Source: Candidatus Thalassarchaeaceae archaeon
Lineage (GTDB): Archaea > Thermoplasmatota > Poseidoniia > Poseidoniales > Thalassarchaeaceae
Direction: 5' to 3'
Assembly: GCA_045568075.1 (NCBI GenBank)
Contig: JBJLBP010000001.1
Location: 750,001-782,000 of the forward strand
Length of the DNA: 32,000 bases
The notes beneath the pieces were generated by a model, which saw only the letters and a program-made list of their open reading frames with translations, was not told where the DNA came from and searched no databases. Position 1 is the first letter of the stretch; every line of letters starts with the position of its first letter. The position numbers were made by a program, and so were the translations under genes. Shown piece by piece: positions 1 through 32,000 of this stretch.

Positions 1-92
1 TGGCTGTGAACGATGAAATCGGGCCCGATATGGATGCACCCTTGGCTGATGCATCAGAAGTGGCATTTCTACCACCGGTTTCTGGTGGTTGA
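1..92 (+). CDS. C-terminal fragment of a MoaD/ThiS-family (SAMP-like) ubiquitin-fold sulfur-carrier protein; 5' end lies outside the window
   Basis: Reading from base 3 gives AVNDEIGPDMDAPLADASEVAFLPPVSGG-stop (TGA 90-92). A C-terminus ending in Gly-Gly directly before the stop is the hallmark of MoaD/ThiS/SAMP beta-grasp proteins. Only 29 codons are visible. Confidence 0.5.
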   Translation, partial: AVNDEIGPDMDAPLADASEVAFLPPVSGG

Positions 93-166
93 GGCATATT
101 CGCTGCCTAGGTGGCTGCTGTGCCGAAGCCTTTGAGTGAGGATGGCCACACCTCGATGCGAGCGAC

Positions 167-391
167 ATGGCATTTGGCACGACTGAACTAGTCATCATCG
201 GCATCCTGGCAATCTTCCTCTTTGGAGCAAAGAGGATTCCCGAACTCGCCCGAAATATGGGTCAAGCAAAGGGAGAATTTCAGGCTGGAATGTCCGAGGT
301 AACATCTCCTTCCTCGGCTGAGGCGGACATGGATCGCGGCGGTGTTACCGAAGAGGTCGCTGCTGAGCCTGACACCGATGAGAGTGAATAA
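167..391 (+). CDS. tatA: Sec-independent (twin-arginine) translocase subunit TatA/E
   Basis: 74 aa. MAFGTTELVIIGILAIFLFGAKRIPELARNMGQAKGEF matches the TatA pattern: N-terminal TM helix, FG hinge, amphipathic helix (LFGaKkiPEl.r.lG). Acidic C-terminal tail. Confidence 0.85.
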   Translation: MAFGTTELVIIGILAIFLFGAKRIPELARNMGQAKGEFQAGMSEVTSPSSAEADMDRGGVTEEVAAEPDTDESE

Positions 392-409
392 TCAAACTCT
401 GAGAGTATC

Positions 410-907
410 TCATCGCTTCTTCTTCAATCGTAGTGCTGCGCCGCAATCGGGGCACTCTCCGTAATGTCTGCGGCGCTGATTTGGTGAATTTGGAGTAGGC
501 TGCTCAGTACCACAACCAAGGCACCTGAGCTCCCAAGTCCAAACATCTGTAATTCCAGTCTCACCGACCGCCTGCCATTCAATTCCAATGGCGGCAGCAA
601 TATTTTGCATTCGATAATCATCTGTAACGAGAATTGCCGACTTTTCGAAGGCTAGTGCCACCAAGGCTAGGTCGATGCCCGACAGTCCGCTCATATCCCC
701 ACTCTCGCGAGCTGCCTTAGCAGCCGATTCCAGCGAATCTCCGCTCGGCTCAGTGAATACCAATCCAAGACCATCAATAATCGCGGCCCTATCAGGCGAA
801 ATTCGCTGTAATTCTTCCTCTTGCGCGGCGACTACCAAACCTCCGGAGAGTTCGGGCAATGGCCAACCGATGAGGGCGGAGGTGTCGAGGACGCGTGCTC
901 CGGTCAC
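410..907 (-). CDS. nob1: Nob1-like endonuclease (PIN domain + C-terminal zinc ribbon), 16S rRNA 3'-end maturation
   Basis: PIN signature VLDTSALI ... LSGIDLALVALAFEKSAILVTDDYRMQNIAAAIGI, followed by a CxxC-x17-CxxC ribbon (CLGCG...CPDCG) and a KKKR tail. I prefer the GVG start at 907 (M-TGARVLDTSAL, ~165 aa, typical size; weak TGATAG element ~27 nt upstream). The ORF remains open to ATG 982 and 1033. Confidence 0.65.
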   Translation of the reverse strand: MTGARVLDTSALIGWPLPELSGGLVVAAQEEELQRISPDRAAIIDGLGLVFTEPSGDSLESAAKAARESGDMSGLSGIDLALVALAFEKSAILVTDDYRMQNIAAAIGIEWQAVGETGITDVWTWELRCLGCGTEQPTPNSPNQRRRHYGECPDCGAALRLKKKR

Positions 908-1007
908 AAAGCCGGGTGAGCGCGCTGGCCTATCAGGGGTGGGGTAGCGGCTCGGAGCTTGGCAGCGGGCGGCAACCTTCATCCCGAAATGGACGGAGGA
1001 AGCAACT

Positions 1008-1607
1008 GTGCAGGACATCGTACCGCAGGACATTGTTGATTCGGCTGTCGAGTGGGCCGATGGCCTAGGCTACCTCGGATTGGCTATACTTTCCGCCACC
1101 GAGGCAGCCCTGCAACCTGTTCCGCCGGACCCACTCGTCTGGAGCATGATTCTTGATGCCGACAGCGGCGTAGTCGTCGCGACGATTGTCCTCGTAGCTA
1201 CAATGTCCAGTGTAATCGGAGCACTGATCGGTTATGCCATCGGGATGTATGCTGGAGGATGGGTGCTAGAGAGATTAGTATCCGATTCCACCATCGCTCG
1301 CCTCAACATTCTGGTTGAGCGATACGGCGTCGCGGGTATTTTCATCGCCGCTGTCTCTCCGATTCCATACAAGGCTCTAGCATGGATTGCTGGTGCCGGA
1401 AGAATGGATTTGAAACTCTTCGTAGCTGCAGGGATTTTTGGGCGCGGTTTGCGCTTCGGAATTCCTGGTGCTCTGCTCGGAATTTATGGCGATACAATGC
1501 TCGATTCACTAAATTGGATGACTTTCAGCCTCGCCGCAATCGTTGGTCTAGCGATTGTAGTCCCAGCGGCTCGTTGGTGGAATAGCCTCCTCGATGAAGA
1601 GGAATGA
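1008..1607 (+). CDS. YqaA/DedA-like (SNARE-associated/VTT-type) integral membrane protein
   Basis: 199 aa, multi-TM. LSATEAALQPVPPDPLV ... RYGVAGIFIAAVSPIPYKALAWIAGAGRM ... GRGLRF follows the YqaA/DedA-family pattern. GTG start preceded by GGAGGA 9 nt upstream. Confidence 0.6.
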   Translation: MQDIVPQDIVDSAVEWADGLGYLGLAILSATEAALQPVPPDPLVWSMILDADSGVVVATIVLVATMSSVIGALIGYAIGMYAGGWVLERLVSDSTIARLNILVERYGVAGIFIAAVSPIPYKALAWIAGAGRMDLKLFVAAGIFGRGLRFGIPGALLGIYGDTMLDSLNWMTFSLAAIVGLAIVVPAARWWNSLLDEEE

Positions 1608-1620
1608 GTTATTTTCAATC

Positions 1621-1641
1621 TTGACAAACACGACACCCCAC
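1621..1641 (+). promoter_or_regulatory. Conserved 21-nt promoter-proximal box, copy 1 (TTGACAAACACGACACCCCAC), 5 nt upstream of a TTATA element
   Basis: 20/21 identical to the box at 2823-2843. The TTATA at 1647-1651 lies 30 nt upstream of ATG 1677, which is archaeal TATA-to-start spacing for a leaderless or near-leaderless mRNA. Confidence 0.55.
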
Positions 1642-1676
1642 GCGTCTTATACCGCGTACGAGGCTCTGATTTCATC

Positions 1677-2732
1677 ATGGGAGGAGACTCGGGGCACTTC
1701 GATGTGACAGTTCGGGCATCTCTCGTCGTCGGACTTTGCTTCGCCCTAATCGCATCTTTTTCGATGCCAGCGATGGCTGACTCTCACACTCAGAATGCTG
1801 AGGCCATTTGGGTCAAGAACTCACAAGGTTTGTGGTGTTTGGAGGACTTGTCTTCCCAAGAAATAGTCTTCGTTGAGCCGGTTGCAGGAGTCAGTCTGCA
1901 CCCGATTGCCGGGGCCAAGGTTCTGGTTACCTTCACGACTGATCAAGAAGGGGTTTGGACCGTATATTCTGAGACTCTTCTATCCATGACGGGTTCTTCT
2001 CCAGATTCTATTGACGGAGGAGAAGGTAGCGAGACTGGTGATTCGGGAAGTGAAAATGGAGATGTCGGAGTATCGATTTCGATGCCGACGAATTTTGTCG
2101 CCCCACTCATTGCAATTATCGGGGCGTTGGTGCTGACTCTTGGCTTGGCTACGACTGCAGACGAGCCTACTCGCGCTCGAGTCACCGCCTCGCTTGGGCG
2201 CTTTTCTGACCTCTCTGTGACAGAGGGTCCTGGGACCCTAGCAGGAAATTACCAGAGAGGCCGAATCACCGGTTTCTTGACGGCCCATCCTGGATGCCAC
2301 CTTTCTGGTCTAATTCGAGCTCTTGAATTAGGCAATCATCAGGCTGTGCATCACTTGCGAATTCTTGAGCAGGACGGCAAGGTTTGGTGCCGCAGAGATG
2401 GCCGACTGCTCCGCTATTACACCGAAAAAGTGAATCGGCATGCCGAGCTATCTCGACTACCACGGCCTGCCGACGTCAATCAACTCTCAGACGTGGCTTT
2501 GATGATACTCCGTTCTATCGCCGAGCAGGCCCCAGAATCTCGCTCCCCAACCCAGCGCGAACTCGCCACTGAACTCAAGACGAGCCAGCAACTCATCAGT
2601 CACCATCTGAGGCGGCTGGAGAATCAAGGTTTAATCAGCCGTGAGAGGCGAGGTCTACGAACGCGTCGAGTGCTGACAAACGAAGGTGAGAGAGTCTGGG
2701 AACGATTGCAGATTCCACCGGCCACATCCTGA
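1677..2732 (+). CDS. Membrane-tethered transcriptional regulator: signal peptide, small extracellular domain, one TM helix, two cytoplasmic winged helix-turn-helix (ArsR/MarR-like) domains
   Basis: 351 aa. N-terminal hydrophobic signal (LVVGLCFALIASFSMPAMA|DS), a ~90-aa beta-rich domain, an acidic G/S/E linker, then a TM helix (FVAPLIAIIGALVLTLGLA). wHTH 1 is RITGFLTAHPGCHLSGLIRALELGNHQAVHHLRILEQDGKV. wHTH 2 is TQRELATELKTSQQLISHHLRRLENQGLISRER. Confidence 0.7.
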   Translation: MGGDSGHFDVTVRASLVVGLCFALIASFSMPAMADSHTQNAEAIWVKNSQGLWCLEDLSSQEIVFVEPVAGVSLHPIAGAKVLVTFTTDQEGVWTVYSETLLSMTGSSPDSIDGGEGSETGDSGSENGDVGVSISMPTNFVAPLIAIIGALVLTLGLATTADEPTRARVTASLGRFSDLSVTEGPGTLAGNYQRGRITGFLTAHPGCHLSGLIRALELGNHQAVHHLRILEQDGKVWCRRDGRLLRYYTEKVNRHAELSRLPRPADVNQLSDVALMILRSIAEQAPESRSPTQRELATELKTSQQLISHHLRRLENQGLISRERRGLRTRRVLTNEGERVWERLQIPPATS

Positions 2733-2822
2733 GTTCTCAGCGCTAAATTTCACCTCCTAACCGAGGCTTATCTGACCTTCAACAATCGACTCTAAAGTGG
2801 TCAATCCAGATTTTCTCTGACT

Positions 2823-2843
2823 TTGACAAACGCGACACCCCAC
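2823..2843 (+). promoter_or_regulatory. Conserved 21-nt promoter-proximal box, copy 2 (TTGACAAACGCGACACCCCAC), 7 nt upstream of a TAATA element
   Basis: 20/21 identical to 1621-1641. The TAATA at 2851-2855 lies 27 nt upstream of ATG 2878, which supports 2878 as a leaderless start. Confidence 0.55.
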
Positions 2844-2877
2844 ATCTCTCTAATAGCGTGCGTGAGACGCCTTGGTG

Positions 2878-5856
2878 ATGATCAACAGTATGAATGCCCC
2901 AAACCGTCGTCGGATGCAGGTTGGAATTTTCCTCTCCGTGCTGATGCTATCCTCAGGATGCATCGGCGCCACCAAGGAAGTAGTAGAGCCAGTGGAGGAA
3001 CCGAATCCCGTTACTGCCACAATCGACCTTGAAGGCAATCCAATGACGAAAACAGACTATGTTATTGCCGTGATGACGGTGAATGAAGGCGAGGCGCCAT
3101 ACATCGTCTCTTGGACCTTGAATGGAGAATTGGTTCAATCCAGTTCCAGCCTTCGCTACGAAGCCGGCTTCATGACCGTTGGAACGCATCAACTCGATGC
3201 GAGAATTATCGATTCCAACGCAGGGGAGGGCGAAGCTGCAATCATATTCACTATTGCAGATGCTAATAGAGCACCTCTGGTTGATCTAGAACTTCCTTCC
3301 GAGGGAGTTGCCGGTGTCCCAATTGCTTGGTCTGTGGACGCTACCGATCCTGATGGAGACAATCTGGTTGTGGAAGTGGATTTCTCAAATGGAGTCATTC
3401 TTCGTGATACCTCTGGTCAACATATTTGGAGCAATCCTGGCATCTACTCTGTTCAAGTCTCAGTTACAGATCCCTCGGGTTTCATAGCCACCACTCAAGA
3501 ATCGATAAGAATCGACGACGCTGAAGCCCCCCTGCTCACAGTTTCAACCAATCCATCTCCACAGGGACGTATTCACCTCAATCTAGCAGGAGAGATTAGT
3601 ATCGCCACTGTGGTAGAAGATCCACTAGGGCCGGTCTCGGTTTCGATTGAATGGGGCGATGGGTCAACATCCGAACCGGCTCATTCCGAGGAATCTCACC
3701 AGTACTCCGAAGAAGGCATCTACGTGGTCCGAGTAACGGCCATCGGGTCCACTGGGATAACTGCTGAGCGTATGTTCCACGTCGAAGTGGTCGCGGTTGT
3801 CGACGATCTAGAGGCCGCGCAACTCCAGGATGAACTGGAGGGCGAGGGCGAGGAGCAATTGGAGAACGAAGTCGAGCAGGGACTCGATTCTGACGGCGAC
3901 GGCAATGTCGACGAGGTCACGGAGGCTCAGGGAGACTCTGAGTATGACTGGCAGTCCGATTTTGACCCTGATGGAGATGGATACTATGATGACGATCAAG
4001 AGGTCGATGACTGGGTCACCACTGATGAAGAATCAGTGCAGGACGAAGTCGGCGAAGAAGAGGAGACCGACGCAATCCCAAGTAGTCCTCTGATGATTGA
4101 GAGCAGTGTTGTAAAAGAGGACGAGACTCCATCTGGAGCTGAACTTTCCCTAATTCCCACCTACAATGAAGCCGATATTGAGATTGTCGACCCGGTTTTC
4201 AATCAGGCATGGGGTGATCTGGATGATCCCTCTATGCAGGAGCAAACCTACTCACGCTCGATTTCACAAGTCACCGCCACATGGTGGAATGATAGTTTCT
4301 GGGAGGACTGGGACAACGATGGAGTGGCCGAGACTCTGTGTCATAGGACAGTAGGTGTGTTCTGGTTCGACTCTGACGGTATTCCCGGGCCGGAACGTAT
4401 CATCCTAGTACGCAATACACACTGTTCACAGGACCGTGACGGCGATGGCAATGACGACCTATTCTTCACCCGCTTCAGGGGCCTTGACCTAGTCGATCAG
4501 AATTCTGACGGCATCCCTGAGCGCCACGACGTGCTTACTAGGACCGTTTGGACTTGGGACAACGGCACCTATGAAGACGTCAACATACACCTCTTTGTCC
4601 ACGCTCGAACTGATGCTGATCAAGATGGTAACCTCGAGCGCAGAGTAGTTCTGAACCGAAACCAGAGGATGGTCGATCAGGGAATTGGCTCGGTTTTGAC
4701 AGCGTACTTCTCGCACTCACGATTGATTCTTAGAATCGACAGTAACGATGACGGCACCCCGGAGCGCTGGATGGCAATAGACCATACCTCATGGGTTTGG
4801 GACCCCACCGAGGATGGCAACGCTGATCGCCACCGAGATAATCTCCGCGCTGTAGTCACGAGAGATACGAACTCTGACGGCACCATCGATGTAGTCCGGG
4901 CGCTTCAACAGAATACTGTTCAGTTCGACAATGACTCAAACGGCGTCATCGAACTACAGTGGACGTGGCGAGCTGGAGTCCTAAAGGTCGACACCGACCA
5001 TGATGGCGATCTAGACTACACTGCCCGAATGAGGGGATGGCACCAGCATTGGGACTGGGGGATGATCGAGTATCATGTCCATCGATTCTCATTGACCCGA
5101 ATGATTGACGACGATGTCGATGGGGTGCTGGAGTGGAAACAGCGCACTATCCATATGTCAAATGCCACAGATTGGGACTTCGACCCACATCTAGAGCAGC
5201 GTGAGTCATACACTGCCACCTTGACTTGGTGGGACTCTAATGAGGACGGCTATGAGGAACACATCTTCAGAAGGGTCAGGGAGACCTTCTATCTCGATCA
5301 GCACGCTCATGGTTGGACTAGTCAGACAGAAGATACTCGCTCAATTGAAATCTGGCGAAACTCATTGCATCAGCCCCATGTCTTACGCATCAAGGTCATA
5401 GGTCTGACTTCCTGGGACAACAACTCTGACGGTAGTTCTGATACCTTCAACTTCCTTAGTCGGACATGGCAGGGTTCTGACACCAACAACGATGGCTTCC
5501 TCGATCGTAGGGTGTTCCACCGTCACCACATGATGCAGAGGGATGACAATGCTGACGGCAACGTAGCTTTCTCGGTTAATTCCAACATTTGGCACGCAAG
5601 AAATCTCTCACTCTCGGCCAGTGGCACCATCGAAGTTCTGCAGGAGGCTTATCTCTCGCATAACGTGATTATGTGGAACATCAATTCTCAAGGTCACGCC
5701 TATCATACAAACATCACCTGGATCGCTTTCCAGATTGACTATGTTGCAGGAACAACACAAGGCATAACTGTCACAGCTATCATTGTTGATTCCAATCAGG
5801 ATGGCACGCCAGAATCCACTAACTACACTACCGCACAGAACTCTACACCCCCATGA
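2878..5856 (+). CDS. Large secreted lipoprotein: 3 PKD-like Ig domains, poly-acidic linker, ~16 DxNxDG calcium-loop repeats
   Basis: The ORF is open from 2872; I prefer ATG 2878. Signal MINSMNAPNRRRMQVGIFLSVLMLSSGC has an RRR n-region (possibly Tat) and a lipobox-like LSSGC. PKD-like motifs: VDFSNG...IYSVQVSVTD and IEWGDGS...HQYSEEGIYVVRVTA. Acidic linker at about nt 3800-4100. Repeats include WDNDGVAE, DSDGIPGPE, DRDGDGNDD, DQNSDGIPE, DADQDGNLE, DSNDDGTPE, DPTEDGNAD, DTNSDGTID and others. Confidence 0.8.
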   Translation: MINSMNAPNRRRMQVGIFLSVLMLSSGCIGATKEVVEPVEEPNPVTATIDLEGNPMTKTDYVIAVMTVNEGEAPYIVSWTLNGELVQSSSSLRYEAGFMTVGTHQLDARIIDSNAGEGEAAIIFTIADANRAPLVDLELPSEGVAGVPIAWSVDATDPDGDNLVVEVDFSNGVILRDTSGQHIWSNPGIYSVQVSVTDPSGFIATTQESIRIDDAEAPLLTVSTNPSPQGRIHLNLAGEISIATVVEDPLGPVSVSIEWGDGSTSEPAHSEESHQYSEEGIYVVRVTAIGSTGITAERMFHVEVVAVVDDLEAAQLQDELEGEGEEQLENEVEQGLDSDGDGNVDEVTEAQGDSEYDWQSDFDPDGDGYYDDDQEVDDWVTTDEESVQDEVGEEEETDAIPSSPLMIESSVVKEDETPSGAELSLIPTYNEADIEIVDPVFNQAWGDLDDPSMQEQTYSRSISQVTATWWNDSFWEDWDNDGVAETLCHRTVGVFWFDSDGIPGPERIILVRNTHCSQDRDGDGNDDLFFTRFRGLDLVDQNSDGIPERHDVLTRTVWTWDNGTYEDVNIHLFVHARTDADQDGNLERRVVLNRNQRMVDQGIGSVLTAYFSHSRLILRIDSNDDGTPERWMAIDHTSWVWDPTEDGNADRHRDNLRAVVTRDTNSDGTIDVVRALQQNTVQFDNDSNGVIELQWTWRAGVLKVDTDHDGDLDYTARMRGWHQHWDWGMIEYHVHRFSLTRMIDDDVDGVLEWKQRTIHMSNATDWDFDPHLEQRESYTATLTWWDSNEDGYEEHIFRRVRETFYLDQHAHGWTSQTEDTRSIEIWRNSLHQPHVLRIKVIGLTSWDNNSDGSSDTFNFLSRTWQGSDTNNDGFLDRRVFHRHHMMQRDDNADGNVAFSVNSNIWHARNLSLSASGTIEVLQEAYLSHNVIMWNINSQGHAYHTNITWIAFQIDYVAGTTQGITVTAIIVDSNQDGTPESTNYTTAQNSTPP

Positions 5857-5923
5857 CGCAGGCTCGATTTGGTCGCTGGTGGCCCGATTCGATTATGTGG
5901 GGGTCGCGGCTCGGGGGGCCGTC

Positions 5924-6001
5924 GCTCCTGTGGTGTAGTACGGTCCATCATACCGGGTTTTCATCCCGGCGACCCGGGTTCAAATCCCGGCAGGAGCACC
6001 A
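5924..6001 (+). tRNA. tRNA-Glu (anticodon UUC), 3' CCA encoded
   Basis: Hand-folded cloverleaf. Acceptor GCTCCTG/CAGGAGC, D arm GGTGTAGTACGGTCCATCAT, anticodon stem CCGGG/CCCGG with loop TTTTCAT (TTC). T arm CCGGG-TTCAAAT-CCCGG, discriminator A, CCA at 5999-6001. Confidence 0.9.
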
Positions 6002-6012
6002 ATCCTTGAAAT

Positions 6013-6510
6013 TCAGGGCGCGAGATTATCGATCATCGCATCGATAGTTTCGGGATTTGCTTCCTTGTTGCGACCAGATGTCAAAGCACGCCCCATCACA
6101 TCGGCACCGAGGAAGGAGAATTGCAGACGCATGGCCACGATCACGTGTGCACCGCCACCACCACTGTGGGTTCCTAAACCGACTGGCTTGCCGGTGCACA
6201 TGTCGCGGAAACTCTTCCAGTCGCGCGAGAGCCATGCGAGGGCATTGTTGAGTGTCGGAGGCACTGAGCCATTGTATTCAGGAGCGATGACAACCCATGC
6301 ATCAGCGTCGATCATCTGCTGAGTCAGCTCAGAGACATCAGCAGCCTGTTCTGGGTCTCCTGAGCGCGCCATAGTGAACATAGGTAGTTCCATTGCTGCC
6401 AAATCGACAACCTCTGCCTCGTGTCCTTTGTCGCGTGCGGCACCAGCGAATCTCTCAGCCAATTCGAGGTTAGTGCCCGAGGTCGCGGTGATCATTAGGA
6501 AGTTGGCCAT
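6013..6510 (-). CDS. NAD(P)H-dependent FMN reductase / flavodoxin-like fold protein
   Basis: MANFLMITATSGTNLELAERFA...EVVDLAAMELPMF...DADAWVVIAPEYNGSVPPTLNNALAWLSR matches the FMN_red family pattern (ADa.vi.tPEYNgs.p..lKNa.DwlS). I prefer ATG 6510 over the longer ORF (6588), which would overlap the upstream gene. Confidence 0.75.
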   Translation of the reverse strand: MANFLMITATSGTNLELAERFAGAARDKGHEAEVVDLAAMELPMFTMARSGDPEQAADVSELTQQMIDADAWVVIAPEYNGSVPPTLNNALAWLSRDWKSFRDMCTGKPVGLGTHSGGGGAHVIVAMRLQFSFLGADVMGRALTSGRNKEANPETIDAMIDNLAP

Positions 6511-6584
6511 GAATCTCCGAGAGGCTATACATACTTCAACCGAATGAATGTTGAATTCTGCATATTTCGACTTTTCACAGCAGT

Positions 6585-7034
6585 TCACTCGACTTCTGTC
6601 ACAGAGGTTGGAATCTTCTGCTTAGCCGCTAAATCAATCACGATTCGAGTCCATTTGCTGGTAGGTGAGGGCAGGGCGAGAACGTGAGATGCGGAATCAA
6701 GGATTTTCTTGGTGAGTGAATTTCCAGCCTCTCCTCTCCCTGTGTCGTGAAGTGAATTTACGGGGTCACTCCATTCTTCTGAGAAAACAGCGATTCTAAC
6801 CGAGTTATTGTCCGCCCAACGCTCTGCCATGTAGTCAACACCACTTGCTCCTCCGACGACGATAAGGTCAGGATATCCGTTGGATTCAACCCAATTTTCG
6901 ATTGCCTTTTCGAAGACTTCGAAATCGTAGAACCGACTACTTCCGACTATGGCCAGATTAATCACAGATCCGTCTTGATTCAAGTCGCGATTACCGAGCG
7001 AGTCGACCACATCCTGCCCCGAGTCAGCCACCAT
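6585..7034 (-). CDS. DUF2493 / SLOG-family (LOG/DprA-like Rossmann fold) protein
   Basis: LAIVGSSRFYDFEVFEKAIENWV...PDLIVVGGASGVDYMAERWADNNSVRIAVFSEEW...GEAGNSLTKKIL follows the DUF2493 pattern (vlv.G.R.. ... vhGGa.GaD.lAe.WA...gv....f.adW...g..AG..RN..M). Confidence 0.6.
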   Translation of the reverse strand: MVADSGQDVVDSLGNRDLNQDGSVINLAIVGSSRFYDFEVFEKAIENWVESNGYPDLIVVGGASGVDYMAERWADNNSVRIAVFSEEWSDPVNSLHDTGRGEAGNSLTKKILDSASHVLALPSPTSKWTRIVIDLAAKQKIPTSVTEVE

Positions 7035-7162
7035 CGGAGTGCCTCAGACAGGTTCCCGACCATAAATGTCCGTATGATAATCAACAGATTCTTTGTAGAG
7101 AGGAGCCAATCGCCCACTCATTGATAGCGGGGAGACGAATCGCAGATTCAGGAGGCTACGAT

Positions 7163-8389
7163 ATGGGGTTGGACATCGATGCGATTCGAGCGGATTTCCC
7201 GATTCTAGAGCGAGTTCTACCTAATGGTAAGAAGTTGGTTTACTTCGATAATGCTGCAACTTCACAGAAGCCTCAGGTTGTCATAGATGCGATGACTAGA
7301 TTCTACGAGGAATACAACTCAAACGCTCACCGTGCAAATCACACCTTGGCAGACGAAGCTACCGCCGCTTTGGAGGGAGCACGTATGAGCATCTCGCGAT
7401 ACTTCGGAACGAGTCCCGAGAACATGATCTACACGAGTGGGGCTACAGAAGCAATCAATCTGGCTGCTTACGGTTGGGCTCGTTACAATCTGGAGCGCGA
7501 CGATGTCATCGTTGTAACCGAGATGGAACACCACGCCGACATCGTCCCTTGGCAGGAATTGAGTAAGGAGAAGGGTGTCGAGGTTCGATTTGTACCAATT
7601 GACACCCGTACATTCACTCTCGATATGGAAGCTTTCGAGGTGGCTCTCGAAGGTGCAAAATTGGTTTGTGTGGTTCATACGAGCAATGTTCTAGGAATTC
7701 GTAATCCTATCGAGGAGATTATCGAGAAATCTCAGGCTATCGGTGCTCGTGTGTTGCTTGATTGTGCTCAGGGAGCGCCGCATGAGCGTATTTTCTTCGA
7801 TAATATGGGTGCGGATCTTGTTGCGATATCAGCGCATAAGATGGCCGGGCCAACCGGAATCGGTTGCTTGCTCGTCCGGCCCGATACTATGGCTGAAATG
7901 GGCCCATTCATGACCGGTGGTTCGATGATTCGCCGTGTATCCATTGAAGGCACGACTTTCCAAGAAGGCCATGCGATGTTTGAGACCGGGACGCCGCGCA
8001 TCGCTGAGGCGATTGGATGGGGGGCGGCTGTCGAATGGCTGGCTCAATTCGACATGCGCGAGGTGCATGCTCACATCCACGATTTGGCATCCTGGACGGC
8101 TGACCAGATGCTGGAGATTCCCGGAATCCGTATCTATGGCGATCCGAACCATCCGGACTCCAGTGGCGCTATTTCCTTCTTGCATGACTCGATTCAATCA
8201 CAGGATCTAGCGATTTTGCTGGATGAGGGTGGCTTCGCGGTTCGTACTGGACACCACTGCGCGCAGCCACTAATGGACGCGCTCGGCGTACCTTCAACAA
8301 ATCGCGCATCCTTCTGGATCTACAATACGTTGGATGAGGCGCAGTCCTTCGTCAAGCATCTGCGATATGTCTGTGAGCGGTTCGCATAG
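7163..8389 (+). CDS. sufS: Cysteine desulfurase, SufS/CsdA type (class V aminotransferase)
   Basis: IRADFPIL...VYFDNAATSQKPQVVIDAM..FYEEYNSNAHR; PLP-lysine context SAHKMAGPTGIG; active-site loop RTGHHCAQP. ATG 7163 is preceded by GGAGG at 7151-7155; the track ORF starts at TTG 7121. Confidence 0.9.
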   Translation: MGLDIDAIRADFPILERVLPNGKKLVYFDNAATSQKPQVVIDAMTRFYEEYNSNAHRANHTLADEATAALEGARMSISRYFGTSPENMIYTSGATEAINLAAYGWARYNLERDDVIVVTEMEHHADIVPWQELSKEKGVEVRFVPIDTRTFTLDMEAFEVALEGAKLVCVVHTSNVLGIRNPIEEIIEKSQAIGARVLLDCAQGAPHERIFFDNMGADLVAISAHKMAGPTGIGCLLVRPDTMAEMGPFMTGGSMIRRVSIEGTTFQEGHAMFETGTPRIAEAIGWGAAVEWLAQFDMREVHAHIHDLASWTADQMLEIPGIRIYGDPNHPDSSGAISFLHDSIQSQDLAILLDEGGFAVRTGHHCAQPLMDALGVPSTNRASFWIYNTLDEAQSFVKHLRYVCERFA

Positions 8390-8442
8390 AAGTCAGTCGA
8401 ATCGCTAGTCAGATTGAATAGAACCATTCCTGAGGGTCGGCC

Positions 8443-8868
8443 ATGGAGCAGAGGCGATGGCCGGAGCATCTCGACTCAGTCGTCGAAGAATTCGACGACT
8501 GTTTCGACTCAATGGAGCGATACGAATTGCTCTTTGAATACTCCAAGAGACATCCTAGCCCTTTACCACCGGAGGAGTGGAATGATGAGAATCAGGTCCA
8601 TGGTTGCCAATCGAGAGCACATGTCGAATGTTCACGTGACGATTCGGGTAAATTCCTCATGCGTGGGGGTGCCGATGCTCAGATTGTTCAGGGCTTGATG
8701 TCCGTGACGGCGATGGCTGTGAATGGAATGGAACCTGATGATGTTGCAAATCTGTCTCCTGATTACGCGGATGCGATGGGGATTCGTAACTCTCTTACGC
8801 CGAGTCGCGCAAACGGCTTCTTGAACATGTTCGAGCGGGTGCGTTCCGAAGCTGAAAAGATGGTGTGA
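8443..8868 (+). CDS. sufE: SufE-type sulfur acceptor protein
   Basis: 141 aa. ERYELLFEYSKR...NQVHGCQSRAHVE...GGADAQIVQGL matches the SufE/CsdE pattern with the persulfide Cys in the G-C-Q-S motif. It sits directly downstream of sufS. Confidence 0.85.
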   Translation: MEQRRWPEHLDSVVEEFDDCFDSMERYELLFEYSKRHPSPLPPEEWNDENQVHGCQSRAHVECSRDDSGKFLMRGGADAQIVQGLMSVTAMAVNGMEPDDVANLSPDYADAMGIRNSLTPSRANGFLNMFERVRSEAEKMV

Positions 8869-9173
8869 AAATGGTCGATGAGTCTGCAATTCGTGAGTCG
8901 CTATTCGAGGTCGAGGACCCTGAGATGAATATTTCAGTCATCGATCTCGGGTTGATTTACGATGTGCGAATCGAAGGCGAACACGCCGAGATCGACATGA
9001 CTCTGACGAGTCCCGGCTGCCCGGTCGCGCCTGAATTGATGGCTGCAGTTCATCGGGCTGCTCTAGCGACCGACGGAATAGATAGCGTGCACGTGAATCT
9101 GACCTTCTCGCCGCTGTGGGACCCGAAGGTGCACGCGACTGAAGATGGAAAGTTCGAACTCGGTGTGTTTTGA
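8865..9173 (+). CDS. sufT: SufT-like Fe-S assembly protein (DUF59 / MIP18 family)
   Basis: 102 aa. IRESLFEVEDPEMNISVIDLGLIYDV...DMTLTSPGCPVAPEL is the DUF59 signature (V.DPE...ni.dLGLvy ... T.T.pgCP). GTGA overlap with the sufE stop (8865-8868). Confidence 0.8.
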   Translation: MKMVDESAIRESLFEVEDPEMNISVIDLGLIYDVRIEGEHAEIDMTLTSPGCPVAPELMAAVHRAALATDGIDSVHVNLTFSPLWDPKVHATEDGKFELGVF

Positions 9174-9179
9174 GTCAGT

Positions 9180-10067
9180 TCAGAGATTTGCTTCGGCAGC
9201 TCTTACGGTATTCGTCATCAACATCGAGATAGTCATCGGGCCTACGCCGCCGGGGACTGGTGTGATATGACCGGCGACTTCTGCTGCTTCTGGTTCGACG
9301 TCGCCGGCGAGTCGGCTGCCGTTTTCGCGAGATTCATCTGCGACTCGGTTGATGCCGACATCGATTACGGTCGCGCCGGGCTTGATCCAGTCAGCCTTGA
9401 CAGTACCTGGGCGACCGATTGCAGCGACGACGAGGTCGGCGCTGCGACAAATGTCTGCAATATCTTCGGTGCGTGAATGAGCGATAGTCACCGTCGCATC
9501 GATGCCCTTCTGTGCGAGAAGTAGAGCGAGTGGCATACCGACGATGCGTGATCGTCCGATGACCACTGCCTTCTTGCCGACGAGGTTGATTTCCGCATCA
9601 TCGAGAATTTGCATTACTCCAGCAGGCGTGCATGGCAACAATCCATCCGCCTGCCCCATCACCAGACGACCGAGATTTACTGGATGAAAACCATCAACAT
9701 CCTTCGCCGGATCGATTGCTGCGGTAATCTCCAATTCGTCAGTACCAGTGGGTGTGGGACTCTGGACAAGTATTCCGTGGACCGAATCGTCGGAGTTGAG
9801 GTCGATGACAACCTGCATCAATTGGTCTTGAGAAACATCGCTGGGCAGGTCGATACGCGTACTCTTGATTCCACATCTTTCGCAGGCGCGTTGTTTGTTT
9901 CTGACATACACATGACTGGCAGGGTCGTCCCCTGCCAATACGACTGCGAGATGCGGCTCGACACCTGAATCTTTCAGAGCAGCAACTCGTTTAGCAAGTT
10001 GCGCTTCTATCCTCAGACCGAGCGCCTTCCCATCCAATCGCTTGGCTCCCATTGATTCGGGGGTCAA
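9180..10067 (-). CDS. folD: Bifunctional methylenetetrahydrofolate dehydrogenase / methenyl-THF cyclohydrolase
   Basis: 295 aa. LDGKALGLRIEAQL...LAVVLAGDDPASHVYVRNKQRACE..GI...HGILVQSP...DVDGFHP.NLGRL...PCTPAGV...GRSRIVGMPLALLL...TPVPGGVGPMTISML is canonical FolD. Confidence 0.92.
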   Translation of the reverse strand: MTPESMGAKRLDGKALGLRIEAQLAKRVAALKDSGVEPHLAVVLAGDDPASHVYVRNKQRACERCGIKSTRIDLPSDVSQDQLMQVVIDLNSDDSVHGILVQSPTPTGTDELEITAAIDPAKDVDGFHPVNLGRLVMGQADGLLPCTPAGVMQILDDAEINLVGKKAVVIGRSRIVGMPLALLLAQKGIDATVTIAHSRTEDIADICRSADLVVAAIGRPGTVKADWIKPGATVIDVGINRVADESRENGSRLAGDVEPEAAEVAGHITPVPGGVGPMTISMLMTNTVRAAEANL

Positions 10068-10114
10068 GACTCACCACCTTGACCTTTCCCAAATCCAATC
10101 GTCGCTTGAAAAGT

Positions 10115-10191
10115 TGGAGCCCCAGGAGGGATTCGAACCCCCGGCCGTCTGATTACAAATCAGATGCTCTACCAGGCTGAGCTACTGAGGC
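10115..10191 (-). tRNA. tRNA-Thr (anticodon UGU), 3' CCA encoded
   Basis: The reverse complement folds as GCCTCAG-TA-GCTC-AGCCTGGTA-GAGC-A-TCTGA-TTTGTAA-TCAGA-CGGCC-GGGGG-TTCGAAT-CCCTC-CTGGGGC-T-CCA, 77 nt. Confidence 0.9.
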
Positions 10192-10320
10192 AGTGCCCCG
10201 CGCTGCCCGCGTCCGATTCTTGAACCCTGCACATAGAGTACCACCCGAAAGAGGGCCAAGTTGAATGGGTTAGAGGTCTTCCGAATCGTGTTGTCTGCTC
10301 CCGAAACCTCCGCTTCGCAC

Positions 10321-10704
10321 ATGCGTATGAACATGGTAATCTCTGCTTGGGCTTGCTTACTTCTTGGCGCGGGAATCATCTTCGGCACGAACGGTGATGC
10401 CTTCGCACTGGCCGTAGGCGCACCACTCTCGATTGCAGGGGCAATACTCCTTGTTTTTGCACTGGGAATTCCTAGTGAGGTCACTGTTGATCCAGATGAA
10501 TTGGCCGCTTGGGCTCCCGATGCGGTGAAGATGCCCGATGCTGGTCGAGCTATGTATCGTGTTGACACCTCGCTTGATCCTCCGATTAAGACCTCTATTC
10601 TGTGCGGACGTTGTGGGCATCTCGAATGGCGCGACGGGCGCAAACCTTCGGAGTACGATTGCGTTGAGTGCACAACCACGCTTTGGGTCGCGGAAGAGGA
10701 GTAA
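10321..10704 (+). CDS. Small membrane protein (2 TM) with C-terminal CxxC...CxxC zinc ribbon; function unknown
   Basis: Two hydrophobic helices (VISAWACLLLGAGIIFG; APLSIAGAILLVFALGI), then CGRCGH-x18-CVEC and an acidic tail. ATG 10321 is preferred to TTG 10261. The overlapping antisense ORF 10182-10766 is rejected. Confidence 0.5.
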   Translation: MRMNMVISAWACLLLGAGIIFGTNGDAFALAVGAPLSIAGAILLVFALGIPSEVTVDPDELAAWAPDAVKMPDAGRAMYRVDTSLDPPIKTSILCGRCGHLEWRDGRKPSEYDCVECTTTLWVAEEE

Positions 10705-10803
10705 GCGGCTAGACTGAACCGCCTCGCCAACAGCCTACAAGAGGCTAGAGCGGCGGCAACCATCAAAGCGAGACGGCGCGAGGCATGAAGTCGAGGTGAG
10801 TGG

Positions 10804-12297
10804 ATGAGTCTGGGTAATCACGAGCGCCGGATGTTGCGTGTGATGCTCTCCGACGCCTCTCGCACGTGGAATCTCCCCGACCTTCTCGAAGCAACAGGAT
10901 GGTCGGATCAGGTCCATATTGCTGGGGCAGGAACCGGTTTGGCCGAGGCAGGTCTGCTAGAGATTTCAGAATCCATTGCAAGCACAGTTAGTCTCGGTCC
11001 AGAAGGCGAGAAGGCAGCCAAAGAGGGCCTTCTCGAATCAAGAATCTGGGATTGGATGCAAGATGCGCCTGCGTCAGAGAGAACCATGCAAGGGCTGTTC
11101 TCTGCCGGTTTCGAACGCCACGAAGCAGGCCCTGGAGTTGGCCTGCTGAAGGCAATGGGAGTTCGAGTTGAAGCGGGCGCATTCGTCTGTGATGACGAAG
11201 GTTCGGTCGCTACCAAGATAGCCTCTCGCACCTCGTTTATCGAAAGTCTGGCCGAATCTCCCAAAGACTCAGAATCGCTTGACTCCGCCTTAGTCGATCA
11301 CTTTGGTAGTCGTAAGAATCTCATCGCGACAGAAGAATTGACAGCGAGAACTTGGAGCCTCACTAAGACTGGTGCCGCAACAGACGCCGCAACCCTCGAA
11401 GAGGTCACTCAAATCGGCCAATTAACCCCAGAACTCTTGCAAGGAGATTCATGGAGGGACGCCGAATTCAAGCCATTCGACGTAAATGCGCCTGCCCCAA
11501 TCCCGGCTGGAGGCAGACCTCATCCTATGCAGGCGCTAATCGAGCGCATCCGCTCGGTCTTCCTAGAGATGGGATTCTCCGAAATTGAAGGCGATTACGT
11601 TCAATCTGCGGGATGGAATATGGATGCCCTATTCATTCCGCAATCACACCCGGCGAGGACCATGCAGGACACATTCTACCTCGCCGAGCCCGCGAGCGTC
11701 GAGGTAGCACCCGAGATGCTCGACCTATGGGCTAGCGTGCACGAACACGGTCACGACACAGGAAGCAAGGGCTGGGGTGTAATTTTTGACAGAACAGAAG
11801 CCCAAAAGGGGCTACTGCGCACGCATACGACAGTCAACACAATTCGTCATATCGCCGAAAATCCAAACGAACCATGCCGAGTTTTCGGTATTGGCAGGGT
11901 ATTCCGTCAGGAAACACTTGACCGCACTCACTTGCCTGAATTTCACCAAATCGAGGGCATAATTCACGAACCGGACGCAAACCTCCCGATGCTAATTTCA
12001 ACCCTCAAAACATTCTACGCCAAAATGGGTTATCCTGACGTTCGAGTTCGTCCGGCTTATTTCCCATACACCGAGCCATCTGTCGAGGTCGAGGTATATT
12101 GGCGCGGTGAATGGCTCGAATTGGGTGGCTCGGGAATTTTCCGGCCCGAGGTTACCGAGCCGCTGGGCACGGAGTGGCCAGTCTGTGCTTGGGGTATGGG
12201 ATTGGAGCGACTGGCGATGCTTGTTCTTGGGCTGGATGATATCAGAGAGCTATACCAGCCCGATCTCGAGCGCTTGTCGAAGATGCCGATTCTGTGA
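10804..12297 (+). CDS. pheS: Phenylalanine--tRNA ligase alpha subunit, archaeal type
   Basis: 497 aa. Class II motifs FLEMGFSEIEG, HPARTMQDTFYL, LLRTHTTV, FRQETLDRTHLPEFHQIEG, YFPYTEPSVEVEV, GSGIFRPEV, AWGMGLERLAML, with the long N-terminal wHTH-type extension typical of archaeal/eukaryal PheS. Confidence 0.92.
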   Translation: MSLGNHERRMLRVMLSDASRTWNLPDLLEATGWSDQVHIAGAGTGLAEAGLLEISESIASTVSLGPEGEKAAKEGLLESRIWDWMQDAPASERTMQGLFSAGFERHEAGPGVGLLKAMGVRVEAGAFVCDDEGSVATKIASRTSFIESLAESPKDSESLDSALVDHFGSRKNLIATEELTARTWSLTKTGAATDAATLEEVTQIGQLTPELLQGDSWRDAEFKPFDVNAPAPIPAGGRPHPMQALIERIRSVFLEMGFSEIEGDYVQSAGWNMDALFIPQSHPARTMQDTFYLAEPASVEVAPEMLDLWASVHEHGHDTGSKGWGVIFDRTEAQKGLLRTHTTVNTIRHIAENPNEPCRVFGIGRVFRQETLDRTHLPEFHQIEGIIHEPDANLPMLISTLKTFYAKMGYPDVRVRPAYFPYTEPSVEVEVYWRGEWLELGGSGIFRPEVTEPLGTEWPVCAWGMGLERLAMLVLGLDDIRELYQPDLERLSKMPIL

Positions 12298-13396
12298 TTA
12301 TTGGCGACGACTCGAATCGGCTACCTGTAACTACAGCTAGCGTGAGTAAAGAAAGCACTACTGCGCCGCTGTCTGGTGGTGATTTGAACCAAGGTATTGC
12401 AATCAGACCCGACTCGGAGGACTGACCTTGACCACCAGGTGGTCCACCACCGCACCCATCTGGAGGTGGGCCGATGCCGGGACCCCAAGTCTCTCCATGA
12501 CCTGAGCAATCGGGATCATCTCCGCCTCCGTCACCGCCACCCTGTCCTGCATCGGCATTCGACGTCTCAGCAACTCCTCGGTAGCAGAGCAGGAAGTAAG
12601 GGAAGCCGAGGTCTCCCTCACCATTCACCCAAGTCGTGTGATAGTGGTAAGTGCCATTGGGGAACTCGGGTGTCGTTCCCCACTGGCCATTACAGGCATC
12701 GAGGTCACCCATCCCTGAGATGAATTCGTAATCTTCGATGCCGTTGTATCCGGTCTCTCCATCTTTGAGTCGGTAAGAAGAGGTCATCTCACGAGTCTCG
12801 CCATCCTCACCCCAACCGACGAATCCGTAGATTGGATATCCATCGAAGGCGAAGCCAACAATTGGGGAATGTTCGCTGACCTGTCGCGAGGAATCGATAT
12901 TGTAGTCGCGCCAGGTCTCGTCTGCCGCCTCATCTGCGTGCCAGTGCACGCAGTTAGCATCGGCGTGGTAATGGTAATCTCCACCTGGCCCCGAGTGTCC
13001 GTGACAGATTCCTAACCAAACATGTTGTCGGTCCTCTTCGTACTTGCCTTCCTGACCGGCAACAGCATCTCCTCCCGGCCCATCCTCGGGCCCGTAGATG
13101 GAAACTCCGTTGACAGCGAAGGCGATTGGCCCGCGCTCGGGCGCCATGCTGCAGCCTTCGCTACCTTCCGTAGGATCGCAACCGGTGTCATTGGTCGGTT
13201 CAAGCGGTATCATCCAGACGTGGTCTTGTGCACTGGCACAGCAACCAGGACCTGATTCGAGGTCGTGATTTGGAAACCCATTTGCTTCGATTATGATGTG
13301 AGTCTCGTTGAATTCGTAATCGAGCTCACAGATGTGATTATCATTCTCGGTTGTGTTGTAATCATCTATTCCCGCGATGTCGTTAGAGTGGCACAA
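12242..13396 (-). CDS. YHYH-domain protein with Gly/Pro-rich stalk and C-terminal TM anchor; downstream part of a TAG-interrupted reading frame
   Basis: Two YHYH motifs (GGDYHYHADANC; GTYHYHTTW) in the family context (GFPNH, IAFAVNGVSIYGP, CHGH, IVGFAFDGYPIYG, LDACNGQ, FPYFLLCYRG). The tail has a GGGDGGGDD...GPPPDGCGGGPPGG stalk and a TM helix AVVLSLLTLAVVTG. It has no signal peptide of its own, only a TTG start, and is in frame with ORF 13442-14179. Its 3' end overlaps the pheS 3' end by 56 nt. Confidence 0.7.
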   Translation of the reverse strand: MCHSNDIAGIDDYNTTENDNHICELDYEFNETHIIIEANGFPNHDLESGPGCCASAQDHVWMIPLEPTNDTGCDPTEGSEGCSMAPERGPIAFAVNGVSIYGPEDGPGGDAVAGQEGKYEEDRQHVWLGICHGHSGPGGDYHYHADANCVHWHADEAADETWRDYNIDSSRQVSEHSPIVGFAFDGYPIYGFVGWGEDGETREMTSSYRLKDGETGYNGIEDYEFISGMGDLDACNGQWGTTPEFPNGTYHYHTTWVNGEGDLGFPYFLLCYRGVAETSNADAGQGGGDGGGDDPDCSGHGETWGPGIGPPPDGCGGGPPGGQGQSSESGLIAIPWFKSPPDSGAVVLSLLTLAVVTGSRFESSPIITESASSTSARDRAGIAL

Positions 13397-13441
13397 GAGT
13401 GAATCAGCCCAAAATGCATCGCGACGCTCTTCGCCGGATTG

Positions 13442-14179
13442 CTATTCAGTGCCATTGTCAGAGCCGTCATCTTCGCCTTCATCGGTGCCATCGCCTTCCT
13501 GTTGCTCCGAAATTTCGACGATGTAGCTGATGCTAACTGAATCAGTTGTGAAGACATTGATTCCACAAGTAGCTTCCATTGAAATGGTAACATTCTCTTG
13601 CATATTTGCGAATTCCATTTGGAAATTACCCATTTCATCCATCGGGACAGCGAGTTGACTCTCTTCGATATCACCGTCGCTCCAATCGAAGACACAGGTT
13701 TCCAATGAGCTATGAGTTAGATTTCCTGAGAGAATCGCGTCGTCACCATACTGGATATTGGTCACGAGGGTGTCGAGGATAATCTCGGTGATTCCCTCTT
13801 CGGGGTAAGTTATTGAGAATTCAGTGAACCATCGCGTCTCTTGTTCTAGTTGATCCTTAGCGAATACCTTGAGCGCATGATCGCCGACTCCTAGTTGGCT
13901 GATATCGACGGTCAACTTTCCATCATCATCGAGAAATGCATTGGCTACTCTGTCTCCGTCCAGAGTCACGTCGAGGACAACATCTTCGAGATTTTCATCA
14001 CCTATGGTGATGGTAATTGTGTTGACCTCTCCGATGACGAAGCTTCCAGGTTCTTCGCCAGAGATTATTGGCGGCTGATCGGGTTGCACACCCTCGATAT
14101 CGAGGTAGAATATGCCTATCAAGACGCTTCCAACCATCAAAGCCGCGAGGCCGATACTACGAACCTGTACGGACTCCAT
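13442..14179 (-). CDS. N-terminal signal-anchor + beta-sandwich (Ig-like) domains + acidic linker; upstream part of the TAG-interrupted YHYH gene
   Basis: MESVQVRSIGLAALMVGSVLIGIFY signal anchor, beta-rich repeats (VNTITITIGDENLEDVVLDVTLDG...), and an ending in an acidic linker ...EGEDDGSDNGTE followed by TAG (13442-13444). A TTTTTAC element lies ~25 nt upstream of ATG 14179. Confidence 0.65.
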   Translation of the reverse strand: MESVQVRSIGLAALMVGSVLIGIFYLDIEGVQPDQPPIISGEEPGSFVIGEVNTITITIGDENLEDVVLDVTLDGDRVANAFLDDDGKLTVDISQLGVGDHALKVFAKDQLEQETRWFTEFSITYPEEGITEIILDTLVTNIQYGDDAILSGNLTHSSLETCVFDWSDGDIEESQLAVPMDEMGNFQMEFANMQENVTISMEATCGINVFTTDSVSISYIVEISEQQEGDGTDEGEDDGSDNGTE

Positions 14180-14266
14180 GCGCCTCGCTCAGTTCCTCGA
14201 CTGTAAAAAGGCAACTTGCCGAATGTTCTCGAGCATCAGAGATGCACGGTTCGTGCGCTTTGCGGT

Positions 14267-15337
14267 TCACTCTGCAGCGAGGTTCTGCAGGTCCTCGACA
14301 AACCCATCAAGATCCCACGCAGTTCCGGTCCAAGCGATTCGCTTGCGAAGCTGCTTGTCGAGAATGAAAGTCACTGTCGAATGACCAACTTCGTATTCGC
14401 CGAGCGAATCGCTGTGCGGGTCATTTTGCTCGGCCTCGGCTGAGCCTTCAGCGACGCACATCAGAGCGTCGCCATCTGGGCGCTCATAGCCCTCATCGCA
14501 CATGCAATGTGCGCCCGCGCCATCTCCCATCACCCAGCCGTGTCCATTGCAATCGATGCCGACAGGGAGCAGAGAAGCGTTGGCTCCGTCGGCCACCCAA
14601 GCGAGATGGTCATCGTGACTTGCCATCTCGTCAAGATAACCTTCTATTGCGAGTTCCCAGGCCCACGATGATTGATTCCAACTCATCAGAGTCCATGAGG
14701 TGTCGTTGGATAATTCGGCCTCGGCAGCAGCCCTTGCCTCTTCGTCGAGGTTCCCGACGGTTGCACCGATTGATAATTCAGAATTAAGATAATCAATGAC
14801 CGTCGTATTATTTCCAGCATCGAGGATAATCACTCGATTCATCGCCCCCTCTGGGGGCGTGCTGGCCTCGATGTGAGCATTGTCGACTATGACGTTCCAA
14901 GAACTGTACACGCTGACAAGAGTACTCGTTCGCTCGGCTGTTAGATGAGTCCAATCATAACCCATCGCCTCGGTCCATTCGGAAAGCCGAGCGACCGTAT
15001 CACGAGCAGGATCTATCGTTACCGACAAGAAAACAACATCGTCGCTCGCTCCACCCAGATTCTCCTGTGCCCAAGCCATATTGGCAGATATTGCCAAACA
15101 GATATCTGGGCACGTGGTATAGATAAAAGCGACAACAACAACTTTGCCTTCGAGTTCCGAGAGGGTGAATTCCTCACCATTTTGGTCTAGTAGAGTGAAG
15201 TCTGGAGCATCAGGTGGTTCTCGGTATTCTATGCCGTTGTATTCGATTTCATCATCGACTCCACCCATGCATCCAGAAAGCCATCCTGAAAGTAGCAATG
15301 CCACTAATGCCAGAGCAATCGAGCGGCGCATTTTCAT
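14267..15337 (-). CDS. SCO1/SenC-family thioredoxin-fold copper chaperone, lipoprotein, with ~170-aa insertion (paralog A)
   Basis: Signal MKMRRSIALALVALLLSGWLSGC (twin-Arg-like plus lipobox-like). SCO1 core: FTLLDQNGEEFTLSELEGKVVVVAFIYTTCPDICLAISANM ... VFLSVTIDPARDT ... GHSTVTFILDKQ. A long insert precedes the ligand His and contains HDDH and an EGF-like CNGHGW..GAHCMCDEGY...C segment. ATGA overlap with the upstream gene. Confidence 0.85.
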   Translation of the reverse strand: MKMRRSIALALVALLLSGWLSGCMGGVDDEIEYNGIEYREPPDAPDFTLLDQNGEEFTLSELEGKVVVVAFIYTTCPDICLAISANMAWAQENLGGASDDVVFLSVTIDPARDTVARLSEWTEAMGYDWTHLTAERTSTLVSVYSSWNVIVDNAHIEASTPPEGAMNRVIILDAGNNTTVIDYLNSELSIGATVGNLDEEARAAAEAELSNDTSWTLMSWNQSSWAWELAIEGYLDEMASHDDHLAWVADGANASLLPVGIDCNGHGWVMGDGAGAHCMCDEGYERPDGDALMCVAEGSAEAEQNDPHSDSLGEYEVGHSTVTFILDKQLRKRIAWTGTAWDLDGFVEDLQNLAAE

Positions 15338-16065
15338 TCCTCTAGAAGCATGCGGATGTCATCTAAGACCATCTCTGCATTCCAGTCGGTATCGCCCCAC
15401 CAGACACGTTGATTGAGTTGTTTATCGACGATGATTGTGCCTGTTGTGTGATCGACCCAATAGCTGAGTGGATGGTGCTTGACAGTGACGTCACCTTCCT
15501 CTGACTGCTGAGTCTCAAGCCCACATCCTTCGTCGTCTACTTCCTCACCCTCAGGTGTGTCCGCGCATATATCGAATCCGTCTGCCACACCGTCTGCATC
15601 TTGATCATCTTCGTAGGTTGCAAGGCCAACGTCGAAATTGACCCAGACTGGCTGAAGTTCATCGAGGCTACCTGTTAGATGTGGCCAGTGCAAGCCTCGG
15701 TCATCCGCGTATTCCTTGAGCACCGTCGAGTTATCGGTCCAGGGGTCGACAGTGATTGAGAGGATGGCTACATTGTCGCCGTAATCATCGCCAAGTTCGG
15801 CAGCGACATAGTGTAGGTTGGCGCTTACGATGGGGCAGATGTCCGGGCAACGAGTGAAGAGGAAGGCGATGACGATGACCTTTCCTTCTAGGTCGCTGAG
15901 TTGATACGGTTCGCCATTCTCATCGAAAAGTACGAAATCTTCCACAGCAACAATCGGTTCAATTTCCTCTCCGTAGAACGGGCTCTCTTCTTGGCCTAAG
16001 CAGCCAGCGAACAGTAAGATTGCAGTTACGAGTATAGCGCTCAGTGCCTTATTTCGCTGAATCAT
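15334..16065 (-). CDS. SCO1/SenC-family thioredoxin-fold copper chaperone, lipoprotein, with ~45-aa acidic insertion (paralog B)
   Basis: Signal MIQRNKALSAILVTAILLFAGC. Core: FVLFDENGEPYQLSDLEGKVIVIAFLFTRCPDICPIVSANL ... ILSITVDPWTDN ... VDHTTGTIIVDKQ. The insert DDQDADGVADGFDICADTPEGEEVDDEGCG resembles a thrombospondin-type-3/Ca-loop. ATGA overlaps at both ends (16062-16065, 15334-15337). Confidence 0.88.
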   Translation of the reverse strand: MIQRNKALSAILVTAILLFAGCLGQEESPFYGEEIEPIVAVEDFVLFDENGEPYQLSDLEGKVIVIAFLFTRCPDICPIVSANLHYVAAELGDDYGDNVAILSITVDPWTDNSTVLKEYADDRGLHWPHLTGSLDELQPVWVNFDVGLATYEDDQDADGVADGFDICADTPEGEEVDDEGCGLETQQSEEGDVTVKHHPLSYWVDHTTGTIIVDKQLNQRVWWGDTDWNAEMVLDDIRMLLEE

Positions 16066-16640
16066 TCCTCTTCACTCCTTTCACTTGATTCCTTCGAACC
16101 TTCGATGTTTTTTAGAATCCACAGGCAAGCGGCGGCGCCGAAAGCGAGAATGGCTCCACTGAGTAGAATGCTTTGCATGTCAGTTTCTTCGTCGGCTGAA
16201 TCAGCCGGTTGTTGACCGCCACCGGGCAGAACAAAACCACCGTCTGGTGGGCCAGTCTCGGTGTGATTGTCGGCAATAACCTCGACAAGCACCGTCATCC
16301 AGTGAGTATCGTTCTGAGAGATCTGGATCTCGATTATGCGAGGTTCCCAAACCTCGGGGTCGAGCCAAATGTAGCATTCATCATCGGTGCTCATCGAATC
16401 GCTCGGTCCCGCCTCACAAACCCAATCATCAACTCCATCGGAGTTATTGTCTAGTGTCAGAGTGCGGTTGTGATTGGCTACATTGTAGAAGACGAGCGTA
16501 TCGTTTTGCTGCACTCCGGCTTCGTCAGGAGCCACCGATGAGTTGCGCATGATGAACGAAAATGAGTTAGCGCCGTGCGCAGATGCAACAGGAGCCAACA
16601 ATAGCACGGCGACAATTGCGAAGGCAAGTCGCTTGCGCAA
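16062..16640 (-). CDS. Small secreted, C-terminally anchored protein with predicted mature N-terminal His (copy P1); possible cupredoxin-like/copper-binding domain
   Basis: Preferred start is TTG 16640, with GAGGTGA 5 nt upstream overlapping the stop of the preceding gene; GTG 16649 is the alternative. Signal MRKRLAFAIVAVLLLAPVASA|HG. It carries NDTLVFYNVANHNRTLTLDNNSDG, a CE-x11-DEC loop, an acidic linker and the TM helix ILLSGAILAFGAAACLWIL. Paralogous to 20539-21150. Confidence 0.65.
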   Translation of the reverse strand: MRKRLAFAIVAVLLLAPVASAHGANSFSFIMRNSSVAPDEAGVQQNDTLVFYNVANHNRTLTLDNNSDGVDDWVCEAGPSDSMSTDDECYIWLDPEVWEPRIIEIQISQNDTHWMTVLVEVIADNHTETGPPDGGFVLPGGGQQPADSADEETDMQSILLSGAILAFGAAACLWILKNIEGSKESSERSEEE

Positions 16641-16650
16641 TTGATTCACC

Positions 16651-18618
16651 TCATTCGTCAGTAGCCTCGGCCTCGTCGGACCAAAGAGCAGGATAGTGGT
16701 AGCGTGGGTCGTAGTCCTCATCGAACTGAACCACGTAGACTCCACTAACCATCTCAGAGATCATAACGAAGCCTCGTGGGTCGTATTGCAGACCCCAATC
16801 GAATGGAATCATGCACGAGGCCCAGCAATCAGCCATATCGTAGCCGAGTTCGCTCGCTGGGTCATCTATCCAAGTAGGTCCCGCAGGAAGGTAGTAGCCG
16901 AGAGTATGAGTCGGAGCGAGTTCAGAAATCGCTTGGAATCCTCGCTCAGGTTCTGGGTAACCATTCTCCCAGACAAGCTCTTCCCAAATATGTCCATGGT
17001 CAGTTATCCACACACCTGCGTGATAGTGCGTCCAATAGACGTGACCACTCAACCCAGTATCTCCATTGTGAGGGCTGAATATGTATCCGCCTGGGATGTA
17101 GTGGTGAGGGTGAGTTGTCCCGTCAGCTAGGGTACTTTCGCCAGGTAACTTCCACTTGGAAACCAAGAACGGTTTGGCAGGATCAGTTGTATCTATGGTC
17201 CAAATGAATCCTGTATGGTTTGCGTTGGATCCATATTCCGGAGCGATGTAAGTGTAGTGCCTCCAATTCTCACTGTATGTGGCATCAGTAGGTCCTGTTC
17301 CACAATGTTCAGGCCAGGTCTCTACAGGGTCATACTCACTGATTCCCGAACAAATAAGATTGTCTTGTGGGACCGCATAGTGGATGTTGTCATTTCCATC
17401 ATTTGCGTTCAACCAAACATCAGGATCCATGTTTGCATGACCACCGCCATCAGGCCCATACCATCCTGCATCATCTGTGGGGCAACCGAGCCAGCGGCCG
17501 GTTTCAGGGGGCCAGGAAATACCTAGAGGGTCTCCGATTTGAGGCGGTTCAGAGACATCAACAAGTCTCAACCCCGCGCCCCAGTAGGAGACCGCCAGCA
17601 TCTTTTGTTTGGTTATCGGGTGTATGAAAAACACGTTATCGTGGTTGAAAATAGATCCTCCACAAGTTGTCTGAGGTTCGGGAGTATATCCTCCCCAACG
17701 AATGATTTCTCTGCTTGCGTTTTGTTGCTCATTGTTGTTTGTAGGATTCAGCCCTTCGAAATCGATTAGTGCATAGAATACTTGAGTGCCTTTGTAGAAT
17801 GTCCCACTTGATCCCTCAACCATTTCTGGATAAGGGTCCGCACCGAATAGGAAAAGGTGACAATCATCTTGCCAAAGGGCAGTTGGATTTGCAGGCTCCC
17901 AATCGCAATAGACATGCAGGTCTTGGTTGTGGAAGCCTGCTGGAGGATTATCCCATTCCGCGACCTTAATCGGACTCGTCTTGTCTCCAACATAAATCAG
18001 GTCAAGTCTATTTGCTCCGCTGTTTGCATCGTCATCATTTGGTATAGGGTCTAGTTCTGAGTTGGTTAATTCGTGATTTACCAAAACCCAATTATTGTCT
18101 GAGGTCACCTTGATGTCAATCATTCTAGCTATTTCTGCGTAGTAAGTTGACAGTAGTCGGATATCGTTAGGTCTGCTGATATCAAGTATTTCGAATTGGT
18201 TGTATGAAGACACGTATGCGAAGCATCCACCTGTTCCATCTCCGTAAATTTCACAATCATCTAGGAAATTTCCTTCGATTGAGATTTCTGAATTATCTCC
18301 AGGAGTAGGTCCTGTATTCTTGAATTCATCAAAACAAGGCCTTCCAGCCACGTTATCTAATTCGGCTGGAGGTTTGACATTCCCATCACAATTCAAGTTG
18401 TGATAATCAATAAGCTGAGCATTTGGAGTTGCAAGCCTGTGAGCAAGTAGATCGCTGTGCGAGTGGTTCGCGTCTTCAATCTCCATTACTGGATCGACCC
18501 ATTCCCAATCGTCGTCACTATCACCGTTTGGAGCGAAGACGCCGATGCAACCACTGAGTGGTGCTGCAAGCATCAGGAAAGTCATCAGGAGAAGTGGAAT
18601 AGAAGACAATCGGGACAT
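16651..18618 (-). CDS. LVIVD-repeat-type beta-propeller lipoprotein, His-rich (paralog A)
   Basis: Start ATG 18618 gives MSRLSSIPLLLMTFLMLAAPLSGC (lipobox-like). LVIVD-like blades: FEILDISRPNDIRLL, YWGAGLRLVDVSEPP, FIWTIDTTDPAKPFL, HYHAGVWITD, GVYVVQFDEDY. Motifs shared with 18741-20489 are listed in the findings. Confidence 0.75.
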   Translation of the reverse strand: MSRLSSIPLLLMTFLMLAAPLSGCIGVFAPNGDSDDDWEWVDPVMEIEDANHSHSDLLAHRLATPNAQLIDYHNLNCDGNVKPPAELDNVAGRPCFDEFKNTGPTPGDNSEISIEGNFLDDCEIYGDGTGGCFAYVSSYNQFEILDISRPNDIRLLSTYYAEIARMIDIKVTSDNNWVLVNHELTNSELDPIPNDDDANSGANRLDLIYVGDKTSPIKVAEWDNPPAGFHNQDLHVYCDWEPANPTALWQDDCHLFLFGADPYPEMVEGSSGTFYKGTQVFYALIDFEGLNPTNNNEQQNASREIIRWGGYTPEPQTTCGGSIFNHDNVFFIHPITKQKMLAVSYWGAGLRLVDVSEPPQIGDPLGISWPPETGRWLGCPTDDAGWYGPDGGGHANMDPDVWLNANDGNDNIHYAVPQDNLICSGISEYDPVETWPEHCGTGPTDATYSENWRHYTYIAPEYGSNANHTGFIWTIDTTDPAKPFLVSKWKLPGESTLADGTTHPHHYIPGGYIFSPHNGDTGLSGHVYWTHYHAGVWITDHGHIWEELVWENGYPEPERGFQAISELAPTHTLGYYLPAGPTWIDDPASELGYDMADCWASCMIPFDWGLQYDPRGFVMISEMVSGVYVVQFDEDYDPRYHYPALWSDEAEATDE

Positions 18619-18680
18619 GGTCACACCTATGGCAGCACCCTTGCCGTCGTCATCAAGCAATTCAATGCAACGGTGTTCAG

Positions 18681-18698
18681 CGCCCTCTATAGAGGGCG
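18681..18698. repeat. Perfect 18-bp palindrome CGCCCTCTATAGAGGGCG in the gap between the two propeller genes
   Basis: Read directly: CGCCCTCTA/TAGAGGGCG, with a TCTATAGA core flanked by GC clamps. On the transcribed (minus) strand it is preceded by TTGTTTATTT. It lies 43 nt downstream of the stop of the upstream propeller gene (stop codon 18741-18743) and 63 nt upstream of ATG 18618. Confidence 0.6.
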
Positions 18699-18740
18699 TC
18701 AAATAAACAACGAAATTTTCGAAATAGTGTTTTCACTCTC

Positions 18741-20489
18741 TCAGACAGCGAGAGGCTTGCCGTATGGTACATCGATGTCGAGTTGGACGATGTAGAGTCC
18801 GGTTGTAATGCAAGAGAGGTAAGTGTAACCCTCGTGGTACTCCGCCGCCCAGAGGAATGGTGTCCAGCCGAAGTCGTAGTACGAACTGTCGAGAGGTTCT
18901 CCGTCGACACCGTGAGGCAAATGGTAACCAACTGTCGCCTCCATGTGGGCGACGGAGCGATTCATCTCCTCGCCGATACCTAGAGCCATCAGGGTCTCGA
19001 TATCAACCACCCACAGCCCGGAGTGATAACTTGACAGGTAGATGCGCCCATCCCATGCGCCGCCGTAGCTATGGTCGGGTAGTCCTGGTAATCCTGTTTG
19101 GAAGATCTGGGTATCTGCATTGTGAGGACTGAATAGCAACCATTCATCTCCACTCGGGATGAAGTGGTCTTCAGCGAATGGGATCTCCCAACCATGAATG
19201 ATTTTTGGTAGGAAGGTAGCCTTTCCATTCACCACTTCGTAATCAGTTGTGTCGAGAAGGTATCCCATGCCAGTGCCTATCTCAGTTGAGAGCACCTCGG
19301 TGGCGAGGAAAGTCAGGTGCATCTTACCGGTTGGATAGCCGAGGTGGCTAGCATCTACCATGTCGTCGACGGGCTCAGCGTAGTGGATGTACGAGGCTCG
19401 CCCTCCATTCTCGTTACTTGTACATCCGCAATCCATCTCGCCGTCGCCATCGAGGTCGGCAAACTCCATCCAAGCCCCGACCTCGGGTGCTCTCCACGTG
19501 CATCCGGCTTGTGAGCCGCCTGAGAGGCGGCACAACGAGCCGTACCAAAGGTACTGCTCGAGGCTATTTTGTGGGTGCGGGACGTCACTAGTGTCGAAGA
19601 TCCGTAGTCCCGCTTCCCAGTAAGCTCCGTAGATGTAGGTCTGACCGTAGCGAGGGTCATTCTGATCCTCGCCGGGCCATGTCTGTACGGTCATGTCGTG
19701 GATGTAAATCCAACCTCCGAGAGTAGTTTCCCAACTGACTTCGGCTTCACCCACCTTGACTATACGAGGTAGGTCACCATACCCGGCAAAATTCAGGTGC
19801 GCGATGGTTATGCCTCCACAGGCATCACCCTGACCAACATCGCACTGTTCGTAATCTGGATTTGCGACGAAGATGTACCACTCACCATCTATCATGTGTG
19901 TGTAGAGATTGTGCGGGCCACTGGGGTGGTCCACATCATACCATGAATCAACCCAGGAGGGGTCGGATTTGTCAGTCACGTCAACTAGAGTGACCGTGAC
20001 TTGGGCAGGGTCTTCCCAATTGCCAACATTAGGGTCGGCCGCACCAGGATCGACCAATTGATTCTGAACAATCACATATTCGCGGCCGTTGTATTCGAGA
20101 TACTTGACATCCAAAACCTGTGTGTTCGGATCGACGTATACACCGGTGACGGTTGTGTTGGCTGGATTTGTGACATCAACGATGTGCATCTCTGACCATC
20201 CTGCGATGTAAGCGTAGGTATTCCCATCTGGAGAGTCGGCGACTTGGATTTCTGCATTACCTGGAGCCGTCAATTCGTTGAATGAAACCGGTTGAATGTT
20301 GTCGGTGAAAAGTACGTGCTGACTGGCGTTACGATGGTCGTGTCCCTCATCTTGCATCAATGGGTCGACCATTTCCGAGGTATCATCTGAGTCTAGTGAC
20401 TCGTTTGAACCGAGCATCATGACAGCACCTCCACCAATCAGTAGAGTCACGGCTAATCCTGCCGCGATCAGCATCCGCTCGGTGTCCAT
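18741..20489 (-). CDS. LVIVD-repeat-type beta-propeller protein with N-terminal signal anchor, His-rich (paralog B)
   Basis: MDTERMLIAAGLAVTLLIGGGAVMMLGS anchor. Blades: EMHIVDVTNPANTTV, VTLVDVTDKSDPSWV, YWEAGLRIFDTSDVP, YHSGLWVVDIE, GLYIVQLDIDV. Confidence 0.75.
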   Translation of the reverse strand: MDTERMLIAAGLAVTLLIGGGAVMMLGSNESLDSDDTSEMVDPLMQDEGHDHRNASQHVLFTDNIQPVSFNELTAPGNAEIQVADSPDGNTYAYIAGWSEMHIVDVTNPANTTVTGVYVDPNTQVLDVKYLEYNGREYVIVQNQLVDPGAADPNVGNWEDPAQVTVTLVDVTDKSDPSWVDSWYDVDHPSGPHNLYTHMIDGEWYIFVANPDYEQCDVGQGDACGGITIAHLNFAGYGDLPRIVKVGEAEVSWETTLGGWIYIHDMTVQTWPGEDQNDPRYGQTYIYGAYWEAGLRIFDTSDVPHPQNSLEQYLWYGSLCRLSGGSQAGCTWRAPEVGAWMEFADLDGDGEMDCGCTSNENGGRASYIHYAEPVDDMVDASHLGYPTGKMHLTFLATEVLSTEIGTGMGYLLDTTDYEVVNGKATFLPKIIHGWEIPFAEDHFIPSGDEWLLFSPHNADTQIFQTGLPGLPDHSYGGAWDGRIYLSSYHSGLWVVDIETLMALGIGEEMNRSVAHMEATVGYHLPHGVDGEPLDSSYYDFGWTPFLWAAEYHEGYTYLSCITTGLYIVQLDIDVPYGKPLAV

Positions 20490-20538
20490 CGTTCGGTTCC
20501 ACCGTCCGAGTCATGTTGAAGTCTTTGCCGCGCTGCGA

Positions 20539-21150
20539 ATGGACGTGGCTACTGCCCGACTGCTCATGCTCACGCTATTCCTAGGGCTACTCGCTTCGCC
20601 GTTGGTTTTGGCTCACGACCAGAAGGAATACACGGTTATTTTGGGCTCCGAGGGGGCGAGACCTGATTCGATTACGGCTGATGTTCTGGTCGAGACCGAC
20701 TCGATTTTCTTTAGGAATCATGATTCAAGGGATGAGGCAAGGCACCGCATTCTCGTCGATGCAGATGAGGACGGTGCCTTCGAAGGGATTGACGATTTCG
20801 ATACTGGTTGGATGGTTACCTCTTGCGAGTTGAATGAAACTGGACACAAGGTCGATGAGAATTGCCAAACAGCTGCTATGGTCTTGTTAGCCCCTGAAAG
20901 TGGCTTGTTACCCGGAAATGTCTCGATGATGCATCAGGTTGAGTTCGAGGGTGAACTGACTGAGACTCCATTCTACGCCCTTTACTCGGTCGATGATCAT
21001 ACCATGTCGAATGGGCCGGTTACCCCTGGGACAGATGCCGAGTCCGAGTCGGACTCTGATGATTCGATTCTGCGGGCTGTCATCATCTCTGCTGGAGCGA
21101 TTGCCCTCGTGCTCGTCTCCCGACTCACCAACCCTTCTAGGGATGAGTGA
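20539..21150 (+). CDS. Small secreted, C-terminally anchored protein with predicted mature N-terminal His (copy P2), divergent from the propeller operon
   Basis: ATG 20539 gives MDVATARLLMLTLFLGLLASPLVLA|HD. It carries TDSIFFRNHDSRDEARHRILVDADEDG, a CE-x10-DENC loop, an acidic Ser/Asp linker and the TM helix AVIISAGAIALVLV. Same architecture as 16062-16640. Confidence 0.65.
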   Translation: MDVATARLLMLTLFLGLLASPLVLAHDQKEYTVILGSEGARPDSITADVLVETDSIFFRNHDSRDEARHRILVDADEDGAFEGIDDFDTGWMVTSCELNETGHKVDENCQTAAMVLLAPESGLLPGNVSMMHQVEFEGELTETPFYALYSVDDHTMSNGPVTPGTDAESESDSDDSILRAVIISAGAIALVLVSRLTNPSRDE

Positions 21151-21206
21151 AGGCTCGCACTTCGACGGTTCAACTCAAGAACCCCTGCCCGGTCGCCACG
21201 CTCACG

Positions 21207-21283
21207 GGGCGCTTAGATCAGCCTGGAAGATCGTCTGGTTTGCAACCAGAAGGCCGGGGGTTCAAATCCCCCAGCGTCCACCA
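21207..21283 (+). tRNA. tRNA-Ala (anticodon UGC), 3' CCA encoded
   Basis: Acceptor GGGCGCT/AGCGTCC with the G3:U70 alanine identity pair. Anticodon stem TCTGG/CCAGA with loop TTTGCAA (TGC). T arm GGGGG-TTCAAAT-CCCCC, discriminator A, CCA at 21281-21283. Confidence 0.9.
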
Positions 21284-22309
21284 TCAAGAGTCCATTGGCG
21301 GAGCAAGTTGGTTGAGGATCTTCAGTAGGCCACGTAGTGTAACTTCGCTGATTCCGGCTACCTTGCAAACCTCGCTTTGAGTGCGAGTAGAGGAGCTCTC
21401 CTGAGATGCTCGATAGAGAATGACTCCAGCGATGCCAGAGGGCTTCTTACCTTGCCAGGAGAGGTCCTGTCCGACAATCTTCCACATATCGCGAGCGGCG
21501 CCGAGAACGATTGGAGGCAATTGTAAGTCAGAGTGGAACTTCTCGAAGTATTCCTCCGGGCCGGTGATGTGGTGCGTGCCGAGATTGCGCGCAACTAATC
21601 GTATGGTCCGCTTGAGTTCCTTCTGATCAACCTCGCTACGCATATCGAATGCAGCAGCGATGTCATCGATTTTGCGAGGAACCTTCGCCTCGCGTGCGGC
21701 AATGTAGACACACGCAGCTGTAACGCCTCGGATACTACGTCCTGTAACCAGTCCTCGCTCGACCGCGTTGCGGTATAGGGATGCGGCCTGTTGTTCAATC
21801 TGAGGCGTCAAGCCTCCGCGGTCGCGGATGAATTGCATAGCCGAAGTCAGGTTTCGTGCTCTTGAATCACGAGTCTTCGAGCGTTGGTCGATACGCTGAC
21901 GTCGGCGCCAGTCTCGAGCTGCCTTCCCACTCATACCGTGGCGCTTCGCAGCACCCGAGGTCAAGTCGATTCGACTGATTTCACTTGAAAGCCCCTTGTC
22001 CGAGAGGGTGAGTGTTGTCGGAGCTCCGACCCTACTGCGGTCAGCGCCATCTGAGTGGTTGACCCATTCAGCACCAGGGTCGATCATATTCTGTGCAGCG
22101 ACGAAGCCACAAACTGCGCAACTTGTCTCTCCGCGCTTAACGTCAGTGTCCCATTCGTCACTACCGCAAACTTCGCACGAACCCGAGACTGCCTCGGTAT
22201 TGCGCGCTTGCGAAGGGCGGACCCCTGCTACGAATGGTTTCTTTCTCTTAGCGTTCTTCAAAGTACTCGTCTCCTTACCGGTTCGGCTCTTGGTGCGTTG
22301 TTCCTTCAT
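21284..22309 (-). CDS. tfb: Transcription initiation factor IIB (TFB)
   Basis: Zn ribbon CEVCGS...CAVCG, linker IDPGAEW...DRSRVGAP, and two cyclin folds (RNLTSAMQFI...IRGVTAACVYIAAREAKVPRKIDDIA; ...PSGIAGVILYRASQ...TQSEVCKVAGISEVTLR). I prefer ATG 22309 (the ORF is open to 22363) because the TATA box lies between the two candidate starts. Confidence 0.9.
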   Translation of the reverse strand: MKEQRTKSRTGKETSTLKNAKRKKPFVAGVRPSQARNTEAVSGSCEVCGSDEWDTDVKRGETSCAVCGFVAAQNMIDPGAEWVNHSDGADRSRVGAPTTLTLSDKGLSSEISRIDLTSGAAKRHGMSGKAARDWRRRQRIDQRSKTRDSRARNLTSAMQFIRDRGGLTPQIEQQAASLYRNAVERGLVTGRSIRGVTAACVYIAAREAKVPRKIDDIAAAFDMRSEVDQKELKRTIRLVARNLGTHHITGPEEYFEKFHSDLQLPPIVLGAARDMWKIVGQDLSWQGKKPSGIAGVILYRASQESSSTRTQSEVCKVAGISEVTLRGLLKILNQLAPPMDS

Positions 22310-22341
22310 ATTAACCAGTAGTTGTATAGTGGGACGCGCAC

Positions 22342-22350
22342 TATTTAAAA
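22342..22350 (-). promoter_or_regulatory. TATA box (TTTTAAATA on minus strand) of the tfb promoter
   Basis: Consensus-like archaeal TATA, with 32 nt between the box and ATG 22309. This implies a ~10-nt leader. Confidence 0.6.
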
Positions 22351-22424
22351 CTATCGTCGGCATGTTCGCTCAAATTTACTGTATAATCGCCTCACCTCTC
22401 GGATAATGCCGAAGGGAGAGATTC

Positions 22425-23603
22425 TTGCACCACTCGCGGTTAGACAGAGCCGTGTCAGACGGCGAAGTGGTGCGGACAGCATTGTATGATTGCCATGTCG
22501 AAGCCGGTGCGAAGCTCGTAGATTTCCATGGCTTCGAACTTCCCATATGGTATTCATCGATCCAAGATGAACATCTTGCATGCCGTTCCACCGCAGGGAT
22601 GTTCGACGTTTCACACATGGGTTTGTTCTCATTCGAAGGCACCGGAGTTAGAGAATGGCTTCAGAGTATTTCAACGCAGAGTGTTTCTTCCTTTGTTCCT
22701 GGGCGTTGTGGTTACACGCATTTTCTCGATCACGAAGGTTGTATCATCGATGACATGATTTTCGCTGTCAAATCCGAAGACTGCGTCCTCGGGGTACCAA
22801 ACGCCTCTATGATTTCGACAATGTGGGACTGGTTCAATGGGTTGCTGCCCAACGATGGCTCGGTTACCCTCGTCGACTTGTCGGCCGAGACGAGTATCAT
22901 CGCATTACAAGGTCCTGCCTCGGCTGAAATATTGGGTTCGGCTCTGGGTGAAGTGAATCGTATTGGGCGATTCAAGTGTCAGCAGATTTCTGCGAATGGT
23001 ATCGGTGTGACAGGTTGGATTCAGGGTACTGGCTACACCGGCGAGCGCGGTGCCGAGATTTTCGTGCCGAATGATCAGGCACCGCTTCTTTGGCGGGCTC
23101 TTCTCGATGCTGGTGTGGAGCACGGGTTGGTTCCGGTCGGCCTTGGCGCTCGCGATACTCTCCGACTTGAGAAAGGGTATCTCCTATCAGGGCAAGATTT
23201 CCTCTGGCCGGGCCTCGGTTTGGATGCAGCTGATTCACTTCCCGAGGGTTTCCTAGCGCGTGATTCTGCAGAGACCGCAGTTCCATTTGGGTTGGACATG
23301 GAACACGAATTTGTTGGACGCGAGCGAGTGGCCGAATCACTTGAATCGGGTGCTCGCTGGCACGGCCTCCAATGCCTCGAACGTGGCCCTGCTCCACGGT
23401 TGGGACATGCTGTGAAGAGTTCTGACACCGACGAAGCCACGATTTCAGGATACGTCACCAGCGGTTGTCCATCCCCCTCACTAAACCGTACCGGCATCGC
23501 GATGGCTTACCTCAATGGAGTCGAAGTCGGCGATGAGGTTTGGATTCAAGCCAGCCCTCGTAGGAGGGTGCGAGCCGAAGTGGTCAGACCCCCGTTCGTA
23601 TGA
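22425..23603 (+). CDS. gcvT: Glycine cleavage system T protein (aminomethyltransferase)
   Basis: RTALYDCHVEAGAKLVDFHGFELPIWYSSIQDEHLACRSTAGMFDVSHMG ... GYTGERGAEIF ... GLGARDTLRLEKGY is canonical GcvT. The start is uncertain: TTG 22425 or one of the in-frame GTGs just before RTALYD. Confidence 0.88.
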   Translation: MHHSRLDRAVSDGEVVRTALYDCHVEAGAKLVDFHGFELPIWYSSIQDEHLACRSTAGMFDVSHMGLFSFEGTGVREWLQSISTQSVSSFVPGRCGYTHFLDHEGCIIDDMIFAVKSEDCVLGVPNASMISTMWDWFNGLLPNDGSVTLVDLSAETSIIALQGPASAEILGSALGEVNRIGRFKCQQISANGIGVTGWIQGTGYTGERGAEIFVPNDQAPLLWRALLDAGVEHGLVPVGLGARDTLRLEKGYLLSGQDFLWPGLGLDAADSLPEGFLARDSAETAVPFGLDMEHEFVGRERVAESLESGARWHGLQCLERGPAPRLGHAVKSSDTDEATISGYVTSGCPSPSLNRTGIAMAYLNGVEVGDEVWIQASPRRRVRAEVVRPPFV

Positions 23604-23705
23604 GTTGAGAGTCGCTATGAGTGCCAAACAGCCAACACTCCAAGCCTCCCTGCGCCGGCGTAATCCTCTTGACCCAGCAATCGGAGCATGTAGCGAGGTT
23701 GGCCC

Positions 23706-25508
23706 ATGAGTGCGAGATTCGAAGCAGTTGCTCTGAAGAAATTGCAGGAGATTATGCAGTCCCAAGGAATCAGCGCTGAAGCTGTGTTCGCAAAGTATGA
23801 CATCAATGGAGATGGCTCTCTAGATGTCACTGAATTCAACGCAGCTATCTCTTCGATCACTGGTCAAAATGCTCCGGACGCGATCGTCCGCGCAGTATTT
23901 TCAGCCCTCGACTCTGATGGTAACGCATCCCTCGATATTTCTGAGTTATTGGCCTTAGTCGAAGGAGGCCAGTCCGCTCACGTCACAGGAGAGGTGAACG
24001 GAGCGGAGATTTCGGGACATTCTAATTCGGATTACAACGGATTGTATAACAAGCAAGACGGCTTAATTAACGACTATCCTTGGTTCAAAAAGCCGAATGG
24101 TCAGGTTCTCTTTCACTACGACGGTGGTGATGGAGGTGCTCGTTCATGGAGCCTTCATTCATCCCCTGTTGATGGTAGCAAAGACCTCTACGACGGAGGC
24201 TGGACAAGACCGCCGTCATCGGGTGAAATTCCCTTTGGAACGCGAAGGTGGGTTGGAGTTGGAATGCTCACTATCAGTGCTGTTGGTGAGCGCTCAACGC
24301 CGAGCGCACTTGAGGCTGAGGGAGAAGATACAAGTGAGATCCGAATCGAGTTACAGAAGGGCAAATATCCCTCTTATGAGCGAATTAAGGTCGACTTCAC
24401 AAGCCCTCTTCTAACAGATGAATCTTGGCTGGGAATCGTTCCTGCAGATGTTAGTCACGGCGAAGAATGGGTGAATCGGCAGAGCCGTCTCTCTCACATT
24501 TTGATGGCTGGACAGACAATCGGAACACATACTTTCGATAATCCCGGTCCGGGCGATTGGACGATCCGATTGAACGACTCATCCGATTCTGGTAAAGAAC
24601 TCGCATATGTCGAATTCACTGTCGAAGCCGCTACAGAACCACGAATTGCTGAAGTCGCTTCCCCACCGATTGATTTCATGAAGGATGGAACTGTTCTCGA
24701 TGCTGAATTTGCAAAGGAACTGGAAAATCTTGTTGCGAACCCTGAATCTACAATAGAATCGGTTCGCGCACAAGCAGATGTGATCGCGGAAGAGAAGATC
24801 AACGAATTGCCTTTCCTCTTCCGCTCACCTGCGAGTAGGATGTGGGATTCAAATGCAGATTCAATCCTCGCGAAAATCCGCGGAAATTTACCTCCACCTG
24901 AGGACTTCGCAAAGGCCGCCGCCGTCGCAGGAGCGGTTGGAGTGGGCGCTGCGGCAGTAGCAGCACAAGCAGGTATGCAAGCTCAATCTCCGCAGGAAGC
25001 GATAGTCGGTGCGGTTGTTGACACAGTCATCAACCAAACAGCCGGTGCGGTGCTCGAAAGCGTCGCCCCCGTAGCTGAAGCACCGCCAGCTGATCCAGAA
25101 CCAATTCCAGAACCCGAACCTGTTGCGACCCCTGCTGCAGAACTTGAAACGGCCGCTACTGCGGCAGTGGACTCTGGCGGCCTCGACCTCGAAGACGTCA
25201 CCCGCCGACTGACTGAGGCTCGATTCCTCAATGATCAAATCGCTGTAGTTGCCTCAACCGAGGGTCTGACGACCTCTGCCATAGTCCATATCCACAGCCT
25301 TGAGAGAACTTTCTCGATAGGTATCGATGATGCTTACCGCGGTGGTCAGACAATCGTCGGCAGCATCGATGGTGTAGGTGAGGTGGAAGTCCACCTAAAG
25401 GCAAACGCCGACACAAGCGATTACACCAATCACCACACAGAGACTTTCACGGTCTCCGTCCACAAGTGGAACGGAATCCGTAAGCGTATCGAACTGAACG
25501 CGCAATAA
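23706..25508 (+). CDS. EF-hand pair protein with large uncharacterised body (600 aa, no signal peptide)
   Basis: Two canonical 12-residue loops: DINGDGSLDVTE and DSDGNASLDISE. The remainder has no motif I recognise. It includes an Ala/Gly/Val-rich hydrophobic stretch AAAVAGAVGVGAAAVAAQAG and a Pro/Glu linker PADPEPIPEPEP. Confidence 0.6.
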   Translation: MSARFEAVALKKLQEIMQSQGISAEAVFAKYDINGDGSLDVTEFNAAISSITGQNAPDAIVRAVFSALDSDGNASLDISELLALVEGGQSAHVTGEVNGAEISGHSNSDYNGLYNKQDGLINDYPWFKKPNGQVLFHYDGGDGGARSWSLHSSPVDGSKDLYDGGWTRPPSSGEIPFGTRRWVGVGMLTISAVGERSTPSALEAEGEDTSEIRIELQKGKYPSYERIKVDFTSPLLTDESWLGIVPADVSHGEEWVNRQSRLSHILMAGQTIGTHTFDNPGPGDWTIRLNDSSDSGKELAYVEFTVEAATEPRIAEVASPPIDFMKDGTVLDAEFAKELENLVANPESTIESVRAQADVIAEEKINELPFLFRSPASRMWDSNADSILAKIRGNLPPPEDFAKAAAVAGAVGVGAAAVAAQAGMQAQSPQEAIVGAVVDTVINQTAGAVLESVAPVAEAPPADPEPIPEPEPVATPAAELETAATAAVDSGGLDLEDVTRRLTEARFLNDQIAVVASTEGLTTSAIVHIHSLERTFSIGIDDAYRGGQTIVGSIDGVGEVEVHLKANADTSDYTNHHTETFTVSVHKWNGIRKRIELNAQ

Positions 25509-25523
25509 TCTGACTGCGGCTGT

Positions 25524-26438
25524 TCAATGACCGGCAAACTCGAATGCTTCGCCGAGCATTTCTTCGAGACTAATCTGTGGCGAGAATCCAAGTCGCATCT
25601 CAAGATCTCGTGCATCGACGACTCCGAAGACTTCCTGTGACTCATCTTGCCCGAGTTCCAATTCGCAACCTGATTTTTGATTGAAGATTCCGCCAAGGTC
25701 ATTCATACTGATCGCTTTACCTGACCCAACAGCCATGCTCTCGCGAGTTGGTGGAGGATTCTCAAGGACGGCACCGATGACTGCAGCAATATCCTGGACG
25801 TGAACGAAATCCTTCACTCCGCTCCCGTCCCCTGGCACATTCACCCATCCCATCATGCATTCTTGCGCCCACTTGTGCAACAATCCGTTTGCCTCAGAGC
25901 CATCGATGTGAACACCTTGAACATTCGAGGCACGGATGATACTCACTGGGCGCTCGGCTTGTGCACGCTCAAGGGCCATTTCTTCCATCCAAAGCTGGCC
26001 CTCGGCTGCCACGTCTCGTGGTGCAAGAGTGGAATCATTGCCGTAATACGGCTCGTCTGGTTCCCACTGAGGATGAACTCTCAGAGTTCCAACGATAATC
26101 AGATGCAGCCCGCCGTGCCTGTCGACCGCGTCGAGAATCGGTCGCGATTGCTCGCGCATTCGCAGCAATGTTTCGCGGTCGTCTCTACCCAGCGTTGAAT
26201 CAACTGGTTTGGAATTGATATGGATTATCGCTGTGCAGGAGGTCAATAGCGCATCTAGTACTATCGTATTTTCCAAGGCCTCTGGAGGCACGGGAACAGC
26301 CGAATCACCAAGCATCTCGATGATGTATGGAGCGACGAAGTGGTCGGGGGCACTCACTGCGACCTTCATTCGAACACCAATCCTGACCTTCTCCATCAAC
26401 CTAAGAGTGTGTCGGTTGGAGGTGTTTGATTCGCTCAT
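25524..26438 (-). CDS. Atypical extended-SDR (NAD-dependent epimerase/dehydratase-like) protein with degenerate cofactor and catalytic motifs
   Basis: C-terminal half matches the epimerase pattern (IIRASNVQGVH ... GDGSGVKDFVHVQDIAAVI). The N-terminal MKVAVSAPDHFVAPYIIEML replaces TGxxGxxG. The position expected for YxxxK reads P-R-D-V-A-A-E-G by eye. Candidate starts are 26438, 26396 and 26369; the ORF is open to 26705 but would then overlap gcvPA. Confidence 0.55.
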   Translation of the reverse strand: MSESNTSNRHTLRLMEKVRIGVRMKVAVSAPDHFVAPYIIEMLGDSAVPVPPEALENTIVLDALLTSCTAIIHINSKPVDSTLGRDDRETLLRMREQSRPILDAVDRHGGLHLIIVGTLRVHPQWEPDEPYYGNDSTLAPRDVAAEGQLWMEEMALERAQAERPVSIIRASNVQGVHIDGSEANGLLHKWAQECMMGWVNVPGDGSGVKDFVHVQDIAAVIGAVLENPPPTRESMAVGSGKAISMNDLGGIFNQKSGCELELGQDESQEVFGVVDARDLEMRLGFSPQISLEEMLGEAFEFAGH

Positions 26439-26500
26439 CGAACCTTTCAAGCACTCTCCGTAATACAGTAGTTCTGCCTTTGGGCATGAGGGGCTCGCGG

Positions 26501-27868
26501 ATGGACCAATTACCGAATCTTGGAAGAGAGCAGGAGATGCTCTCAGTAATGGGCTTTGAGACAATAAATGACTTGTTTTCGGACATCCCTGATGGTGTGC
26601 TTCGTACGGGTGGACTTCCTCTACGTGGCCCACAATCAGAGGAAGAAATCTGGGCTGATGCACAGCATTTACTTGGCGCGAATATCGACTTAGATTCGCG
26701 CCCATCTTTTCTTTCAGCGGGCTTGGCTCGAAACTTCGTTCCGACGATGGTCGGTATGCTGGCTACGCGAGGGGAGTTCCTCACCTCTTACACTCCTTAC
26801 CAGCCAGAGGTTTCTCAGGGTATGCTGCAGGCGATGTGGGAATTTCAGACAATGGTTTCCGAGCTTGTCGGTTTACCAGTCGCTAATGTTTCAATGTATG
26901 ATGCGAGTACGGCTGCTGCTGAGGCAATCACTTGTGCTGTGCGAGTGAAGAATCGCAAGGCCACTCAGAAGGGTGTTGTCTATGTCTCACAATTCGTTCC
27001 CCCTCACCGACTTTCAGTGATTGAGAATTACACGCAGGGCGGTGGGATTGAACTGCGTGTGCTCGAGCATGGGATCGATGGCCGAGTTGACTTGGCAGGG
27101 GCTGCTGCTGCTGCGGGGGCTTGTGCTGTATATGTCGAGCAGCCGAATGCATTCGGTGAGTTGGATACGGGAATTGCTCAATTAAAGGAGATAATTGGTG
27201 AGAAAACCGCTCTAATTGTTGGCGTTGATGCTGTCTCGCTAGGGATTGTCGAAGCTCCTGGTGTTTACGGAGCTGATCTCGTAGTTGGTGAGGGCCAGCC
27301 CTTCGGGATTGGTCCAACTGCCGGAGGGCCGATTTACGGCTTGTTCGCATGCTCTAAGGAATACCTACGACAGATGCCAGGCCGAATTGTTGGCAAGACT
27401 GTTGATGAGGATGGTTTGGATGCTTTCACATTGACTCTATCTACGCGCGAGCAGCACATTCGTCGTCATCGCGCGACCTCGAATATTTGTTCTAATGAGA
27501 CGCTCATTGCACTGATGGGCGCGATGCACATGGCTTTGCTCGGGCCCGAGGGACTTGAGCGTCTAGCGCTTCGTATTGCTGCTGCCGCAGAAGCAACAAA
27601 ACAGGCTGTTTGTTCTATTGAGGGGGTCGAGTTAGCCGACCCCGATATGCCGATCTTCCGTGAATTCACCATCAAACTTCCAGGTGATGCCGCTGCGGCT
27701 GTTGCACACATGGATGATGCCGGTGTTCTCGGTGGCTTCGCCTTGGGTGAGTGGTGGGAATCGATGTCGAATTGTCTCTTAATCGGTTGCGATGAGAGGA
27801 CTAGCCAGACGGATATTGATGCGCTCGTCGCCGCTCTATCATCATGGGTTTCGGAGGTGAGCGCTTGA
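26501..27868 (+). CDS. gcvPA: Glycine dehydrogenase (decarboxylating) subunit 1
   Basis: MDQLPNLGREQEMLSVMGFETINDLFSDIP ... FLSAGLARNFVP ... EFLTSYTPYQPEVSQGMLQAMWEFQTMV ... ATSNICSNETL is canonical P-protein alpha. I prefer ATG 26501. Confidence 0.9.
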   Translation: MDQLPNLGREQEMLSVMGFETINDLFSDIPDGVLRTGGLPLRGPQSEEEIWADAQHLLGANIDLDSRPSFLSAGLARNFVPTMVGMLATRGEFLTSYTPYQPEVSQGMLQAMWEFQTMVSELVGLPVANVSMYDASTAAAEAITCAVRVKNRKATQKGVVYVSQFVPPHRLSVIENYTQGGGIELRVLEHGIDGRVDLAGAAAAAGACAVYVEQPNAFGELDTGIAQLKEIIGEKTALIVGVDAVSLGIVEAPGVYGADLVVGEGQPFGIGPTAGGPIYGLFACSKEYLRQMPGRIVGKTVDEDGLDAFTLTLSTREQHIRRHRATSNICSNETLIALMGAMHMALLGPEGLERLALRIAAAAEATKQAVCSIEGVELADPDMPIFREFTIKLPGDAAAAVAHMDDAGVLGGFALGEWWESMSNCLLIGCDERTSQTDIDALVAALSSWVSEVSA

Positions 27869-29352
27869 GCGATATCTACCAATTCAACGGTGCGGCTGGC
27901 ACCGGATGGTCTCAGCCCGCACCGATTATGGAGGGGGCCGGAGAGACAGTTCCCGCAAGCCTGCGAAGGGCCCGCCTGCCTCGCTGGCCACGCGCCAGTG
28001 AGCCCGAACTTGTGCGCCACTATACTTTGCTCTCACAGCGTAATTTCGGCATCGATACCGGATTCTATCCGCTCGGTTCGTGTACGATGAAGCATAACCC
28101 CCGTATCAACGAGAGAATCGTCCAACTCCCCGGTATCGACCGCATCCACCCACTTCAGCCCGAGCATCAGATTCAGGGGCTACTCTCGATTTTCTATGAG
28201 ATGCAGGAGATGCTCGAGATTTGCTCCGGCATGGATCAAGTCACACTGCAACCGGTTGCCGGCGCACAAGGTGAATTCGCAGCGATGAGATGCATTCAGG
28301 AATATCATCGCGAAAGTGGCCAGGAACAAAGAGACAAGGTAATTGTCCCTGATTCCGCACATGGCACAAACCCCGCTTCAGCAGCAATGTGTGGCTACGA
28401 AATAATTGAAATTCCAAGCGGTGAAGATGGCCGACTCAACCTTGAGGCGCTGCGCGCAGCAGTTGGAGATGATACAGCTGCGATGATGATTACCAATCCT
28501 AGCACCCTTGGCGTATTCGAACCAGAAATCGCCGAAGCCGCAGAAATCGTTCATTCAGCCGGTGGGCAAATGTACTACGATGGAGCGAACTTCAACGCCA
28601 TCCTTGGGAAAACTGACCCCGGCAGAATGGGCTTCGACGCAGTCCACTACAATCTCCACAAGACCTTCAGTCAGCCTCACGGAGGAGGTGGGCCAGGCAG
28701 TGGTCCAATTGGAGTGAAAGCACATCTAGCAAAATACCTACCAGCCCCGCTCGCCGATCGTGAGGAAGCAAGCGATGGAGGAGCAACCGGTGATGGATAC
28801 CGTTACTTCTGGCGTAATCCGGAGAATACTATTGGAAAGGTCCAGCAGTGGCACGGAAATTCTGGAGCAGTAGTCCGAGCATGGGCATTCTACCGACGCT
28901 ACGGGCGTGAATTAGAGCGTATGAGCGAGCACGCAGTTCTCAATGCAAATTATCTCCGACATCGCATTATGCAAGGTGCTGAAGGAGTCCACGCAATGCC
29001 GCTCGACGGAGCACCGGCAAAAGTAGTCAAGCACGAATTTACACTCTCGATGAGCCCACTCAAGGAAGTAGTCGGAGTCACAGCCAAAGACATTGCAAAA
29101 CGTCTGCTAGACTATGGATACATGTCACCTACACTGTACTTCCCGATGATTGTCCCGGAGTGTTTGATGATCGAGCCTACCGAGACTGAATCGAAGGAAG
29201 TTCTCGACAAATTCGCCGAAGATTTCCTCAAGATACTCGGCGAAGATCCAGAACTCATAATCACCGCGCCGCACACAACCGATGTGCGTCGTGTCGACGA
29301 AGTCCTCGCAGCGCGCTCCCTCGTCCTCAAACATCCATTCGACGAGGAATGA
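27844..29352 (+). CDS. gcvPB: Glycine dehydrogenase (decarboxylating) subunit 2
   Basis: LVRHYTLLSQRNFGIDTGFYPLGSCTMKHNP ... PDSAHGTNPASA ... NLHKTFSQPHGGGGPG (PLP lysine) ... MIEPTETESKE. Alternative start TTG 27865 overlaps the gcvPA stop and has GGAGGTGA just upstream. Confidence 0.9.
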   Translation: MGFGGERLSDIYQFNGAAGTGWSQPAPIMEGAGETVPASLRRARLPRWPRASEPELVRHYTLLSQRNFGIDTGFYPLGSCTMKHNPRINERIVQLPGIDRIHPLQPEHQIQGLLSIFYEMQEMLEICSGMDQVTLQPVAGAQGEFAAMRCIQEYHRESGQEQRDKVIVPDSAHGTNPASAAMCGYEIIEIPSGEDGRLNLEALRAAVGDDTAAMMITNPSTLGVFEPEIAEAAEIVHSAGGQMYYDGANFNAILGKTDPGRMGFDAVHYNLHKTFSQPHGGGGPGSGPIGVKAHLAKYLPAPLADREEASDGGATGDGYRYFWRNPENTIGKVQQWHGNSGAVVRAWAFYRRYGRELERMSEHAVLNANYLRHRIMQGAEGVHAMPLDGAPAKVVKHEFTLSMSPLKEVVGVTAKDIAKRLLDYGYMSPTLYFPMIVPECLMIEPTETESKEVLDKFAEDFLKILGEDPELIITAPHTTDVRRVDEVLAARSLVLKHPFDEE

Positions 29353-29410
29353 GCGTACGAAACCCCGAGTATCGGCGCGAACCAAATACGAGCGGCCCAA
29401 CGCAAGCACG

Positions 29411-30268
29411 ATGCAGGCCGCTCGCGACTCCGACTGGCTGGCGGGAGAGGAACGTTGGTACCCAGCCAGTGAATCAGTCCCTGAGTCGCTTGCAGGTGAA
29501 GTCAATCCGCCGGAGTCTTGGAGCGTTACTGACCACCGTGAAGGCGGACGAGGTTGGATGCGACAACGTTTGCAGCCCCTTGGGCCAATGATTCTCTACA
29601 CAACTGCTTGGGCACCTTTTTTCCTTATTGCATCGCTCGCGCCTCTGATATTTCCAGGTAATACCCCTGATGACCAAAATGTGGCTCTGGCATTTTTTGC
29701 AATCAGTTGGTTACTCCTGTTCGTTCCATTTTCAAAGCTGCGCGACGGATTAGAAAATCGAGCCCGCGCAAACCTTCTCGACCTCTATCCATTTGAAGCG
29801 GGGTTGATGGTTCTGGGAACTATTCTGTTCTTGCTGCATGTGATTATCGACCCAAGATTTGGTGGTTTTTCGTTCGCATTTTTTGCTTATGCACAATATC
29901 GGACCATCAGCAATATCACAGTCAGTGCCGGGCATAATTCTGCACGCTGGTTACTCCCCATCGAATCCTCCGACTTCTCCAAAAACATCCTCTCGCAGGG
30001 CTGGGTAGAAGTTTCGGCTGGATTCCGTAACGGCCCGTTGGCACAATGGGATGGGCCGTTACCTGAGTACGCTGCGGACCTCACAGGAGTCACTCGCGGA
30101 GACTCTACTTTCGTGGCTTTCACTCTCAAACACAGAGGAGGGACGCTGCATGATCCATTTTCTGAGAAGTTGGTTGAGAAGCAGGCCTTCGCCGAGTTAT
30201 TTTCATCCCCTCCGCTGGTCATCGCGGGCGAGGCTTGGCCCGAGAGATTCATCGCTCCAGCCGAGTAG
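29411..30268 (+). CDS. Hypothetical integral membrane protein (about 4 TM) with soluble C-terminal domain
   Basis: ATG 29411, the first ATG after the gcvPB stop. Hydrophobic helices: MILYTTAWAPFFLIASLAPLIF, VALAFFAISWLLLFVPF, AGLMVLGTILFLLHVII, FGGFSFAFFAYA. No family recognised. Confidence 0.5.
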   Translation: MQAARDSDWLAGEERWYPASESVPESLAGEVNPPESWSVTDHREGGRGWMRQRLQPLGPMILYTTAWAPFFLIASLAPLIFPGNTPDDQNVALAFFAISWLLLFVPFSKLRDGLENRARANLLDLYPFEAGLMVLGTILFLLHVIIDPRFGGFSFAFFAYAQYRTISNITVSAGHNSARWLLPIESSDFSKNILSQGWVEVSAGFRNGPLAQWDGPLPEYAADLTGVTRGDSTFVAFTLKHRGGTLHDPFSEKLVEKQAFAELFSSPPLVIAGEAWPERFIAPAE

Positions 30269-30331
30269 TGACTCATTTACGGGAGTCGGGCCATTCGGCA
30301 GGCATTTGAACCGACCGTGGCCCGCTGTGGC

Positions 30332-30805
30332 ATGGACATTTGTGTTGTTCTGGGCTCCAAGTCCGACATGCCAATCGCCGAGAAGTGCCGAAGCGTGCTC
30401 GACAAGTTCGATGTGAACTACGAGATACGCGTAGCTTCGGCGCACCGCGCGCCTAAGTATCTCGAGGGAATCATCGAGGCGGCTCAGGCTGATGGCTGCC
30501 AGGTTTTCATCGGAATGGCTGGTGTGGCAGCCGCCCTACCCGGCGTCATCGCCTCGATGACAACAAAGCCGGTAATCGGCGTTCCAGTCGGTGGCAAAGT
30601 TCCTCTAGACTCACTTCTGTCAATAGTTCAGATGCCACCTGGAATGCCGGTCGCCACCGTAGGTGTCGACCGCGGAGATAATGCTGGGGCTCTCGCTGTG
30701 CAAATCCTAGCTACTTCCAACGACGCGCTCGCTGCAGCCTACTCGGATTACAGATCAGCGATGACCGCGAAGGTAATCTCAGACGACGAGTCAATCCAAG
30801 GGTGA
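30332..30805 (+). CDS. purE: PurE (5-(carboxyamino)imidazole ribonucleotide mutase / AIR carboxylase catalytic subunit)
   Basis: [14 protein letters not shown]...[12 protein letters not shown]...[29 protein letters not shown]...[18 protein letters not shown] is canonical PurE. Confidence 0.9.
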
Positions 30806-31758
30806 ATTCAATGATGAACACCCAGATGCTGGTCGACGAGGCCATTGAGGCTCTCGAATCACAAATCAATGATACAGCCATCATTGCTTGTTCAGGAGGG
30901 ATCGATAGCTCGGTGGCTGCAGTACTAGCTCACCGTGCTGTCGGAAGTCTGCTTCACTGCGTCTACGTCGATACCGGTTTCATGCGTAAGGGAGAGACTG
31001 AAGAAGTTCGTGAGATGTTCGCGGAGATGGACATTGAGCTCAAGGTTGTGGATGCATCGGAACGGTTTTTTCACCATCTTGAGGGAGTCACCGATCCAGA
31101 GCATAAGCGCAAGGTAATCGGTGAGCAATTCATTCGCGTCTTTGAGGAGGAACAGGCCAACTGCGGTGCTAAATTCCTAGTTCAAGGGACCATAGCGCCC
31201 GACTGGATTGAATCTGGTGGCGGTGAGCGGGATGTCATCAAGAGTCACCACAATGTTGGCGGTCTACCTGAGGATGTCGACTTAATCATCGTCGAACCTC
31301 TCCGCGAATTCTACAAGGACGAGGTTCGCCTAATCGCTCGCGAATTGAAGATTAAATCCAGCGAGCGGCAACCATTCCCAGGACCTGGCCTCGCCGTACG
31401 AGTCCTTGGTGATTTGACTCGTCCGCGCGTCGAGGCTTGCCGCGAAGCCTGTCACATCGTCGAAGTCCGGCTTCGCGAGGCAGCGGCTGAAGGTAAGTGC
31501 GAAATTCCGTGGCAATATTTCGCTGCCTTACTACCTGTGCGTTCCGTAGGGGTGCACGGAGATGCTCGCGTTCATGGCGAGACCATCGTCGTGCGCGCGG
31601 TGACAAGCCTCGATGGTATGTCCGCACGATACTCTGAGATTCCTCATGATGTCCTTGCTGGAATCAGCACCGAAATTACGAACAAGCTCAAGGGGCAAGT
31701 GAATCGAGTCGTTTACGACATCACTCACAAGCCACCAGGAACAATCGAGTGGGAGTGA
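30802..31758 (+). CDS. guaAB: GMP synthase subunit B (ATP pyrophosphatase domain; split archaeal GuaA)
   Basis: PP-loop [16 protein letters not shown], then [76 protein letters not shown] and a C-terminal ...KPPGTIEWE. At 318 aa there is no glutaminase domain. GTGA overlap with the purE stop. Confidence 0.9.
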
Positions 31759-31797
31759 GCCACGGCTCACTCCTTCAAGCACAGATTATTTCTTTTG
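31752..31797 (+). terminator. Putative guaAB terminator: 9-bp GC-rich hairpin spanning the stop codon, followed by a T-rich tract
   Basis: GGAGTGAGC-CACG-GCTCACTCC (31752-31773) contains TGA 31756-31758. TTATTTCTTTT follows at 31787-31797. Oligo-T tracts are the known archaeal termination signal. Confidence 0.4.
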
Positions 31798-31886
31798 AAG
31801 TGGCAAAGTTTGCCAACGGTTCAGGACTCCGAAGTGACTACTACTACCCGATTCTTTCATGAAGGGGAGAACCGGCGCAGGGCTGG

Positions 31887-31962
31887 GCCGACATAGCTTA
31901 GTTGGTGGAGCGGTGGACTGTTAATCCACAGGTCGCAGGTTCGAGTCCTGCTGTCGGCGCCA
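31887..31962 (+). tRNA. tRNA-Asn (anticodon GUU), 3' CCA encoded
   Basis: GCCGACA-TA-GCTT-AGTTGGTG-GAGC-G-GTGGA-CTGTTAA-TCCAC-AGGTC-GCAGG-TTCGAGT-CCTGC-TGTCGGC-G-CCA, 76 nt. Confidence 0.9.
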
Positions 31963-32000
31963 CTCAATCTCTACGTGCGAGAGCAGCTAGGCTCAGCATA

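Follow-up and report, generated by a model that had tools for sequence, protein, structure and literature searches.

In CopC proteins of the C0-1 type, Cu(II) is bound by the N-terminal His, through both its amine and its imidazole, by a second His ~85-105 residues further on and by one Asp (PMC12362106), and the ligands of PsCopC include His1 and His91 (PMC9182242). YcnI has a signal peptide, an N-terminal His, a cupredoxin-like domain, a flexible region and a C-terminal transmembrane (TM) segment, belongs to a copper-handling operon and has been proposed to be a Cu(II) carrier, and DUF1775 domains occur throughout the bacterial phyla (PMC8424229). PmoD combines a cupredoxin-like domain at the N terminus with a C-terminal TM helix (PMC6189053). 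In the anglerases Ang-1 and Ang-2 a beta-sandwich with an N-terminal His is flexibly tethered at the membrane, and the same work established a conserved post-signal His as a validated predictor of metal binding and noted that N-terminal His sites may favour Ni or other metals (PMC12537917).

The stretch of DNA analyzed here (the window) comprises 32,000 nucleotides from a Candidatus Thalassarchaeaceae archaeon. An initial annotation, made from the letters of the window, had recognized in it two copies of a small protein family, here termed P1 and P2, and both open reading frames are real and lie where they had been placed. The features of the locus are as follows.

14267-15337, minus strand: SCO1-A gene, 356 aa; its start overlaps the SCO1-B stop
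15334-16065, minus strand: SCO1-B gene, 243 aa, with CPDIC and His; its start overlaps the P1 stop
16062-16640, minus strand: P1 gene, 192 aa, TTG start, 19 homologues; ATGA overlap of its stop with the SCO1-B start
16110-16178, minus strand: P1 C-terminal TM helix, residues 155-177 (hydropathy and AF2 helix), with K/R and then an acidic ...EEE tail behind it
16179-16256, minus strand: P1 acidic Gly/Pro-rich linker, residues 129-154 (pLDDT <50; sequence)
16257-16577, minus strand: P1 cupredoxin-fold domain, residues 22-128, 8 strands, core pLDDT ~90 (AF2 model and Foldseek)
16263-16271, minus strand: P1 Asp124-Asn-His126 (Asp-x-His), directly past the last strand (family alignment)
16374-16418, minus strand: P1 Cys75...Cys89 loop (CEAGPSDSMSTDDEC), invariant Cys pair, probable disulfide (family alignment)
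16575-16577, minus strand: P1 His22 codon (cac), predicted mature residue 1 (position conserved across the family)
16578-16640, minus strand: P1 signal peptide, residues 1-21, ending in APVASA (KD hydropathy; family-wide -3/-1 rule)
16651-18618, minus strand: LVIVD propeller A, ~655 aa counted from MSRLSS..., directly upstream of P1
18741-20489, minus strand: LVIVD propeller B, 582 aa, transcribed divergently from its partner P2
20539-21150, plus strand: P2 gene, 203 aa, ATG start, 49 nt from the divergent propeller B
20614-20616, plus strand: P2 His26 codon, predicted mature residue 1 (SPLVLA/HDQKEY cut)
20614-21006, plus strand: P2 cupredoxin-like domain, residues 26-156, with Cys96/Cys109
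20992-21000, plus strand: P2 Asp152-Asp-His154 (Asp-x-His)
21058-21135, plus strand: P2 C-terminal TM helix, residues 174-199 (hydropathy and AF2 helix)

The P1 start is the TTG at 16640, which has GGTGA ahead of it with a 5-nt spacer; the upstream propeller gene stops 10 nt before this TTG. Starting at a GTG at 16649 instead would leave the mature protein unchanged. P1 had been described as coupled to a SCO1 pair and P2 as divergently transcribed from the same locus, and both descriptions hold: the ATGA overlaps are real at the P1/SCO1-B and the SCO1-B/SCO1-A junctions, and P2 lies 49 nt from propeller B. The SCO1/SenC pair keeps an intact CxxxC and His.

Pairwise BLASTP detects P1 and P2 as relatives weakly (21% identity, E 0.002). 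Their family profiles align in hhalign with a probability of 97% and an E of 1.1e-10, in the same register as the earlier alignment by eye (the AH cut, (N/T)D(T/S)hxFxN, DxDxDG, C...C and DxH), and on this profile evidence the two are true paralogues. A search with a joint P1+P2 profile yielded 169 representative proteins; among the genomes searched the family is confined to the class Poseidoniia, and its database members are all labelled 'hypothetical'. Its architecture consists of a signal peptide, an AxA-type site, a mature His1, a ~100-residue domain, the Cys pair, Asp-x-His, an acidic linker that is His-rich in some members, and a TM segment. P1 and P2 gave no meaningful match in Pfam or NCBIfam, and the family profile gave none of significance among PDB sequences, the best being a multicopper oxidase (E 0.35) and a plastocyanin (E 1.4). 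No description of the family was found in the literature searched, and none of the papers found for Poseidoniales and cupredoxins, which deal with Lutacidiplasmatales and ammonia-oxidising archaea, concerns it, judged by title and abstract.

Residues were counted across 91 near-full-length representatives, with 87 aligned at the cleavage site and 70 intact. Position -1 is Ala in 77 and Gly in 7 of the 91, and position -3 is Val in 36, Ala in 33, Thr in 6, Ser in 5 and Gly in 2; the residues at -1/-3 are small in at least 82 of the 87. Position +1 is His in 80 of the 87 and Asp in the other 7, and the His is kept there even though the leaders vary from 19 to 41 residues. Based on the -3/-1 rule and this conservation, signal cleavage would expose His1, as the initial annotation had read from the two AxA-type sites. 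The further idea that this His might be invariant stands in part, in that it is conserved (63 of 70 intact representatives) but not strictly so, with Asp in its place in 7 of 70. The CE...C loop was confirmed by a Cys pair found in 87 and 86 of the 91 and in all 70 intact representatives. One feature had to be relocated: the His proposed to lie in a strand past this loop belongs instead to the Asp-x-His directly past the last strand (D124/H126 in P1, D152/H154 in P2). The CopC C0-1 ligand pattern is matched, at the level of sequence, by H22 (63/70), D124 (60/70) and H126 (69/70, P1 numbering, intact representatives). In PsCopC, Asp89 lies two residues ahead of His91. P1 His126 sits within an N-glycosylation sequon (NHT).

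The Asp1 variants mostly lack the Asp of DxH, which is kept in 1 of 7 of them versus 59 of 63 His1 members, and their linkers carry His clusters or GHSH repeats (mean 5.1 His versus 1.5). After phylogenetic control the covariation of His1 and Asp124 is only suggestive, because too few independent pairs are available (3 well-supported pairs; sign test p >= 0.5). No Trp is conserved family-wide, W92/W114 being conserved in the P1 clade only. Each protein has two hydrophobic segments, one in the signal peptide and one forming the TM segment near the C terminus, behind which K/R follow; hydropathy and the AF2 helices agree with the TM anchor that had been assigned, and the sequence and low pLDDT of P1 with its acidic linker. 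A PGF-CTERM/archaeosortase signal was considered and rejected, as there is no PGF motif and a charged tail of 10-20 residues follows the TM segment. The linkers of the family are His/Asp-rich and Met-free, and it has none of the motifs, rich in Met or Cys, by which Cu(I) is typically passed to Sco.

The AF2 model of P1 has 8 strands with a core pLDDT of ~90, falling to <50 at residues 15-23 and from 129 on, and His22 and His126 border the confident core. The resemblance to a cupredoxin strand noted earlier extends to the whole domain, since the best 50 Foldseek matches of P1 are all cupredoxins (E from 6e-5, target TM score 0.6-0.69). These include 4hcf (E 6e-5, TM score ~0.65), plastocyanins, EfeO Cup, CuA domains and the cupredoxin domains of N2O reductase. 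The P2 model is weaker, with cupredoxin matches at E ~0.04-0.2, and P2 is assigned to the same fold because hhalign ties it to P1. Matches of P2 to phage baseplate proteins (rmsd ~10 A, TM score 0.2-0.3) were discarded as spurious, given the mediocre quality of the model and the two long helices in it. As shown by the model and the alignment, the predicted domain is a plastocyanin-type cupredoxin sandwich without the type-1 site: the b7-b8 turn is 2 residues long (N110-D111 in P1) and without conserved Cys, His or Met ligands, the Cys-X-His-X-Met loop is absent from P1 and P2, and there was no match to the type-1 blue copper family PF00127. P2 His69 occupies the classical ligand-1 position, where 39 of 47 P2-type members have His or Met; the ligand-1 His is retained only outside the P1 clade. 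An LPMO-like enzyme was rejected on the size of the core (~105 aa versus at least 170 aa), the cupredoxin nature of the fold matches and the absence of any LPMO match.

The tighter and most constant gene partner of the family is not SCO1 but the LVIVD propeller. A propeller gene lies within 300 nt of 111 of 128 family genes, the pairing is 1:1, mostly divergent and across tens of nucleotides, and the paralogues P1 and P2 are each paired with a propeller paralogue of their own. The cluster is conserved in the f1, f2 and f3 genomes. The propellers have 10 invariant His; searched singly and as a profile they matched no PDB sequence, no relation to SBP56 or methanethiol oxidase was found, and a literature search for LVIVD together with copper returned nothing relevant. 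Propeller B is probably an uncharacterized metalloenzyme. A CuA oxidase is encoded in the genome, which has no SCO1 genes besides the two of this cluster, and HMM searches found no PCuAC, CopC or DUF1775 protein in it.

Most likely, P1 and P2 hold copper for a surface enzyme system that has not been described, because their His1 and Asp-x-His pattern is conserved and each gene sits beside that of a His-rich propeller. We give an even chance to the more specific reading, in line with the membrane-anchored Cu carriers of the initial annotation, that each acts on a tether as Cu(II) carrier or partner for its own propeller and SCO1. P1 and P2 would then be type-I membrane-tethered extracytoplasmic metal-binding proteins. 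Sec export and a signal-peptidase cut at AxA/H would leave His as residue 1, and the amino terminus, the His1 imidazole and Asp-x-His would together make up a Cu(II) site, exposed to solvent, of the histidine-brace or CopC C0-1 type. From general knowledge of the cupredoxin fold, in which the two chain ends come out at one pole, the site would lie at the membrane-proximal pole. The acidic linker of 25-45 residues (His-rich in some relatives) and the TM helix would let the domain swing at the external face of the membrane, where, as the gene pairing suggests, it may capture copper and pass it to, or act with, the adjacent propeller and the co-translated SCO1 pair. In P2-type members the extra His/Met at the old ligand-1 position may provide a second site.

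It is possible, though rather unlikely, that the same N-terminal-His site holds Ni, Zn, Mn, Fe or Co and that the protein is a tethered 'angler' that loads a bi- or multinuclear centre of the propeller. The N-terminal-His families found by signal-strapping do include the Ni-preferring DUF4198 and broad-specificity, membrane-tethered anglerases (PMC12537917), and the His/Asp-rich, Met-free linkers would fit Cu, Ni and Zn alike. However, the operon has at its core two SCO1/SenC proteins, of a copper family, in which CxxxC and His are intact, the 3N1O set (amine, two His and Asp) is that of the CopC Cu(II) site, and an exposed brace favours Cu(II) by the Irving-Williams series.

The 1:1 pairing with propellers at such short distances, with P1 and P2 each keeping to its own paralogue, also fits a redox or catalytic partner, whose type-2 copper would serve as an electron relay or complete the active site of a 'split' NosZ-like enzyme. 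The N2O reductase domains among the P1 matches and the ligand-1 His/Met of P2-type members agree with such a role, which we nevertheless regard as unlikely given that the CuA and type-1 ligand loop is absent and that a flexible tether with an exposed brace is typical of carriers. In addition, the relatives of P1 and P2 drop to 38-46% identity whereas the 120 best relatives of propeller B share 76-88%, and such fast evolution is unusual for an obligate catalytic subunit. A structural, adaptor or Ca2+-binding surface domain (an Ig-like tether with its conserved His serving folding or protein-protein contacts) would account for the conserved DxDxDG-type loop (D64 79/91, G69 74/91), the high acidity, the many N-glycosylation sequons, the likely disulfide and the 7 of 70 members without His1, but is very unlikely, as it hardly explains a His selected exactly at +1 behind leaders of such varied length, His-rich linkers precisely in the Asp1 variants, or a gene context of SCO1 and His-rich propellers.

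Taking the copper-holding reading further, we speculate, and only tentatively, that P1 and P2 are dedicated metal-loading or electron-relay partners, one per propeller and with SCO1 helpers, of extracellular beta-propellers rich in His that make up a new metalloenzyme class, in a system restricted to Poseidoniia. Heterotrophs of the surface ocean, marine Group II archaea are abundant there and have not been cultured. If the proposal is true, some of the most abundant planktonic archaea (marine Group II/III) would have a new copper-dependent surface enzyme system, and a cupredoxin scaffold would have been re-purposed into a histidine-brace site. The family marks a conserved cluster, and the identity of the metal and the partner would make propeller B experimentally approachable and would bear on the copper demand of the ocean.

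In order to place the family among known ones, 22 of its members were scanned with HMMs at E <= 10. No member matched CopC (PF04234), YcnI/DUF1775 (PF07987) or PCuAC (PF04314), so that the family is an analogue of CopC and YcnI and not a member of either, and the CopC and PCuAC affiliations that the initial annotation had put up for checking fell away. The C0-1 CopC proteins (5ICU of Methylosinus, the YcnJ domain 8UM6 of B. subtilis and the P. syringae protein) are, like P1 and P2, small Greek-key beta-sandwiches of ~100 residues exported by a signal peptide, and their part in membrane-associated copper traffic is akin to the role proposed here. No CopC chain is among the best 50 Foldseek matches of P1, however; Asp-x-His lies ahead of the last strand in CopC and past it in P1 and P2, which are also archaeal and have a C-terminal TM anchor. 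The likeness to YcnI proposed earlier holds for the architecture of signal peptide, N-terminal His and TM segment, which runs parallel in B. subtilis YcnI (7MEK) and Bradyrhizobium PcuD and is seen here in the 80 of 87 members with +1 His and in the C-terminal TM segments (hydropathy, AF2), but does not extend to membership of DUF1775. In YcnI, Glu50 and Trp137 complete a mono-His brace, whereas P1 and P2 have a second His in Asp-x-His and no family-wide Trp; by sequence, their pattern is nearer to CopC than to YcnI. DUF1775 is spread across bacterial phyla, and the P1/P2 family was found only in Poseidoniia.

PCuAC, including the His-brace PmoF variants, is cupredoxin-like and acts with Sco1 as a periplasmic chaperone for copper. 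P1 and P2 are TM-tethered instead, the H(M)X10MX21HXM motif is absent by inspection and the family is Met-poor; a functional stand-in for PCuAC is plausible because the genome has SCO1 and a CuA oxidase and no PCuAC. No sequence relation to PmoD/AmoD or the anglerases was detected. The copper site of PmoD is made of Cys, Met and His ligands, with no N-terminal His, and the anglerases, unlike P1 and P2, are fused to HupE/UreJ permeases. The closest structures to P1 are Cupredoxin_1 (B. anthracis 4HCF), EfeO Cup and plastocyanin (E 6e-5 to 3e-4), with which the family shares the (G/N)D(T/S)hxFxN strand motif; the HMM scan of the 22 members matched nothing but Cupredoxin_1 (PF13473), in 5 of them and always below the gathering threshold (best E 0.025). 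Relative to Cupredoxin_1 and plastocyanin the Cys-His-Met loop is gone, and the terminal His1/Asp-x-His, the Cys pair and the TM anchor are new. The family may represent a third independent route, besides CopC and YcnI, by which a small beta-sandwich comes to bear a Cu(II) site with an N-terminal His, and the scaffold of this putative site would be of the genuine plastocyanin type, with its blue-copper site lost.

P1 and P2, the two paralogous small tethered proteins of the window, were the only two copies of their family found by searching the host genome (1.6 Mb, one contig). They are encoded among the following genes:

14267-15337, minus strand: SCO1-A
15334-16065, minus strand: SCO1-B
16062-16640, minus strand: P1, 192 aa, TTG start
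16651-18618, minus strand: LVIVD propeller A (propA)
18741-20489, minus strand: LVIVD propeller B (propB)
20539-21150, plus strand: P2, 203 aa

A GGTGA lies ahead of the TTG start of P1 at a spacing of 5 nt, and the start itself comes 10 nt after the stop of the upstream propeller; use of an alternative GTG start at 16649 leaves the mature protein unchanged. P1 and P2 each contain two hydrophobic segments: the signal peptide at the N-terminus and a C-terminal TM helix, after which come K/R and an acidic tail. In many members (P1, 16062-16109, minus strand; P0142-P0291, family members elsewhere) this tail ends in EEE, EE or DE, and the C-terminus of SCO1-B is ...LLEE. The tail may serve as a common tag for cytoplasmic retention or sorting, or may simply reflect an acidic proteome composition.

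Direct comparison of P1 with P2 by BLASTP was marginal (21% identity, E 0.002), and at E <= 0.01 they had 19 and 185 homologues of their own, respectively. Profile-profile alignment of the P1 and P2 families gave a probability of 97% (E 1.1e-10), in the same register that the initial annotation had drawn by eye, and the invariant columns of the joint alignment (P1 numbering) are A21, H22, P38, D47, N53, C75, C89, D124 and H126. Among 1.84 billion representative proteins, the joint profile matched 169 at E <= 1e-3, 102 of them with E <= 1e-10. Whole-genome searches detected it in the window's own taxonomic family (35/36 genomes), in the sister family (41/58) and in a third family of that class (10/10); a further 296 genomes searched across the rest of the phylum yielded four matches only, all marginal. 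Pfam, NCBIfam and PDB sequence searches gave no match, the literature searched did not describe the family, and every source name seen for its members was 'hypothetical protein'.

Of the 91 near-full-length representatives used for leader statistics, 77 have Ala and 7 have Gly at position -1, just ahead of the conserved His; position -3 is V/A/T/S/G in 82, and at position +1 there is His in 80 representatives and Asp in 7, with leaders of 19 to 41 residues across the family. This -3/-1 pattern suggests signal-peptidase-I cleavage that would leave His as mature residue 1 (His1; P1 H22, P2 H26). All 70 intact representatives have the Cys pair; the C-terminal His of the Asp-x-His motif (P1 D124/H126) is present in 69 of them, the Asp two residues ahead of it in 60, and His1, whose constancy among homologues had been proposed as a check, in 63. 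All of these are among the top-conserved positions, together with Pro38 and a DxDxDG-like loop (D64 in 79/91, G69 in 74/91).

In the AF2 model of P1, eight strands form a core that is predicted with confidence (residues 26-122, pLDDT about 90), and the model's best 50 Foldseek matches in the PDB are all cupredoxins (target TM-score up to 0.69), bearing out the resemblance first suggested from a strand pattern. The top example was B. anthracis Cupredoxin_1 (4HCF, E 6e-5); plastocyanins, pseudoazurin, the EfeO Cup domain, CuA domains, N2O reductase and the Nitrosopumilus purple cupredoxin were also matched. The P2 model was poorer, with artefacts as top matches and cupredoxins only lower down, and P2 is assigned to the fold because of its homology to P1. 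In the alignments and the P1 model the classical type-1 ligand loop is absent, the last two strands being joined by a two-residue turn with no conserved Cys, His or Met. By predicted structure the family has the cupredoxin fold and lacks the defining type-1 site.

In the cupredoxin fold both chain termini exit at one pole, opposite to the classical site. His1 precedes strand 1 by four residues and Asp-x-His follows strand 8 by two to four, so that the two could plausibly meet in space. An N-terminal His offers two nitrogen donors, and in P. syringae CopC Asp89 is a further copper ligand. The ligands of that protein include His1 and His91 (PMC9182242), and the Cu(II) site of CopC C0-1 uses an N-terminal His, a second His and an Asp (PMC12362106), so that the N-terminal His, second His and Asp of the family make up the same ligand set. 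A conserved post-signal His (65-79% in the families of the signal-strapping study) is a reliable predictor of metal binding, not always of copper (PMC12537917). We consider it probable that the family binds a transition metal through His1. A metal other than copper at this site seems unlikely, the ligand set being that of a Cu(II) site.

The seven Asp1 variants keep the Asp of Asp-x-His in 1/7, versus 59/63 of the His1 proteins, and have clustered His where the domain ends, along with GHSH-type linker repeats (mean 5.1 versus 1.5 His), which looks like a reshuffling of ligands around one site. Only three independent pairs for the His1/Asp124 covariation fall on well-supported branches, however, and the sign test was not significant. 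Repeated linker tracts of the GHSH, HDDD or HxH kind, classic metal-binding tails, were seen in some family members elsewhere (P0207, P0217, P0244, P0192, P0177 and P0212) and are concentrated in Asp1 variants. In 39/47 sequences from outside the P1 clade, His or Met is retained at the classical ligand-1 position (P2 His69), and 44/47 have an Asp close by; members of the P1 clade have I/L/V there. Because these residues are kept, P2-type proteins may hold a second metal site.

The stop of P1 overlaps the start of SCO1-B (ATGA), as SCO1-B does SCO1-A, and P2 is divergent from propB across 49 nt (20490-20538; 30 nt in a relative's locus, L008), so that both the translational coupling of P1 to the SCO1 pair and the divergent placement of P2 claimed in the initial annotation were upheld. 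No AT-rich TATA-like element is visible in the 49 nt, which implies that promoters reach into neighbouring coding regions or that transcripts are leaderless. CPDIC and the ligand His are intact in both SCO1 proteins. Relatives down to 45% identity share the arrangement P2 <-> propB-propA-P1-SCO1-SCO1-(Ig)-YHYH; in a sister-family genome the cluster is split (member <-> propB-SCO1 and propA <-> member), and the third family has member-SCO1 <-> propeller. Across the genomes searched, 111/128 family genes have a propeller match within 300 nt (86 divergent, 25 same strand, median gap 84 nt), making the propeller the constant partner and SCO1 a frequent third member.

A single in-frame TAG (13442-13444, minus strand; ...DNGTE*QSGEERR...) parts a 245-aa Ig-like ORF from a 384-aa YHYH ORF. 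The equivalent is a single ORF of 647-682 aa in relatives' loci L005 and L008 and is also split in L003; a pseudogene, a sequencing error, read-through or a genuine split are all possible. Elsewhere, the window's genome encodes three type-1 copper domains and, far from the cluster, a CuA-type COX2 (CTEYCGDDHAYM); its only SCO1 genes are the cluster pair, and HMM searches of it found no PCuAC, DUF1775 or CopC. The COX1 beside this COX2 (13726-15189 in the host genome; 1846-3309 in L010) is extended at its N-terminus, before the membrane core, by about 190 aa that include a separate signal peptide and a GCNCH motif. In a class sample, sister-family genomes carry extra off-cluster SCO1 domains in open frames of about 510-570 aa.

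propA and propB (16651-20489, minus strand), upstream of P1, are paralogues (E 8e-31 to each other) with ten invariant His in common, and their His motifs are HxH...H near the N-terminus, PxGxHN, HD, IHY, SPHN and YHxGxW. The 120 best database relatives of propB, all from marine Group II sources, share 76-88% identity with it, a conservation far above that of P1 or P2. Neither propeller had a match in a PDB sequence search or to SBP56. Methanethiol oxidase provides a precedent for an exported copper beta-propeller enzyme with SCO1 encoded adjacent (PMC5739008), and the propellers seem to be the cluster's actual enzyme. That the family is instead a redox or catalytic subunit of this enzyme would suit the constant pairing, and we rate it as improbable. 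A structural role without metal is less probable still.

We give an even chance to the best-supported reading, in which the family is a cupredoxin put to new use, tethered to the membrane and presenting an exposed Cu(II) site. The tethered domain would take copper at the cell surface, and the captured copper would serve the adjoining propeller and SCO1. As the initial annotation had proposed, P1 and P2 share with YcnI a signal peptide, an N-terminal His, a cupredoxin-like domain and a C-terminal TM (PMC8424229). At the level of sequence pattern they share with CopC C0-1 the N-terminal His, Asp and second His. Membership in CopC C0-1, YcnI or PCuAC was ruled out, since CopC, DUF1775 (YcnI) and PCuAC HMM tests on family members all gave no match. 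By analogy, we read the family as one that may work like CopC C0-1 or YcnI while belonging to neither.
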